Assembly: GCA_947625345.1 (NCBI GenBank)
Contig: CANQNX010000002.1
Coordinates: forward strand, 12,459-76,458
Source of the DNA: Candidatus Gastranaerophilales bacterium
GTDB lineage: Bacteria > Cyanobacteriota > Vampirovibrionia > Gastranaerophilales > Gastranaerophilaceae
Length of the DNA stretch: 64,000 nucleotides
Direction of reading: 5' to 3'
Shown here: piece by piece, positions 1 through 64,000 of the stretch
Layout: each line of letters begins with the position of its first letter
Position numbering within the stretch: position 1 is the first letter of the stretch
The notes under the pieces: generated by a model
The model's database searches: none
Told to the model about the DNA's origin: nothing
What the model saw: the letters and a program-made list of their open reading frames with translations, nothing else
Made by a program: the position numbers and the translations under genes

Positions 1-833
1 GAAAATTTCCTGAAACATATGTAGTATATGATTCTGATAACATTTTAAAAGGATTAATTACGGTAAAAGGACAGAGAGGCAACCCTTATAAATGGCAAAT
101 TAAACGATTATTCTTAGATAAGAATGCTTATGATGCCGGTAAACAGTTGGTTGAATATATCCTCGCAAAGTTTGGTGCAAGAGGAGTTAATACTTTTTAT
201 GTATCGGTTGATGATAACCAAAAAGAATTGGCGGATTTATTTATCAACGGCTGCGGTTTCAGATTCTGTTCAAATGAATCTTTATGGAAAGTCTCAAATA
301 TTAATTTCATTTCGGAAAACATCCCCGAAGAAAATTTTAGAATATTTAAAAATTCAGATGCAAAATTAATTTCTGATTTTTATAACGAAAATCTTATTAC
401 CCACTATAAATATTCACACCTTAAAGAAAAAGGTGAATTTAAAGACAGATTAATTCAGGGATACAAATGCGAAACCTTGTTTAAGTACATATATTTTGAC
501 GAAAATAAAATAAAAGCATTTATTGAAATTAAAACTGTTGATAATAAAAATTATTTTATTGATACAATAATTGCACCTCAATATTGTGATTGCTACAATT
601 TAGTTTTATCTTTTGCGATTAAAAAAATTATAAAAAGAAATAAAAATTTTAATCTCTATATTAAGAACAGAAAATATATTCAAAGCGGTGAGCTTCTTGA
701 AAATTTCTATAAAGAAAACAGATTTGAACTTTTGCAAAATAACGTAATACTCATAAAAGACTTCTTTAAAACAGTTAAAGAAGAATCTCACAATTTAAGT
801 AATGCGGTTATATTCAGCGGTTTTGAAATTTAA
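1..833 (+). CDS. GNAT-family N-acetyltransferase, 5' end outside the window
   Basis: The frame of ORF 147..833 is open from nt 3 (KFPETYVVYDSDNILKGLITVKGQRGNPYKWQIKRLFLDKNAYDAGKQLVEYILAKFGARGVN...), so the listed Met is internal. The QIKRLF..AGKQLVEYILAKFGARG stretch resembles the GNAT acetyl-CoA binding motif A. Confidence 0.55.
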   Translation, partial: KFPETYVVYDSDNILKGLITVKGQRGNPYKWQIKRLFLDKNAYDAGKQLVEYILAKFGARGVNTFYVSVDDNQKELADLFINGCGFRFCSNESLWKVSNINFISENIPEENFRIFKNSDAKLISDFYNENLITHYKYSHLKEKGEFKDRLIQGYKCETLFKYIYFDENKIKAFIEIKTVDNKNYFIDTIIAPQYCDCYNLVLSFAIKKIIKRNKNFNLYIKNRKYIQSGELLENFYKENRFELLQNNVILIKDFFKTVKEESHNLSNAVIFSGFEI

Positions 834-1708
834 TAATCCAAGTTGACTTGAGAGAATAATACTATTCTGTTTTTACCACGTTTTTTAGCATTATAAAGTG
901 CGTGTTCAGCATATCTTATAATTGAATTAGCATTTTCATCCACTTGTTCAAGTTGAGGATAAGATGAAATACCGCCGGATATTTTTACAGGATGTCTTTC
1001 TTCCTCTCCTGCGGGGATAAAAGACATTCTTTCAACATCACTTCTGAATCTTTCGGCGAAAACATATGCTTTTTCTTCCGTGGTATCAGGCAATAATACC
1101 ATGAATTCTTCATCACCGTATCTTGTTACTACATCTTCTTTTCTTGCTAAATTTAAAAGCATTTCAGCTATTTTCTTCAGAAGTACGTCACCCCATTCAT
1201 AACCGTACATATCGTTAACCACTTTGAAGAAATCTATATCAAAAAGAATACATGATACATTTGAATTATATCTTTTTGCCCTTGACATTTCAGACTCTAA
1301 TCTTTCAAGCAAAAATTTTCTGTTATGAAGTCCTGTTAATTCATCTGTCGTAGATATATTTGAAACTTTATCTTTTAATTCTTTTATTTTTAAAAGATTT
1401 TTTAATCTGACATCCATTTCATATTCACTGACGGGATTAATTACAAAATCGTATGCTTCAGCCCTTATAACGGTATCTTCCGGCATTTCATCGGCAACCA
1501 CCAATACAGGAAGAGGAAATTTAGTAACCATTGACATTTCTTTTAATTTCCCTAAGGTTAAATCAAGAACAATTACGCTGTTCTTAGCAGCATCAGACAT
1601 CTCATATTCATCTATATTTTTTACTGCTACATCAATATCAACCACTTTTTTACAAATATTTTCAAGCTGTGAACTGTTACCTTCCGTGTATATTATAAGA
1701 CTGCTCAT
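830..1708 (-). CDS. Pseudo-receiver (REC-like) plus degenerate GGDEF-domain protein
   Basis: The C-terminal half matches the diguanylate cyclase fold: GLHNRKFLLERLE, ILFDIDFFKVVNDMYGYEWGD, RKEDVVTRYGDEEFMVLLPDT, AEHALYNAKKRGKNRIV. The N-terminal ~120 aa shows CheY-like beta/alpha alternation (VIVLDL, PVLVVAD) but lacks the N-terminal acidic pair and the conserved Lys. Confidence 0.8.
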   Translation of the reverse strand: MSSLIIYTEGNSSQLENICKKVVDIDVAVKNIDEYEMSDAAKNSVIVLDLTLGKLKEMSMVTKFPLPVLVVADEMPEDTVIRAEAYDFVINPVSEYEMDVRLKNLLKIKELKDKVSNISTTDELTGLHNRKFLLERLESEMSRAKRYNSNVSCILFDIDFFKVVNDMYGYEWGDVLLKKIAEMLLNLARKEDVVTRYGDEEFMVLLPDTTEEKAYVFAERFRSDVERMSFIPAGEEERHPVKISGGISSYPQLEQVDENANSIIRYAEHALYNAKKRGKNRIVLFSQVNLDY

Positions 1709-1854
1709 TAATTAATCCTTTCCTTTTTAATTATTCTATCAAATTTATGTGAAAAGTTCAAAATATTTTAGCAAAGATTTTATTTACCATTTTTAACATA
1801 TTGTAGAAATGCAATTATTCGTAATATAATATAAGTAATACAGGAGGGGAAATT

Positions 1855-3018
1855 TTGCCGGAGCAAAACTATAGCGAATATAAATCCAATCAAAACTCGT
1901 ATAGCGCAAACTACAGGCAATATTACGTAAAAAATACGAATAATGTAAAAGTTAAACCCATAAGAAAAGTTAAGAGAAAAAAGAAATCAACTTCTTTATT
2001 AAAGAAAATAATTTCTTTGACATTTTTTGCCACTCTTTTATTTTATGTTTTACCATACTCCTTTAAAAATTTTATTGTAGATGTTTTTCCTTATAATGAA
2101 GCAAAAATATACAACGTTGATTATCAAAAGCTTTTATATCCCACACATAATTATCTTTATAAAGATTTATTTTTAGGTAAATTTATCATTAAAAATTCAA
2201 AGATTACGGAACCTAAAATGGTTGATATAAAACAAACATATGAACGAATTGCCCTAAAAAATGCATTAATTGATTTAGCACATCAATATCCGAAAATACA
2301 ACCATCCGTTTATGTATGGGAATACAAAAACGGAACTTATGTTGATATAAATGCCGATAAAATATATCCTGCTGCAAGTATAATAAAAATTCCCGTTCTA
2401 ATAGAAATGTTTAAAGAGATTGAAAACGGAAAATTCGGGTTATATGACAAAATGGTTATGCAAGACTACTTCAGAGCTCCGGGGTCAGGAAAACTGCAGT
2501 ATTCTCAAGGCGGTATAGCTCATACTATGGATTATTTAGCTAAAATAATGATAGAAAATTCCGACAATTCATCCACAAATATGATTATGGCTAAAATGGG
2601 CGGAATGCCTCAAGTTAATAAAGCAATACGAAGCTGGGGATTAAACTCTACCCATATTAACAATTGGCTCCCCGATTTAGACGGCACAAACGTCACAACC
2701 GCAAAAGAATTGGCTAAAATGCTCTATAATATTGATACTACCGATATTCTTTCCGCAGATTCCAAGTTACATATATCCGATTATCTTTCCCACGTCAAAA
2801 ATAACAGACTTCTTCAAGCAGGTCTGCCCCCTAAAGCTATTTTACTCCATAAAACAGGCGATATCGGTTTTATGTTGGGAGATGCCGGCATTGTAAAAAG
2901 CCCTAACGGAAGAAAATATATCGTGGTAATTTTAGCGAAACGTCCTTATAATAATCTTCAAGGAAAAGAATTTATTGTTAATGCTTCAACAATTATTTAC
3001 AATCACATCTCAAATTAA
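1855..3018 (+). CDS. Membrane-anchored serine hydrolase, class A beta-lactamase-like fold
   Basis: The SxxK (AASIIK), SDN (ENSDNSS) and KTG (HKTGD) motifs are in the correct order. An N-terminal basic stretch plus TM helix is present. The TTG start is preceded by AGGAGGGG. Confidence 0.7.
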   Translation: MPEQNYSEYKSNQNSYSANYRQYYVKNTNNVKVKPIRKVKRKKKSTSLLKKIISLTFFATLLFYVLPYSFKNFIVDVFPYNEAKIYNVDYQKLLYPTHNYLYKDLFLGKFIIKNSKITEPKMVDIKQTYERIALKNALIDLAHQYPKIQPSVYVWEYKNGTYVDINADKIYPAASIIKIPVLIEMFKEIENGKFGLYDKMVMQDYFRAPGSGKLQYSQGGIAHTMDYLAKIMIENSDNSSTNMIMAKMGGMPQVNKAIRSWGLNSTHINNWLPDLDGTNVTTAKELAKMLYNIDTTDILSADSKLHISDYLSHVKNNRLLQAGLPPKAILLHKTGDIGFMLGDAGIVKSPNGRKYIVVILAKRPYNNLQGKEFIVNASTIIYNHISN

Positions 3019-3064
3019 ATCATACTGTTATATTTTTGATATAATTGGTTAGGACTATAAAAAA

Positions 3065-4417
3065 ATGAAAACATCTAAACTAACTTTATATATTTTTTTA
3101 AGTTTAATATTAGGGATTTTTGTCGGTTGGAAGTTCCCTGAAATAGGAAGCAAAATGCATCCTTTAGCTCAAATCTTTTTAAATATGATTAAAATGATTA
3201 TTGCTCCGTTATTATTTTCTGTGGTTGTTACGGGGATTGCAACTCATGGAAATATGAAATCCTTAGGAAAATTAGGGGCTAAAACATTATTTTATTTTGC
3301 GGTTGCAACCTCTTTTGCACTTGTTATCGGATTAAGCGTCGGCAATATATTTAAACCGGGTAAAGGATTTGCCACTTCGGTTATATCGGATAATATGTTA
3401 GATGCCGCCTCCGTTATGGCAAGCCAAAATGTACACGAGTCAATATCGGAAATATTCATAAACATAGTTCCTACAAGTATAGTTAAAGCAATGGCAAACG
3501 GGGATTTACTTCAAATAGTCGTATTTTCAATTTTCTTCGCATTGGCTGTTTGTGCAGCAGGAGAAAAAGCAAAGCCGGTTTTAAATTGCGTAACTTCTTT
3601 ATCTGAAGTTATGTTTAAATTTACTCATTTTGTTATGAACTTTGCACCTATAGGTGTTTTTGGAGCTATTTCATACACTATTGCGGAAAGCGGTATGGGA
3701 ATTATGTTTAATTATGCAAAAATAATTCTCTCTTTGTATTTTGCACTGTTTTTATTCTTATTTGTTATATTAAATATTGCTTGCCGTATAGTCGGAATTT
3801 CAGCATTTTCACTTTTAAGAGCCATTAGAGAACCTGCTCTTTTGGCATTTACAACTTCAACTTCCGAAGCAGCGCTTCCTCAAGCAATGAAAATCATGGA
3901 ATCTTACGGAGTTTCAAAAAATATAGTAGGATTTGTTATGCCGACAGGTTATACTTTTAATTTGGACGGTTCAACCTTATATTTAGCTTTGGCTATGTTA
4001 TTTTCCCTGCAAATTGTCGGGATAGAAATAGGTCCGCTTCAAACTTTATTTATAATGGCTACATTAATGCTCACGAGTAAAGGTATTGCAGGAGTGCCAA
4101 GAGTTGCACTCGTTGTTTTGGCAGGAACTTTATCGGGTTTTGGATATCCTCTCATAGGTGTTGCTATTTTACTCGGTATTGACCAAATACTTGATATGGG
4201 AAGAACTACCGTCAATCTTATCGGCAATTGTATTGCAACGGTTGTTATTGCAAAGTGGGAAAACGAATTCAATTATTCAAAATTAGAAGAATTTGATAAA
4301 CAATTTATTAATAATAAGAAGCAAAATATATCGGTTATTAAAAATATTAAATTTTCGGAAATCCCAATTGAAGAACACTCTGACTTCGGAGTCAATGAAA
4401 CTTCTAAATATAACTGA
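3065..4417 (+). CDS. Dicarboxylate/amino acid:cation symporter (DAACS, GltP/DctA-like)
   Basis: A 450-aa polytopic protein with family-typical segments: MIIAPLLFSVVVTGIA, FTTSTSEAALPQAM, TGYTFNLDGSTLY, DMGRTTVNLIGNC. Confidence 0.85.
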   Translation: MKTSKLTLYIFLSLILGIFVGWKFPEIGSKMHPLAQIFLNMIKMIIAPLLFSVVVTGIATHGNMKSLGKLGAKTLFYFAVATSFALVIGLSVGNIFKPGKGFATSVISDNMLDAASVMASQNVHESISEIFINIVPTSIVKAMANGDLLQIVVFSIFFALAVCAAGEKAKPVLNCVTSLSEVMFKFTHFVMNFAPIGVFGAISYTIAESGMGIMFNYAKIILSLYFALFLFLFVILNIACRIVGISAFSLLRAIREPALLAFTTSTSEAALPQAMKIMESYGVSKNIVGFVMPTGYTFNLDGSTLYLALAMLFSLQIVGIEIGPLQTLFIMATLMLTSKGIAGVPRVALVVLAGTLSGFGYPLIGVAILLGIDQILDMGRTTVNLIGNCIATVVIAKWENEFNYSKLEEFDKQFINNKKQNISVIKNIKFSEIPIEEHSDFGVNETSKYN

Positions 4418-4421
4418 TTTT

Positions 4422-7400
4422 TTATAAATCTTGCAACATATCATTGAAATCAGGCAAATTTGAATTTTGTTCGGTATTCTCAACGGGGTTATTATTTTCA
4501 TAATTTTTACCGTTTTCAATATTCTCAGTATTGTTATTACTATTTATAATTTCCTCGTGTGTTTCAATATCCGTCTCATTTTCATTATTTTGTATATTTT
4601 TAGGTACTGTCCACATAAATGAATTAATTGCATTGATTGAATTAATATTTCCATAAATATTAACTGTAAAAGTATTTGTTTTAGTATTCGGAGACTTATA
4701 TAAATCAGGTATATTTTTCATTATGTCGTTTGGAAGTTTCATATAATTTATATCTTTTTGCGTTTTGTTATCGGATATCAAATCGGACAGTGAAAAATTA
4801 CCAAATGTACCCAATTTATTTTTAATTTCATCGGATATACGTCCTTGTATAACTATGTTTGCCTCGTTTGTGAGCATATTGTGACGTCCTTTTGCCCATA
4901 TACTCATATTTTCACCTATGGTTTTAATATTGTCGGTTATAAGATACCCGTTTTGAAATAATATTGTCCCCTCTGATATTCTGTATCTTGCAGTATTATC
5001 ACGTTTTATTGCATCTATGAACCTGTTTATTGTTGAATTTAATAATCCATGATACATGAGATTTTTTGCATATAAATAATATTCAAATTTACCTAAAGTA
5101 CCCATTTGACCGTTATATGCTTTGTAATTCAATTTTCCGTTTAAAGATTTAATTACATTATTATATGTTTTACCTATAACTATTGATAAATCTGTTTCAA
5201 TATCCGCTATTCCGCCCAAGTCATCAGAAATCTTACACAAATCATACAGTGAATCTTTTATATTAAGACCCTTACCTTTTATTTTAATATCAAGCAAACT
5301 ATGCGGTAAATCATAACTCATCTTACCTTCAATTTCACCGTTATATGCTTTTGCCTTGATATTACTCAATTTTATTATATTTTGTTCTAATGCAATATCA
5401 GTTATGATATCATTTGCGTTTAAATCCAATACCTTAAATTTGCCTATGGCAGCATAACCTTTTTTTACGGAAATAATATTTTGTGCAAATGGATTGCGCT
5501 CTTTTTCAATAATTGAATATATTGTATTTAAATCTAAATTAAGCGAATTTAATTGCAAATTAGATACCGTTATTTTTTTTGGTGTTATATCAGGTTCTAT
5601 ATCCGCAGTTATATTAAATTTAGAATCTGCTACTTGAACATCCGGTGCGGTTAATCTGATATTATTTTTCATAAAACTTAAATCCGCATTTTTAACATCA
5701 GTCAAATACCGTTTTAATTTATATGAAAATATTTTTAAATTACCTGTAATTTCAGGTTTTTCCAAAGTATTATTTAAAATTATATTACCGTTTAAGGAGG
5801 TTTCTTCACCGCCGAAAAATGAAGATGCAAAAGTAAGTGAGTCGGGTATATTTATATTTAAATTTTTAAATAAAATATCATTTTCAGTATTAATAACACC
5901 CGATATTTTCAAGGTTTTTTTATTTTTATCAAAATTATAATCTTTTTTTTGACTAAGATTTTCTTTATCTTCCATTAAAGATAATTCTTGGATAATAATA
6001 TTATTTTTGTCTATATCACAATTTAAGTTTAATAATGATTTTTTATTCAATAATTCTTGAATAACGGTATAAGAAATATAGTTATCCTTATCAGATAACA
6101 TTTTTAATTTTAGATTGACTTTATTATCCCAAAGGGTTATATCTCCCGTTGTTTTAATTATTCCTACTGATTTTGAAGGCTGTTTTATATATTCGTTTAT
6201 AATCTGATATAACTTTTGAGCCTGTGCTTCCGATTTAAAATTAACAGCTCCGGATATTTTTTCTTTATAATTATTAATTTCTCCCGAGAAATTTACTTTC
6301 AAAGGAGATATTATTTCATTTTCGGGAATTAATATTTTATTCTCATCAAATTTTATATTCAAATTGTCAGCGGATATTTTCTGCTTCGCTACAATAATAT
6401 TTAAATTTTTACAATTAACTTCACCCGAGTATTTTTTTTCATCTCCGCTAAATGTTATATCAGCGTTAGAAATCATTAAAGGAATATTATTCTTTGGTTC
6501 TTTTATATTCAAAGAATTTAAGTTTATCATCGAAGTTAAAGTATAGTTTTTGTTTAAAACACCTTTTATATTTGATTTAAATCCCAATTTACCCGCAATA
6601 ATTTCAAAAGGAATTTTATTTTTTACATCAAACAAATTGATTATATTAATCAAATTAAGATTTTCAGACTTAGCATTAACATCAAAAGATACATCTTCTT
6701 TTATTCCGCCTGTTATTTCAACAGGAGTCTGATTTATAAGTGCATTTGCCTGTTTTATCCGTATATTATTATTATCCAAACTTATGTCAGCATTTACTGA
6801 TTTTACAGGATATGGAAGCTTTTCATGCCTGATTTCCGCATTAATTATTCTTAAATTACCGTTAGAAATTAATTTTTTAAAATCGGAACTGATATTAAAT
6901 TCAGCATCCATTAATCCTTTAACATTTAAGTCTGCAATTGAATTTTTTATATTTAAACTTTTAGAAATTATTGAAATAATTTTAAACAGATTTTCTAAAT
7001 TAACATGTTTTGCATCCGCATTTAATTTGATTAATTTTTTCTTTCCATATATAAAATCACCCTTAACTTTGGCAATATCAGTTTTAGAAGTATGCAATAT
7101 TGCATCAATATTAACTTCTTCTCCCTTAAAGTCCAAATTTACATTATTGTCTTTTAATTCTACATCTTTAGCCCTCAAAGACACATCATTAATCTTTAAC
7201 TTGCCTGTTATTTTTTTATCATTCGTTATTTTCAAATTGCCGATTATTTTACCTTTTATATCAGACTCAACCATTGGCTTAAAAGGAGAAAATGTAAATG
7301 CCGATTTTTCACTATTAAAAAATGAAATAACGCTTAAATCGTATTCCAAATACTTTTTAGTATCATCTTTTAATACACCCTTTAAGACGAAATTAACATT

Positions 7401-7961
7401 TTCATTTATTTTAAAATCTTTTATTAAAAGTTCGTCGCCTTCCAATACAAAATTTTTACCCAAAGATTCATCATAAATTTTTATTTTATAATCACTACAG
7501 TGTATATTTGACAAAGAAGTATCAAGCTGAAATCCTTCAGTAATAATATTTTTATTTGTAATATATTTATCTAATGATGTAGTTAAATCTTTATTTAATT
7601 TAATATTTATAATCGGTCTTGTCAGACTAGTATCTTTAATAATTACCTTTTTAAATAATAAAGGTAATAATTTAATTTTTACATCTAAGGATTTTAATTT
7701 TAAAAACTCATTATTATCAGGATATAAAATTAAAGTATGATACATATTTATTTTTAAATCAGGAGTATAAGTTTTTTTTACTGAAATATTTTCGGAAAAA
7801 ACTTTGAATCCTGTTTTTTCTTCAATTTCACTAAATACTTTATCTTTGTATTTATTTAAATCCAAACATTTTTCAACATAATATAGTGCACCAAAATATG
7901 ATGCAGAGAGAAAAAAAGCCGTAATCGAAACAGACAAAAATATTTTTTTATGGATTTTCAT
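4422..7961 (-). CDS. AsmA/TamB-like large envelope protein
   Basis: An 1179-aa protein with a single N-terminal TM helix and then an AsmA-type N-terminus (LDLNKYKDKVFSEIEEKTGFKVFSENISVKKTYTPDLKINMYHTLILYP). The body is long and beta-rich, with an AsmA_2-like C-terminal region (KAYNGEIEGKMSYDLPHSLLDIKIKGKGLNI) and an Asn/Glu low-complexity tail. The start ATG overlaps the atpG stop (ATGA). Confidence 0.65.
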   Translation of the reverse strand: MKIHKKIFLSVSITAFFLSASYFGALYYVEKCLDLNKYKDKVFSEIEEKTGFKVFSENISVKKTYTPDLKINMYHTLILYPDNNEFLKLKSLDVKIKLLPLLFKKVIIKDTSLTRPIINIKLNKDLTTSLDKYITNKNIITEGFQLDTSLSNIHCSDYKIKIYDESLGKNFVLEGDELLIKDFKINENVNFVLKGVLKDDTKKYLEYDLSVISFFNSEKSAFTFSPFKPMVESDIKGKIIGNLKITNDKKITGKLKINDVSLRAKDVELKDNNVNLDFKGEEVNIDAILHTSKTDIAKVKGDFIYGKKKLIKLNADAKHVNLENLFKIISIISKSLNIKNSIADLNVKGLMDAEFNISSDFKKLISNGNLRIINAEIRHEKLPYPVKSVNADISLDNNNIRIKQANALINQTPVEITGGIKEDVSFDVNAKSENLNLINIINLFDVKNKIPFEIIAGKLGFKSNIKGVLNKNYTLTSMINLNSLNIKEPKNNIPLMISNADITFSGDEKKYSGEVNCKNLNIIVAKQKISADNLNIKFDENKILIPENEIISPLKVNFSGEINNYKEKISGAVNFKSEAQAQKLYQIINEYIKQPSKSVGIIKTTGDITLWDNKVNLKLKMLSDKDNYISYTVIQELLNKKSLLNLNCDIDKNNIIIQELSLMEDKENLSQKKDYNFDKNKKTLKISGVINTENDILFKNLNINIPDSLTFASSFFGGEETSLNGNIILNNTLEKPEITGNLKIFSYKLKRYLTDVKNADLSFMKNNIRLTAPDVQVADSKFNITADIEPDITPKKITVSNLQLNSLNLDLNTIYSIIEKERNPFAQNIISVKKGYAAIGKFKVLDLNANDIITDIALEQNIIKLSNIKAKAYNGEIEGKMSYDLPHSLLDIKIKGKGLNIKDSLYDLCKISDDLGGIADIETDLSIVIGKTYNNVIKSLNGKLNYKAYNGQMGTLGKFEYYLYAKNLMYHGLLNSTINRFIDAIKRDNTARYRISEGTILFQNGYLITDNIKTIGENMSIWAKGRHNMLTNEANIVIQGRISDEIKNKLGTFGNFSLSDLISDNKTQKDINYMKLPNDIMKNIPDLYKSPNTKTNTFTVNIYGNINSINAINSFMWTVPKNIQNNENETDIETHEEIINSNNNTENIENGKNYENNNPVENTEQNSNLPDFNDMLQDL

Positions 7962-8884
7962 ACTTTATTTTTTATGGCATTACTGCCGCCTACTATTTCC
8001 GTAATTTCCTGAGTTATCATTGCTTGTCTGACTTTATTAAATTCAATCGTCAATTTTTGAATCATTTCATCAGCGTTATTACAAGCCGCTGACATAGCAG
8101 TCATTCTTGATGCCAACTCACTTGCTATTGATTCTAACATAGCTTGGAAAATTATACTTGATATAAATAGAGGAACTATTTCTGCCAATACGGAAGGTGC
8201 ATTTGGTTCTATTTCCATATCTGAAAAATTTTCATGTGTATAATCGAAATCTATTTCATCCAAAGGCAAAATATCCCATCTTTCAACGGAATATGACATC
8301 ATATTTCTGAATCTCGTTGTTATTATTTCCATAGAGTCTATATCACCGTTAACAAAAGAACGTGCCATATCGGATGCAACAGTCAATGCATGAGAAGATG
8401 TAGGTGTTTCCGCAAAATTAAGGTACTTATTTGTAATTTTAAAACCGTATTCATCACTTAATCTTTTTAAAGAATTATACCCTTTTTGTCCTATTATAAA
8501 TAGTTCGCAGCCAATCCCTTTTTCTTGATAGTCTTTAATGGTTTTTAATGTGTATCTGACAAGATTTGCATTAAATGCCCCTGATAACCCCTTATTTGAC
8601 GTAATGATTAACAGACCTACATTTTCAATTTTTCTTTCTTCCAACAATACAGGATAATTATTAATAGGCGCCTTAAAGTTTGTTTCTTTTGTTTCAATAT
8701 CATCAACGGAATGTAAAAGACGATAAAATATTTTTTCCAATTCAAAAGTAAAAGGTCTTGATGCTTTTACACGATTTTCAAATTTTTTAACCTTTGCAGA
8801 TGCAACCATTTTCATTGCTCTGGTTATTTTTTGCGTACTTTTTATTGAATTTATTCTTGTCTTTATTTTTTTTAGATTAGCCAT
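7958..8884 (-). CDS. atpG: F1 ATP synthase gamma subunit
   Basis: N-terminus MANLKKIKTRINSIKSTQKITRAMKMVASAKV and C-terminus RQAMITQEITEIVGG are hallmark gamma-subunit termini. The position after alpha fits. Confidence 0.92.
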   Translation of the reverse strand: MANLKKIKTRINSIKSTQKITRAMKMVASAKVKKFENRVKASRPFTFELEKIFYRLLHSVDDIETKETNFKAPINNYPVLLEERKIENVGLLIITSNKGLSGAFNANLVRYTLKTIKDYQEKGIGCELFIIGQKGYNSLKRLSDEYGFKITNKYLNFAETPTSSHALTVASDMARSFVNGDIDSMEIITTRFRNMMSYSVERWDILPLDEIDFDYTHENFSDMEIEPNAPSVLAEIVPLFISSIIFQAMLESIASELASRMTAMSAACNNADEMIQKLTIEFNKVRQAMITQEITEIVGGSNAIKNKV

Positions 8885-8900
8885 AATTATTTTTTGCTCA

Positions 8901-10418
8901 CTATTTAAAGAAGTTTGTTTTATAAGAAGTCAATTTTTCTTTTAATTCATTTATATCTTCATCAGACAGTTTTTCACCGTCATTCAATCTTTGTGTCAAT
9001 TCTTTCAAATTTGCATCCATATAATAGAACCAACCTTGTTTAAAGTCTTTGATTTTATCATTATCAACATCATCCAAGAAACCTTCATTAGCTGCGAAAA
9101 GAATAGTTACTTGCTGAGCAACATTTAAAGGTGAGTATTGAGGTTGCTTTAAAACCTCGGTCAATTTTTGTCCTCTTGTTAACTGATCCTTTGTTGCCTT
9201 ATCCAAATCGCTGGCGAATTGAGCAAATGCCTCAAGTTCTCTGAATTGCGCTAAATCCAATCTGAGTTTGCCCGCAACCTGTTTAATACCCTTTGTTTGA
9301 GCCGCACCGCCAACACGGGAAACTGAAATACCTGCATTAATCGCAGGTCTTGTTCCCGAATTAAACAGATTTGATTCCAAAAATATCTGTCCGTCCGTTA
9401 TAGAAATTACATTAGTAGGTATATAAGCTGATACATCACCGGCTTGAGTTTCAATTATGGGGAGTGCGGTAATACTGCCTCCGCCTAACTCATCATTTAA
9501 TTTACAAGCTCTTTCAAGCAATCTTGAATGTAAATAAAAGACATCTCCCGGATATGCTTCACGACCTGACGGCCTTTTTAACAAAAGACTCATTGCCCTA
9601 TATGCCTGAGCATGTTTTGATAAATCATCATATATGATTAATACTGATTTGCCTTCTTCCATAAATTCTTCAGCTATCGCACAACCTGCAAATGGCGCAA
9701 TATACTGCATAGGAGCAGATTCATTAGCAGGTGCTGATACAATTATTGTATAATCCATTGCACCGTAATTTTCAAGTGTTTTTGCCAATTGTGCAACCGT
9801 TGAAGTCTTTTGACCTATTGCCACATAAATACATATAACGTCTTTGCCTTTTTGATTAATAATTGTATCTATGGCTATAGCAGTTTTACCCGTTTGTCTG
9901 TCACCGATTATTAACTCTCTTTGACCTCTGCCTATAGGTGTTAAAGCATCTATTGCAGTTAATCCCGTTGCCATAGGCTCACATACGGATTTTCTCGTAA
10001 CTATCCCCGGAGCCACTCTTTCTATTGGTCTTGTTTTTTCAAAAGCTATATCTCCTTTTCCGTCAACAGGGACTCCCGTCGGGTCAATTATTCTTCCTAA
10101 GAGATTATATCCCACCGGTACAGATGCGATTCTTCCCGTTGTCCTTACCTGCATTCCTTCTTTTATATGGGTATAATCACCTAATATTACGGCACCTACA
10201 TTATCTTCCTCAAGATTTAATACTATTCCTAAAGTACCTTTCGAGTCTTCAAACTCTATAAGTTCACTCGACATTGCATCATTTAACCCGTATATCCTTG
10301 AAATTCCGTCTGCAACTTCAAGTACGGTACCTACATTTTTTACCTCAAGTTCCGAACCGTAATTCTCTAACTTTTCTTTAATTATTGATGTAATTTCATC
10401 AGGATTAATCACTGCCAT
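8901..10418 (-). CDS. atpA: F1 ATP synthase alpha subunit
   Basis: Walker [19 protein letters not shown], then [38 protein letters not shown]. Length 505 aa. Confidence 0.97.
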
Positions 10419-10977
10419 ATTTATTTCCCTTTGTTAATTGTTTACGCATATTTTCAAATTTTGTTCTGAGACTGCAATCAATTGTCTTATCTTCAATTTC
10501 TATAATTATTCCGCCTATAATATCATTGTCGGTTTTATACTCCGGTATTATTATTTTGGAGAGTTTATTTGAAAGCTTCTCTTTTATTCGATTTTTTTGA
10601 CTTTCATCAAGTTCAACCGCAGATGTAATTATAGGTTTTACTATATTCTTTTCGCTATTTAAAGCTTTTATATAACACTCCAAAACTTCAAAAATTATAT
10701 TCAATCTGTTGTTATCAGAGAGCAAATATAAAAACTCAAGTGTCTCTTTATTTATGTGACTATAAAATACCTTTCCTAAAACTTCTTTTTTATCATTTAT
10801 TTTGATTATGGGACTAAACAATAAATTTTTAAGTTCCTCATTCATATTAATTGTTTGAGTTATCAAAACCAAATTATCTTCAACCTCATCAGCTATATTT
10901 TTTTCTTTAGCTGACTCTAAAAGAGCATTTGCATATTTTCTTGCGGTTTTTATATTTTTTACATCTAAAATTTTCAT
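10405..10977 (-). CDS. atpH: F1 ATP synthase delta (OSCP) subunit
   Basis: A 190-aa protein between b and alpha. It has the OSCP-like N-terminus [15 protein letters not shown] and the C-terminal [23 protein letters not shown]. Confidence 0.8.
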
Positions 10978-11471
10978 AAGTTTACCTTATCAATTTCATT
11001 TATTGCATTTTCAATATAAAAATTATGTAATTCACGATTGTCTTTTAAATTGGATATAGCATTTTCTCTTGCTATTTCAACCGATTTTTCTGACAAAATG
11101 TTTATGAGCTTTGAATTGAATTTCTTTGTTTCCAAATCCAATAATCTTTTAGCATTATTTTCAATATCTTTCTTTTGTTCGATTATTTCTGATTTTATTT
11201 TTTCTGCCATATTTTGAACATTATGTTCTGCGCTTTTTTCAATTCTGTCTATCAAAGACGGAAGCTTCTCGATTTTTCCTTTTATTTTTTCCGATTCCAA
11301 ATTCGCTGAAGTCTTCTCATCAGTTGATGCATTAACATAATCTGTTATTTCATCTCTTATTTTCTCAATAACAGATTTAACATTTATTTTTACAACGAGA
11401 ACTATAATCAGTAATAATACGATTATAAAATTAACTGTATTTGATTTTATAAGAAAATTAATAAAGTCCAT
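10974..11471 (-). CDS. atpF: Fo ATP synthase subunit b
   Basis: A 165-aa protein with one N-terminal TM helix followed by a long charged helix. It sits between b' and delta, with 4-nt overlaps to its neighbours. Confidence 0.7.
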   Translation of the reverse strand: MDFINFLIKSNTVNFIIVLLLIIVLVVKINVKSVIEKIRDEITDYVNASTDEKTSANLESEKIKGKIEKLPSLIDRIEKSAEHNVQNMAEKIKSEIIEQKKDIENNAKRLLDLETKKFNSKLINILSEKSVEIARENAISNLKDNRELHNFYIENAINEIDKVNL

Positions 11472-11473
11472 TT

Positions 11474-11938
11474 TTATTTTTCATCTTTGTTTTCAAAATT
11501 ATCAATTGACTCTAAATTGACACCCGACCCTAAGATTTTATAAGATATCTCTTTTGCTATCTGAATAACATTATCCTTAAGAATATCTTTTGCACTCAAA
11601 GCGGAATTTCTCAAATCTTCTTTTTGTGCCGTAACATTTTCAAGCATTTCGGCTTTATACTCCGAAATTTCTTTTGAACGTTCTTCTTTTAAAGTCTTAG
11701 CCTGTTTAGAAATTTCATCTCTTGCAATATCTCTTGCCTTATATAGCTCACCTTCATAATATTGCTCATTTTTTTGCGTTTCATTTTTTATTATTTCCGC
11801 ATCCTTATAATTTTTTTCAACAAACATTTGTCTGTCTTTCATTATTTTTAAAACAGGTGCATAGAAAATTTTATTCATAATAAAAGCAAATATCACAAAA
11901 CTGATAACAGCTATTATAAAAGTAGCATCAAATTCCAT
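11474..11938 (-). CDS. atpF2: Fo ATP synthase subunit b' (second b-type stalk subunit)
   Basis: A 154-aa protein with an N-terminal TM helix (FIIAVISFVIFAFIMNKIFYAPVLKIMKDR) and then a charged coiled helix. It lies immediately after c and before b. Confidence 0.7.
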   Translation of the reverse strand: MEFDATFIIAVISFVIFAFIMNKIFYAPVLKIMKDRQMFVEKNYKDAEIIKNETQKNEQYYEGELYKARDIARDEISKQAKTLKEERSKEISEYKAEMLENVTAQKEDLRNSALSAKDILKDNVIQIAKEISYKILGSGVNLESIDNFENKDEK

Positions 11939-11947
11939 AATTTAAGC

Positions 11948-12190
11948 CTAAATTTTACCTATTAACATAAGTGCGACAACAAGAGCATATAAAGCACAAG
12001 CTTCAGCTAAAGCTGCGCCTAACAAGAAGAAACCTACTGCTTTACCTGCAGCTTCAGGTTGTCTTGCAACAGCATCCATTAAACCTTTCAAACCAATACC
12101 GATACCAAGACCTGCACCCGAGCCTGCAAGACCTATAGCAAGACCTGCACCTAACTGTGCCAAATCAGATATTGTTTTTACATCTTCCAT
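11948..12190 (-). CDS. atpE: Fo ATP synthase subunit c
   Basis: An 80-aa hairpin protein with a Gly-rich helix 1 (GLAGSGAGLGIGIG), the polar loop ARQPE, and the carboxylate in helix 2 (LAEACALYALVVA). Confidence 0.9.
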   Translation of the reverse strand: MEDVKTISDLAQLGAGLAIGLAGSGAGLGIGIGLKGLMDAVARQPEAAGKAVGFFLLGAALAEACALYALVVALMLIGKI

Positions 12191-12206
12191 TTTTATCTCC
12201 TTTCAA

Positions 12207-12881
12207 TTAATGTTCATTTGATACCGCCGAGGTTATATATGCAATTGTCAGCATCATAAATACAAATGCCTGTATAAATGCGACGAAAATTTCAAACAGC
12301 ATAACAGGCACGGGTGCCGCAAGAGCAAATAGTCCCAAAACAACGGAAACAAGTATTTCACCTGCTAAAATATTAGCAAAAAGACGAAGTGCAAGACTTA
12401 AAGGTCTTGTTATCATCTCTAAAATATCTACAAGTGTTGTTATTATACCCTCAATACCGAGTCCGTGATATATATATTTAAATCCTTTTTCTTTAAACCC
12501 GTAAAACAAGTAATATATTAAAACCATTACGGCAAGTGCAGCCGTTAAATTTATATCATTTGTAGGTGAAGCCAATTCTCCGTTTTTTAAATGTATCAAT
12601 CTTAAAGGTAATTGCCCCATTAAATTTGCAACAAGTATAAACAAAAATAAAGACGCAACTAAAGGAATATGTTTTTCACCGTCCTTAACTTCTTTCAAAT
12701 TATTTGTGAAAAATCTTATAACACTCTCTGATACAGCCTGCATTTTAGTAGGAATTATGCTTAAGTTTTTTGTGAGTATAAGAGAAATTATAATAAGAAC
12801 AATCATTGCGAACCACATTGTAATCAATGTATCCCAATGAACATGTAAACTACCTATATACCCTGACCAGTGTTCGCCCAT
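12207..12881 (-). CDS. atpB: Fo ATP synthase subunit a
   Basis: A 224-aa polytopic protein. The conserved Arg region is RPLSLALRLFANILAGE. It is the first gene of the operon. Confidence 0.9.
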   Translation of the reverse strand: MGEHWSGYIGSLHVHWDTLITMWFAMIVLIIISLILTKNLSIIPTKMQAVSESVIRFFTNNLKEVKDGEKHIPLVASLFLFILVANLMGQLPLRLIHLKNGELASPTNDINLTAALAVMVLIYYLFYGFKEKGFKYIYHGLGIEGIITTLVDILEMITRPLSLALRLFANILAGEILVSVVLGLFALAAPVPVMLFEIFVAFIQAFVFMMLTIAYITSAVSNEH

Positions 12882-12905
12882 ATGCTTTCCCTTAATGTTA
12901 ATTTA

Positions 12906-12934
12906 ATCTTACCACATAATTCTTAAAATTAGAA
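12906..12934 (-). promoter_or_regulatory. Candidate extended -10 promoter of the atp operon
   Basis: The minus strand reads TTCTAA-N17-TAAGAT with TGg immediately upstream of the -10 (TGTGGTAAGAT). It lies about 25 nt upstream of AAGGGAAAGC-ATG of atpB. Confidence 0.35.
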
Positions 12935-12970
12935 TGAATAATTATTTTTTTATTTTTTATAAAAAAGTAT

Positions 12971-12998
12971 TTGCAAAATAAAAAATATATGGTATAAT
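12971..12998 (+). promoter_or_regulatory. Near-consensus sigma70-type promoter for the hypothetical-hydE-uvrA transcription unit
   Basis: TTGCAA (12971-12976), a 16-nt spacer, and TATAAT (12993-12998) preceded by TGg (extended -10). It is divergent from the atp promoter region. Confidence 0.5.
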
Positions 12999-13043
12999 GA
13001 AGAGCCTTTGTAAAAAGTGTTAGTTTTGATGAAAGGGATGAAG

Positions 13044-13505
13044 ATGAGCGTACAACGCATTATTTTCGTACAAAAACCAAATACAATTAAATACAATCAA
13101 GCTAATATTAAAACACCTGAGGAAAAACAACCCATAGAAAAAGTTGTTAAAAATCAGATGAGGATGGCTCTATGCCTAAATTTATTAGGTGCAATAGGTG
13201 TTGCAACGGTTTTAATTAACGCCGGAAAACAAACAGGAGTTAATCCCGTAGAATCATTAAAAAAAGCAGGCGAAAATTTTACCGAAATAATTGGTAAATC
13301 TAAAGATCCGATTGCAAAAGCAATTAAAAATAAAAGAAATCATGAAGCTGTTGAAATATCTAAAAAAGTCATGGCTAAAGTTAAGTTAGAATCACTCCAA
13401 AAAAGGATTGCAGCTCATGAGTTTAATGACAAACCGACAAAAGCGCTTCACCAAATTCTCGATAATGTTGCAAAATTACAGAAAGTAGCACAAGTTGTCG
13501 CATAA
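13044..13505 (+). CDS. Hypothetical single-pass membrane protein
   Basis: The ORF overlaps the hydE start. A TM segment is present (MALCLNLLGAIGVATVLINAG). In-frame ATGs occur at 13029, 13038 and 13044; 13044 follows AAAGGG. No family was recognised. Confidence 0.45.
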   Translation: MSVQRIIFVQKPNTIKYNQANIKTPEEKQPIEKVVKNQMRMALCLNLLGAIGVATVLINAGKQTGVNPVESLKKAGENFTEIIGKSKDPIAKAIKNKRNHEAVEISKKVMAKVKLESLQKRIAAHEFNDKPTKALHQILDNVAKLQKVAQVVA

Positions 13506-14490
13506 TTTCTCGAAAGATGATTTAGTCGAAATATTAAAAAGTTCATCAACAAAACTGTTTGAAAGTGCGGATAGAATAAGAAAAGAATATAAAGGTGATT
13601 TTGTTCACCTTAGAGGTCTTATTGAGTTTACTAACATTTGTAAATGCAATTGTTTGTACTGTGGTTTAAGAAAGGATAATAAAAACGTTCAAAGGTACAG
13701 ACTATCAGAAAAACAAATACTCGACTGTGTCAAAAATGCAGTAAAGAACAAAATAAATACAGTAGTTCTGCAAGGCGGAGAAGATGAATTCTTCACCTCT
13801 GATAAAATCGCCTCCTTGATAAAGAAAATAAAAAAGTACGATATAGCCGTTACTTTGAGTATAGGGGAGAGAAGTTTTGAAGAATTTAAAGCTTTTAAAA
13901 AGGCAGGGGCTGACAGATACTTATTGAGAATTGAAACAACCGATAAAGAATTGTATAAAAGTTTACATCCTAAAGCAAGTTATGAAAACAGGGTAAATTG
14001 TCTTTATAATTTAAAATCATTGGGCTTTGAAGTTGGAACAGGTTGTATTGTAGGGCTTCCGAATCAAAGTATTGAATCTTTAGCGGAGGATATTATATTT
14101 TTTAAAGAAATTGATGCGGATATGGTAGGTATTGGACCCTTTATTTCGCATCCCGACACCCCGTTAAAAGATTATACAAAAAATAATTTTGACCTGTCTT
14201 TGAGAGTCATGGCACTCATCAGACTTTTAATGCCGGACATTAATATTCCTGCAACGTCAGCTATGGAGTCTGTTCAGCCAAACGGGAGAATAATAGCTCT
14301 TAAATCCGGAGCAAATGTCATTATGCCAAACATGACAGATGTAAATTACAGGAAAAATTATGAAATTTATCCGGGGAAAATATGTATTAATGATTCCGCC
14401 GAGAAATGTGCTCTTTGCATTAAATCGAAAATAGAAAGTATAGGAAGAAAAATTTCCGAAACTAAAGGGTTCAGAACCGATAATACATAA
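13495..14490 (+). CDS. hydE: [FeFe]-hydrogenase maturase HydE (radical SAM)
   Basis: The Cx3Cx2C motif lies in FTNICKCNCLYCGLRKDNKN. A long colinear resemblance to HydE follows: VVLQGGED, AVTLSIGE, AGADRYLLRIET, ENRVNCLYNLKSLGFEVGTGCIVGLP, DMVGIGPFISHPDTPL, NIPATSAM, GANVIMPN, YEIYPGK. The start codon is TTG. Confidence 0.85.
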   Translation: MSHNFSKDDLVEILKSSSTKLFESADRIRKEYKGDFVHLRGLIEFTNICKCNCLYCGLRKDNKNVQRYRLSEKQILDCVKNAVKNKINTVVLQGGEDEFFTSDKIASLIKKIKKYDIAVTLSIGERSFEEFKAFKKAGADRYLLRIETTDKELYKSLHPKASYENRVNCLYNLKSLGFEVGTGCIVGLPNQSIESLAEDIIFFKEIDADMVGIGPFISHPDTPLKDYTKNNFDLSLRVMALIRLLMPDINIPATSAMESVQPNGRIIALKSGANVIMPNMTDVNYRKNYEIYPGKICINDSAEKCALCIKSKIESIGRKISETKGFRTDNT

Positions 14491-14519
14491 GTAAAATTTT
14501 GTGGCATAATGTTATTGTT

Positions 14520-17348
14520 ATGAATGACAAAATAGTTATAAGAAAAGCAAATCAACATAATTTAAAAAATGTAAGTCTTGAATTACCGAAAAATGAGTTA
14601 ATTGTTTTTACGGGGATATCAGGGTCTGGCAAAAGTTCCTTAGCTTTCGATACAATATTTGCCGAAGGTCAAAGAAGATATGTGGAAAGCCTTTCTAACT
14701 ATGCAAGACAATTTTTGGGACAGTTAGATAAACCTGATGTCGAAAGTATAGAAGGATTATCACCGGCTATTTCCATAGACCAAAAATCAACCAGCAATAA
14801 CCCTCGTTCAACAGTAGGAACTGTTACGGAAATTTATGATTATTTAAGACTTTTATTTGCGAGAATAGGCATACCGCATTGTCCCGAGTGCGGATGCGAA
14901 ATTGCACCCCAATCCATAGATGAAATTGTGGATAAAATATACACTTTACCTGAGGGTACAAAAATTCAGCTTTTAGCGCCTGTTGTAAGAGGGAAAAAAG
15001 GTGAATTTGTTAATCTTTTTGAAGAATTAAAGCAAGAAGGATTTGTAAGAGTCAGAGTTGACGGCAAAATATACAATATTGACGAAGAAGAAATCGAGTT
15101 AAATAAAACTCAAAAACATACAATTGAGGTAGTAGTTGACAGGCTAATTATTAAAGAAAGTGCAAAGTCAAGATTAACGGACAGTGCACAAATAGCACTG
15201 CAAAAATCAGACGGATTATTATTAGTGGATGTAGTAGGCGGAAAAGAAATGATATTTTCCGAAAAATTAGCTTGTCCAAATTGTAATTTAAGTTTTGAAG
15301 AATTAGCACCAAGAATATTCAGTTTTAATAACCCATACGGTGCTTGTCCATCTTGTTCAGGCTTAGGTGCTCATTACGTTCCCGACCCTGATTTATTAAT
15401 TCCCGACAAAACAAAATCACTGTCTCAAGGCGCAATTTATCCGTGGGCAAAAACAGGGAACCCTTATTATCAAGACATCTTACAATCAGTTGCCAATCAT
15501 TTCGGTATTGATATGAATACCCCATTTGAAAATTTAAGTGAAAAACACAAAGAAATAATTTTATACGGAAGCGGTAATGAGAGTGTAAAATTAAGATTCA
15601 AAGAATTCGGCGGAACAAGATATGTTACACAATTCAGACCATATAAAGGTGTTATTCCTTATTTTATGGCAAAATATACAGATTCTAATTCCGAAGAAGT
15701 CAGAGAATACATACAGGAATATATGTCGCAAATACCCTGCAAAGACTGTAAAGGAGCGAGATTAAAACCGTTTTCGTTAGCAGTTACAGTTGGCGGTAAA
15801 AACATATATGAAGTTTGCCTTTTATCAATAAAAGAAGCATATAAATTCTTTTCAAATCTTGACCTTGAATTGGATGACTACAAATTAACCATAGCAAAAC
15901 AAATTTTGGAAGAAATCAGAGCAAGACTAAAATTTATGTTAGATGTCGGTTTAAGTTATTTAAATCTTGCAAGGATGTCAGCAACACTATCAGGCGGCGA
16001 GGCTCAAAGAATAAGACTTGCAACACAAATCGGCAGCGGATTATCAGGAGTTTTATACGTTCTTGATGAACCCTCCATAGGGCTTCATCAATATAATAAT
16101 GATATGTTAATAAAAACTCTTTTAAGATTAAGGAATTTAGGAAATACTCTTATAGTTGTTGAACACGACGAAGATACAATAAGAAGCGCAGACCATATTG
16201 TTGACATAGGATTATATGCCGGCATAAACGGGGGAAAAATTATAGCTCAGGGAAGTCTTGAAGATATAATGAACTGTAAAAAATCTCTGACCGGACAATA
16301 TTTAAGCGGTGCAAAAACAATACCTGTCCCTAAAAAAAGAAGAGAAGGAAACGGTAAATATCTTTTCGTTAAGAATGCGCATAAAAACAATTTAAAAAAT
16401 ATAGATGTAAAGATTCCCTTAGGTAAAGTTGTTGTTTTAACGGGTGTATCGGGAAGCGGTAAATCAACATTAATGAATGATATTATTTATGCTTATTCCA
16501 TACACAAGCTTCATAAAAACAAACCGAAACCTCAAGGTGTGGATACTATTGAAGGATTTGAAAATATCGACAAGGTTATTAATATTGACCAATCTCCTAT
16601 AGGCAGAACACCAAGGTCTAATCCTGCAACATATACGGATGTATTTACATACATAAGAGAGTTATATGCTAAAACACCCGAAGCGAAAATGAGAGGATAC
16701 ACTCAAGGAAGATTCAGTTTTAACGTTAAAGGCGGAAGATGTGAAGCTTGTAAAGGCGACGGCCTTACTAAAATTGAAATGAATTTCTTATCGGACGTAT
16801 ACATAAAATGTAATGTCTGCAAAGGTCAAAGATATAACAGAGAAACTCTTGAAGTAAAATATAAAGGTAAAAATATCTCTGAAGTCCTTGATATGAGTAT
16901 ATCTGAAGCTCTTGAATTCTTTGACGGAATCCCGAAAATAAAAACAAGGCTTCAAACGTTAAATGACGTAGGGTTAGGATATATGAAATTAGGTCAAAGT
17001 GCAACAACACTCTCCGGAGGTGAAGCTCAAAGAATTAAATTGGCAAGTGAATTAAATAAAAGAGCGACGGGGAAAACGTTATATCTTTTAGATGAACCGA
17101 CGGTAGGACTTCACTGGTATGACTTAGACAAGCTCATAAAAATAATAAATAAACTCGCTGATTCAGGAAATACAATACTGATTATTGAACACAATTTAGA
17201 TTTAATAAAAACAGCAGATTATATAATAGATTTAGGGCCGCAAGGCGGAGATGAAGGCGGCACTATTGTGACGGAAGGCACACCGGAGATAGTCAGCAAA
17301 GTTAAAAATTCATTTACGGGACAATATTTAAAAAAATTGCTTAAATAA
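14520..17348 (+). CDS. uvrA: Excinuclease ABC subunit A
   Basis: Two ABC ATPase modules (GISGSGKSSLAFDT; GVSGSGKSTLMND; LSGGEAQRI twice) and zinc-finger Cys pairs. The ATG at 14520 (MNDKIVIRKANQHNLKN) is preferred over the listed GTG at 14499. Confidence 0.95.
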   Translation: MNDKIVIRKANQHNLKNVSLELPKNELIVFTGISGSGKSSLAFDTIFAEGQRRYVESLSNYARQFLGQLDKPDVESIEGLSPAISIDQKSTSNNPRSTVGTVTEIYDYLRLLFARIGIPHCPECGCEIAPQSIDEIVDKIYTLPEGTKIQLLAPVVRGKKGEFVNLFEELKQEGFVRVRVDGKIYNIDEEEIELNKTQKHTIEVVVDRLIIKESAKSRLTDSAQIALQKSDGLLLVDVVGGKEMIFSEKLACPNCNLSFEELAPRIFSFNNPYGACPSCSGLGAHYVPDPDLLIPDKTKSLSQGAIYPWAKTGNPYYQDILQSVANHFGIDMNTPFENLSEKHKEIILYGSGNESVKLRFKEFGGTRYVTQFRPYKGVIPYFMAKYTDSNSEEVREYIQEYMSQIPCKDCKGARLKPFSLAVTVGGKNIYEVCLLSIKEAYKFFSNLDLELDDYKLTIAKQILEEIRARLKFMLDVGLSYLNLARMSATLSGGEAQRIRLATQIGSGLSGVLYVLDEPSIGLHQYNNDMLIKTLLRLRNLGNTLIVVEHDEDTIRSADHIVDIGLYAGINGGKIIAQGSLEDIMNCKKSLTGQYLSGAKTIPVPKKRREGNGKYLFVKNAHKNNLKNIDVKIPLGKVVVLTGVSGSGKSTLMNDIIYAYSIHKLHKNKPKPQGVDTIEGFENIDKVINIDQSPIGRTPRSNPATYTDVFTYIRELYAKTPEAKMRGYTQGRFSFNVKGGRCEACKGDGLTKIEMNFLSDVYIKCNVCKGQRYNRETLEVKYKGKNISEVLDMSISEALEFFDGIPKIKTRLQTLNDVGLGYMKLGQSATTLSGGEAQRIKLASELNKRATGKTLYLLDEPTVGLHWYDLDKLIKIINKLADSGNTILIIEHNLDLIKTADYIIDLGPQGGDEGGTIVTEGTPEIVSKVKNSFTGQYLKKLLK

Positions 17349-17365
17349 TATATAAAAACACAAAA

Positions 17366-17400
17366 AAGAAAATCCCTAAATAAAAGGGATTTTCTTTTTT
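17366..17400. terminator. Bidirectional rho-independent terminator
   Basis: AAAAAAGAAAATCCCT-AAATAAA-AGGGATTTTCTTTTTT: a 10-bp stem flanked by an A-run and a T-run, between the convergent uvrA and the 17414..17956 gene. Confidence 0.65.
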
Positions 17401-17413
17401 TATATTATATTTT

Positions 17414-17956
17414 TTATGAATTTACTTCAGCATTTTTATTATTATGTTTTTCAAAAAGATTTCCGACAAGTCCGCCTATTAATTTTCCGGTTATGGTACC
17501 AAGTCCAATAACGCCTGCAGCAACGGTCGAACCGATTACTATACCTTTTACATTTGCATTCTTCACTGTTTTTGCAAAATTTTCCGGAACTTTTTTCATC
17601 AAGTTGATATATGCATCTTTCTTTTCGCCTAAAGCTTCAGCAGTTGCCTCCGTTACTTTATGGAATCCTTCTTTATCACCTTTAACAAGGTTTTTAAATG
17701 CATCACTCATTTTATTTATAAACATTGTTTGACCGGCTTGCTCTTTTATATTTGCTTTTGCTGTTTCGGATACCCCTTTAAAAAATGAATCTTTAAGGTT
17801 CTGTTGAGCTGCGCTGACACATTGAGCACCACGATCTAAAATAATATCTTTTCTGTTCTTTACGACATAAGCACCTGCTGCACCTAACCCTGCTGCAGCA
17901 CCTATCATTTTACCTTTTTTAACCGGTGTATATTGCTTTGTAGATTCAACTTGCAT
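17414..17956 (-). CDS. Hypothetical protein with Gly-zipper hydrophobic segments at both ends
   Basis: A 180-aa ORF. The N-terminal IGAAAGLGAAGAYVV and C-terminal GIVIGSTVAAGVIGLGTITGKLIGGLVG segments flank a Lys/Ala-rich helical middle. No family was recognised. Confidence 0.5.
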   Translation of the reverse strand: MQVESTKQYTPVKKGKMIGAAAGLGAAGAYVVKNRKDIILDRGAQCVSAAQQNLKDSFFKGVSETAKANIKEQAGQTMFINKMSDAFKNLVKGDKEGFHKVTEATAEALGEKKDAYINLMKKVPENFAKTVKNANVKGIVIGSTVAAGVIGLGTITGKLIGGLVGNLFEKHNNKNAEVNS

Positions 17957-18051
17957 ACTATCTTCCTTATTACTGCTTACTTTCGTTTTAATTAAAACAT
18001 ATAAAGAATAAAAATTGACATACTTTATTTATATATTAAGAAAATTTAACA

Positions 18052-18085
18052 AAAAAAGAGAGGGGTTAACCTCTCTCTTTTTTGC
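18052..18085. terminator. Bidirectional hairpin terminator downstream of rpsA
   Basis: AAAAAAAGAGAGG-GGTTAA-CCTCTCTCTTTTTT: a 7-bp GC-containing stem with flanking A and T runs, 14 nt after the rpsA stop. Confidence 0.6.
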
Positions 18086-18098
18086 AGTTTAGCGATAA

Positions 18099-19178
18099 TT
18101 ATTTTTCTATATCTTTAACGCTTAATGCAATTCTGTGTTCTTGAGGTGTGAATTTTTTGATTAATACTTCAATTTCATCACCTACATTATATATATTAAA
18201 CGGATTAGCATTAGCCGGTTCCATTTCTGATGAAGGAAGCAAAGCTTCAACCCCGGGGAATATGTTAATAAATGCACCGAAAGATGTTACTTTATTTACC
18301 GTTCCTTTTATAATCTGACCTTCTTTAAATTCATTTTCGATTGATTCCCAAGGATTTTCACCCATTCTCTTTAAGCTTAAGCTTATACGTTTCATATCCG
18401 TATCTATTTTAAGAATTTTTACTTCTAATTCTTGACCCAATGAAATTACATCAGAAGGATGTTTAATTCTTTGCCAAGAAATTTCAGATATTGGGAGTAA
18501 GCCGTCAACGCCGTTAATGTCGATAAATCCGCCGAAATCCGCAATTCTTACTACTTTTCCCTTAACAACAGAGCCAACTTCAAGTTGAGATATAATTTCA
18601 TCAACGACTTGTTCTCTTTGTTCGGCAACTGCTTGTCTTTGAGATAAAATTAATTTATTTCTTTTAGCATCAGCTTCTAAGACTTTAACTTCTATATCTT
18701 GGCCGATTAATCCGTCAAAAGGAGCACCTGTTCTTAATTGGCTTGCGGGAACAAAACCTCTCAAGTCGGAAATTTCAACAATAACACCGCCTCTTACAAT
18801 CATAACAACTTTGGCATTTATTGTTTCATTGTTATATTTTGCGTTTTGAAGTTCTTGCCAAGCTTTAGCACAAGATAATTTTTTCAACGATAACATTATT
18901 CTGCCGTTTTCATCATCAGATTCATCTTTTAAAATATAGAATTCTTTTACGTCATTGATTGCTAAATAATCTGAGAAATCTCTGTCTTCAACAGGATTGT
19001 TTGTTATTTCCCTGTTTGAAAGAAAAGCTTCTGTTTTTGCGCCGATATCAACCAAAAAACCATCATTTTCTTGTTTAATTACAATTCCTTTTACAACATC
19101 AGCCACTGAGAATTTGTAATTATAGCTTTCTTCCAATAATCTGACGAATTCGTCCTGTTCATTCATTGTTTTTGTCAT
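18099..19178 (-). CDS. rpsA: 30S ribosomal protein S1 (four S1 domains)
   Basis: Four repeated S1/OB motifs: G..V.G.V, GFLVDIG, GVIVEISDLRGFVPASQL, GGFIDINGVDGLLPISEIS, FGAFINIFPGVEALLPSSEM. It is adjacent to ispH, as in many genomes. Confidence 0.9.
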   Translation of the reverse strand: MTKTMNEQDEFVRLLEESYNYKFSVADVVKGIVIKQENDGFLVDIGAKTEAFLSNREITNNPVEDRDFSDYLAINDVKEFYILKDESDDENGRIMLSLKKLSCAKAWQELQNAKYNNETINAKVVMIVRGGVIVEISDLRGFVPASQLRTGAPFDGLIGQDIEVKVLEADAKRNKLILSQRQAVAEQREQVVDEIISQLEVGSVVKGKVVRIADFGGFIDINGVDGLLPISEISWQRIKHPSDVISLGQELEVKILKIDTDMKRISLSLKRMGENPWESIENEFKEGQIIKGTVNKVTSFGAFINIFPGVEALLPSSEMEPANANPFNIYNVGDEIEVLIKKFTPQEHRIALSVKDIEK

Positions 19179-19194
19179 TTTTATTTATCCTTTC

Positions 19195-20049
19195 TTAAAA
19201 TTTTTTCAGTTCATTTATAACATCATTTATAATATTATCGGGAGTGGAGGCACCTGCCGCAACTCCTATATTATTTGCATTTTTTATTATTTCTTTATAG
19301 TTATATAAATCTTCTTTAGTTTCTATATGTATTGTTTTTGTAATTGAAGAAAGAATTTCAGCCAAATGAGTAGTATTTGCACTTTTTCTGCTGCCGGCAA
19401 CAACCATTAAATCTGATTCTTCCGCAAGCTTTTTTGCCTCAGACTGTCTCATAGCCGTTGATTTACATATAGTATTATATATTTTTACTTCTAAAATATT
19501 TTGAACAAGAATATCACATACATCTTTTAAAAATTCTATTTTTTGCGTTGTTTGAATTACAACTCCGATTTTTTTATTTGTTTTAATTGAATCAATATTT
19601 TTCTTTAAATATTCAATATCCGGAATAACTTGTACTTTATCCGAATACATTTTTGCATTAGCCTCGATTGCTATAACTTCCGGATGTTCAGGCTTACCCA
19701 AAATAAGTACATAATAACCGTATTTTGCAAGTTCAACTGCCTTTTGCTGGACTTTTTTCACGTCAAGACAGGTTAAATCAACTACTTCATAACCCTTATC
19801 CTGCATTTCTTTTATTTTTAAAGGCGGCATTCCGTGACTTCTAACGATACAAATACCTTTTTCATCCTCAGGTATATTATCAACTGTTTTTATACCTGCA
19901 TTTTCAAGCTCGCTAATAACTTGTGAGTTATGAATTAACTCACCTAAAACATAAACATTTTTATCAGGATTATCAATTTTAACCTGTTTAGTTGTTTCGA
20001 CCGCCCTTTTGACTCCGTAACAGAATCCTGCACCTTTAGCTAATTTTAT
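19195..20049 (-). CDS. ispH: 4-hydroxy-3-methylbut-2-enyl diphosphate reductase
   Basis: The listed ORF (19195..19830) is only the C-terminal two thirds. The same frame continues upstream as (L)NKNIKLAKGAGFCYGVKRAVETTKQ...VLGELIHNSQV...IVRSHGMPP, the conserved IspH N-terminus including the first Cys ligand. There is no in-frame ATG, GTG or TTG, so the start is taken provisionally at ATA 20049 (alternative CTG 20061). Confidence 0.8.
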   Translation of the reverse strand: MKLAKGAGFCYGVKRAVETTKQVKIDNPDKNVYVLGELIHNSQVISELENAGIKTVDNIPEDEKGICIVRSHGMPPLKIKEMQDKGYEVVDLTCLDVKKVQQKAVELAKYGYYVLILGKPEHPEVIAIEANAKMYSDKVQVIPDIEYLKKNIDSIKTNKKIGVVIQTTQKIEFLKDVCDILVQNILEVKIYNTICKSTAMRQSEAKKLAEESDLMVVAGSRKSANTTHLAEILSSITKTIHIETKEDLYNYKEIIKNANNIGVAAGASTPDNIINDVINELKKF

Positions 20050-20117
20050 ATTTTTATTCAGTTTTCTTGACTTCCGTTCGTTGAACTAGCAAAAAGTTTC
20101 CTTTTCACAGTAATATT

Positions 20118-20146
20118 TTTATAGCATGAACATTTTTTTCAATCAA
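20118..20146 (-). promoter_or_regulatory. Candidate promoter for ispH-rpsA
   Basis: The minus strand reads TTGATT-N17-TATAAA, about 60-70 nt upstream of the conserved IspH N-terminus. Confidence 0.35.
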
Positions 20147-20188
20147 GATTTAACTAAAACAACTCTGTCAAGCTGACTATACAAAGCG

Positions 20189-20401
20189 AAGATTTTTCAG
20201 AATTTACGAATAAAGAGATGCTGAAACAAGTTCAGCATGACAAGGGGAGCAAATCATAAAGAAAATTTTGTCATTCTGAATTTATTTCAGAATCTAAAAT
20301 TTTCGTGCAAATATTTTAATAGCAGGAGAATCTGATCTCGCTTCGCTCCTCAGAATGACATAAAGAAAACAAGAGATGCTGAAACAAGTTCAGCATGACA
20401 G
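20189..20401. repeat. Composite locus of a dispersed hairpin-repeat family: a partial copy plus a ~133-nt inverted-repeat-bounded element
   Basis: A 29-nt perfect direct repeat AGAGATGCTGAAACAAGTTCAGCATGACA occurs at 20214-20242 and 20372-20400; each copy is a hairpin (ATGCTGAA/TTCAGCAT). The left end TGTCATTCTGAATTTATTTCAGAATCT (20269-20295) is the inverted counterpart of the right end (23/27 identity). The internal CTCGCTTCGCTCCTCAGAATGACATAAAGAAAA (20337-20369) is identical to 41226-41258. Confidence 0.8.
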
Positions 20402-20409
20402 TGAAAATT

Positions 20410-21708
20410 TTATTCAAAAGGATTTTTGTTTGTAGCCCATACTTGTACAATATTTATTATATTTTCACAACATTTTTTCATCGTTTCAACGGATACAAAT
20501 TCTTTTTTTGAATGAAAATTTATACCGCCCGCACCTAAATTAGGGCTCAATAATCCTCTTTCAGTTAAATTAGAACCGTCAGTACCGCCCCTTACTATTG
20601 TTTCTTTAGGCTCCAATCCTGACAATTCTATTCCTTTTTTAGCATATTCTATTACCTGAGGTACTTTTATCAGATTATCTTTCATATTTATATATTTTTT
20701 ATTGGGAACAAAATTTATTTCCGCATTAGGATATTTTTGTTTAAGTTCTTCAATAATACTTTCAATGAAGTTTATTTTCTCTTTTACCTTATTAGCGTCA
20801 AAATCTCTAACCAAAAGTTTTATTTTTGTCTCATCAATATTTCCCGAAATTGAATCAACACAATAAAATCCTTCTCTATCTTTTGTATTTTCAGGTCTTT
20901 CATCTTTCGGAAGCTTATTTATTAACTCATTTGCAATCACTATTGCATTAACCATTTTATTATATGCAAAACCCGTATGTACATTTACTCCTTTTATTGT
21001 TATTTCAGGGTTATAAGCATTAAAATTTTCGGTATCCGTTTCATCGGCATAAGAACCATCCACCGTATAAGCAACATCGGCATTAAATTTTTTTATATCA
21101 AAACTTTTTATTCCGACTCCTATTTCTTCATCGGGAGTAAAAGCAACCTTAATATTCGGTCTTTTTAGTTCCGGATGTTCCGTAAACACCCTTAATGCTT
21201 CAATTATTTCCGCTATACCTGCTTTATCATCAGCTCCTAAGAGGCTTGTTCCGTCTGAGGTTATTATTTTATGTCCTTTATATTTTTCTAATTCATTTTC
21301 TTTTATTACCTGATTATCTTTTAACTTTATATCCCCTGCTTTATAATTATGTATTATGGGTTTTACGTTTGATGTATTTACATCACTGCAAGTATCCAGA
21401 TGCGCAATAAAGCCTATAGTCGGTGAATTTTTTGTATTTGATGGCAAACTTCCAGTAACTATACCGTTTTTATCAATATGTACATCTTTAAGTCCTATAC
21501 TTTTTAGCTCGTCTGAAAGCAGTTTACCTAATTCAATTTGTCCTTCAGTTGTCGGTGACTTCTTTCCTACATTTTCTTCTTTACTTCCCGTATCTATTTT
21601 TACCGTTTTTATAAATAAATCCGTCATTCTGTCCGTATTTATATAACTTCTTGTAAGTTCCGGATTATACTTATATTCATTTCCCATATTTATACTATTA
21701 ATTTTCAT
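20410..21708 (-). CDS. pepT: Peptidase T (M20B tripeptide aminopeptidase)
   Basis: Motifs FIKTVKIDTGS, IGFIAHLDT, LGADDKAGIAEI, AFTPDEEIG, GGTDGS. The start is taken at MKINSIN (21708), which follows AAGGA; the listed ORF starts 30 nt further upstream. Confidence 0.85.
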   Translation of the reverse strand: MKINSINMGNEYKYNPELTRSYINTDRMTDLFIKTVKIDTGSKEENVGKKSPTTEGQIELGKLLSDELKSIGLKDVHIDKNGIVTGSLPSNTKNSPTIGFIAHLDTCSDVNTSNVKPIIHNYKAGDIKLKDNQVIKENELEKYKGHKIITSDGTSLLGADDKAGIAEIIEALRVFTEHPELKRPNIKVAFTPDEEIGVGIKSFDIKKFNADVAYTVDGSYADETDTENFNAYNPEITIKGVNVHTGFAYNKMVNAIVIANELINKLPKDERPENTKDREGFYCVDSISGNIDETKIKLLVRDFDANKVKEKINFIESIIEELKQKYPNAEINFVPNKKYINMKDNLIKVPQVIEYAKKGIELSGLEPKETIVRGGTDGSNLTERGLLSPNLGAGGINFHSKKEFVSVETMKKCCENIINIVQVWATNKNPFE

Positions 21709-21755
21709 TATAATTCCTTTTTTTATACTAAAAATCATAATTTAAAAATTTGCTA

Positions 21756-23174
21756 CTAAAATTGAAAATACAAAAATTCACTAACCTTATTTATAGATAA
21801 AATTGATATTATAAATAACAACAAAATTACAATAAAATGAACTTTATCGGTTTTAAATCGCTCGAGCCGCTCCATAGAATTTTTCATAAAGAATGAAAGT
21901 ATTATACATCCTGCGAATAAAAATAAACTCAATTTTATACTGCCGCTTTCAAACGAAAACCTTAATTTATTTATAACTAAAGGGTTAACTCCGTTTAATC
22001 CAATCATTGATTTTAAAATTTCAAAAGCCCTGTGTATAGAGGGTGCTCTAAAAAATACCCAAGTTATGTTTATGAAGAAGAATGTCATAAATATTGACAG
22101 ATATTTATTGATTTTTATATTAAATTTCTTCCAAAATCTGTGTATACAGGTAGCTAAACCGTGAAGTACTCCCCACATAATAAATGTCCAATTCGCACCA
22201 TGCCAGATTCCGCCTATTAAAAAAGTTAAGAATAAGTTTCTGTAGGTTTTATATTCACCGAGTCTGTTACCGCCCAAAGGAATATATATATAGTTTTTTA
22301 GAAATCTTGAAAGTGTCATATGCCATCTGCGCCAGAAATCTTGTATATTTTCCGATTTATAAGGTGAATTAAAGTTTACCGGAAGCAATATATTAAATAA
22401 TAATGCTATACCCAATGCCATATCACAATAACCCGAAAAATCAAAATATAATTGAAAAGTATATGCTAAACTGCCGCACCAGGCTTCAAAAAAGTCTACG
22501 GAAGGAAGCAGGTTAAAAATATCATTTACAAACTCAGACAGATTATCAGCTATTACAACCTTCTTAAATAATCCGATTGAAAGGAGAAATAAACCTTTTG
22601 ATATATTTTTATGATTAATGACTTTTTTTCTTATATCGGCAAATTGAGGCATCATTTCACTGTGATGCAAAATGGGACCTGCGATTAAATGAGGGAAAAA
22701 TGTTACAAAGAGTGCATAGTTTAAAAAATCATACTCTCTTACTTCTTTTTTATAAGCATCAACTAAATATGCTATCTGAGTAAATGTAAAAAAGCTTATA
22801 CCTAAAGGAAGTGCTATTTTTAAAGTATCAAATCCGGTATGTAATACCATATTAATATTATTTATCAAAAAATCAAAGTATTTATAATAACATAATAAAC
22901 CGACATTTCCTATAATTCCCGCAACTAACACAAGCTTTCTGTTTATTTTTAAATCAGAAGGATGAGACAGAGTATAACCTACAGTATAGTTAAAGACCAT
23001 AGAAAGTAATATCAAAGTTAAGTATTTATAGTTCCAATATCCGTAAAAAAATAATGATGCAACAACTAACCACCCTGTTGATAGCATTATTAATCTTTTT
23101 TTGTTTAAAAAGAAATATACAAAAAATGTTATCGGCAAAAATATAAATAAAAATTCCAACGAATTAAAAAGCAT
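21756..23174 (-). CDS. MBOAT-family membrane-bound O-acyltransferase (AlgI/DltB/PatA-like)
   Basis: A 472-aa polytopic protein. It has an AlgI-type N-terminus (MLFNSLEFLFIFLPITFF), the motifs FWRRWHMTLSRFLKNYIYIPLGGNR, and the conserved His in IGGIWHGANW. Confidence 0.85.
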   Translation of the reverse strand: MLFNSLEFLFIFLPITFFVYFFLNKKRLIMLSTGWLVVASLFFYGYWNYKYLTLILLSMVFNYTVGYTLSHPSDLKINRKLVLVAGIIGNVGLLCYYKYFDFLINNINMVLHTGFDTLKIALPLGISFFTFTQIAYLVDAYKKEVREYDFLNYALFVTFFPHLIAGPILHHSEMMPQFADIRKKVINHKNISKGLFLLSIGLFKKVVIADNLSEFVNDIFNLLPSVDFFEAWCGSLAYTFQLYFDFSGYCDMALGIALLFNILLPVNFNSPYKSENIQDFWRRWHMTLSRFLKNYIYIPLGGNRLGEYKTYRNLFLTFLIGGIWHGANWTFIMWGVLHGLATCIHRFWKKFNIKINKYLSIFMTFFFINITWVFFRAPSIHRAFEILKSMIGLNGVNPLVINKLRFSFESGSIKLSLFLFAGCIILSFFMKNSMERLERFKTDKVHFIVILLLFIISILSINKVSEFLYFQF

Positions 23175-24262
23175 TACCTAATCCACTCCTTAACACACTC
23201 TATTACCTGAGGATGGTCTTGAATATAATTGTTAAATTTATTCTCCTCCTTTTTCAAATAATTTTTTACATTTTCTTTATTTATTAATATGACAGTATCG
23301 TTATTTTTTACAAACAAACTTTGCTCAAACAATGCTCCCATATACTTTGTAGCATGTACTGCATCCCTAAAGTATTTCATATCTGTAGATACAGGTTCCG
23401 TATTGTATTTATTTATCGATGATAAATCGTAATAATCAAAGTTTTCGGCTAATTTTTCTTTCAGTCTGAAGTAATCATCCGTTAAAAAATGTTCTTTAAT
23501 ATTTATCAAGTCAATTATATGTGCAGGAGTAAATAAGAATACGACTTGTGCCCCTTTGTTTTGTGCAAATTCCTGAAAAGATAATAATTCTTCAATTGCA
23601 TCTGTATTTAAAACATAATCGGAATAATAATCCCTGTCATATTTTTTTACGGTTTGTTCAAAGTAATGCATAGCTCTATAGTTTGGCGTGTTTTCCACAC
23701 TATAAATATCTACATTATTTTTTAATAAAATATTATCTTTAAGAGTAATTAAACTGTATTTGAAAGTATCAAAAGATATTAGAAAAGGAAGTATTTCTTC
23801 AGCACTAATTTTTATGTTATTAATTCTTTTTATATCAACGGCAGTATCATAATAATTTGAACTGAACGCAAAAAAATCCAACCCAAAATAAATTTTTTTT
23901 ATTTCCGGATGAATTAACAAGGCATTTTCCGCCATTATTATATTTTCTTTTATACTTGAAGAACTCATTGCTAATGAATAAACATTCTTGCCTGAAATTT
24001 TTGAAGAATAATACGGATTTAACCACCAATCAATTTTCGAACTTCCTACAAAAATAATGTCAATTTTATCTTTATATAATTTTAGTGCAGGTATTTTGGT
24101 CATCCTCTCCTGCTTTGAAATGCATGATTTAAATAAATTAACTCTTTCGGATTTATAAACCTTAAATATATCAAACGGATCAATTATAAAATTAATAATG
24201 CTTACCAAAAAAACCGTTGCAAGCGTAATTATAAATATTAATTTATTAAACTTCTTATACAT
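23174..24262 (-). CDS. Membrane-anchored SGNH/DltD/AlgJ-like partner of the MBOAT protein
   Basis: A 362-aa protein with an N-terminal TM helix. Block-I-like IIFVGSSKIDWW (candidate nucleophile Ser) and block-V-like FRDAVHAT (DxxH) are present. Its stop overlaps the MBOAT start (TAATG). The assignment is by motif only. Confidence 0.5.
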   Translation of the reverse strand: MYKKFNKLIFIITLATVFLVSIINFIIDPFDIFKVYKSERVNLFKSCISKQERMTKIPALKLYKDKIDIIFVGSSKIDWWLNPYYSSKISGKNVYSLAMSSSSIKENIIMAENALLIHPEIKKIYFGLDFFAFSSNYYDTAVDIKRINNIKISAEEILPFLISFDTFKYSLITLKDNILLKNNVDIYSVENTPNYRAMHYFEQTVKKYDRDYYSDYVLNTDAIEELLSFQEFAQNKGAQVVFLFTPAHIIDLINIKEHFLTDDYFRLKEKLAENFDYYDLSSINKYNTEPVSTDMKYFRDAVHATKYMGALFEQSLFVKNNDTVILINKENVKNYLKKEENKFNNYIQDHPQVIECVKEWIR

Positions 24263-24458
24263 TTTCGTTTATCCAATCAATAACATTGGGATTATTTTTA
24301 ATATATTTAATCATATTTTGCTTATCCTTATTTAAAAATTGATTAACGTTTGATTGATTTAATACATGCCCGAAATTTTTATTATATCCGATTAATCTTT
24401 CTATAACAATATCACCTAAAATATGTGTAGAATGAGAAGCTTCAAAGAAATATTTCAT
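24255..24458 (-). pseudogene. Relic of a duplicated SGNH-like gene (C-terminal ~67 codons only)
   Basis: MKYFFEASHSTHILG...NQSNVNQFLNKDKQNMIKYIKNNPNVIDWI aligns colinearly with the C-terminus of the adjacent 362-aa protein (MKYFRDAVHATKYMG...NKENVKNYLKKEENKFNNYIQDHPQVIECV). Similarity continues a few codons upstream of the ATG (NEDPK vs NTEP). Confidence 0.5.
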
Positions 24459-24535
24459 TTTAGGGTCTTCATTTAAAATATATAATAATATAATAAATAA
24501 ATTCTTTGAGTTATACTTTAGAAAAAGGCAAAGAC

Positions 24536-25948
24536 ATGTATAATTTAAAATCGGAAAATGCTGAAGAATTTATTTCAAATGAAGAAGTTTTAAAGACTAT
24601 AGAATATGCAACTTCCAATAAAACTAACTTATCAATAGTTAACTCAATACTTGAAAAAGCGAGAGAGAAAAAAGGGTTAACTCATAAGGAAGCCGCAGTA
24701 TTGCTTTTATGTCAGGATAAAGAGAAAACGGAAGAAATATTTTCACTATCAAGGGAAATAAAAGAAGAATATTACGGTAACAGAATAGTATTATTTGCGC
24801 CGTTATATCTTTCCAATTATTGTGTAAACGGCTGTACATACTGCCCTTATCACGCAATTAATAAGCATATACCAAGAAAGAAAATGACTCAGGAGGAAAT
24901 AAGAAATGAAGTTATAGCCCTTCAAGATATGGGGCATAAGCGTTTAGCGATAGAATCGGGAGAAGATCCAGTTAATAATCCGATAGAGTACATTTTGGAA
25001 TCAATAGATACAATATATTCCGTAAAACATAAAAACGGTGCCATAAGAAGAGTTAATGTTAATATAGCGGCAACAACCATTGAAAATTACCGAAAATTAC
25101 ACGAAGCTAAAATAGGTACATATATTTTATTTCAGGAAACATATAATAAACAAACATATGAAAGACTTCATCCGACAGGCCCGAAACACAATTACAACTA
25201 CCATACCGAAGCAATGGACAGAGCTATGCAAGGCGGTATAGATGATGTTGGAATGGGTGTTCTTTTCGGACTTGATAATTACGTCTATGAATTTGTTTCT
25301 CTTCTTATGCACGCAGAGCACTTAGAAGCTTTATACGGAGTCGGACCTCATACAATCAGTGTTCCGAGAATAAGAAGAGCCGATGATATTGACGTTACTA
25401 CATTTAAAAATGCCGTAGATGATGAAACATTTAAAAAAATTGTTGCAGTAATAAGAATTGCAATACCTTATACAGGGATGATTATATCCACAAGAGAGAA
25501 TAAAGAGTGCAGAAAAGAACTTTTAGAACTCGGTATTTCACAAATATCTGGAGGTTCAAAAACGAGTGTAGGCGGTTATTATAAAGATGAAGAAGAAGAC
25601 TCAAGCCAGTTCGAAGTTAACGATAACAGAACTCTTGATGAAGTAGTTAATTGGCTCATGGAATTAAATTATCTTCCGAGTTTTTGCACGGCTTGTTACG
25701 GTTCGGGCAGAGTAGGCGACAGGTTTATGGAAATATGTAAAGACAGACAAATTCATTATTTCTGCCATCCTAACGCAATTATGACACTTAAAGAATATCT
25801 TCAGGATTATGCTTCCGAAAAAACAAAAAATACCGGAGAAAAATTAATTTTGAATGAAATTAACAAAATAGAAGATGAAAATATTAAATTAAAAGTAACA
25901 AATAATATATCCAAAATTATAAACGGTGAGCGTAATTTCAAATTTTAA
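24536..25948 (+). CDS. hydG: [FeFe]-hydrogenase maturase HydG (radical SAM tyrosine lyase)
   Basis: ThiH-like radical SAM motif YLSNYCVNGCTYCPY, plus the HydG-specific C-terminal Cx2Cx22C (CTACYGSGRVGDRFMEICKDRQIHYFC). The protein is about 470 aa. The ATG at 24536 is preferred over the listed TTG. Confidence 0.85.
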   Translation: MYNLKSENAEEFISNEEVLKTIEYATSNKTNLSIVNSILEKAREKKGLTHKEAAVLLLCQDKEKTEEIFSLSREIKEEYYGNRIVLFAPLYLSNYCVNGCTYCPYHAINKHIPRKKMTQEEIRNEVIALQDMGHKRLAIESGEDPVNNPIEYILESIDTIYSVKHKNGAIRRVNVNIAATTIENYRKLHEAKIGTYILFQETYNKQTYERLHPTGPKHNYNYHTEAMDRAMQGGIDDVGMGVLFGLDNYVYEFVSLLMHAEHLEALYGVGPHTISVPRIRRADDIDVTTFKNAVDDETFKKIVAVIRIAIPYTGMIISTRENKECRKELLELGISQISGGSKTSVGGYYKDEEEDSSQFEVNDNRTLDEVVNWLMELNYLPSFCTACYGSGRVGDRFMEICKDRQIHYFCHPNAIMTLKEYLQDYASEKTKNTGEKLILNEINKIEDENIKLKVTNNISKIINGERNFKF

Positions 25949-26026
25949 GTAAATTTAAATTATTAAGATTGTTGTAAAGTTTAGTTTATACTTATACAAT
26001 AGTAATTATTATTGATTGGAGAAAAG

Positions 26027-26305
26027 ATGAGCGAAGATAAGATAATAGTAACCATATCCGGTAAGGACGGAGTCGGAATAGTTGCTGAAATCGCAGGAGT
26101 TCTTGCAAAATACGGAGTTAATATTGAAGATATTCGTCAAACTATTATGCAAGGCTGTTTTATGATGTTTTTATTAGGTGATATCAGCAAGTCCTCTTTT
26201 TCATTTAAAGAAATAAAAGATGCCGTAACCGAATCAGGTAAAAAGTTAGGTATGGAAATCTGGATACAGAAAAAAGAAATTTTTGATAAAATGCACACTA
26301 TTTAA
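26027..26305 (+). CDS. ACT-domain protein (UPF0237-like)
   Basis: MSEDKIIVTISGKDGVGIVAEIAGVLAKYGVNIEDIRQT is a typical ACT beta-alpha-beta start. The protein is about 92 aa and is paired with the downstream UPF0210-type gene. GGAG lies 7 nt upstream of the ATG. Confidence 0.75.
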   Translation: MSEDKIIVTISGKDGVGIVAEIAGVLAKYGVNIEDIRQTIMQGCFMMFLLGDISKSSFSFKEIKDAVTESGKKLGMEIWIQKKEIFDKMHTI

Positions 26306-26315
26306 GGAAAAATAA

Positions 26316-27683
26316 ATGTCTTTTTTTAATGAAGAATCTATAATTGAAACCATTAATATGATAAAAGTCCACAATTTGGACATAAGAACCGTAACTTTAG
26401 CATTAAGTTTAAGAGATTGCTGCGGAGAAAATGTTCGTGAAGTCGGGGACAAAATATATAATAAGATTATAAAATACGCTAAAAATTTATATCAATATGC
26501 ATCTGAAATAGAAGAAGAATATTCAATTCCGATTATTAATAAAAGAATAGCTGTTACACCGATTTCACTTGTCGGAGAATCCTGCAAAGACTATGACTAC
26601 GTATATTTGGCAAAAATTTTGGATGAAGCGGCAAAAGAAGTAAATGTAAATTTTATAGGCGGATATTCAGCATTAGTGGAAAAAGGATGTACAAAAGGTG
26701 ATATTGCACTTATAGAAAGCATCCCCGAAGCATTAAGTAAAACCCAAAGAGTATGTTCATCAGTAAATCTTGCATCTACCAAAGCAGGTATTAATATGGA
26801 TGCAGTGAAAAAAATGGGAACAATAATAAAACAGGCAGCTAATCTTACAAAAGACCAAGACGGCATAGGTGCCGCAAAATTAGTATGTTTTTGTAATGTT
26901 CCCGGTGATAATCCGTTTATGGCAGGAGCTTTCCACGGATACGGAGAACCCGAGTGTGCATTAAATATCGGAGTATCAGGTCCCGGAGTAGTACGTGCGG
27001 CTGTAGAAAATCTTCCAAAGGATGCGGATTTCGGAGAACTATCAAATAAAATTAAACAAATAGCCTTCAAAATAACATCAACAGGTGAATTAGTAGGAAG
27101 AAGAATGGCTAAAAAAATGGATATTCCATTCGGAATTATAGATTTATCATTGGCACCGACACCCGCAATAGGAGATTCAGTTGCAGGAATATTTCAGGCA
27201 ATGGGCTTGGAACATGCCGGCGCTCACGGTACCACGGCAGCACTTGCGATGCTAAATGATGCCGTAAAAAAAGGCGGTATTATGGCAAGCTCTTATGTCG
27301 GCGGATTATCTGGAGCTTTTATTCCTGTTTCCGAAGATGCAGGCATGATTGAAGCTGCAAAACAAGGTGTATTAACTTTTGATAAGCTTGAAGCAATGAC
27401 CTGCGTATGTTCCGTAGGACTTGATATGATTGCAATTCCGGGTGACACACCCGAATCTACGATATCAGGTATTATTTCAGATGAAATGGCAATCGGTATG
27501 ATAAATAAAAAAACCACCGCGGTAAGAATAATACCCGTCCCCGATAAATCAGTCGGTGATTATGCAGTATACGGCGGCTTACTCGGCGAAGCTCCGATAA
27601 TGAAGGTTAATAAATTATCCTCGGAAACATTTATTAACAGAGGCGGCAGAATCCCTGCACCCATTCACAGTTTAAATAATTAA
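26316..27683 (+). CDS. UPF0210/DUF711-family protein
   Basis: A 455-aa protein beginning with [24 protein letters not shown]. It also contains [51 protein letters not shown] and RIPAPIHSL. It forms the conserved pairing with an ACT protein. Confidence 0.75.
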
Positions 27684-27753
27684 ATTATAAGCTTTTATTT
27701 GAATCGGATTAATGTTATTATCTCTCATTCGTTTTAAAATACCGAAAAAAATA

Positions 27754-28953
27754 TTAAAAATTTAAAGAACAAATATAAGCATCAGACCAACAATTTTGAA
27801 GATTAAATCCCCCTGTATAACCGTCTATGTTCAAGATTTCCCCTATAAAATATAAACCTTTATATATTTTAGATTCCATTGTCTTAGAATTTACTTCATC
27901 TAAATCAATTCCTCCTGCAGTTACTATTTCAGAATTTTTTATTCTGCCTTTCACATGTACTTTAAAATTGATAAGAGAATTAATTAAAATTTCTTTTTCG
28001 GTTTTATTTAACTGAGAAGCCTGTTTATCAGGATTTATACCGTTTACGGTCATAACTTCTTCAATAAATTTATACGGTGCAAATTTAGAGAATACATTTT
28101 TTATACTTTTTTTACAATTATTTTTAATTTCATCTTCTATGTCTGATTTATCCGAAATTGTCAATTTTATATTTAATTCCAACGGATTTTTGTCGTTAAA
28201 ATTTTCATAAGCACTTAAAGCTGCAATTTTAAATATTGCAGGTCCTGTAATTGATTTATGAGTAAATAATATATCTCCCTCAACCTTTTTATAGTTTCCT
28301 GCGGAAATTACAACATTTTTAAACCCTAAGCCCGAAAGCTTATAATAATTGTTTTCCGAAATATCAAGAGAACAAAGTGAAGCCTTAGGTTCAATTATTG
28401 TATGCTCTGTTTTGTTTATATGTTCAAATCCTTTTCCTCCCGTTGCAACAATAACATAATTAAAATGATACCTGTTTTTCAGAGTTTCAATAACAAAATA
28501 ATCGTCTTCTTTATATATTGAAGTAACTTTTTCTTTTTTTAAATTGAAGTTGGACACATTAAGGTGCGAAGAAAGTTTTTTTGCCACATCTTGCGCACTG
28601 TTTGATACGGGAAATACTCTTTTATCCTTTTGCACATAAGTATCAATACCTAAATCTTTAAACAATTTTCTCGTTTGAACCTGATTAAATTTTGAAAATA
28701 CAGACAGAAGAAATTTTTCACCCCTCGGATAATTAGATACAAAATATTTAATATCATCTTCATCAAAAGTAATATTACACCTTCCGCCGCCTGTCGGTAA
28801 AAGTGTGGAAAAAGGCTGTTTAAAATCAAATCCGAATACATTATTATAAGGATTCTTCGTTAAAAGAACACTGACTAAACCCCCTGCCGCTCCCAAACCG
28901 ACAACGGCAATTTTTTTATATGTCAATTCTTGTTCCATAGAGATAAACATCAT
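27754..28953 (-). CDS. HI0933/BaiN-like FAD-dependent flavoprotein
   Basis: Dinucleotide-binding IAVVGLGAAGG, then the family motif GGGRCNIT and the C-terminal EIVTAGGIDLDEV...GLYFIGEILNIDGYTGGFNLQ. The start may be the internal MEQ at 28938. Confidence 0.75.
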   Translation of the reverse strand: MMFISMEQELTYKKIAVVGLGAAGGLVSVLLTKNPYNNVFGFDFKQPFSTLLPTGGGRCNITFDEDDIKYFVSNYPRGEKFLLSVFSKFNQVQTRKLFKDLGIDTYVQKDKRVFPVSNSAQDVAKKLSSHLNVSNFNLKKEKVTSIYKEDDYFVIETLKNRYHFNYVIVATGGKGFEHINKTEHTIIEPKASLCSLDISENNYYKLSGLGFKNVVISAGNYKKVEGDILFTHKSITGPAIFKIAALSAYENFNDKNPLELNIKLTISDKSDIEDEIKNNCKKSIKNVFSKFAPYKFIEEVMTVNGINPDKQASQLNKTEKEILINSLINFKVHVKGRIKNSEIVTAGGIDLDEVNSKTMESKIYKGLYFIGEILNIDGYTGGFNLQNCWSDAYICSLNF

Positions 28954-29422
28954 CTAAAGTTTCTAAAGACTCGTGAAGCTCAAGCAAAGACTTTTTATAC
29001 TTTGGATGAACATAATCAGGAATAAGTTCCAAAAGAGGAACAAGTGCGAAAGCTCTTTCATGCAGGTGTTCATGAGGTATTTTTAAATCCGGTTCATCAA
29101 CAATTAAATCCCCATAAAAAAGAATATCAATATCTATTTTTCTCGCTTCATAATTTGAAGAATTTGACTTTTCTCTGCCCATTTGTATTTCTGTATTTTT
29201 ACACAACTGCAAAAGCTCACGGGGAGATAATTTTGTCTTAACTTCAATAACCGCATTAACAAACCATTCTAAATCTTTGTTTCCCCAAGGTTCGGTTTCA
29301 TAAAAAGCAGATGAGCGAACAACAGTCACCATTGAGTTAGCGGTAAGCATTTTAACTGCCTGTTGTATATGACTAACTTTGTCGGATATATTAGACCCTA
29401 AACACAAATACGCTACTGCCAT
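28916..29422 (-). CDS. folK: 2-amino-4-hydroxy-6-hydroxymethyldihydropteridine diphosphokinase
   Basis: AYLCLGSNISD, YETEPWG, IDIDILFYG and IPHEHLHERAFALVPLLE are classic HPPK motifs. Length 168 aa. Confidence 0.85.
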   Translation of the reverse strand: MAVAYLCLGSNISDKVSHIQQAVKMLTANSMVTVVRSSAFYETEPWGNKDLEWFVNAVIEVKTKLSPRELLQLCKNTEIQMGREKSNSSNYEARKIDIDILFYGDLIVDEPDLKIPHEHLHERAFALVPLLELIPDYVHPKYKKSLLELHESLETLDDVYLYGTRIDI

Positions 29423-29545
29423 GAAAACTCCTTCTTTATTAGTATTGTATTATTTTTTTAAAGAGTTTACAAGAATATTCAAGAATAAATTAATATTTGT
29501 AATAATAGTTTAAGTATAATGTAATTTTCATGATAAACTCAAAGT

Positions 29546-30187
29546 ATGTTTACAGGATTAATTGAAGAAACGGGAAGAATAGCTGAAGTTAAGTTAGCTT
29601 CTTCCGGAATGGAAATTAAAATTGAGTGCACAAAGATACTCGAAGATATAAAAACAGGAGCGAGTATATGTGTAAACGGTGCCTGCCAAAGCGTTACCGA
29701 ATACGGGAAAAACTATATTAAAGTTTTTTCTTCAAATGAAACACTTAAAATAACAAATTTTAAAAATCTAAAAATAAATGACAGAGTCAATCTTGAAAGA
29801 GCACTGACACTTAATAAAAGAATAGACGGACATATTGTATCAGGACACATTGATACAACCGCAGTATTTCTTGAATCAAAAGAAGACGGGCTTTCAAAAG
29901 AATTCTTTTTTAAATTTCCCGATGAATTTTCAAAATATATAATTTATAAAGGTTCAATATGTATAAACGGAGTAAGTTTAACAATTGCCTCCGTAAATAA
30001 AAATGTATTTTCGGTTGAATTAATCCCGATAACATTAAAAGAAGTAAATTTATCCGAATTGAGAAAAGGTGACATTGTAAACATTGAAACCGATTTATTT
30101 GCAAAATATGTTGAAAAAATTTTAAATTCAAAAGATAATAAAAGTAGTATAAGCTACGGTTTTCTTGCCGAGAATGGGTTTTTATAA
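29546..30187 (+). CDS. ribE: Riboflavin synthase alpha chain
   Basis: MFTGLIEETG at the N-terminus, and a duplicated lumazine-binding barrel (SICVNGACQSVT / SICINGVSLTIA). Confidence 0.9.
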   Translation: MFTGLIEETGRIAEVKLASSGMEIKIECTKILEDIKTGASICVNGACQSVTEYGKNYIKVFSSNETLKITNFKNLKINDRVNLERALTLNKRIDGHIVSGHIDTTAVFLESKEDGLSKEFFFKFPDEFSKYIIYKGSICINGVSLTIASVNKNVFSVELIPITLKEVNLSELRKGDIVNIETDLFAKYVEKILNSKDNKSSISYGFLAENGFL

Positions 30188-30192
30188 AGAAT

Positions 30193-31413
30193 ATGGAAGA
30201 AATTAAGTTTAATACGATAGAAGAAGCAATAGAAGATTTTAAAAAGGGGAAACCCGTTATAGTCGCAGATGATGAAGACAGGGAAAATGAAGGCGACGTT
30301 ATAATCCCTGCTCAATATGCGAGTGCGGATATAATTAATTTTTTAATTTCCCAATGTAAAGGTGTAGTATGTCTTGCCATGACAAGAGAAAAAGCGGAAA
30401 AATTAGGATTATCCGAAATGGTAAGCCATAATACAGACCCAAAAGGAACGGCATTTACCCAAAGTATAGATGCTTCAAGAAAATACGGAGTAACAACAGG
30501 AGTAAGTGCATTTGACAGAGCAAAAACCATAGAAGTCGCAATAGCAAATGATGCACTTCCGAGTGATTTAAATCGTCCGGGACATATATTTCCTTTAATA
30601 GCAAGAGCAGGTGGCGTACTTGAAAGAGTCGGACACACCGAAGCATCAGTAGACCTGTCAAGGTTAGCAGGACTGACTCCTGCTGCCGTAATTTGCGAAA
30701 TTGTTAACGAAGACGGTACAATGGCAAGACGTGACAATTTAGTGGAATTTTCAAAAAAACACAATCTAAAATTTATAACCGTAGCTCAATTAATAGAATA
30801 CAGACTAAAAAAAGAAATGTTTATGAAACGTGAAGCTGTTGCAAATTTACCATCAGACTTCGGAGATTTTAAAGTATACGGGTATATAAATGAACTTACG
30901 GGAATTGATCAAATTGCAATAGTCAAAGATGACGGCTCAGATAAAATACCCATGGTAAGAGTACATTCTGAGTGTTTAACCGGTGACGTATTTCATTCAA
31001 AAAGATGTGACTGTCAAAACCAGCTTGAAGCAGCACTTAAGTTGATTGATGAATACGGGAAAGGTGCTCTTGTATATATAAGAGGGCATGAAGGAAGAGG
31101 AATAGGTCTTGTAAATAAAATAAAAGCATATGCGCTTCAGGAAAAGGGTCAAGACACCGTAGAAGCTAATATTTCTTTGGGATTTCTTCCCGATTTAAGA
31201 AATTACGGAACAGGCGCTCAAATATTAAGAGATTTGGGTTATACAAAATTTAAACTTATTACAAATAACCCCACAAAAATAGTAGCCTTAAAAGGTTATG
31301 GTCTTGAAATTACTGAAAGAGTAGCACTTAAAACCCCGCTCAACAAATATAACGAAAGATACATGCACACAAAAGCGGATAAAATGGAACATATAATTGA
31401 TTTTAAAAGGTAG
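30193..31413 (+). CDS. ribBA: Bifunctional 3,4-dihydroxy-2-butanone-4-phosphate synthase / GTP cyclohydrolase II
   Basis: DDEDRENEGD and RPGHIFPL (the DHBPS half), and VRVHSECLTGDVFHSKRCDCQNQL and IYIRGHEGRGIGL (the GCHII half). Confidence 0.92.
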   Translation: MEEIKFNTIEEAIEDFKKGKPVIVADDEDRENEGDVIIPAQYASADIINFLISQCKGVVCLAMTREKAEKLGLSEMVSHNTDPKGTAFTQSIDASRKYGVTTGVSAFDRAKTIEVAIANDALPSDLNRPGHIFPLIARAGGVLERVGHTEASVDLSRLAGLTPAAVICEIVNEDGTMARRDNLVEFSKKHNLKFITVAQLIEYRLKKEMFMKREAVANLPSDFGDFKVYGYINELTGIDQIAIVKDDGSDKIPMVRVHSECLTGDVFHSKRCDCQNQLEAALKLIDEYGKGALVYIRGHEGRGIGLVNKIKAYALQEKGQDTVEANISLGFLPDLRNYGTGAQILRDLGYTKFKLITNNPTKIVALKGYGLEITERVALKTPLNKYNERYMHTKADKMEHIIDFKR

Positions 31414-31418
31414 ATAAT

Positions 31419-32411
31419 ATGGCAAATATTACATTATATAACGTGGAAGCATATAAAGAAGAATATTATAAAATTTTTTCCGGTGTCTATAACGATTTCA
31501 GACAAAATGCGGTTTCTGATTATAATTTTGAATTGGAACCGTTAAATTATGACAATTTTGTAAAAAGTATAGAAAAGGGCTATATTCACTGTTTAATTTT
31601 ATTCGAAGACTCAATACCGACCGGTTTCTTAGTCTATACAACAATGATATCGGAAGCTTTGGAATTAAATATTATTCATTGCATAGGCAACGAAAATTTA
31701 AATGCAAAAAGAAAATTATTACTTGAAAAATTTCTTGAATATAATCGTCATATTATGGCGGAAAAAGTTGTTACCTACCCGATGTTAGGTAAACAAGCTC
31801 AGTTCGCCTCGGAAATTGTTAACTACAAATTTAAAATGGTTAACACTTCAGTTTTAGCTTTTAACTTAACGGATATCAATTCATTGAATAAAGAAAAAGA
31901 AATATTTATTCCTTCTCTGCCGAAAAACTATGAAATAACCAACTGGAAGGAAGAATACACTGCAGCGATTGCACAAATTATAAACGCCTCATTTAAAGAT
32001 TCATCGGATGCTCTTTTTGATAAAAGATTTACCTCCATAAACGGCGCAACAGATATTGTAAATAAAATAATAAACTCAACTTACGGTAAATTTTTACCCG
32101 AAATAACAAAAGTATTACTATACAAAAACAGACCTGCAGGCATAATTTTTGCGAACTTAACCAATGATAAAATAGCAAATATTCCGATAGCTGCAATATT
32201 AAAAAAACACAGACACAATGGTTTTGGGAAAATCATGTTAAAACAGCTTATGGATAACCTTATAAATACGGCACTAACTGAGGGATGGGGGCTTAAAGAA
32301 CTTAATGTAAGCTGCGATTCAGACAATATAAGTGCCTACCTAATGTATACAGCACTCGGATTTGTTCAACAATATACATATCAGCAGGCATACCGTCCTA
32401 AATCTGTTTAA
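31419..32411 (+). CDS. GNAT-like acetyltransferase-domain protein
   Basis: A 330-aa protein. The C-terminal domain carries a motif-A-like segment, KKHRHNGFGKIMLKQLMDNL. It starts 5 nt after ribBA. The family assignment is tentative. Confidence 0.45.
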   Translation: MANITLYNVEAYKEEYYKIFSGVYNDFRQNAVSDYNFELEPLNYDNFVKSIEKGYIHCLILFEDSIPTGFLVYTTMISEALELNIIHCIGNENLNAKRKLLLEKFLEYNRHIMAEKVVTYPMLGKQAQFASEIVNYKFKMVNTSVLAFNLTDINSLNKEKEIFIPSLPKNYEITNWKEEYTAAIAQIINASFKDSSDALFDKRFTSINGATDIVNKIINSTYGKFLPEITKVLLYKNRPAGIIFANLTNDKIANIPIAAILKKHRHNGFGKIMLKQLMDNLINTALTEGWGLKELNVSCDSDNISAYLMYTALGFVQQYTYQQAYRPKSV

Positions 32412-32421
32412 TTAAATTCCT

Positions 32422-32625
32422 TTAATTATTACTAAATACAACTTTCATTGTTGCAAGATTTTTGATTGACAACATTTTATGTTTATTTTTCTGTTCATCA
32501 TTTATTAAAAATATTCTGACTATTCTTTGTATTTCTTCTCTTTGTTTTCTTGATGACAAATCATATCTGTTTCTTAATGGTTCTGTTGTTGTGCCTAACA
32601 CTGCGCTTAATTGTAATTCGTTCAT
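32422..32625 (-). CDS. Small hypothetical protein (67 aa)
   Basis: The ATG at 32625 (MNELQLSAVLGTTTEPLRN...) is preceded by GGGAGA at 5-nt spacing. It is convergent with the GNAT-like gene. No family was recognised. Confidence 0.4.
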   Translation of the reverse strand: MNELQLSAVLGTTTEPLRNRYDLSSRKQREEIQRIVRIFLINDEQKNKHKMLSIKNLATMKVVFSNN

Positions 32626-32753
32626 ATATTCTCCCGTTGGATAAAGCATAAACTATCTACATATTTATAAAGTTTTTTTTCTATTGAAAATTGCTTTTTT
32701 GTTTAACAATTGTTAAAATTAATGTTACATTATTTAAAAATGGAGATTTTTCA

Positions 32754-33200
32754 ATGATTATAGATGTTTTAGCCAATAGTGATAAATATGTAAAATTAAA
32801 TTCCGACTTTAAAAAAGTTTTTGATTATTTAAAAAATCATGATTTAAAGAACATGCAATCAGGGAAGCATGAAATAAACGGGGATGAAATATTTTTCAAT
32901 TTAAATGAATACGAAACTAAACCCGCACAAAAACTTGAAGCACATAAAAAATATATTGATATTCAGGTTGTTATTTCGGGTGAAGAATATATGGGATATA
33001 CAAATATAGAGAATACAACAATATCGGAAGAATATAACAGTGAAAAAGATGTTATGTTTTTAAATGGAAATGTGGACAAAGTAAAAGCAGATACTAAATC
33101 TTTTTTAATTTTTTATCCTGAAGATGCTCACATGCCCGCTTTATGTACAGATACTCCTAAAAAAGTTAAAAAAGCCATTTTTAAAATATTAATAAAATAA
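32754..33200 (+). CDS. YhcH/YjgK/YiaL (DUF386) family protein
   Basis: MIIDVLANSDKYVKL..., GKHEINGDEIFFNLNEYETK, LEAHKKYIDIQVVISGEE and FLIFYPEDAHMP match the family pattern. The ATG at 32754 follows TGGAG. Confidence 0.75.
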   Translation: MIIDVLANSDKYVKLNSDFKKVFDYLKNHDLKNMQSGKHEINGDEIFFNLNEYETKPAQKLEAHKKYIDIQVVISGEEYMGYTNIENTTISEEYNSEKDVMFLNGNVDKVKADTKSFLIFYPEDAHMPALCTDTPKKVKKAIFKILIK

Positions 33201-33307
33201 ATATATTAAGTATTAATTTTTAACAAATGTAAAGGAAACACTTCAAAAAAATATAAATATAGTGTAAAATGTAAAAAAATGTGTGAAGGTAAATAAGGTA
33301 AAAAAAT

Positions 33308-33430
33308 ATGAATATAAATATTTTTAGTTTTACAGAACAACTTTTAGACCTTTTAACAACTTGGTTCTCTTTCACTTCAAAAGAATGGGCATGGTGCCCC
33401 GTTAAAGTTAACAATCGTATAGATAAATAG
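33308..33430 (+). CDS. Candidate trp operon leader peptide (40 aa, 3 Trp codons)
   Basis: ATG 33308 to TAG 33430 translates to MNINIFSFTEQLLDLLTTWFSFTSKEWAWCPVKVNNRIDK. TGG codons occur at 33362, 33386 and 33392. AAGG ends 9 nt upstream of the ATG. The ORF overlaps the alternative hairpins that precede trpE. It is below the 60-aa cutoff of the ORF track. Confidence 0.55.
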   Translation: MNINIFSFTEQLLDLLTTWFSFTSKEWAWCPVKVNNRIDK

Positions 33431-33476
33431 TTATTTTACGATTAGTTAACGGTTGGGGCAAAAGAATAATTGCCCC
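33387..33476 (+). promoter_or_regulatory. Attenuator: four G/C-rich segments forming mutually exclusive hairpins
   Basis: The four segments are GGGCA (33387-91), TGCCCC (33395-400), GGGGCA (33455-60) and TGCCCC (33471-76). Pairing 2:3 is extended by TTAACAATCGTA (33408-19) with TACGATTAGTTAA (33437-49). Pairing 3:4 forms the terminator. Confidence 0.55.
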
Positions 33477-33495
33477 GTTTTGTGTTGGGTTTTTC
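33455..33495 (+). terminator. Intrinsic terminator of the trp leader
   Basis: GGGGCA-AAAGAATAAT-TGCCCC followed by GTTTTGTGTTGGGTTTTTC. It lies about 55-70 nt upstream of the trpE ATG. Confidence 0.6.
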
Positions 33496-33547
33496 TTTAC
33501 AAAAAAACTCATTCGTTTTACTGTTAAATAAGAAAGAGAGCTTTATA

Positions 33548-35014
33548 ATGTTTCAGCCGGAATATACAAAAATAGAAGAATTAGCAAAAGAATATAAGTT
33601 TATACCCGTTTCTACGGAAATGTTTTCTGATATAACAACTCCGATTCAGGTATTGAGAAAACTCAAAGAGGCAGACTCTCATTGCTTTTTGTTAGAAAGC
33701 GTTGAAAAAGCTGAAAAAATAGGTAGATATTCATTTTTAGGATTTGAACCTTTAATGGAAATAACCTGCAGAAATAATAATCTTATAATAAAAGAACAAG
33801 ATAAAAGGTTTGAAATTTCAACATCAACTCCGCAAAATTACATAAAAGAAATAATCAATGAACATAAAAGTCCTAAACTCGAATATCTTCCGTCCTTTAC
33901 CGGAGGTTTGGTCGGTTATTTTTCTTATGATTTTATAAAATATTTTGAACCCAAATTAAATTTAGATGCTAAAGATGATGAAAATTTTAAAGATGTCGAC
34001 TTAATGTTATTTGATAAGGTAATAGCATTTGATAACGTTAAAAATAAAATTATTTTAATAGTAAATATAAAAACCGACAATTTAAAAGAAAATTATGAAA
34101 AAGCAATAAAAGAATTAAACAGATTAAAAAATATAATTGAAAACGGAAAAGCATATAAAATAAAAGAAGGAAAACTAAAGTCGGAATTCAGGTCTTTATT
34201 TAATAAAGAAGAATTTTGCACTATGGTTGAAAAAGCGAAGCACTACATAAAAGAAGGTGACATATTCCAAGTTGTTTTATCAAATCGATTTGAAGCTGAT
34301 TATGAAGGGGATTTATTAAATACATACAGAACGTTAAGGACAATAAATCCGTCACCATATATGTTTTACTTTGGCAGCAATGATTTGGAAATAGCAGGTG
34401 CATCACCTGAAACGCTTGTAAAATTGGAGAACGGAAAGTTATACACTTTCCCCTTAGCAGGCACGAGAAAACGGGGAAATAGTTTAAAAGAAGATAAAGA
34501 GCTTGAAAAAGAACTTTTAAATGATGAAAAAGAATTAGCCGAGCATAATATGCTTGTAGACTTAGGCAGAAATGACATAGGTAAAATATCAAAATTCGGT
34601 TCCGTTGAAGTTGAAAAGTATATGTCAATTGAACGTTTTTCACATGTAATGCATATAGGTTCAACAGTAACGGGGGAAATAAGAGATGATTTGGGGCAGT
34701 TAGATGCAATAGGTTCAATTCTGCCGGCAGGAACACTTTCTGGTGCACCAAAAATAAGAGCTTGTGAAATTATAAATGAACTTGAAAACAATAAAAGGGG
34801 AATATATGGAGGTGCCATAGGCTATATTGATTTTACGGGGAATTTAGATACCTGTATTGCAATCAGAATAGCATTTAAAAAGAATAATAAAGTATTTGTC
34901 AGGGTCGGAGCAGGAATCGTATATGACAGTATAGGTGAAAATGAGTATAAAGAGTGTTTAAATAAATCAAAGGCAATAATGAATGCGCTTAAATTATCAC
35001 AGGAGGTTCTATGA
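33548..35014 (+). CDS. trpE: Anthranilate synthase component I
   Basis: Motifs FLLESVEKAEKIGRYSFLGFEP, PSPYMFYF, GTLSGAPKIRA, RGIYGGAIGY, GAGIVYDS. The ATG at 33548 (MFQPEY) follows AAAGAGAG; the listed upstream extension covers the terminator. Confidence 0.95.
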   Translation: MFQPEYTKIEELAKEYKFIPVSTEMFSDITTPIQVLRKLKEADSHCFLLESVEKAEKIGRYSFLGFEPLMEITCRNNNLIIKEQDKRFEISTSTPQNYIKEIINEHKSPKLEYLPSFTGGLVGYFSYDFIKYFEPKLNLDAKDDENFKDVDLMLFDKVIAFDNVKNKIILIVNIKTDNLKENYEKAIKELNRLKNIIENGKAYKIKEGKLKSEFRSLFNKEEFCTMVEKAKHYIKEGDIFQVVLSNRFEADYEGDLLNTYRTLRTINPSPYMFYFGSNDLEIAGASPETLVKLENGKLYTFPLAGTRKRGNSLKEDKELEKELLNDEKELAEHNMLVDLGRNDIGKISKFGSVEVEKYMSIERFSHVMHIGSTVTGEIRDDLGQLDAIGSILPAGTLSGAPKIRACEIINELENNKRGIYGGAIGYIDFTGNLDTCIAIRIAFKKNNKVFVRVGAGIVYDSIGENEYKECLNKSKAIMNALKLSQEVL

Positions 35015-35586
35015 TACTGCTTATAGACAATTATGACAGTTTTTCATACAACTTATATCAGTATATAGGAGAAATAAATTCCGATATAAAGGTTATAAGA
35101 AACAATGAAATGACTCCCGATGAAATAGAAAAACTAAATCCCGACTATATAGTAATATCCCCCGGACCGGGCAAACCAAAAGATGCAGGGTATTGTGAAG
35201 ACATAATAAAAAAATTTGCACCGAAAAAACCAATTTTGGGAATATGTTTAGGACATCAGGCAATATGCGAAGTATACGGTGCAACAATAACGTACGCAGA
35301 AAAGATAATGCACGGGAAAACTTCTGAAATTCAAATTGATAATACCGCTGATATTTTCAAAAATATTCCGGAAAGAATTAATGTAGCAAGATACCATTCA
35401 CTATCAGCGAAACCAAATACAATTCCCGACACTCTGAAAGTAATTGCAAAAACGGATGATAATGTTATTATGGCGGTTAAACACAGGGACTACAATGTAT
35501 ACGGGCTTCAATTCCATCCCGAATCTATTCTTACTCAAAACGGTAAAACCATAATTAAAAACTTTATAGAAACGGGGAAAAAATGA
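35011..35586 (+). CDS. trpG: Anthranilate synthase component II (glutamine amidotransferase)
   Basis: MILLIDNYDSFSYNLYQY, ISPGPGKP, ILGICLGHQAI, GLQFHPES. Confidence 0.93.
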   Translation: MILLIDNYDSFSYNLYQYIGEINSDIKVIRNNEMTPDEIEKLNPDYIVISPGPGKPKDAGYCEDIIKKFAPKKPILGICLGHQAICEVYGATITYAEKIMHGKTSEIQIDNTADIFKNIPERINVARYHSLSAKPNTIPDTLKVIAKTDDNVIMAVKHRDYNVYGLQFHPESILTQNGKTIIKNFIETGKK

Positions 35587-36599
35587 TAACCGAGGCACTA
35601 AAGAAATTAACACAAAATATCGATTTGGATTATGACACTGCAAAAGCAGTAATGAATGAAATAACGAGAGGAGAAGTAAGCGATATACAAATCGCTGCAT
35701 TTTTAACCGCACTCAGAATGAAGGGTGAAACAACAGATGAAATAACTGCCGCAGCTCAAGTAATGAAAGAAAAATGTATAAAAACCGACCTTGGTAAAAT
35801 TGATACCTTAGATATAGTAGGTACCGGCGGAGATATGAGCAATACGTTTAATATTTCAACTGCAACAGCATTTGTGGTTGCCTCGGGAAATGTTCCCGTA
35901 GCAAAACACGGAAATAGGGCATTAACGAGTAAATCAGGTTCAATAGATGTTCTTGAAGCATTGGGAATTAACGTAAATAAAACAATTGAAGAAGAAAAAG
36001 AAATATTTAATAAGTTAAATTTATGTTTTATGTTTGCACAAAACCATCATCCGGCAATGAAATATGCCGCAAATGTCAGAAGAGAATTAAAGTTCAGAAC
36101 ATTATTCAATATATTAGGTCCGTTAACAAACCCTGCCGGTGCATCTTCTCAGCTGTTCGGAGTTTTTGATAAATCACTTGTAAATATACTTTGCCGTGTC
36201 ATTTCAAATTTAGGTGTAAAAAATGTACTTGTCATTCATGGTAAAGACGGGATTGATGAAGCTACAATTACCGATGAAACAATAATTTCAGAAGGAAGAA
36301 ACGGAATAATAAAAGATTACACAATAAAACCCGAGGATTTCGGAATAAAAAGATGTTTGAAAAAAGACCTTGAAGGCGGTACAAAAGAAGATAATGCACA
36401 AATTATAAAAAATATTTTTAACGGAAAAGAAAAAGGTGCCAAAAAAGATATTATCTTATTAAACAGCGCTCTGTCTTTTTATACATACAATAAAACAAAA
36501 ACAATAGCAGAAGGAATAAAACTATCGGAGAATCTGATTGAATCGGGTGAAGTTTTAAATAAACTCAATAACTATATAAAAATTTCCAACGAGGTTTAA
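35583..36599 (+). CDS. trpD: Anthranilate phosphoribosyltransferase
   Basis: DIVGTGGDMSNTFNISTA, VAKHGNRA, NILGPLTNPA. Confidence 0.93.
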   Translation: MITEALKKLTQNIDLDYDTAKAVMNEITRGEVSDIQIAAFLTALRMKGETTDEITAAAQVMKEKCIKTDLGKIDTLDIVGTGGDMSNTFNISTATAFVVASGNVPVAKHGNRALTSKSGSIDVLEALGINVNKTIEEEKEIFNKLNLCFMFAQNHHPAMKYAANVRRELKFRTLFNILGPLTNPAGASSQLFGVFDKSLVNILCRVISNLGVKNVLVIHGKDGIDEATITDETIISEGRNGIIKDYTIKPEDFGIKRCLKKDLEGGTKEDNAQIIKNIFNGKEKGAKKDIILLNSALSFYTYNKTKTIAEGIKLSENLIESGEVLNKLNNYIKISNEV

Positions 36600-37385
36600 A
36601 TGAATATTCTTGAACAAATAAAAGATAAAACAAAAATAAGGGTAGAAGCATTAAAAAAACACAATAACAAAGCCGAATTATTTAACATGGCTCAAAAATT
36701 GAAGGATAACTCCTTTAAATTTGAAAAAGCACTAAAAAAACCTGAAATATCATTTATTTGCGAAATAAAAAAAGCCTCTCCTTCAAAAGGCATTATTGCG
36801 AATGATTTTCCTTATCTCAAAATAGCTAAGGAATACGAAGAAGCACAGGCAGATGCAATTTCAATTTTAACCGAGCCGGACTTTTTTATGGGCAATATTG
36901 AATATTTAAAAGAAATTTCAAATACCGTTAATACACCGTTATTAAGAAAAGATTTTATAATAGATGAAATTCAAATATATGAATCAAAATTTATCGGAGC
37001 GGATGCAATTTTATTAATATGCTCAATATTAGACAATAATCAATTGGCAGAATATATAACCATTGCAGAATCAATAGGATTATCATGTTTAGTGGAAGCC
37101 CATGATGAAAAAGAAATAGAAAAAGCAATGAAAGCCGATGCAAAAATTATAGGCGTAAATAATCGGGATTTAAAAACTTTTAAAGTCGATATTAGTAACA
37201 GTATTAATTTAAGGAAATATGTACCCGAGAACATACTGTTTGTATCTGAAAGCGGTATAAAAACCCGTGAACAAATAATTGAACTTGAACAAAATAATGT
37301 TAATGCCGTATTAATCGGTGAAACTTTTATGCGTTCGGAAGAAAAGAAAAAAGAACTTTTAATGTTAAAAGGAAAAGAAGAATGA
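36600..37385 (+). CDS. trpC: Indole-3-glycerol phosphate synthase
   Basis: FICEIKKASPSKG, ISILTEPDFF, LRKDFIIDEIQIYES, VEAHDE, IGVNNRDL, SESGI. Confidence 0.93.
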   Translation: MNILEQIKDKTKIRVEALKKHNNKAELFNMAQKLKDNSFKFEKALKKPEISFICEIKKASPSKGIIANDFPYLKIAKEYEEAQADAISILTEPDFFMGNIEYLKEISNTVNTPLLRKDFIIDEIQIYESKFIGADAILLICSILDNNQLAEYITIAESIGLSCLVEAHDEKEIEKAMKADAKIIGVNNRDLKTFKVDISNSINLRKYVPENILFVSESGIKTREQIIELEQNNVNAVLIGETFMRSEEKKKELLMLKGKEE

Positions 37386-37987
37386 AAATAAAAATATGCG
37401 GACTGATGACATTAAAAGATATAGATTATGTAAATCAAGCCGAGCCTGATTATGTCGGGTTTATATTTGCAAAAGAGAGCAGAAGAAGAATAAGTATAAA
37501 TCAGGCAAAAGAGATGAAAAATCATTTAAATAAAAACATTAAAAGCGTGGGAGTTTTTATAAATCCTGATATAAGTGAAATATCAGAGTGTATTGAAAAT
37601 AGAATAACCGATTTAATTCAACTTCACGGAGATGAAGATAACCAATTTATTGATGAAATAAAGAAATTAGCAGATATAGAAATAATAAAAGCAATAAAAG
37701 CAGATGAGAATATAAAAGAGAATTCAAGTAAAACAAATGCCGACTATATACTTATAGATAATATTAAGCCCGGTTGCGGGAAAGTATTTGACTGGGCATT
37801 AATCCCAAAATTAAATAAAAAAATATTTTTAGCCGGAGGATTAAATTCCGAAAACATAATTCAGGCAATACAAATTGTTAACCCATATTGCGTGGATATA
37901 AATTCCGGAGTTGAAACAGACGGCAAAAAAGATAAAAATAAAATAGCGGAAATAGTAAAAAAAATAAAAGGAAATAAAAATGACTGA
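37382..37987 (+). CDS. trpF: Phosphoribosylanthranilate isomerase
   Basis: [40 protein letters not shown]. Confidence 0.9.
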
Positions 37988-39164
37988 AACAAAATTCGGA
38001 ATATTCGGAGGTCAATATATACCTGAAATTTTAATGACTGAAATAAAAAATTTAGAAGAAGCATATAAAAAATACAAGAATGATGAAAAATTTCAAAATG
38101 AATTAAATAAATTACTGAAAGACTATGCGGGACGTCCTTCCTTACTCTATTTTGCAAAAAATATGACAGAGGACTTAAAAGGAGCAAAGATATATCTGAA
38201 AAGAGAAGATTTAAATCACACCGGTTCTCATAAAATTAATAATGTATTAGGTCAGGCACTTTTAGCGAAATATATGGGCAAGAAGAGGATAATAGCTGAA
38301 ACGGGAGCAGGTCAGCACGGAGTTGCGACAGCTACCGCTGCAGCATTATTAGGTTTAGAGTGCGAAATATTTATGGGAAAAGAAGATACGATAAGACAAG
38401 CCCTAAACGTATACAGAATGGAGTTATTAGGTGCAAAAGTTAATGCCGTAACAACAGGAACTCAAGTATTAAAAGATGCTGTGAATGAAGCCATGAGAGA
38501 ATGGTCAAAGAGAACAGAAGATACGCTGTACGTACTTGGTTCAGTTATGGGTCCTCACCCGTTTCCGACAATAGTAAGAGATTTTCAAAGTGTAATAAGT
38601 AAAGAAGCGAGAGAACAAATACTTGAAGCCGAGGGCAAGCTACCGAGTGCAGTAATAGCTTGCGTTGGCGGAGGAAGCAATTCGATGGGTATGTTTTACA
38701 ATTTTATAAATGATAAAGATGTAAAATTAATCGGTTGCGAGGCGGCAGGATTAGGAATTGACACGGATAAACACGCAGCAAGTATTACAAAAGGCAGAAT
38801 AGGAATATTTCACGGGATGAAATCAATATTTTGTCAGGATGAAAACGGTCAAATATCACCTGTATACTCAATATCCGCAGGTCTTGATTATCCCGGAATA
38901 GGACCTGAACATGCATATCTTAATTCTATAAAAAGAGCACAATATATCCCGATAACCGACGAAGAAGCAGTTGAAGCTTTCGAATATCTTTCACGAACGG
39001 AAGGAATAATACCTGCCATAGAAAGTGCTCATGCCGTAGCATACGCAAAAAAAATAGCACCGAAAATGAATAAAGATGAAATAATCATAATATGTTTATC
39101 AGGCAGAGGGGATAAAGACGTTGCTTCAATAGCAAAATACAGAGGGAGAATAATAAATGAGTAA
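37980..39164 (+). CDS. trpB: Tryptophan synthase beta chain
   Basis: [23 protein letters not shown] (the PLP Lys), [31 protein letters not shown]. Confidence 0.97.
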
Positions 39165-39927
39165 CATATATAAAGCATTTGAAAAAGGTAAAGCGTTTAT
39201 CGCCTTTTTAACGGCAGGCGATCCCGATATAGAAACAACAAAAAATACAATATTTAAAGCTGAAGAAGCAGGTGCGGATTTAATAGAAATAGGCATCCCG
39301 TTTTCAGATCCCATAGCGGAAGGGGAAGTTATACAAAATGCAAATATAAGAGCTTTAAAATCGGGCACAAATGTACATAAAATATTTGATATGGTTGAAG
39401 ACGTAAGGAAAAAATCACAAATCCCGCTTGTATTTTTGACATATATAAATCCCATTTTAAACTATGGCTATGAAGAGTTCTTTAAAAAATGCAATCAAGT
39501 TGGGATAGACGGAATAATAATACCCGACTTACCGTATGAAGAAAAAGACGAATTAAAAGAATTCACACAAAAATACAATATTGATTTAATTTCATTAATA
39601 GCCCCCACGTCTGACGAAAGAATAAAAGAAATAGCAAAAGATGCAAAAGGATTTGTATATATAGTATCTTCAATGGGTGTTACGGGAGTAAGAAAAGAAA
39701 TAACAACAGATTTAGAATCAATAGTAAAATTAGTAAGAAAAACAACTTCAACCCCTTCTGCCATAGGGTTTGGAATTAATACAACAGAGCAGGCAAATCG
39801 TTTTTCAAAAATGTCCGACGGTGTAATAGTCGGCAGCGCAATCGTAAAAATTATGGCAAAATACGGAAAAGATTCACCAAAATATGTCTATGATTATGTA
39901 AAAGAAATGAAAGATGCAATAAGATAA
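39157..39927 (+). CDS. trpA: Tryptophan synthase alpha chain
   Basis: [47 protein letters not shown]. Confidence 0.95.
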
Positions 39928-39931
39928 TGTC

Positions 39932-41176
39932 ATGAACAAAATAACAAATATTTTCAGAGCACTAAAATACCGCAATTTCAGACTGTTCTTTCCGGGACTT
40001 ATAATTTCACAAATAGGTATCTGGCTGCAAAATATTGCAATAAGCTGGCTTGTATACGAAATGACAAATTCCGCTTTATTAATGGGAATAATAATGTTTT
40101 TTAATGCAATACCTTTATTTGCCGTTTCACCTTTTGCCGGAGTTATAATAGATAAATTCAATAAACACAAGCTTTTAATGACAATACAAATATTATTTGC
40201 ACTTCAGGCTTTTTTAATAAGCATAATAACACTGACGGGACATATAAAAATAATTTATATAATTTTATTGGGCGCAATGTTGAATATAATAGCGTCTATA
40301 GATATTCCCTTAAGACAATCTACCTTTGTTAATTTGGTAGATGATAAAAAAGATTTAAGCAACGCTATATCACTCAACTCCACATGCTTTAATATAGCAA
40401 GACTTTTAGGCCCGATATTTGCGGGGATATTAATAGCAAAAACAAGTGTGGGTATTTGTTTTTTAATTAATTTTTTATGCTTTCTGCCTTCAATATTCTT
40501 AGTAAAAGCAATGAAAATAACAGATATTAAAGATGAGCATGTTAAAAATGAAAGTATACTTGAAGGATTAAAAGAAGGAATAGATTATGCTTTTCACGAT
40601 AATTATATATTTATATTGTTAGTGTATTTAGCCGTATTTAGCTTTTTGGGAATGATTTATCCGATGCTTATGCCGATATACACAAAAGATGTTTTAGCAC
40701 AAAATGCGGACATTTTGGGCAGATTAATGGGTATGGCGGGAATCGGAGCGTTAATTTCATCATTAATACTATCATATAAAACAACCATCAGAGGACTATT
40801 GGGGTTTATGTGCAGTGCTTTTATATTAATGGGAGCAGGATTTATAATATTAAGCTTAACAACGAATCTGAATACTGCCTTAATAGGAATGTTAATTATA
40901 GGTTTCGGAACAACAGGAGGACTGACACCTGCAAATACATTATTACAAACATTCGTAGATGATGATAAAAGAGGCAGGGTAATGAGCTTGCATGCAATAT
41001 GTTATGTAGGGCCGCTATCTGTAAGCAATTTTTTCGCAGGAACACTAACACATGCAATCGGGATTTCAAAAGCCTTTGGTATTATCGGAATATTAATCGT
41101 AATATGCGCTTTATACTTTTACAGAAAAATTAAACTAATACAAACCAATAGGAACTTATATAGCAAATTATGCTAA
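39932..41176 (+). CDS. MFS transporter (12-TM; EntS/MFS_3-like by eye)
   Basis: A 414-aa polytopic protein. The N-terminus is ALKYRNFRLFFPGLIISQIGIWLQNIAISWLVY, with loop motifs GVIIDKFNKHKL and RGRVMSL. It starts 4 nt after the trpA stop. Confidence 0.8.
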   Translation: MNKITNIFRALKYRNFRLFFPGLIISQIGIWLQNIAISWLVYEMTNSALLMGIIMFFNAIPLFAVSPFAGVIIDKFNKHKLLMTIQILFALQAFLISIITLTGHIKIIYIILLGAMLNIIASIDIPLRQSTFVNLVDDKKDLSNAISLNSTCFNIARLLGPIFAGILIAKTSVGICFLINFLCFLPSIFLVKAMKITDIKDEHVKNESILEGLKEGIDYAFHDNYIFILLVYLAVFSFLGMIYPMLMPIYTKDVLAQNADILGRLMGMAGIGALISSLILSYKTTIRGLLGFMCSAFILMGAGFIILSLTTNLNTALIGMLIIGFGTTGGLTPANTLLQTFVDDDKRGRVMSLHAICYVGPLSVSNFFAGTLTHAIGISKAFGIIGILIVICALYFYRKIKLIQTNRNLYSKLC

Positions 41177-41180
41177 AATA

Positions 41181-41270
41181 TGTCACCCTGAACTTGTTTC
41201 AGGGTCTCAAACATGAGATTCTGAGCTCGCTTCGCTCCTCAGAATGACATAAAGAAAATAAAGAGATTTT
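41181..41270 (+). repeat. Copy of the dispersed hairpin-repeat family (hairpin 1 + hairpin 2)
   Basis: TGTCACCCTGAA-CTTGT-TTCAGGGTCTC, then GATTCTGAG-CTCGCTTCGCTC-CTCAGAATGACATAAAGAAAATAAAGAGAT. The element begins 4 nt after the MFS stop codon. It has 33 nt identical to 20337-20369. Confidence 0.8.
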
Positions 41271-41294
41271 TATATAAATTCCAAACTGTAAATC

Positions 41295-41323
41295 TTGATA
41301 AAATTTCTTGTTTTAAATAATAT
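41295..41323 (+). promoter_or_regulatory. Candidate tpiA promoter
   Basis: TTGATA-N17-TAATAT about 35 nt upstream of the tpiA ATG. AT-rich context, so weak support. Confidence 0.3.
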
Positions 41324-41358
41324 TTTTATGTGATTAATATTAAGAAAGAAGGTAAAAT

Positions 41359-42135
41359 ATGGCAAGAAGACCGGTTATTGCAGGAAATTGGAAAATGCAT
41401 AACTTACAGCAGGATGCAATTGATTTAACAAACGGAGTAATGCAGGCATTAAAAGAAGAAGATAAATCAGCACTTCCGGAAGTAATCATAGCACCTACTT
41501 TTACATCATTATATGCCGCAAATAAAGCATTAAAAGACTGCGGATGCGGAAAGGTAAGATTAGCTGCTCAAAACTGCTATTTTGAAGAAAAAGGCGCATT
41601 CACGGGTGAATGTTCTGTTCAAATGCTTAAAGATACAGGTTGTGAATATATAATTATAGGCCACAGCGAAAGAAGAGAATACTTCGGTGAAACGGATGAA
41701 ATGGTAAATAAAAAAGCAAAAGCAATACTATCTAACGGTTTAATCCCGATTATATGCTGCGGCGAATCTTTAGAACAAAGAGAAGCAGGAGTTACTGATT
41801 ACCATATAGCATCTCAAATAACAAAAGCTTTAAGAGATTTATCCGCATCAGACGTTGCAAAATCAATTATAGCTTATGAACCCATTTGGGCTATCGGAAC
41901 GGGCAAAACTTGTGACAGCACAGAAGCTAACAGAGTTATATCAATGATTAGAAATGTCGTAAAAGGATTATATGATGCAAATACTGCTGATTCAATCAGA
42001 ATATTATACGGCGGAAGCGTTAAACCCGAAACAATAAAAGAACAAATGGCACAATCTGATATAGACGGAGCCTTAGTCGGCGGTGCAAGCTTAAAAGCAG
42101 ACAGTTTTGCCGCAATTGTTAAAGGTGCTATGTAA
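41359..42135 (+). CDS. tpiA: Triosephosphate isomerase
   Basis: IAGNWKMH, IIGHSERR, AYEPIWAIGTG, YGGSV. Confidence 0.95.
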   Translation: MARRPVIAGNWKMHNLQQDAIDLTNGVMQALKEEDKSALPEVIIAPTFTSLYAANKALKDCGCGKVRLAAQNCYFEEKGAFTGECSVQMLKDTGCEYIIIGHSERREYFGETDEMVNKKAKAILSNGLIPIICCGESLEQREAGVTDYHIASQITKALRDLSASDVAKSIIAYEPIWAIGTGKTCDSTEANRVISMIRNVVKGLYDANTADSIRILYGGSVKPETIKEQMAQSDIDGALVGGASLKADSFAAIVKGAM

Positions 42136-42157
42136 TTAATTTTAATTAATACATAAT

Positions 42158-42187
42158 AAAAGCTCCGTTGTAAAACGGAGCTTTTTA
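42158..42187. terminator. Bidirectional rho-independent terminator
   Basis: AAAAGCTCCGTT-GTAA-AACGGAGCTTTTT: a 9-10-bp stem with flanking A and T runs, between the convergent tpiA and the 42185..43288 gene. Confidence 0.7.
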
Positions 42188-43288
42188 TATTCTTATTGTT
42201 GTCGAAAGTTTTACACGCTGCTTAATCGTATCATTCTGAGTATACTGCCTTGAAGCATTTATCTCAACTTCAAAATTACCGTTACTTTTCTTTGGCTTAT
42301 ATGTCAGAGCTAATTCATCCTGCATGTTATCTTTGCTGACATTCCTTATAAAACGTGTTTTTATATAAAGAGAATCAGATAACTTGTACTCTGGAATAAA
42401 ATATAAACTTGTATCATAATTTTGGGAATGTGAATAGCAGCTTTGTCCGAGCTGAGCATTTAATTTTAAACGTTTGTATTTATATTCACTAAAAAAGCCG
42501 CCGGTATTTTTATTTAATCCCTGTTCTCCTTTTGAAAAGAAAGCACTTCCGAGGGTTAAACTGCCAAAATTATTAGGAAGATTTAAAGGAGATGAGGATA
42601 ATATTGCACCGCCCGATGCAGCCTTATTATTTGAAGCTGCAAAAGACCCAAAAGATAAATTTAGTCCCTTTCCCTTGTATGAAACAACTGACCCTACATT
42701 ATATGCAGATTCATTTGCTCTGACAAAAAGAACAGATGTACCGTTTGCATCATTTAAACTTGTTTGTCCTATCTTGGCTGTCAAGCAAGGTGAAATTTCA
42801 ACACCTAATTTTTGAGAGTTAACCACAGAAGGAATTGGTGCTAAGTTTCTTGAATTATAATAACTCTCAACAAAATTTTTAGAATTATCCCATATCATAT
42901 TTTCGGATTTTATTTTATTTTCTATATTATAATGTGACTCATTAACCTCAAGTTTAAACAGCCTCGGATTATTTATATCAGCAATTGCTTCATTATTAAC
43001 ATCATTTAATTGAAGTTCAACAGCATTACTTTCATACCTGTCCGATAAGTCAATCATAGCCTGCTGTTCAAATTCGTCCTGATCGTCTTCTATTATTTCG
43101 GATTCCTGATTTTCATCATTTATTTCAAAACTCTCTTTATATCTTCCCAATTCAACAAAATTATCAGGCTTAAGATTCTTATCCTCTTTACAATAGCCGA
43201 CACACTCACATACCAACATTAAAAATATTAAAAGTAACACATTTTTCATAACATAATTTTGAATTAAAAATTTAACAAATTCAATCAT
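42185..43288 (-). CDS. Hypothetical secreted protein, possible outer-membrane beta-barrel
   Basis: Signal-like MKNVLLLIFLMLVCECVGYC (the start may be 43249), then an acidic linker. The C-terminal ~220 aa shows alternating hydrophobic beta-strand patterns (LYFIPEYKLSDSLYIKTRFIRN, ELALTYKPK, NFEVEINASRQY, RVKLSTTIRI). Confidence 0.4.
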   Translation of the reverse strand: MIEFVKFLIQNYVMKNVLLLIFLMLVCECVGYCKEDKNLKPDNFVELGRYKESFEINDENQESEIIEDDQDEFEQQAMIDLSDRYESNAVELQLNDVNNEAIADINNPRLFKLEVNESHYNIENKIKSENMIWDNSKNFVESYYNSRNLAPIPSVVNSQKLGVEISPCLTAKIGQTSLNDANGTSVLFVRANESAYNVGSVVSYKGKGLNLSFGSFAASNNKAASGGAILSSSPLNLPNNFGSLTLGSAFFSKGEQGLNKNTGGFFSEYKYKRLKLNAQLGQSCYSHSQNYDTSLYFIPEYKLSDSLYIKTRFIRNVSKDNMQDELALTYKPKKSNGNFEVEINASRQYTQNDTIKQRVKLSTTIRI

Positions 43289-43521
43289 ATAAATTAACCA
43301 ATTATATAATATTTTATATTTAGGTATATATTAGATAATAATTATATAATATATTAAGTTATGTTAAGGCAAATTTAAAAAGATAAAACTGAGTCATATC
43401 AAGGATTTTAAGGCAAATTAATAAAAATTTTTAATTTTTTTTGTATATAATTTAAAGTTAGCTAGCAAAAAAAATTCATAACAAGGTTTAAAACTAAATG
43501 CAAAGAAACACGGAGATAATT

Positions 43522-43893
43522 ATGACAGAATTTAACAATAAAATACAAAAAATCGGAGTAAATAATATTGATTATAATAAAAAACCTTTAGACACATCGA
43601 AAAAAGGTTCTGTTGCACCTGAATGCGAAAAGAGTCAGGATGAAATAAAAGATACGGGAGTATTGGGACACTCATTAATCAATAAAACTAGCGGAAGTAA
43701 TATATCAAAAACCGTAGAAGAAACAGCAGAAATAGCAAAACATGAAGGTGTTTTATACGGATGCGAAACTGTATTTGATACTTTATACAAATCTTATTTG
43801 GCACAAGGATGCAGTGAATCAGAAGCATATATGAATGCAACACTCGGAGAAGAAGAATTTAAGGACTTGGCTTTAAACTTAGCAAACAGATAA
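43522..43893 (+). CDS. Hypothetical protein
   Basis: The ORF's internal ATG at 43522 is preceded by ACGGAGA at 6-nt spacing. No family was recognised. Confidence 0.4.
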   Translation: MTEFNNKIQKIGVNNIDYNKKPLDTSKKGSVAPECEKSQDEIKDTGVLGHSLINKTSGSNISKTVEETAEIAKHEGVLYGCETVFDTLYKSYLAQGCSESEAYMNATLGEEEFKDLALNLANR

Positions 43894-43954
43894 AAAGTTG
43901 ATAACTTTTGTTTAAGGTGATAATATAATCTCATTATTTTAATGGGATGACAAA

Positions 43955-44716
43955 ATGGAAAATATAAAACCTACACAAGCAAAAGACAGAATAATTCTTG
44001 CTTTGGATGTTGATAATTTAGAAGACGTAATAAAATATGTGGATTTGTTAAAAGATTACGTAGGTTTTTTTAAAGTAGGTTTATCATTATTTACGGCATG
44101 CGGATTTGAAGCTGTAGAAGTTATAAAGTCGCACGGCGGAAGGGTATATTTTGACGGGAAATTTTTGGATATACCGAACACAATAGCTCAGACCAGTATT
44201 AATTTAATGAAAAAGGGAATAGATTTTTTCAATATAAGTGCCGTGGGCGGAGCAAAAATGTTGTCAAACACGGTAAATACATGTGAAATTTTTGCGAAGA
44301 AAACGGGAATAGAACCTCCGATAATCCTCGCAGTAACACTTTTATCAAGTTTCGGACAAAAGACTCTGACAAATGAATTAGGTGTTGAGATGAACATATC
44401 TCAATACGTATTAAAATTAGCAAAGAATGCAAAAGAGGCGGGGTTATCAGGCGTAGTAGCCCCTGAAGCTGATGCGGCTCAAATAAAACGAGAATTAGGA
44501 GAAGATTTTATAGTTGTGTGTCCTGCGGTAAGACCCACATGGGCGATAGTAAACGATCAAATAAGAATAGTATCCCCCACTGATGCCATAAAATCAGGAG
44601 CTGATTATATAATAATCGGAAGACCCATAACACAGGCAATAGACCCGATAGCCGCAGTAAAATTAGTTATTCAGGAAATAGATGAAGCTCTGAAACAAAA
44701 AGAGGAGGAGTTATGA
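43955..44716 (+). CDS. pyrF: Orotidine 5'-phosphate decarboxylase
   Basis: RIILALDV, FFKVGLSLF, DGKFLDIPNT, ADYIIIGRPI. Confidence 0.9.
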   Translation: MENIKPTQAKDRIILALDVDNLEDVIKYVDLLKDYVGFFKVGLSLFTACGFEAVEVIKSHGGRVYFDGKFLDIPNTIAQTSINLMKKGIDFFNISAVGGAKMLSNTVNTCEIFAKKTGIEPPIILAVTLLSSFGQKTLTNELGVEMNISQYVLKLAKNAKEAGLSGVVAPEADAAQIKRELGEDFIVVCPAVRPTWAIVNDQIRIVSPTDAIKSGADYIIIGRPITQAIDPIAAVKLVIQEIDEALKQKEEEL

Positions 44717-45840
44717 TAATAGGGGTTCCAAAAGAAATAAAAATAAAAGAGGACAGAGTTGCAATAACTCCGCAAAATGTTAATACACTTATTAAATCAG
44801 GACATAAAGTAATAATAGAAAAGTCTGCAGGAATAGGCAGCGGATTTTCAGATGATGAATATAAACAAGCCGGAGCAATAATTAAAGACAATGCAGAAGA
44901 TGTATATAAAGAAGCTGAAATTATAGTAAAAGTTAAAGAACCATTACCTTCAGAGTATAAATATTTGCGCAAGAATCAAATTCTGTTTACTTATTTGCAT
45001 CTTGCTATAAAAGAAGAATTAACAAAAGAACTTTTAGCAAAAAAAGTAATAAGTATAGCATATGAATCAATACAAACAGAGGATAATACTCTTCCTTTGT
45101 TAACCCCTATGAGTGAAGTGGCAGGGAAAATGTCTATACAAATAGCAGCCAATTTACTTGAAAACAGAAATGGAGGAAAGGGTATACTGTTAGGCGGAAT
45201 AGCCGGAGTAGGCGCAGGCAAAGTATTAATTGTCGGAGCAGGTCATGTAGGTATTAATGCTGCAAAGATAGCCGTAGGAATGGGTGCTGATGTAACTATA
45301 ACCGATATAGATATAAATAAATTACGGCATGCCGATAATATTTTCGGTTCAAAAATAAAAACATATATATCGAACGAATTTAATTTAAAATTGCTTACAA
45401 AAACTGCCGATGTAGTAATCGGGGCAGTGTTAATTCCGGGGCATAAAGCACCTCATATAATTACGGAAGAAATGGTAAAAAATATGGAAAAAGGTTCCGT
45501 AATTGTTGATGTATCAATCGATCAGGGAGGAATCGTCGAAACGATTGACAGAGTCCAAACTATTGATAATCCTACATTTGAAAAATACGGAGTAATCCAC
45601 TATTCGGTATCAAATATTCCGGGAAGCGTTGCAAGAACAGCAACAATTGCCCTTACAAACGAGACTATCAAATATTTATCGGATATAGTTAATAAAGGTG
45701 TAATTGAAGCCATAAAGAATGATTCTTCTCTTGCAAAAGGAGTAAATACGTTTAACGGTAAACTGACAAACCAAGGTGCAGCTAATTCTTTAAATATGGA
45801 ATATACAGAATTATCAAGTTTAATAGGCTTTAATGTATAA
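44713..45840 (+). CDS. ald: Alanine dehydrogenase
   Basis: MIIGVPKEIKIKEDRVAITP, LFTYLHLA, the Rossmann segment VLIVGAGHVGINAAKIAVGMGADVTITD, and VDVSIDQGG. Confidence 0.93.
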   Translation: MIIGVPKEIKIKEDRVAITPQNVNTLIKSGHKVIIEKSAGIGSGFSDDEYKQAGAIIKDNAEDVYKEAEIIVKVKEPLPSEYKYLRKNQILFTYLHLAIKEELTKELLAKKVISIAYESIQTEDNTLPLLTPMSEVAGKMSIQIAANLLENRNGGKGILLGGIAGVGAGKVLIVGAGHVGINAAKIAVGMGADVTITDIDINKLRHADNIFGSKIKTYISNEFNLKLLTKTADVVIGAVLIPGHKAPHIITEEMVKNMEKGSVIVDVSIDQGGIVETIDRVQTIDNPTFEKYGVIHYSVSNIPGSVARTATIALTNETIKYLSDIVNKGVIEAIKNDSSLAKGVNTFNGKLTNQGAANSLNMEYTELSSLIGFNV

Positions 45841-45957
45841 TTATTTTCAATCTGTAACATTTGTTAATATATAAAAATAAAAAAAGCAATTAAAATAAAA
45901 AGAAATTGTTTATTTATATATAGGATATATAACAAATACAATTACAGAGGAGTAGAA

Positions 45958-46209
45958 ATGGCAGTTGGCGCAAGGGATAAAATTGATAGAGAATTAGTCC
46001 GAAAGTATGCCAAATTAAAAATGGACAATCCGGATACAACAAAATTAGTTGATTCTCAAAAAATGCTTGAAGCTATGAATGATTATGCAATAATGTCAAG
46101 AAACATGATGCAAATGAATACAAAGCTAAAAGATATATGTTCAAACGTTACCTCTAAATCAGTAGTTTATTTGAGGTTAAATTTCAATCCTCCTAAGCCG
46201 AGGAAGTGA
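45958..46209 (+). CDS. Small hypothetical protein (83 aa)
   Basis: A strong SD (GAGGAG) lies 6 nt upstream of the ATG. No family was recognised. Confidence 0.45.
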   Translation: MAVGARDKIDRELVRKYAKLKMDNPDTTKLVDSQKMLEAMNDYAIMSRNMMQMNTKLKDICSNVTSKSVVYLRLNFNPPKPRK

Positions 46210-46242
46210 AAAAATTGTAAACATATTAATAAAGATTTATTT

Positions 46243-46290
46243 AAAAATGATTAACTTTTATCTAAAATAAGAATGAAGTTAATCATTTTT
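46243..46290. repeat. Perfect 15-bp inverted repeat (hairpin, terminator or operator candidate)
   Basis: AAAAATGATTAACTT (46243-46257), an 18-nt loop, then AAGTTAATCATTTTT (46276-46290). It sits between the 83-aa ORF and maf. Confidence 0.5.
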
Positions 46291-46304
46291 GTATGGAAAA
46301 AGAC

Positions 46305-46871
46305 ATGAAAAAACTTATTCTTGCTTCAACCTCACCAAGGCGAAAAGAACTGCTTAAAAATTTAGGTTTGACATTTGAAATTGAAAAACCATTATATGAT
46401 GAGAAGTCTGATAAAAAGGAATTTACATATGATTATATAAAAACCATTGCAAAGAATAAGTGTCAATCAGTTCTTAATATAATAAAAGAATCAGCAATAG
46501 TAATAAGTGCGGATACATTAGTTATATGCAATAACGAAATTATGGGCAAGCCCAAAAATTACGATGAAGCATATAAAATGCTTAATACATTAAATAATAA
46601 AACGCATAAAGTTGTAACGGCAATATGTATCGGCGATACTGACACAAAAGAAAAAATCATTAATACAGAAACAAGTGAAGTCACGTTTAATAAAATTACG
46701 GATGAAGAAATCAAGGACTACATAAATAAATTTAAACCATATGATAAAGCAGGTTCATACGGCATACAGGAATTACCGGAAGGTTTTATAAAAGAAATAA
46801 AAGGCGAATATGATAATATAGTAGGTTTACCCACAAAAATGTTAATTAAAATGATGAAAGAAATAGTGTAA
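46305..46871 (+). CDS. maf: Maf-family nucleoside triphosphate pyrophosphatase
   Basis: MKKLILASTSPRRKELL, SADTLV, KAGSYGIQE, NIVGLP. An alternative start lies at 46293. Confidence 0.85.
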   Translation: MKKLILASTSPRRKELLKNLGLTFEIEKPLYDEKSDKKEFTYDYIKTIAKNKCQSVLNIIKESAIVISADTLVICNNEIMGKPKNYDEAYKMLNTLNNKTHKVVTAICIGDTDTKEKIINTETSEVTFNKITDEEIKDYINKFKPYDKAGSYGIQELPEGFIKEIKGEYDNIVGLPTKMLIKMMKEIV

Positions 46872-46902
46872 AATAAAAGTATGATTTAAAAAGGAGATAA
46901 GA

Positions 46903-47430
46903 ATGGATAAGGTAGGGTATGTAAAAGATAAAATAAGGAATATAAATGATTTTCCGATAAAAGGTATAGTATTCAGGGACATAACAACAGCAATTAAAGA
47001 TAAAGAAGCCCTGAAAATGATGATAGATTTTTTAACCGAAAAATATAAAGATAAAAAAATAGATTATGTTGCTTCTGTTGAATCAAGAGGATTTGTATTC
47101 GGTTCGGCATTGGCATATAAATTAAATGCAGGGTGTATATTGATAAGGAAACCCGGAAAACTTCCGGCGGAAACAATTAGCGAAGAATATCAATTAGAAT
47201 ACGGTACTGATAAATTAGAAATACATAAAGATGCAATAGAAGAAGGTAAAAACGTTATAGTCATAGATGATTTACTTGCAACAGGCGGAACAGTAAATGC
47301 AGCTTGCAATTTATTAAAAAAAGCCGGAGCTAATGTAATATCAGCGGCATTTATAATAGAATTAACCGACTTAAACGGCAGAAAAAATTTACCTTCTGAT
47401 ATAGAAGTAGTATCAATGGTAAAATATTAA
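46903..47430 (+). CDS. apt: Adenine phosphoribosyltransferase
   Basis: FPIKGIVFRDIT, ESRGF, and the PRPP loop VIVIDDLLATGGT. Confidence 0.92.
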   Translation: MDKVGYVKDKIRNINDFPIKGIVFRDITTAIKDKEALKMMIDFLTEKYKDKKIDYVASVESRGFVFGSALAYKLNAGCILIRKPGKLPAETISEEYQLEYGTDKLEIHKDAIEEGKNVIVIDDLLATGGTVNAACNLLKKAGANVISAAFIIELTDLNGRKNLPSDIEVVSMVKY

Positions 47431-47433
47431 TAA

Positions 47434-48510
47434 ATGGGTGACGAGAATAAACAATTTGAAGCGAGCCAGCAAAAGCTCCAAAAAGCGAGAAAAGACGGGC
47501 AAGTAGTAAAATCAAAAGATTTTTCAATGGCACTTGCACTTCTCGTTATGTTTATTGTTATCATAAAAATTTCACCTTTTATATGGGATCAAATTTCAAT
47601 ATTATTTGTATATTTATATGATAAAATTCCCGATAAACACCTTGAAGACATAGGCTATGTTCATCTCGCGGTCTCAATAATCATTCCAACATTTTTAATA
47701 ATAGGACCTATATTAATATTGGCGTCATTCATTGCCATCTTAGGAGATTTAATACAGATAGGGCCCTTAGTATCTACTAAGCCTTTAGAACCTTCATTAG
47801 ACAAATTAAATCCAACCAAATATTTTAAAAATTTAATATCTCCAAAAACGGCATTTGAACTTGTTAAAAATATAGTAAAAGTTGCTCTGTTAGGATTAAT
47901 AGGTTATATGGTATATTCAAACCATTTGGAAGCAATCTTAGGTTTAGCCTCAATTGATAACAGTTTTGCAATATTAAATGAATTCGGTTCTTTAATAATA
48001 GAGTTCATAATAAAAGCAGGCATAGCATTTTTAATAATAGCTGCGGCAGATTACGGAATGGTAAGATGGAAATTTATGCAAGACCAAAAGATGTCATTTA
48101 AAGAGGTAAAAGACGAATATAAGAACTCAGAAGGTGATCCACACGTAAAAGCGGCATTGAGACAAAGACGTATGCAAATGCTTCAAAAGAAAATGATGGA
48201 TTCGGTACCTGATTCTGATTTTGTAGTAACAAATCCGACACATGTAGCTTGTGCTCTGAAGTATGATGCACAGAAAATGGAATCCCCAACTTTATTGGCA
48301 AAAGGAAGCGAGCTTTTTGCCAAGAAAATTATAGAAATAGCAAGAGAACATCAAATACCGGTTGTTGAAAATCCGCCAGTAGCAAGAGCTATATTTAGGA
48401 TGGTGGATATAAATGCTGCGATACCGCCGGAATTATACAAAGCTGTAGCTGAAATATTGATTTTTGTATATAATTTGAAAAATACTCAAAATGGTAGTAA
48501 AATAAAGTAA
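47434..48510 (+). CDS. flhB: Flagellar type III export protein FlhB
   Basis: N-terminus NKQFEASQQKLQKARKDGQVVKSKD, four TM segments, KMSFKEVKDEYKNSEGDPHVK, and the autocleavage motif VVTNPTHVA. Confidence 0.88.
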   Translation: MGDENKQFEASQQKLQKARKDGQVVKSKDFSMALALLVMFIVIIKISPFIWDQISILFVYLYDKIPDKHLEDIGYVHLAVSIIIPTFLIIGPILILASFIAILGDLIQIGPLVSTKPLEPSLDKLNPTKYFKNLISPKTAFELVKNIVKVALLGLIGYMVYSNHLEAILGLASIDNSFAILNEFGSLIIEFIIKAGIAFLIIAAADYGMVRWKFMQDQKMSFKEVKDEYKNSEGDPHVKAALRQRRMQMLQKKMMDSVPDSDFVVTNPTHVACALKYDAQKMESPTLLAKGSELFAKKIIEIAREHQIPVVENPPVARAIFRMVDINAAIPPELYKAVAEILIFVYNLKNTQNGSKIK

Positions 48511-48531
48511 GATAGTCAGCAGATATTTAAA

Positions 48532-49200
48532 ATGCACGAGAAAATAAAAGATTACATAAATATAATCGAAAAAGTATCGAGGGTTGAGCATAAACGTATT
48601 CCGCAGCACATGGTGGATTATGATGAGCTTGTAAGTATCGGTATTATTGCCATACAAGTAATGATAAAAGACAAGACAGACGAAGAACTGCAAAAATATA
48701 ATAATGCTTATATAGCAACAGCCGTAAGATGGGCTATAAGAAATGAATTAAGAAACAGATATAAATGGTATTCGCTTAAACATAATAATGAAAACAGCGA
48801 CGAATATGGAGCTGACGGTGTTGACGGAGCAGAAGACGATGAAAACACGGTAACACCCGGAAAAGTTAGAGAAGCCATTTATGAAACAATTTTATCAATC
48901 GACAGTTTAGCTGCAGCAGCATCAGATAACGATTCGCCTTATGATTTTATAAAAGACCCTTCTGCACTGCCGGATGAAAAAGCGGAAATATCAGAGTTAG
49001 GGAAAGTTATAAGAGAAGCTATAGCAAAATTGCCTCAAAAAGAAAGAACTATTATAGAATACAGATTTTATCGTAATATGCAGGTTAAAGAAATTGCGGC
49101 TCGTGTCGGACTATCTTCTTCAAGAATAACAAGAATCATTCAGGCTGCTTTAAATACAGTCAGAGAATATCTGAACAAAAAAGAACATTACGGATATTAA
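48532..49200 (+). CDS. fliA: FliA/sigma-28-like RNA polymerase sigma factor
   Basis: Region 2-like YIATAVRWAIRNELR. Region 4 HTH LPQKERTIIEYRFYRNMQVKEIAARVGLSSSRITRIIQAAL. It is adjacent to flhB. An acidic insert (NENSDEYGADGVDGAEDDENT) lies between the regions. Confidence 0.7.
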   Translation: MHEKIKDYINIIEKVSRVEHKRIPQHMVDYDELVSIGIIAIQVMIKDKTDEELQKYNNAYIATAVRWAIRNELRNRYKWYSLKHNNENSDEYGADGVDGAEDDENTVTPGKVREAIYETILSIDSLAAAASDNDSPYDFIKDPSALPDEKAEISELGKVIREAIAKLPQKERTIIEYRFYRNMQVKEIAARVGLSSSRITRIIQAALNTVREYLNKKEHYGY

Positions 49201-49252
49201 TATTTTAAACTTTTAAACAATAAATGCCCTAATAGGGCAGGAAAAGAAAACA

Positions 49253-50917
49253 CTAAACTTCAAACAATGAGTACAACTTTGCTTTAACTTCTTCTTCATC
49301 TATTTCAGGTGATTTTTGATTTAATTCAATTGCAGCCTGATAATAATTTGCCGCTTCAACTTTTTTACCCAACTCTTCATATGTCCTGCCCAAATTATAA
49401 TAAGCCATTGTATAGTCTTTATTAAGGAAAATTGCTTTTTCAAAAAGTTTTTTAGCTTCTTTTAAATTACGTATTCCGTCTAAATATATAACTCCTAAGT
49501 TATTATATGCGCTGTAATATTTTGGATCCATTGAAATAGCCTTATTATATGCAATTATAGCCTCTTCAATATAATCTTTTTGCCATAGAACCATTGCACA
49601 TTTATTATATGCAACAGGATTTATCGGGTTAAGTTTTATTGCTTCGCAATATGCTTTAATTGCACTGTCTAAATCTTCACTTTCATGATATATATCACCC
49701 AATTCCACATATACTTCATCATTCATTGAATCAAACATAATTGCAGCTTTCAAAGTATCCAGGGCACTGTCTACATCTTCAAATACATTATAATAAACCG
49801 AAGCCAAGGATTGACATACAATTGAAGTCCATTCCGGATTCGGATTTTTATCAATAGCAAATTTATAATGTTCACAAGCCTCTTCAAACTGTTCCGCTCT
49901 GACTAATGCATAGCCCATTGCGTTGTGATAGAACGGATTTTCCCAGTCTTTCTCCAGCGCAAGTTTAAAAGCATTAATTGAATTGATTACATCATCTTTT
50001 TTCATATAAAGATGTCCCAACTCATAATAAATGGATGCATTATCTTCTTCGAGTTCCAAAAGTTTTGTATAACAATCAATTTCCGTATCAACATCATCCT
50101 GATAATATTCTTTAGTTAAAGCTGCAACTTTTAAAAGCAGTTTTTTATCATAAGGATTAGAAGCCAAAGCTTTCATATAAGAAGCTTTTGCATCCGCTAT
50201 TTCATCCTTTTTAACGTTTATATCACCTATTTTATGATAATAAATATCATCCCTGCCAATATTATTAGCTGCCATATCATATGTTTTAACAGCCATAGAA
50301 TAATTTTTTGTTTTTTCCAAAACAGTTCCTATAAAATCATAAAACATAACCGATATATTTTTATGAATATTTTTACAGAGCATTTTTAATGAAGGATAAT
50401 CAAATGCTATACTTGCACCTCCCGTTACCATATAATACATATATTTTGATAAATCGGAAGGATTAATATTTGAATTATTCATTTTATCTTTATATAAAGA
50501 AGCGAGAGATAATCTGGATCTTGCGGATTTAACGGGGGATAATTTTATTGCCGTTTTAAATTCTTCCTCGGCTTCATCATATCTTTTTGCCAATTCCAAA
50601 AAATAACCGGCATAAATTCTCGCATTCGGATTATTGGGGGAAATATTAACTGCCGATTTACATTGTTCAATAGCAGATGAAAGATTTATTTCTCCGTTTT
50701 CCCATAAAAGAGTCGCAAGCCTGTAATATGCTTCTGCGATGTTCGGATTGTATTTTATAGCATCTATATAATAATCGACGGCACTTTCCAAATCAGATTT
50801 TTTACCTTTAATTAAATATTCCTCATGAAATTTTCTTGCATCTTCCAAACAATCAGATGCTTTTATATCAAAATCTTCATTGTTATTTGACTTAAAAGTT
50901 GTATTCTCTTTATACAT
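49253..50917 (-). CDS. TPR-repeat protein
   Basis: A 554-aa protein with many 34-aa repeats matching the W/Y..LG..Y...G.Y..A...Y.KAL..(D/N)P pattern (e.g. AYYNLGRTYEELGKKVEAANYYQAAIELN). Confidence 0.8.
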   Translation of the reverse strand: MYKENTTFKSNNNEDFDIKASDCLEDARKFHEEYLIKGKKSDLESAVDYYIDAIKYNPNIAEAYYRLATLLWENGEINLSSAIEQCKSAVNISPNNPNARIYAGYFLELAKRYDEAEEEFKTAIKLSPVKSARSRLSLASLYKDKMNNSNINPSDLSKYMYYMVTGGASIAFDYPSLKMLCKNIHKNISVMFYDFIGTVLEKTKNYSMAVKTYDMAANNIGRDDIYYHKIGDINVKKDEIADAKASYMKALASNPYDKKLLLKVAALTKEYYQDDVDTEIDCYTKLLELEEDNASIYYELGHLYMKKDDVINSINAFKLALEKDWENPFYHNAMGYALVRAEQFEEACEHYKFAIDKNPNPEWTSIVCQSLASVYYNVFEDVDSALDTLKAAIMFDSMNDEVYVELGDIYHESEDLDSAIKAYCEAIKLNPINPVAYNKCAMVLWQKDYIEEAIIAYNKAISMDPKYYSAYNNLGVIYLDGIRNLKEAKKLFEKAIFLNKDYTMAYYNLGRTYEELGKKVEAANYYQAAIELNQKSPEIDEEEVKAKLYSLFEV

Positions 50918-51088
50918 AAACTTTTATTCCCCCACCCTTATATCATCCGATAAATTCTTAAAAAATGGAATCTTTTTTGAATAAAATACTGCGTTTGGAG
51001 TACTAATTTTTATTAACAACCATTAATAAAAAGACAATTTTTATAATCGTTTTGTTTTTATTATATTAGGTAGAAAAAGGAGTATGGT

Positions 51089-51559
51089 ATGTTTGAAGTT
51101 AGCGGTATAAATAATTATCATTCAAAATATGGCTCAGAAACATTAAAAACAATAAATGAAGCAGATACTACGTCATATTTAAAAAGAAAAGAAGAACATG
51201 ATAAGTATGTAAAACAAGAAAGTTCAGAAAACAAAAAAAGTATTCCTCTTTTAGGTAAAATAGCTATAGCAGGTGCAAGTGTTTTTGCTCTTATTAAAGG
51301 ACGTAAAGGCATTTCAAAAATATTTTCAAAAGCAGGTAATTTCATAAAAACAAAATTTCCTAAATTAAAAGGTAAATTATCAAATTTTAAAGCTAAATTA
51401 CCCAGTTTAAAAGGAAAACTTCCCAATGTCAAAGGAAAGATGTCAAAATTATCAAATAAATTACCAAAAGACAAAATCAAAAATTTTGGCAGTAAAGTAC
51501 TTACAAAACTTAAAAGCCCTATAAATTTTATTAAAAAAATATTCACTAAAAAAGCATAA
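51089..51559 (+). CDS. Hypothetical single-pass membrane protein with a Lys-rich heptad-repeat tail
   Basis: A strong SD (AAGGAG) precedes the ATG. There is a TM helix (IPLLGKIAIAGASVFALI), then six heptads: PKLKGKL/SNFKAKL/PSLKGKL/PNVKGKM/SKLSNKL/PKDKIKN. The antisense ORF 51118..51546 is its AAA/TTT mirror. Confidence 0.55.
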   Translation: MFEVSGINNYHSKYGSETLKTINEADTTSYLKRKEEHDKYVKQESSENKKSIPLLGKIAIAGASVFALIKGRKGISKIFSKAGNFIKTKFPKLKGKLSNFKAKLPSLKGKLPNVKGKMSKLSNKLPKDKIKNFGSKVLTKLKSPINFIKKIFTKKA

Positions 51560-51568
51560 TTTAATCAA

Positions 51569-53347
51569 ATGATACAACCGACAAATATAAAAAATAACAC
51601 CATATTCAGCTTGTTTTCGGATTATAACCTTAAACAAGCTTATACCGTTAATAAAGAAGCGGTAAATGATGAATATAAAAAACCAAAAGGACATAATAAA
51701 AAGAAAAAATTATTATTCGGTTCAACACTTGCATCAACTATAATAACTGTCGGTATATTCAGTATGTTAATAGCGAAAGGACCTCACGGGGGTTCCGCTA
51801 AAAGGCTTTCAAGATTAACGGAAAAATTGTCGGACAAAATAATAGAATCAAATCAAAATTCGACAAAAAAAATATTCAAAAAGGCAGTATACTATACAAA
51901 AAAAGGCACCTCCAAAACAGCAGAAGGACTTCAAGCAACATCAAACGTTACTGCTTTTAAAGATTGGATAAGTAATAAAATTTTAAGAAAAAATAAATAC
52001 ACGAGAAAATTTGCCGATGAATCAACAAATTTATTTAAAAGAATTGTTGATAAAACTTTAGGTAAAAAATATGACAAAGTTGAAGTAAAAGTCAAAGATA
52101 TGACTTCACTTTTAAAACATTACAATATTGAAAATTTATCAAAACTCTCTGAAGCTGAAAAACTTCAGGAAATAACAATAAAAGGCAAAAAACTTACTTT
52201 GGGTGAATGGATTGAAAAACTATCCGGTCACACTAAAAATTTAGAATCTTCATTTGATAATAATTTTAGCTTAGGTGCAAGAAAATTAAGAGACAAAAAA
52301 AGATGGTCATTAATTTCGGATGTATCTGACAAAATTGAAGAAAGATTTTTTAAAGATAAAAAAAATTTATTTAAATTAAAGAATTATAAAACATACGTTA
52401 CCGAAGACGTTACATCACAGGCACAAAAAGAACTTGAAAAAGATATATTAAATGCGAAACAATCCATTACCAATAATATTGAAAGTGTATATTCAAAAAT
52501 AAAAAACAGAATTTCTTCAATATCCCAAACAATAAACCCTAATGACACAACTTCCGCCGAGTCAATAAACATAATAAAACAAAGACTTGAAGAATTAAAA
52601 GTATGTAAAAGCAATAATGATACGGAATTAAAAAATAAGATAATTGAAAGTATAAAAACAGAAATTAACAACTTAAAAAACAATACTAAAAACAGAGATT
52701 TATATTCTCAGAGTGAAGCAAAAGAACTGTTAAGTCAAATCAGAAATTTAACAAGAAATATTGAAAATACTTCTCATCATTCAAATGGCAGCGTTGAAGA
52801 AATAATTACAATATTAAAAGGCTTGAATGAAAACAGATTAACTTCAACAGGCAAAAAAATCATATCCGACAGAGAAGTAAAGGATTTTACACATATATCA
52901 AAAAAGATAAGAAGTAATTTAGAAAAAGCAACAAATCTTGAATCCGGAGAATATTTCTTAAAACAAGCGGAATTAAAAGTAGGCTCGGCGCCTACGGATG
53001 TTATATCAATATTATTTCCGTTAGGAGTCGGAGCTTATGCAATAGGAACAAGTGATGACAAAGATGAAAAGATATCAAAAACCCTTACAACCTGCATACC
53101 TTTAGTCGGAACCTTTGCTACGTTTGTATACGGAACAACAAAAATGTTATCGGGAGCAAAAAACCTGTCATTTTCTCTTATATCAGGTGCAATTTTAGGT
53201 AAATTAGGCTCATACAGCGAAAAATTATATCAAAAATATAAAAAAACAGGCTCAATTACAAATGTATTTAAAGAAGAATGCAACAGTTTTATTTACGATA
53301 TAACACCGGAAGAATTTTTATCCCAAGCTTCAATTAAACAAAAATAA
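51569..53347 (+). CDS. Hypothetical membrane protein with a long coiled-coil middle
   Basis: A 592-aa protein. A basic stretch plus TM is present (KKKKLLFGSTLASTIITVGIFSMLI), followed by about 400 aa of charged helical sequence and C-terminal hydrophobic segments (VISILFPLGVGAYAIG, CIPLVGTFATFVYG). No family was recognised. Confidence 0.55.
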   Translation: MIQPTNIKNNTIFSLFSDYNLKQAYTVNKEAVNDEYKKPKGHNKKKKLLFGSTLASTIITVGIFSMLIAKGPHGGSAKRLSRLTEKLSDKIIESNQNSTKKIFKKAVYYTKKGTSKTAEGLQATSNVTAFKDWISNKILRKNKYTRKFADESTNLFKRIVDKTLGKKYDKVEVKVKDMTSLLKHYNIENLSKLSEAEKLQEITIKGKKLTLGEWIEKLSGHTKNLESSFDNNFSLGARKLRDKKRWSLISDVSDKIEERFFKDKKNLFKLKNYKTYVTEDVTSQAQKELEKDILNAKQSITNNIESVYSKIKNRISSISQTINPNDTTSAESINIIKQRLEELKVCKSNNDTELKNKIIESIKTEINNLKNNTKNRDLYSQSEAKELLSQIRNLTRNIENTSHHSNGSVEEIITILKGLNENRLTSTGKKIISDREVKDFTHISKKIRSNLEKATNLESGEYFLKQAELKVGSAPTDVISILFPLGVGAYAIGTSDDKDEKISKTLTTCIPLVGTFATFVYGTTKMLSGAKNLSFSLISGAILGKLGSYSEKLYQKYKKTGSITNVFKEECNSFIYDITPEEFLSQASIKQK

Positions 53348-53395
53348 TATTTTTAATTGAGTAAAAAATAAATAAAACATACTAAAATAAAAGTT

Positions 53396-54175
53396 ATGAA
53401 AAAAATATTGTCATTTCTTTTATTAATAAACATAATATCAACACCCGTATACAGTGTTGAATTTGACTCATCCATAGACGGAGAAATAAGAAAAAATTAT
53501 AAAATAGAAGAAAGTGAACTACCTCCGCTGCCTGAAGAAACAGCGAGTGCACCGATTGAAATAAAAACTCCGCAATACAACCCTACAGGCAAAACATATA
53601 ACTTAAAGAGCGGCACAAAAATATCCGTTCAATCTACAAGAGCAATAACGGACAGAACACCTATGGGTACAAAAGTTTCATTTGCGGCAACAAATGCGAT
53701 TACAACAAAAGAAGGAGCAATAATTCCTACAGGAACGATATTAAAAGGAACAATTACGGATTCTCATCCTCCGCAATTAAGCGGTAACGGTGGTTTAATC
53801 GAGTTAAAAATAGATGAAATATATTATAACGGAATTATGTCGCAAATAAATTCAAAAGTATCTTTGGCAAATTCAAAAAAAATATTTTTAGGAAACATAA
53901 AAGGTAAACGTTCTTATTGGAAAAATTTTTCCAAAGTAATGAAACCCGGAAGAGCAACATATAATGCAGCTCAAAAATGCGCAAAAGCACTAGCTCCAAT
54001 ACCCGTTATAAATATATTATCAATTGTACCCTTAACGGGAGGTATTGCTGTATATACGGTTAATTTAGCTCTGTCTCCCGTTGTTGCGATTTTTACTAAG
54101 GGTAAATCTTTATCTTTACCAAAAGGAACATTATTTCAAATAAAAATTACCGAAGATTCATTAATAAACGGATGA
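53396..54175 (+). CDS. Hypothetical secreted/anchored protein, VirB10/TrbI-like by eye
   Basis: Signal or anchor MKKILSFLLLINIISTPVYS, a Pro-rich linker (ELPPLPEETASAPIEIKTPQYNP), a beta-rich core (LKSGTKISVQSTRAITDRTPMGTKVSFAATNAITTKEGAIIPTGTILKGTI), an inserted hydrophobic helix-loop-helix, then final strands LPKGTLFQIKI. Confidence 0.5.
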   Translation: MKKILSFLLLINIISTPVYSVEFDSSIDGEIRKNYKIEESELPPLPEETASAPIEIKTPQYNPTGKTYNLKSGTKISVQSTRAITDRTPMGTKVSFAATNAITTKEGAIIPTGTILKGTITDSHPPQLSGNGGLIELKIDEIYYNGIMSQINSKVSLANSKKIFLGNIKGKRSYWKNFSKVMKPGRATYNAAQKCAKALAPIPVINILSIVPLTGGIAVYTVNLALSPVVAIFTKGKSLSLPKGTLFQIKITEDSLING

Positions 54176-54238
54176 TAAAAGTTGCCTGATATATATTTTT
54201 ATATTACGCTAATAACATAACAGAATAAGGAATTAATC

Positions 54239-55336
54239 ATGTTACGAGCAGGAATTGTAGGGCTTCCGAATGTAGGCAAATCAACATTATTTAATGCATT
54301 AACATCATCACGTAATGCGCAAAGCGAAAATTATCCGTTTTGCACAATAGAACCAAATGTCGGAGTAGTAAGTGTCCCTGATGAAAGATTACAGATATTA
54401 AAAAAACTTGTAAAAACAGATGTAGTAATACCGACGGCAGTTGAGTTTGTTGATATTGCAGGTTTAGTTAAAGGTGCAAGCAAAGGTGAAGGCTTAGGTA
54501 ACCAATTTTTACATAATATAAGAGAAGTTGATGCGATTATTCAGGTAGTCAGATGTTTTGATGACGATAATACAATTCACGTATCGGGTAAAATTAATCC
54601 GATTGACGATATTGAAACAATAAATACGGAACTTGCATTAGCGGATATGGCTTCAATAGAAAGAAGATTGGACAGATTAACAAAACAAGTAAAAAGCGGA
54701 GATAAGGCTGCGATTTTAGAACATAAAGTATTATCAAAGCTTAATGAGCTATTGCAAGATGCAATGTTTATAAATATTGAAGAACACTTTGAAGAAGATG
54801 AACTTGAAATAGCAAGGGCATCTCAGCTTATGTGTATAAAACCCGTAATTTATGCCGCAAATGTGAGTGAGGCTGATCTTGCGACAGGAAACCATTATGT
54901 TGAAGAAGTAAAGAAATATGCGGCAAAACATAATGCTGATGTTGTTGTTATTTCTGCCAAAATTGAAGAAGAATTAGTAGATTTATCTCAGGAGGAAGCA
55001 AAAGCATATCTTCAAGACTTAGGTGTATCAAGCTCAGGGATTGAGAGAATGATACAATCAGTATATAAATTACTTGATTTAACAACATTTATAACAGCAG
55101 GAGAAAAAGAAGTTCATGCCTGGACCGTAAAATCCGGCTCAAAAGCTCCAAAGGCTGCGGGGGTAATTCATACCGATTTTGAAAAAGGATTTATAAGAGC
55201 AGAAGTTACATCATATAAAGACTTTGTGGAAGCAGGCTCATATGCTGCCGCAAGAGATAAAGGTTTAACGAGATTAGAAGGAAAAGATTACGTAATTCAA
55301 GACGGTGACATTGTTCATTTCAGGTTTAATGTTTAG
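54239..55336 (+). CDS. ychF: Ribosome-binding ATPase YchF
   Basis: GIVGLPNVGKSTLFNALT, FCTIEPN, DIAGLVKGAS, and the C-terminal TGS region GFIRAEV...DGDIVHFRFNV. Confidence 0.93.
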   Translation: MLRAGIVGLPNVGKSTLFNALTSSRNAQSENYPFCTIEPNVGVVSVPDERLQILKKLVKTDVVIPTAVEFVDIAGLVKGASKGEGLGNQFLHNIREVDAIIQVVRCFDDDNTIHVSGKINPIDDIETINTELALADMASIERRLDRLTKQVKSGDKAAILEHKVLSKLNELLQDAMFINIEEHFEEDELEIARASQLMCIKPVIYAANVSEADLATGNHYVEEVKKYAAKHNADVVVISAKIEEELVDLSQEEAKAYLQDLGVSSSGIERMIQSVYKLLDLTTFITAGEKEVHAWTVKSGSKAPKAAGVIHTDFEKGFIRAEVTSYKDFVEAGSYAAARDKGLTRLEGKDYVIQDGDIVHFRFNV

Positions 55337-55360
55337 GAATTTATATAGCCCGCTTAAATA

Positions 55361-55430
55361 TTCACCCTGAATTTATTTCAGGGTCTCAAGGCATAAGATT
55401 CTGAGCTCGCTTCACTACGATATTATGACT
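55361..55430 (+). repeat. Decayed copy of the dispersed hairpin-repeat family
   Basis: TTCACCCTGAA-TTTAT-TTCAGGGTCTCAAGGCATAAGATTCTGAGCTCGCTTCAC... Hairpin 1 is intact. The 3' arm of hairpin 2 has diverged. The element begins 24 nt after the ychF stop. Confidence 0.7.
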
Positions 55431-55503
55431 TTAATATTGTATTATATATTTAAAATATGATACAATAAAATCAAAACGGAAAAGGTTTTGGGAGTTTTAT
55501 TTA

Positions 55504-56886
55504 ATGAAGTGTATAATTTTAGCAGGCGGTTCGGGTGAAAGATTATGGCCACTATCAAGAGATTTATACCCAAAATCATTATTAAAATTAGACGGGGATA
55601 AAACATTAATTCAAAATACTTATGAAATAGCCGCTGAATTAACATCAAATAAAAATATTTTAACCATTACAAATATCAGGCAGGAAAGTGATATAAGACT
55701 TCAATTAAAACAATATGCGAAGAATATAGAAATAATATCGGAACCTTTAATAAAAAATACAGCACCTGCAGCTGCATCCGCAATAACATATTTAGAAGGC
55801 GACAAAGATGAAATTGTCATATTTCTTCCTGTTGATTTTAAAATCGAAGATATTGAAAAATTTAAAGAAGCCGTTAAAAAAGCACAGTTATTATCAAAAT
55901 CGGATTTAATAATTGCATTGGGAGTTAAACCCGAATATTGTGATAACGGTTTCGGGTATATAAAAGCAGGTGAAAAAATTAAAAACGGATTTTATGTTGA
56001 AAAATTTATTGAAAAACCCGATTATAATGATGCAAAAAGTTATATTAACAATAAAGACTATTACTGGAACTGCGGCATTTACATAGGTAAATTATCAGTA
56101 TTTAAAGAAAATTTTGAAAAATATTCACCTGAAATCATAAATAAACTTTCTAAAGAAATGTTTGAAGAAAATAATAAAATAAAATACGAATATTATAAAA
56201 ATATGCCCGAAATTTCAATAGATTACGCAATTATGGAAAAAACCGATAAACTAGCTTTTGTCGAACTTAAAACAAAGTGGTATGATTTGGGTTCATGGCA
56301 AAATATTTATAATAAAAAAGAAAAAGATTCAAAAGAAAACGTAATTGAAGGAAATGTTATAAGTGAAAAAATTCAGAACTCATTAATATATTCTTCAAAA
56401 GATGTTGTTGCCGTAGCAGGCTTAAAAGATAAAATAGTTATAGAGACCGAAGATGCAATATTGGTTTGCTCAAAAGAAAAAGCTTGTGAAATTAACAAAT
56501 TGGTAAAAAAATTAAAAGAGGAAAAAGATAAAACCACCCTGAGTTGTAAAACGGTATACAGACCATGGGGGTATTATACATGCCTGAATTCGGGTAAAGG
56601 ATATCTGACAAAATTAATATATGTACTGCCCAAAAACAGACTTTCATTGCAATCTCACAATCATCGTTCGGAGCATTGGGTAGTATTAGAAGGTAGTGCT
56701 GACGTTGTGTTGGAAGATAATACATATTCTCTTCAAAAAGGAAAGAGTATAGACATTCCTCAAAAAGCAAAACATTCACTGCAAAACAATACCGATATTC
56801 CGTTAAAAATATTAGAAGTTCAAAGAGGTGATTATATCTCTGAAGATGACATAATAAGGTATCAGGATATATACGGAAGAGTCTAA
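55504..56886 (+). CDS. manC: Mannose-1-phosphate guanylyltransferase / mannose-6-phosphate isomerase (type II PMI-GMP)
   Basis: MKCIILAGGSGERLWPLSR, the nucleotidyltransferase core, and a C-terminal cupin (RPWGYY..., SLQSHNHRSEHWVVLEGSA). Confidence 0.88.
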   Translation: MKCIILAGGSGERLWPLSRDLYPKSLLKLDGDKTLIQNTYEIAAELTSNKNILTITNIRQESDIRLQLKQYAKNIEIISEPLIKNTAPAAASAITYLEGDKDEIVIFLPVDFKIEDIEKFKEAVKKAQLLSKSDLIIALGVKPEYCDNGFGYIKAGEKIKNGFYVEKFIEKPDYNDAKSYINNKDYYWNCGIYIGKLSVFKENFEKYSPEIINKLSKEMFEENNKIKYEYYKNMPEISIDYAIMEKTDKLAFVELKTKWYDLGSWQNIYNKKEKDSKENVIEGNVISEKIQNSLIYSSKDVVAVAGLKDKIVIETEDAILVCSKEKACEINKLVKKLKEEKDKTTLSCKTVYRPWGYYTCLNSGKGYLTKLIYVLPKNRLSLQSHNHRSEHWVVLEGSADVVLEDNTYSLQKGKSIDIPQKAKHSLQNNTDIPLKILEVQRGDYISEDDIIRYQDIYGRV

Positions 56887-56905
56887 AGTTAATAATACCG
56901 ATTTA

Positions 56906-56914
56906 TGGTATAAT
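56906..56914 (+). promoter_or_regulatory. Extended -10 element upstream of ftsH
   Basis: TGgTATAAT, the same 9-mer as at 12990-12998, lies about 30 nt upstream of the ftsH ATG. The -35 is weak. Confidence 0.35.
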
Positions 56915-56944
56915 TAAAAATGCTAAACTAAATAAGGATAAAAA

Positions 56945-58810
56945 ATGAATAAAAATCAATTAATGGGTTTATGGCTTGTAATAGGACTTTTAATATTGGC
57001 ATTAGTGTCATCATTTACTGCGCCTAAAACTTCAACACAATATTTATCATATAGTGAGTTTTTAGATAAAGTTAAAAATTCTCAAATAAAAGAAGTTGTA
57101 ATTTATAATGATTCCGTTACAGCGACTCCTTATAATGAAGATATAAAAAGTAATATAAACGGACAAGAGGAAGTTACTGCAGAATTAAGATACAAAACCA
57201 ATATACCCGCAAATGATTCATCTATTTATCCTTTATTAGAGGAAAATAACGTAAATATAGAAATAAAAAAAGCAAATGAATCATCATCATTTATGGGGCT
57301 TATGGGTACGGCATTTCCAATTATATTAATAATAATATTTTTTATAATATTAGCAAAAATAATACAAACAGGAGGTTCTCAAGCATTATCTTTCGGAAAA
57401 AGCAAAGCAAAAATGATGCTTGACAGCAAAGTTAAAATTACATTTAAAGATGTAGCAGGTATTGATGAAGAGAAACAAGAATTAGAAGAAATTGTAGATT
57501 TTTTAAAAAACGGGGAAAAATATTTAAAATTAGGAGCAAAAATACCAAAAGGCGTATTATTGGTAGGAGCACCGGGAACAGGTAAAACCCTAATGGCAAA
57601 AGCCGTAGCCGGAGAAGCAGGTGTACCGTTTTTTTCAATAAGCGGCTCTGATTTTGTGGAAATGTTTGTAGGTGTCGGAGCTTCGAGAGTAAGAGATTTA
57701 TTTGAGCAGGCAAAGAAACACCAACCTTGTATAGTGTTTATTGATGAAATAGATGCAGTCGGAAGACAAAGAGGTGCAGGTTTAGGCGGCGGTCATGATG
57801 AAAGAGAACAGACTCTTAATCAATTACTTGTTGAAATGGACGGATTTGACGGAAATACAAATATTATTATCTTAGCCGCAACAAACAGACCTGATATTTT
57901 AGATAATGCTCTTTTAAGACCCGGAAGATTTGACCGTCAAATTATGGTAAGTTTACCTGACGTAAAAGGAAGAGAGAAGATATTACAAGTTCACGCAAAA
58001 GGCAAACCTTTAGGCTCTGACGTAGACTTAAAGATATTGGCTAAACGCACTCCCGGATTTACCGGGGCAGACCTTCAAAGTCTTTTAAATGAATCTGCTC
58101 TTTTAGCGGCAAGAAGAAATAAAACCGTCATAAATATGAATGAAATTGATGATGCCATTGACAGAGTTATTGCAGGTATTGAAAAGAAAAGCAAAGTAAT
58201 GACGGATGAAGATAAGGAAATAACATCATATCATGAAGTCGGACATGCCCTTTTGGCAAAATTATTAAAAGATTGCGATGAACTTCATAAGGTAACAATT
58301 ATTCCGAGAGGTTATGCTTTAGGTATCACATGGACAAAACCTGAAGATAATAAAGTCCACATAAGTAAAGCAAAACTTTTAGATCAAATTACAATGACAT
58401 TAGGCGGAAGAGTGGCGGAAGAAATAGTTTTCGGGCCGGATAAGATTTCAACAGGCGCATCAAGCGACCTTGAAAAAGTAACGGAATTAGCGAAAAAAAT
58501 GGTTTCTCAATGGGGAATGTCAGAAAAAATGGGGGCTATGACATACGGCAAATCACAAGAACATGTGTTTATGGGACGTGATTTTGGTACTACACGTGAC
58601 TTTTCTGAAGAATTTGCCGCAGATTTAGACAGAGAAGTTAAAAAAATAATTGATTCAAGATATGAATATGCAAAAGAATTATTATCACAAAATAAAGACT
58701 TATTAGACGCAATATCTCAAGAGCTTCTTGAAAAAGAAACTCTTGATAACAATGATGTAACAGAAATTATTAACAGAATTAAGGGTGAAGAATTTATTGA
58801 AAGATTATAA
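56945..58810 (+). CDS. ftsH: ATP-dependent zinc metalloprotease FtsH
   Basis: Two N-terminal TM helices, AAA+ Walker A GAPGTGKT, Walker B IVFIDEID, the SRH, and the zinc site HEVGHAL. Confidence 0.96.
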
Positions 58811-58828
58811 GGCAGAAAAGGAGATAAT

Positions 58829-59572
58829 ATGGCAAGTGTTATAAATTCAATAAGAAACATAGCTACAGATCCGTGGTGGGTACCAAAAGTTTTATTTTTA
58901 AGTTATCTGTGTTTCCTTATTATTTTTAATTTTGATTATTTAATGGCACACAGAGAAAATTTCTATCTCTTAGGAGGGATAACATTTGTCTTACTGATAG
59001 GTAATGCCGCCATATTAGTAAAAAGAAATATAAATAATGAAACCCCCATATTAGCGGGTCCTTTAGACTTTCTTGAATTGGTTATACGAGCATTAGCCTT
59101 TATAATATTAATGCTTCCGGGGTCAGTAATATTATATTTTATAATAAAATACATTATTGAAAATATAAATATTGAACCGTTAGGTCTTAACATCATATTA
59201 TTTTTTGCCGTAATAATTCTTTCACCATTTATTTTTATCCCGACTGTTCTTTTTTCAGCGAAAAGTAATATTTTTGACGGATATAGATTAGATTTGTTAC
59301 TTCAAGGCGGTGGTGAGTTTATGGTAAAAATGTTAAACTACTGTCTTCAATTCTTTTTTATAGTTTTCTTAGGATTTTTAGTTGTTTATTTGGGTTTAAA
59401 AGCAATTCTGTCGGAAGAAAGCTCTGCAGTATATATGTATATAGGTTTGTTTATAACAATTTCATTTTTATCTTTATTTTCATATATCTCAGACTTATAT
59501 GAAGAATCAATTCCTGTTGTAACAAAGAAAAATAATAAAAAACACATACATCATAAAAAATTAAAGAGATAA
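58829..59572 (+). CDS. Hypothetical polytopic membrane protein
   Basis: A 247-aa protein with about six hydrophobic segments and a basic C-terminal tail. SD AAAGGAGA is present. Its 3' end overlaps the convergent uvrB by 12 nt. Confidence 0.55.
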
Positions 59573-61546
59573 ATCTCGAAGTTTTTTAATTTGATTACGA
59601 ATTTCAGCCGCTCTTTCAAAATCAAGAATTGAAGCGGCTTTTTTCATAGATTTTTCAAGTTTATCAAGCAATTTTGGTAAATCTTTTTTCGAAATATTAT
59701 TTTCTGCCATTTCTTCAGCTACAATATCTTCAATATTTCTGTAACTGTCAACAAGTTGTAAAAGATTATTTTCAATCGGTTTTTTAATTGTTTGAGGAGT
59801 TATATTATTCTCTTTATTATACTCTAATTGAATTTTTCTTCTTCTTTCGGTTTCTTTTATTGCTCTATCCATACTGTCTGTGATTTTATCGGCATACATT
59901 ATAACTTTAGAACATACATTTCTCGCTGCTCTTCCTATTGTTTGAATCAAACTTGTTTCAGAACGTAAAAATCCTTCTTTATCAGCATCCATTATAGCAA
60001 CGAGCGACACTTCAGGTATGTCAAGTCCTTCTCTCAACAGATTTACACCAATGAGTACGTCAAAAACACCCAATCTTAAATCTCTTAAAATTTCAACTCT
60101 TTCTATTGAAGTAATTTCGCTGTGAAGATATCTTACTTTTATTCCTAACTGTCTCAAATAATCACATAAATCTTCCGCCATTTTCTTTGTAAGTGTTGTT
60201 ACAAGTACTCTTTCTTTTTTATCGACTACATTTTGGATTTCTTCTATCAAATCATCCACCTGATTCAAAGTGGGTTTCACAAAAATTTCAGGATCTACAA
60301 GTCCTGTCGGTCTGATAATTTGTTCAACAATTTGAGAAGATACTGATTTTTCAAAATCACCAGGAGTTGCCGAAACAAATATTTTTTGTCCGACTTTTGC
60401 CCAAAACTCTTCTATCTTTAAAGGTCTGTTATCTTTTGCACTCGGAAGTCTGAAACCGTAATCAACGAGAACTGTTTTTCTTGCCTGATCACCATTATAC
60501 ATTGCTTTTAGCTGAGGAATTGATACATGGGATTCATCTATTACCAATAAAAAGTCATCATTAAAATAATCTAACAAAGTAGCAGGAGCACTTCCTTTAG
60601 GTCTTCTTTCTATTATTCTCGAATAATTTTCAATCCCGCTGCAGTATCCCATTTCTTTAATCATTTCAATATCATAATTTGTTCTTTGGTATATTCTCTG
60701 AGCCTCTATTAATTTATTTTCAAACTCAAATTTTCTCACCTGTTCCTGCATTTCTTCACGTATTAATCTTATGGTTTCTTCTTTATCTTCATCTCCCGTT
60801 ATATAATGAACTGCAGGGAAAATAACCACCTTATCCGTTTGTTCAATAATTTCTCCCGATACGGGATTAATACGGGATATTTTTTCCACTTCATCCCCGA
60901 ATAAATATATTCTTATAACCATTTTTTCATAAGCAGGCATTATTTCTATAATATCCCCTCTTATTCTAAAGGTGGAGCGTTCCAATTCCAAATCATTCCG
61001 GTTATATTGTATATTTACCAAAGCCATGAGAAATGCATTTCTGTCTATTTCATCACCGACATTTAACTCCAAGGCACCCTTAAAATACTGTTCCGGCAAA
61101 CCCAAACCGTAAATACAACTAACTGAAGCAACTACTATTACATCATTCCTTTCATATAAACTTCTTGTTGTATTGTGTCTTAGTCTGTCAATTTCATCGT
61201 TTATTGTTGCTGATTTTTCTATATACGTATCACTTCTCGGAATATAAGCTTCCGGTTGATAATAATCATAATAACTTATAAAGTATTCTACGGCATTATT
61301 AGGAAAGAGTTCTTTAAATTCATTATATAATTGAGCGGCAAGTGTTTTATTATGCGCAATTACAAGTGTTTGCTTCTGCATTTTTTCTATGACGTTTGCA
61401 ATTGTAAAAGTCTTGCCTGAGCCTGTTATACCTAAAAGAGTCTGTGCATCATCTGCGTTATTTAATCCGTCAATAAGCTGTTGTATTGCTTTTGGCTGAT
61501 CTCCCGAAGGTTTATATCTTGAACATATTTCAAATTTCTTTTCCAT
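59561..61546 (-). CDS. uvrB: Excinuclease ABC subunit B
   Basis: [15 protein letters not shown], helicase motifs (DESH, TATPG-like SATPGDFE), and the C-terminal UVR domain [14 protein letters not shown]. Confidence 0.96.
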
Positions 61547-61616
61547 AGTTATATTGTAATATCAAATATTTATTTAGTCACTTTACTATTTAATTAATTA
61601 AAAATATAATAATCAT

Positions 61617-63407
61617 ATGAATAATTTATCGGAGTATTTAAAAAAAGCTTTTGAATTTAAAAATAACGGCGAATATAAATTAGCTGTTGATTTTTTTTAT
61701 AAAGCACTATCTATAGATAATGAAAGTTGTGAAATACTTTCGGAATTAGCTTTTTTATATTCAAAACTTGACCAAACTCAACGGGCTATAAGTTTATATG
61801 AACAAGTTTTATCAAAAAATAATAACAACAATTATGCTAAATATAACTATGCTCTGTTAAATGTTTCACTTCAAAAATATGATAAGGCAATAAACCTGTT
61901 TGAAGAATTATACAATAATAATTACGACATAATTAATACTTCAATTAATTATTTTAAACTTCTTATTCATTTAAATAATTTTGATAAAGTAATATCCCTA
62001 TACAACTCAAATTATGAAAATTTAAATACCGTCCAAATAAATTTAATTATTGCCGATGAATATTTAAAGCAGGAAAATGAAGAAAAAGCTTTTGAATTTT
62101 ATTCAAAAGTTCTTTCTCAAGATGAAAATAATATAGAAGCAGGCTGCCACCTCGCAAGTTATTTATTCAATAAAGAAGAATATGAAAAAGCTCGTGATTT
62201 AGCTGAACGACTGCTTAAATTTTCTGAAAATGATAAACTTTTCTATATTTTAGGCGACTTAGATTACAAAAACGGAAATTATGACTCTGCGCTAAATTAT
62301 TATACTTGTGCCATAAAAATCAATAATAAGAATGCGGAATATTATTTTAAGGCAGGAGTGATTTTTTCTTTGAAAGGCTATTTTAAAGAAGCACAAGAAG
62401 CCTATATTAAAGCCGTTTCTATCGATAAAGGAAACTCTTTATATAAATATGCGCTCTCTTACCTATATTACACAAACAAAAAATTTCAGGATGCAGAAAA
62501 TATTATCGGAAGTGTTTTAGATTCCGACCCTGAAAATATTAAAGCTCTTTCTCTAAAAGTAATCTTGATGATTAATAAAAATGAAAGTGCCTTAGCAGGT
62601 AAAATTGTTGAAAAATTAAAGCAGACAAATATAATTGACGACTTTACATTTTATGCTTTAGCCGTTTATTATTCAAAATTAAATATGTGGGATAACGCAA
62701 CAACATACATCAAAAAAGCAATTGATATAAACAAAAATTCAGTCGAATATAAATATACATTGGCACAAATATATTTTAACGATTCAAAATTTGACGAAGC
62801 ATATAATCTTACGAAAGAAATAATCTCAATAAATTCAAAATACATTCAAGCATATATTTTAAAAGCAAAAATAATGATGGAAAAATCCGAATATGAAGAA
62901 GCCGAAAGCGACCTAAATAAAGCTCTTAATCTTGATATTAATTCTGATGAAATATACTATATCAAAGGATTAATAGAAACAGAAAAAAATAATTATAAAG
63001 AAGCAATAAAATATTATAAAACAGCACTTACAATAAATCCTAATAATGAAAAATATTACGGAATAATCGCAAAACTATATTATGAGTTACAGGATTTTGA
63101 AAGCGCATATACATACTTCAAAGAAGCCTCATCCATAAACATAACAAACGCAGAATATCATTATTATATGGCAAAATGTAATATAGAAAACAATCAAAAA
63201 GAAAAAGCACTTTCAAACTTTTCAATTATGAAAAGATTAGCCCCGTATAATATAAAATACATAAAAGAATATGCCGAATATTACCTAAAAACAGGGAATA
63301 AAAAAGCCGCCTCGGAAGTTTTAAACTCTTCAATAAAGCTTATAACTAATATTGAAGACAAAGAAAATTTAAAACAATTTTATAATAAAATAAAAAAAGG
63401 GTGTTGA
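61617..63407 (+). CDS. TPR-repeat protein
   Basis: A 596-aa protein with repeated 34-aa TPR units (e.g. EYYFKAGVIFSLKGYFKEAQEAYIKAVSIDKGN). Confidence 0.8.
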   Translation: MNNLSEYLKKAFEFKNNGEYKLAVDFFYKALSIDNESCEILSELAFLYSKLDQTQRAISLYEQVLSKNNNNNYAKYNYALLNVSLQKYDKAINLFEELYNNNYDIINTSINYFKLLIHLNNFDKVISLYNSNYENLNTVQINLIIADEYLKQENEEKAFEFYSKVLSQDENNIEAGCHLASYLFNKEEYEKARDLAERLLKFSENDKLFYILGDLDYKNGNYDSALNYYTCAIKINNKNAEYYFKAGVIFSLKGYFKEAQEAYIKAVSIDKGNSLYKYALSYLYYTNKKFQDAENIIGSVLDSDPENIKALSLKVILMINKNESALAGKIVEKLKQTNIIDDFTFYALAVYYSKLNMWDNATTYIKKAIDINKNSVEYKYTLAQIYFNDSKFDEAYNLTKEIISINSKYIQAYILKAKIMMEKSEYEEAESDLNKALNLDINSDEIYYIKGLIETEKNNYKEAIKYYKTALTINPNNEKYYGIIAKLYYELQDFESAYTYFKEASSINITNAEYHYYMAKCNIENNQKEKALSNFSIMKRLAPYNIKYIKEYAEYYLKTGNKKAASEVLNSSIKLITNIEDKENLKQFYNKIKKGC

Positions 63408-63449
63408 TTTTTTTTTATGACATGTTAATATTATTCTTGTAATTCCTAA

Positions 63450-63522
63450 GGGGGATTAGCTCAATTGGTAGAGCACCTGCTTTGCACGCAGGGGGTTAGG
63501 AGTTCGAGTCTCCTATTCTCCA
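63450..63522 (+). tRNA. tRNA-Ala (anticodon UGC)
   Basis: GGGGGATTAGCTCAATTGGTAGAGCACCTGCTTTGCACGCAGGGGGTTAGGAGTTCGAGTCTCCTATTCTCCA folds as a cloverleaf. The anticodon loop is CTTTGCA, and the G3:U70 alanine identity pair is present. CCA is not encoded. Confidence 0.92.
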
Positions 63523-63531
63523 TTTTAATAA

Positions 63532-63562
63532 ACGAGCGATAATAAAATCGGTCGTTTTTTAT
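63532..63562 (+). terminator. Hairpin plus T-run after tRNA-Ala
   Basis: ACGAGCGAT-AATAAA-ATCGGTCGT followed by TTTTTATT. The stem has one mismatch. Confidence 0.5.
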
Positions 63563-63694
63563 TGTCATGAATGGATTTTAAGAGTTCGATTAATTTTGAT
63601 GGAATCAAATAAGTTTTAAAAGTGGTTTTGATACTTTTGTTATAACAAAAAAGATTTTTATGTTAATCTTGTATAAAAGGAATTAATAACGATA

Positions 63695-64000
63695 ATGAAA
63701 AAGAGAACAATAATAGCTATAATAATCACAATATTTACACTCTTTTGTTCAAATAAATTATGGTTAGATTTTAGTCCGATGAGTGTTGATTTTGATATTT
63801 TAGGCAAAGGCGAATGCAATATTGAAGCACAGTTAAACAAAAAAGATAATAATGAATTTAAACAAATTAAGTCTCAAGGTAGAAAAATTAATCTTGAAGA
63901 AATCTCTCACGTAAGAATTTCGGTTGAAAGGTCAAAATTTCCCAAAAGAATAAGATTTGTTTTTAATGATATAACAGATGATAATCAAATTGAAATAAAA
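63695..64000 (+). CDS. Hypothetical membrane-anchored protein, 3' end outside the window
   Basis: The frame starting at ATG 63695 is open to the end of the window (MKKRTIIAIIITIFTLFCSNKLWLDFSPMSVDFDILGKGECNIEAQLNKK...). It has an N-terminal basic stretch plus TM helix. It is not in the ORF track because no stop codon is reached. Confidence 0.45.
   Translation, partial: MKKRTIIAIIITIFTLFCSNKLWLDFSPMSVDFDILGKGECNIEAQLNKKDNNEFKQIKSQGRKINLEEISHVRISVERSKFPKRIRFVFNDITDDNQIEIK

Follow-up and report, generated by a model that had tools for sequence, protein, structure and literature searches.

The leader of the trpEGDCFBA operon in the window (the whole 64,000-nucleotide stretch of DNA analyzed here) is, in the reading that we favor with moderate confidence, a ribosome-mediated, tryptophan-responsive attenuator in the broad sense, one that would act mainly on translation and use a single tryptophan codon, W19 of a 40-codon leader ORF, as its sensor. 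The best-conserved element across the family, and one that an earlier sequence-only reading of this DNA had missed, is the predicted pairing between the codon block that begins with W19 and the Shine-Dalgarno (SD) sequence of trpE. Judged by comparison of the nine leader-bearing loci, the putative translational level is family-wide (8/9 loci), and the putative terminator level is a lineage-specific addition (2/9).

According to this model, transcription would begin near 33278 and a ribosome would translate the leader. The decisive sensor would be the UGG codon of W19 (33362). This codon opens a pyrimidine block, UGGUUCUCUUUC, which would pair as an anti-SD with the trpE ribosome-binding site (RBS), GAAAGAGAGCU(U), some 160 nt further along the transcript. 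Under a shortage of charged tRNA-Trp, the ribosome would stall at W19, and the trpE RBS would stay free because the stalled ribosome covers the anti-SD; because neither segment 2 nor hairpin H1 is disturbed by such a stall, the antiterminator (segments 2:3 plus H1) could form, and the operon would be both transcribed and translated. When tryptophan is plentiful, the ribosome would cross segment 2 and H1 to reach the stop codon, and the 3:4 terminator would form because the antiterminator has been destroyed. After the ribosome has passed, the anti-SD would re-pair with the trpE RBS in transcripts that had been read through. Computation supplies an ORF under coding selection, complementarity between the block and the trpE SD, covariation in H1 and a predicted structure for each ribosome position; we infer the stalling, the direction in which the operon is regulated and how much each of the two levels contributes.

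A conserved leader ORF upstream of trpE

The operon occupies 33548-39927 on the forward strand, with trpE, G, D, C, F, B and A overlapping or abutting, and Pfam matches to Chorismate_bind, GATase, Glycos_transf_3, IGPS, PRAI, PALP and Trp_syntA confirm the gene content that the sequence-only reading had assigned downstream of the leader. The leader ORF itself (33308-33430, forward strand) is present as that reading had described it, encoding MNINIFSFTEQLLDLLTTWFSFTSKEWAWCPVKVNNRIDK* in 40 codons, and is preceded by an AAGG SD at 33295-33298, with the claimed 9-nt spacer to the ATG. An SD is found in 9/9 homologous leaders, and AAGG/AGGA/GGAG motifs of the same type precede most genes of the window.

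Homologous ORFs of 38-43 codons lie 5′ of trpE in eight other Gastranaerophilales contigs, so that nine leader-bearing loci (the window, L001, L084-86, L090 and L091-93) could be compared; 11 additional peptide homologues bring the set over which peptide conservation was counted to 20, the window included. The ORF stays adjacent to trpE in the nine loci while the upstream neighbor gene varies, and it is absent before trpE in the relatives L087, L088, L089 and L094. The TrpE proteins of the nine leader-bearing sequences are 82-86% identical. Since the nine sequences are close relatives, conservation of the leader carries limited weight in itself. Selection is evident in the reading frame, with pN/pS over the whole ORF being 0.51 in-frame versus 1.08 and 1.54 in the other two frames.

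The three TGG codons noted earlier in this Trp-poor DNA (W19, W27 and W29, starting at 33362, 33386 and 33392) stand out against a background in which tryptophan accounts for 75 of 19,534 codons (0.38%) across 55 ORFs of the window and for 2 of 2,129 codons in trpEGDCFBA. The probability of at least three Trp residues per 40 codons is 5e-4 by codon usage and 4e-3 by base composition, and just one of 117 ATG-initiated ORFs of 30-60 aa in the window contains as many. When the trpE upstream regions of relatives are aligned, the small ORF is conserved, and all 20 leader peptides have at least two Trp codons. Profile searches of the leader peptides against Pfam and NCBIfam matched no family, a word-indexed protein search with the leader peptide returned only the query itself, and metagenomes scanned with either the peptide alignment or the DNA pattern CATTCGTTTTACTGTN{4,20}AGAAAGAGAG gave no match. 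By these comparisons, the ORF is genuine, conserved and translated-looking, and the family appears restricted to one subclade of the Gastranaerophilales.

Upstream of the ORF, a consensus scan recovered the promoter-like TTCAAA-N17-TAAAAT (33242-33270, forward strand) proposed by the sequence-only reading, with 9/12 positions matched. Its -10 element, (GTG/GTT)TAAAAT, is kept in 9/9 loci and its -35 element is conserved loosely; transcription would start at approximately 33277-33279. Located 5′ of the promoter on the same strand is a conserved block, TTTTTAACAAATGTAAA ... AAACACT (33217-33242), which is kept in L001, L084-86 and L091-93 despite differing upstream genes. The block is inverted-repeat-like and may serve as an operator or UP element; its membership in the attenuator is uncertain.

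Predicted pairing of the W19 block with the trpE Shine-Dalgarno sequence, and the leader hairpins

The proposed sensor codon and anti-SD together make up the codon block UGG UUC UCU UUC (33362-33373, forward strand), and the putative stall site lies within a ribosome footprint of the anti-SD, the UGG of W19 being the first codon of the latter. Positions 33363-33373 can pair with 33532-33542 in the trpE SD block, GAAAGAGAGCUU (33532-33543, forward strand), which would provide the 3′ strand of a helix that comprises 9-12 bp across the family and is present in 8/9 loci. In as many loci, each folded independently, the W19 block resides in the long-range closing helix of the minimum free energy structure, and in 8/9 it ranks first or second as a duplex partner for the SD when approximately 260 sequence windows are compared, with duplex energies ranging from -9.5 to -21.7 kcal/mol. 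In the alignment, 89.8% of the cells of this helix are paired, versus 50-66% in slid registers.

Both strands have sequence features that agree with this predicted interaction. Codon choice in the W19 block is limited to pyrimidines that preserve the pairing: Leu20 is always encoded by CUY and Ser21 always by UCY, versus genome usages of 25% and 31%, respectively. On the other strand, AGAAAGAGAG is identical in 8/9 leader-bearing loci, with L093 carrying GAAAGUGAG; the trpE SD is atypical and near-invariant in leader-bearing loci only, and in leaderless relatives it reads GGAG. There is no double compensatory change in this helix in the columns of the nine-locus alignment, because the SD side is almost invariant, and so it is conserved complementarity that argues for the helix. 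Between H1 and H3, the whole-leader MAFFT alignment is unreliable, and it was used solely for the gap-free anti-SD and SD columns. In the window, the SD pairs with the W19 block at a probability of 0.98-1.0; in L001, L090 and L093, the helix is weak in the full-length ensemble. W19 is kept in 19/20 peptides, the exception being P0122, which has Gly instead.

Between the two strands of this helix lie the remaining structural elements of the leader. The four G/C-rich segments picked out by the sequence-only reading are all in place (segment 1, GGGCA, 33387-91; segment 2, TGCCCC, 33395-400; segment 3, GGGGCA, 33455-60; segment 4, TGCCCC, 33471-76). Hairpin H1 (33407-33450, forward strand) has arms at 33407-19 and 33437-50, the 5′ arm coinciding with leader codons 34-37 and the stop codon (33428-33430) residing in the apical part. 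Alone, it has a predicted energy of -13.1 kcal/mol; extended by the pairing of segments 2 (33395-400) and 3 (33455-60), it forms the antiterminator (33393-33462, -27.6 kcal/mol), the long hairpin with the stop codon at its apex that had been described, with exactly the arms given. H1 occurs in 9/9 loci, and in a hand-built alignment of its arms 93.4% of cells pair, with 6/13 pairs changed on both sides and none of 500 shuffles equaling this. The leader fold as a whole is far more stable than shuffled sequences (z = -5.3; 0/200).

Segments 3 and 4 form the alternative stem (-12.6 kcal/mol). A terminator scan flagged it, at 33454-33477 plus TTTTGTGTTG on the forward strand, as an intrinsic terminator, the whole element with its tail GUUUUGUGUUGGGUUUUUC covering 33454-33495; GTTTTGTGTTGGGTTTTTC is at 33477-95, as the earlier description of a stem followed by a tail had it, and the scan of 33100-33600 yielded two sites versus 0.1 expected from shuffles. 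In the window, the 2:3 and 3:4 pairings do exclude one another, and in constrained folding the ribosome position picks one. This terminator is found only in the window and, with a weaker stem, in L001; the 7 loci without segments 3 and 4 still keep the ORF, H1 and the SD pairing. By the family comparison, segment 1, like the GC-rich terminator, is confined to the window and its closest relative. The 1:2 mini-hairpin can form in the window as suggested (-7.0 kcal/mol) and is lost in L001 and L090; it was rejected as a conserved anti-antiterminator, since no locus without W27 has it, and it seems to be a by-product of the motif in the peptide.

Further downstream (33486-33524, forward strand) are an AU-rich hairpin, H3 (33486-33511), and a conserved element, CAUUCGUUUUACUGU (33510-33524). 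H3 is present in 9/9 loci with differing stem sequences (for example, GGUAUUUU/AAAAUAUC in L091). Together with its UCGUUUUAC tail, it was considered as the regulated terminator of the family; because its predicted folding in 8/9 loci does not depend on where the ribosome sits, it was dropped as a switch and kept as a structural element, a candidate spacer of the junction or a weak terminator.

Constrained folding gives thermodynamic predictions of the outcome for each ribosome position. In the window without a ribosome, the antiterminator has a probability of 0.80. With a ribosome at W19, the probability of the anti-SD:SD helix falls from 0.98 to 0, and the antiterminator (0.43) and terminator (0.56) are near 50/50. 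Moving the ribosome to W27, W29, Pro31 or the stop codon lowers the antiterminator to 0, raises the terminator to 0.97-0.99 and leaves the trpE RBS sequestered. Thus, among the Trp codons, masking at W19 alone both frees the RBS and allows the antiterminator, which agrees with the caveat of the sequence-only reading that a stall at W27 or W29 might mask segment 2 and that W19 would fit better. L001 follows the same logic as the window. Across the family, the W19 mask raises predicted SD accessibility in the window, L086, L092 and L091, and barely alters it in L084, L085, L090 and L093.

Alternative readings and known systems

The second Trp-containing motif of the peptide, W27-A28-W29-C30-P31 (33386-33400, forward strand, including segments 1 and 2), does not find a place in a one-sensor model, which gives no account of the conservation of W29 and A-W-C-P because stalls there predict the OFF state. 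Over the 20 peptides, A28 is kept in 17, W29 in 19, C30 in 19, P31 in 18 and W27 in 13. For codons 28-32, pS is 0.81 and pN is 0.06 (ratio 0.07), with Ala using all four codons, Cys both and Pro three; the ratio is 0.20 for codons 19-22, and 0.95 and 0.94 for the linker and the N-terminus. RNA pairing was rejected as the cause of this conservation, because the motif persists without the 1:2 hairpin and segments 3:4; its variation is confined to third codon positions. Conservation at the amino-acid level hints instead at a pausing or arrest peptide.

It is conceivable, although we consider it unlikely, that the leader is a regulatory peptide of this kind, with W19-[LF]-S-F lying at the constriction of the exit tunnel when A-W-C-P is at the peptidyl-transferase center, and that the ribosome halts on segment 2 once Pro31 occupies the P or A site, either intrinsically or, as for TnaC, triggered by free L-Trp. 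Termination and RBS sequestration would then be enforced when tryptophan is abundant, and such an arrest could be joined to codon sensing at W19. Apart from explaining a motif that the classical model cannot, this would account for two conserved amino-acid blocks, the second saturated at synonymous sites, that are set off by an unconstrained linker and N-terminus, and for the absence of indels between W19 and P31 in the 20 peptides. Segment 2 includes the Pro31 codon, at which a ribosome is predicted to yield the terminator at 0.99 and the anti-SD:SD helix at 0.98. However, the OFF structures form anyway after the ribosome has passed, and therefore arrest is not needed; conservation of the first block is also explained by RNA pairing, and substitutions do occur, with Arg for Pro31 in L093 and P0133, Gly for W19 in P0122 and Phe for W29 in P0130.

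Several features recall TnaC (PF08053), the Trp-sensing arrest peptide of the tryptophanase operon. In TnaC, the critical residues are W12, D16, I19 and P24, with a W-P spacing of 12 (PMC10941005). The leader peptides share this spacing in 20/20 cases and the W and P equivalents in 19/20 and 18/20, as well as two blocks separated by a variable linker, a W-F-x-[IF]-[DN]-x-K pattern and a connection to tryptophan metabolism; hhalign places W19FSFTSK on TnaC W12FNIDNK, but with a probability of only 1.9%. The other two critical residues have lost their equivalents: that of D16 (position 23) varies among D/N/E/T/G/K/S, and that of I19 (position 26) is mostly E, with a few Q, D, K and V, and never I. 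Membership in the TnaC family was rejected, no match to Pfam Tna_leader (PF08053) or NCBIfam tnaC (TIGR02616) having been found at E ≤ 10, whereas the E. coli TnaC control scored 3.7e-20 and 1.1e-11. The Pro codon is followed by 9 sense codons in the window (8-12 in homologues) rather than by stop or Lys codons as in TnaC, and nothing in the leader indicated a rut site or Rho involvement. TnaC also precedes the catabolic tnaA, whereas the leader precedes the biosynthetic trpE, and so a TnaC-like logic would need inverting. It is more doubtful still that a single ORF reads both free L-Trp, through arrest on segment 2 (OFF), and tRNA-Trp charging, through W19 (ON). If it did, a TnaC-like principle would operate with inverted sign, locking a biosynthetic operon OFF.

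The classical four-segment transcription attenuator of the trpL type, as proposed by the sequence-only reading, in which a stall at W27-A-W29 masks segment 1 and the 2:3 pairing prevents the 3:4 terminator, seems improbable. The window does contain the four segments, the exclusive pairings and a scan-positive terminator, and W-A-W is present in 6/9 DNA homologues. However, a ribosome that has W27 or W29 in its A site covers segment 2, and the probability of 2:3 is 0 and that of 3:4 is 0.99, so that as a starvation signal a stall there would act in the wrong direction; even with K25 in the A site, where segment 1 alone is masked, 2:3 reaches 0.31 versus 0.67 for 3:4. The logic of W-A-W on segment 1 also fails across the family, as W27 is F, L or M in 7/20 peptides, segment 1 and its hairpin are lost in L001 and L090, and the terminator segments are missing from the 7/9 loci described above. 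No match to the Rfam Trp_leader was found. Compared with E. coli trpL (RF00513), the window shares a short, translated leader with Trp codons 5′ of trpE and a choice between terminator and antiterminator by ribosome position, a distal ribosome favoring termination. It differs in having 40 codons rather than 14, with no Rfam homology, and in its Trp codons, which are tandem in trpL and dispersed here (19, 27 and 29), with only the first rightly placed; the near-tandem pair lies on segment 2, unlike in trpL, where it lies on segment 1. Also unlike trpL, the truncated transcript of the window favors the antiterminator when no ribosome is present, the terminator is missing in 7/9 family members and there is an extra anti-SD:SD helix.

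The mainly translational attenuator that we favor resembles in principle the systems in which leader stalling controls translation, such as ermC/ermB, cat and cmlA, and also secM-secA and mifM-yidC2. It would share with them an RBS that is sequestered by a segment in or near the leader ORF and that a stalled ribosome would unmask, an arrangement examined here by folding. The trigger here is presumed to be aminoacyl-tRNA starvation at a Trp codon, as opposed to an antibiotic or a secretion defect in the erm, cat and secM types, and the pairing bridges about 160 nt to close a junction of several hairpins, as opposed to a local stem-loop; the peptides are unrelated. Two-level control of trpE from one leader is a feature shared with the trp leader of B. 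subtilis, which combines a TRAP-dependent terminator with a hairpin that sequesters the trpE SD. The (G/U)AG repeats of TRAP targets are absent here, as judged by eye for a regular repeat, and the proposed sensor is the translating ribosome.

It is very improbable, in our view, that the leader is an RNA bound by a protein, tRNA or ligand (T-box-, TRAP- or riboswitch-like, or controlled by a repressor at the upstream block) and that the ORF is a by-product. A conserved multi-hairpin fold with a z-score of -5.3, the conserved element CAUUCGUUUUAC, which has no assigned explanation, and the inverted-repeat-like block at 33217-33242 would be consistent with binding, and relatives of this TrpE in other phyla do use T-boxes: by the same search method, Trp T-boxes were found in the same position 5′ of closely related trpE genes of the gut lineages L014 Blautia and L006 Elusimicrobium. 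However, T-box RF00230 had no match in the window or in the scanned leader-bearing loci, which have a translated-looking ORF instead. The Rfam scan turned up no competing regulatory RNA class: 32900-33800 searched at E ≤ 10 and the whole window searched at the gathering threshold gave only chance snoRNA/rimP noise and one tRNA, with no T-box, Trp_leader or other leader family, and L001, L084-86 and L090 gave no Trp_leader or T-box match at the gathering threshold. The maintenance of in-frame selection, SD, ATG, at least two Trp codons and a stop codon within the hairpin across 9-20 homologues also argues against the ORF being a by-product. Least probable of all, despite partial conservation of the peptide at the amino-acid level and the precedent of peTrpL, a trp leader peptide that acts in trans (PMC7298713), is a trans-acting peptide or ordinary small protein whose place before trpE is incidental or secondary, given that neutral evolution is seen in both the linker and the first 18 residues, the ORF forms part of a conserved RNA structure involving the trpE RBS, it is always next to trpE and is absent from the four leaderless relatives, and it matches no Pfam, NCBIfam or other family.

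Implications for tryptophan regulation in the Gastranaerophilales

To our knowledge, ribosome-dependent attenuators have been characterized almost only in Proteobacteria, Actinobacteria and a few Firmicutes, and the searchable literature contained no report of such an attenuator for the Melainabacteria/Gastranaerophilales. Most likely, the present leader family represents a familiar principle that is wired unlike the E. coli case and has no counterpart in Rfam. The trpE RBS appears to be hidden mainly by codons that include the sensor Trp codon itself, and the terminator that seems to have been added in one lineage may capture a moment in the process by which attenuators acquire or swap layers of control. 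The A-W-C-P motif, which is strongly conserved, may belong to a new pausing or arrest peptide tied to the supply of amino acids. In annotations, we suggest the label trp leader peptide for the 40-aa ORF; in the uncultured gut bacteria that carry it, trp expression is predicted to respond to the charging of tRNA-Trp.

The leader ORF and the constraint on its peptide

The trpE-G-D-C-F-B-A genes of the window (assigned by Pfam) are preceded by a leader ORF at 33308-33430 on the plus strand, translated as MNINIFSFTEQLLDLLTTWFSFTSKEWAWCPVKVNNRIDK*, with a DUF386 gene (Pfam) farther upstream. At the other end of the operon, an MFS_3-family transporter gene (Pfam; 39932-41176) begins 5 nt past trpA and may be co-transcribed with it. 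The sequence-only reading had located this ORF, its TGG codons at 33362, 33386 and 33392, an AAGG ahead of it at 33295-98, four G/C-rich segments (1, 33387-91; 2, 33395-400; 3, 33455-60; 4, 33471-76), the arms 33407-19/33437-50 and a U-rich tail, all of which were found in place. Scans class the 3:4 hairpin plus tail as terminator-like and TTCAAA-17-TAAAAT as promoter-like, and the rarity of Trp noted in that reading holds (0.38% of 19,534 window codons). The trp enzymes of the window contain 2 Trp in 2,129 codons, three Trp per 40 codons has P = 5e-4, and the leader is alone among 117 ATG-initiated ORFs of 30-60 aa in the window in having at least three.

When the DNA upstream of trpE was compared for 12 close TrpE relatives, a homologous ORF of 38-43 codons was found at loci L001, L084, L085, L086, L090, L091, L092 and L093 (TrpE 82-86% identical), and none was found upstream of trpE at L087, L088, L089, L094 or L002 (TrpE 73-81% identical). 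Across the ORF-bearing loci the 5′ neighbor varies, and includes DUF386, triose-phosphate isomerase and amidase genes. When 1.84 billion representative proteins were searched exhaustively with phmmer, 11 further peptide homologues came up and, beyond those, no convincing match, so the leader family is real and phylogenetically narrow. Rfam holds no family for the leader; the same search detected T-boxes before the related trpE genes of Blautia and Elusimicrobium. Leader type differs by lineage, with a T-box in L014 and L006 and an upstream tRNA gene in L002 and L089.

TrpE itself (33548-35014) is 84% identical to that of L001, a Candidatus Gastranaerophilales MAG, and those database homologues with a name that reach 83-84% identity come from Gastranaerophilales too; together with a G+C of 31%, this makes it most likely that the window belongs to a Gastranaerophilales (Melainabacteria) genome. 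Homologues from gut Clostridia, Elusimicrobia and the archaeon Methanobrevibacter are 63-73% identical (63-71% for loci L002-L080), and this similarity suggests that the trp operon spread laterally among gut microbes. At L090 (trpE at 1201), only trpE-trpG stand behind the leader, followed by a clpB-like gene; evidently it is trpE, not the operon in its entirety, that the leader accompanies.

Across 20 peptides (nine loci including the window, plus the 11 homologues), M1, W19, A28, W29, C30 and P31 are nearly invariant, at least two Trp are always present, and the W19-P31 interval is free of indels. Position 27 is W in 13 of 20 and otherwise F, L or M. Pooled Nei-Gojobori pN/pS over codons 10-32 of the nine DNA sequences is 0.51 in frame and 1.08 and 1.54 out of frame. 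Constraint is focused on codons 19-22 (W-[LF]-S-[FVC]; pN/pS 0.20) and 28-32 (A-W-C-P-V; 0.07, with pS 0.81), codons 10-18 (0.94) and 23-27 (0.95) being unconstrained; within A-W-C-P, all four Ala codons, both Cys codons and three Pro codons occur. This in-frame, two-block pattern indicates that the ORF is translated and that part of its amino-acid sequence matters beyond the Trp codons.

Pairings within the leader RNA

The leader (33280-33548) folds with a z-score of -5.3 against dinucleotide shuffles. Its W19 block, UGG-YUN-UCY-UUY, can base-pair with the Shine-Dalgarno (SD) block of trpE, GAAAGAGAGC, and is thus a putative anti-SD. Of nine independent folds, eight include the long-range helix in their MFE structure; the anti-SD ranks first or second as SD partner among ~260 windows at 8/9 loci (-9.5 to -21.7 kcal/mol), and 89.8% of cells pair versus 50-66% in slid registers. 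Since the SD strand hardly varies, there are no double compensatory changes; what varies on the ORF strand is C versus U facing G. Leu20 is always CUY, in four of six cases the rare CUC (3.9% genome usage), and Ser21 is always UCY. In leaderless relatives the trpE SD is an ordinary GGAG in place of GAAAGAGAG, and AAGG or GGAG serves most window genes. L093 (957-1203) has lost the complementarity (its SD is GAAAGUGAG) and, like peptide P0133, has Arg for Pro31; both may be decaying or rewired versions.

The leader's own SD region also pairs with leader codons 14-18 (GCAAAAGG with CCUUUUUGC; -12.6 to -14.7 kcal/mol), as the best partner in 5/9 loci (L084, L085, L086, L092 and L093), with a compensatory variant in L091 (GCGAAAAGG with CCUUUUCGC) and a weak counterpart in the window (33285-33290 with 33347-33352). 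Together, the two pairings define two adjoining anti-SD blocks within the ORF.

Hairpin H1 (33407-33450), whose 5′ arm comprises codons 34-37 and whose apical part holds the leader stop codon, is present in 9/9 loci, L092 and L090 making it from other sequence. With the arms aligned by hand, 93.4% of cells pair, with changes on both sides in 6/13 pairs, a level unmatched by any shuffle (slid registers, 25-53%); left arms were aligned by codon and the right arms of L090 and L092 were picked by position and pairing, which biases the count towards structure. In L091 (890-1102), an insertion of >200 nt in the H1 loop (213 nt, excised for alignment), possibly a small mobile element, leaves both arms, the ORF and the SD pairing intact. 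All nine loci also have an AU-rich hairpin, H3, followed by CAUUCGUUUUAC; in 8/9 loci H3 is predicted to fold at every ribosome position. Between H3 and the trpE SD lies CAUUCGUUUUACUGU (33510-33524), almost invariant in the family and conserved beyond the need of the H3 base. The GC-rich terminator of segments 3 and 4 is confined to the window and L001, and the 1:2 hairpin to loci with W27.

Ribosome position and candidate mechanisms

Transcripts starting near 33278 and ending at the U-tract (33486) or beyond the trpE start (33575) were folded with a 30-nt ribosome footprint masked (P site -14 to +15). For the shorter transcript, the predicted probabilities of the 2:3 antiterminator and 3:4 terminator are 0.80 and 0.20 without a ribosome, 0.43 and 0.56 with W19 in the A site, and 0 and 0.97-0.99 with the ribosome at W27, W29, Pro31 (P site) or stop. 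For the longer one, the anti-SD:SD helix has probability 0.98 without a ribosome and with one at W29, Pro31 or stop, 0 at W19 and 0.11 at W27. L001 behaves likewise with a weaker terminator. When W19 or W27 is masked, predicted SD accessibility rises clearly in L086, L092 and L091; the rise is slight in L001 and L085, and L084, L090 and L093 show no predicted gain.

Ribosome-mediated attenuation with W19 as sensor codon is the best-supported mechanism and a moderately probable one, every step being inferred from sequence and thermodynamic prediction. Under Trp-tRNA shortage, a ribosome halted at W19 would cover the anti-SD and leave segment 2 and H1 free, opening the trpE ribosome-binding site and allowing the antiterminator. 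An advancing ribosome would melt segment 2 and H1, letting the terminator form in the lineage of the window, and once it has passed the anti-SD would again pair with the trpE ribosome-binding site. By these predictions, control of translation is the core shared across the family, and the terminator a lineage-specific addition to it. The sequence-only reading had proposed this general idea and suspected that a W19 stall fits better, as the folds bear out; the role it gave the W27-A-W29 pair on segment 1 is contradicted by the terminator predicted for ribosomes there and by the 13/20 occurrence of W27.

Attenuation at W19 does not account for the second block, as W29 and A-W-C-P are conserved as strongly as W19 and a stall there corresponds to the predicted OFF state. 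That the leader is a pausing or arrest peptide, intrinsic or Trp-triggered, is the main rival and also a complement, and is rather unlikely. In layout the peptide is reminiscent of TnaC, whose sensor and stalling domains include W12, D16, I19 and P24 (PMC10941005): its two constrained blocks lie 12 residues apart, and both linker and N-terminus are free. The Pro codon lies inside segment 2, and hhalign places W19FSFTSK on TnaC W12FNIDNK, at 1.9% probability. Unlike TnaC, however, the leader peptides do not retain equivalents of D16 and I19, continue for 8-12 more sense codons after the Pro and stand in a biosynthetic context, and single homologues lack W19, W29 or Pro31. Membership in TnaC fails, with zero Pfam/NCBIfam matches and that hhalign probability. 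Trp-sensing dual control by the leader peptide is improbable. Two further ideas are speculative: a disome geometry, the W19-W29 distance being exactly one footprint (10 codons), and, by analogy, action in trans as in the precedent of peTrpL (PMC7298713).

A conserved upstream block and the wider setting

The principle of attenuation is already known. What appears new is how it is implemented: in this phylum, by a long leader that belongs to no Rfam or Pfam family, with its sensor codon inside the anti-SD, a terminator that is optional and a peptide motif that is conserved. The searchable literature yielded nothing on such a leader in Gastranaerophilales/Melainabacteria.

Directly 5′ of the -35 element lies TTTTTAACAAATGTAAA followed by AAACACT (33217-33242). 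TTTTTAACAAATGTAAA is an imperfect inverted repeat (TTTAACA/TGTAAA). The block with its AAACACT is kept in 7/8 homologous loci despite differing upstream genes, and may serve as an operator or as an UP element; if so, it would add an extra, protein-mediated layer to trp control.
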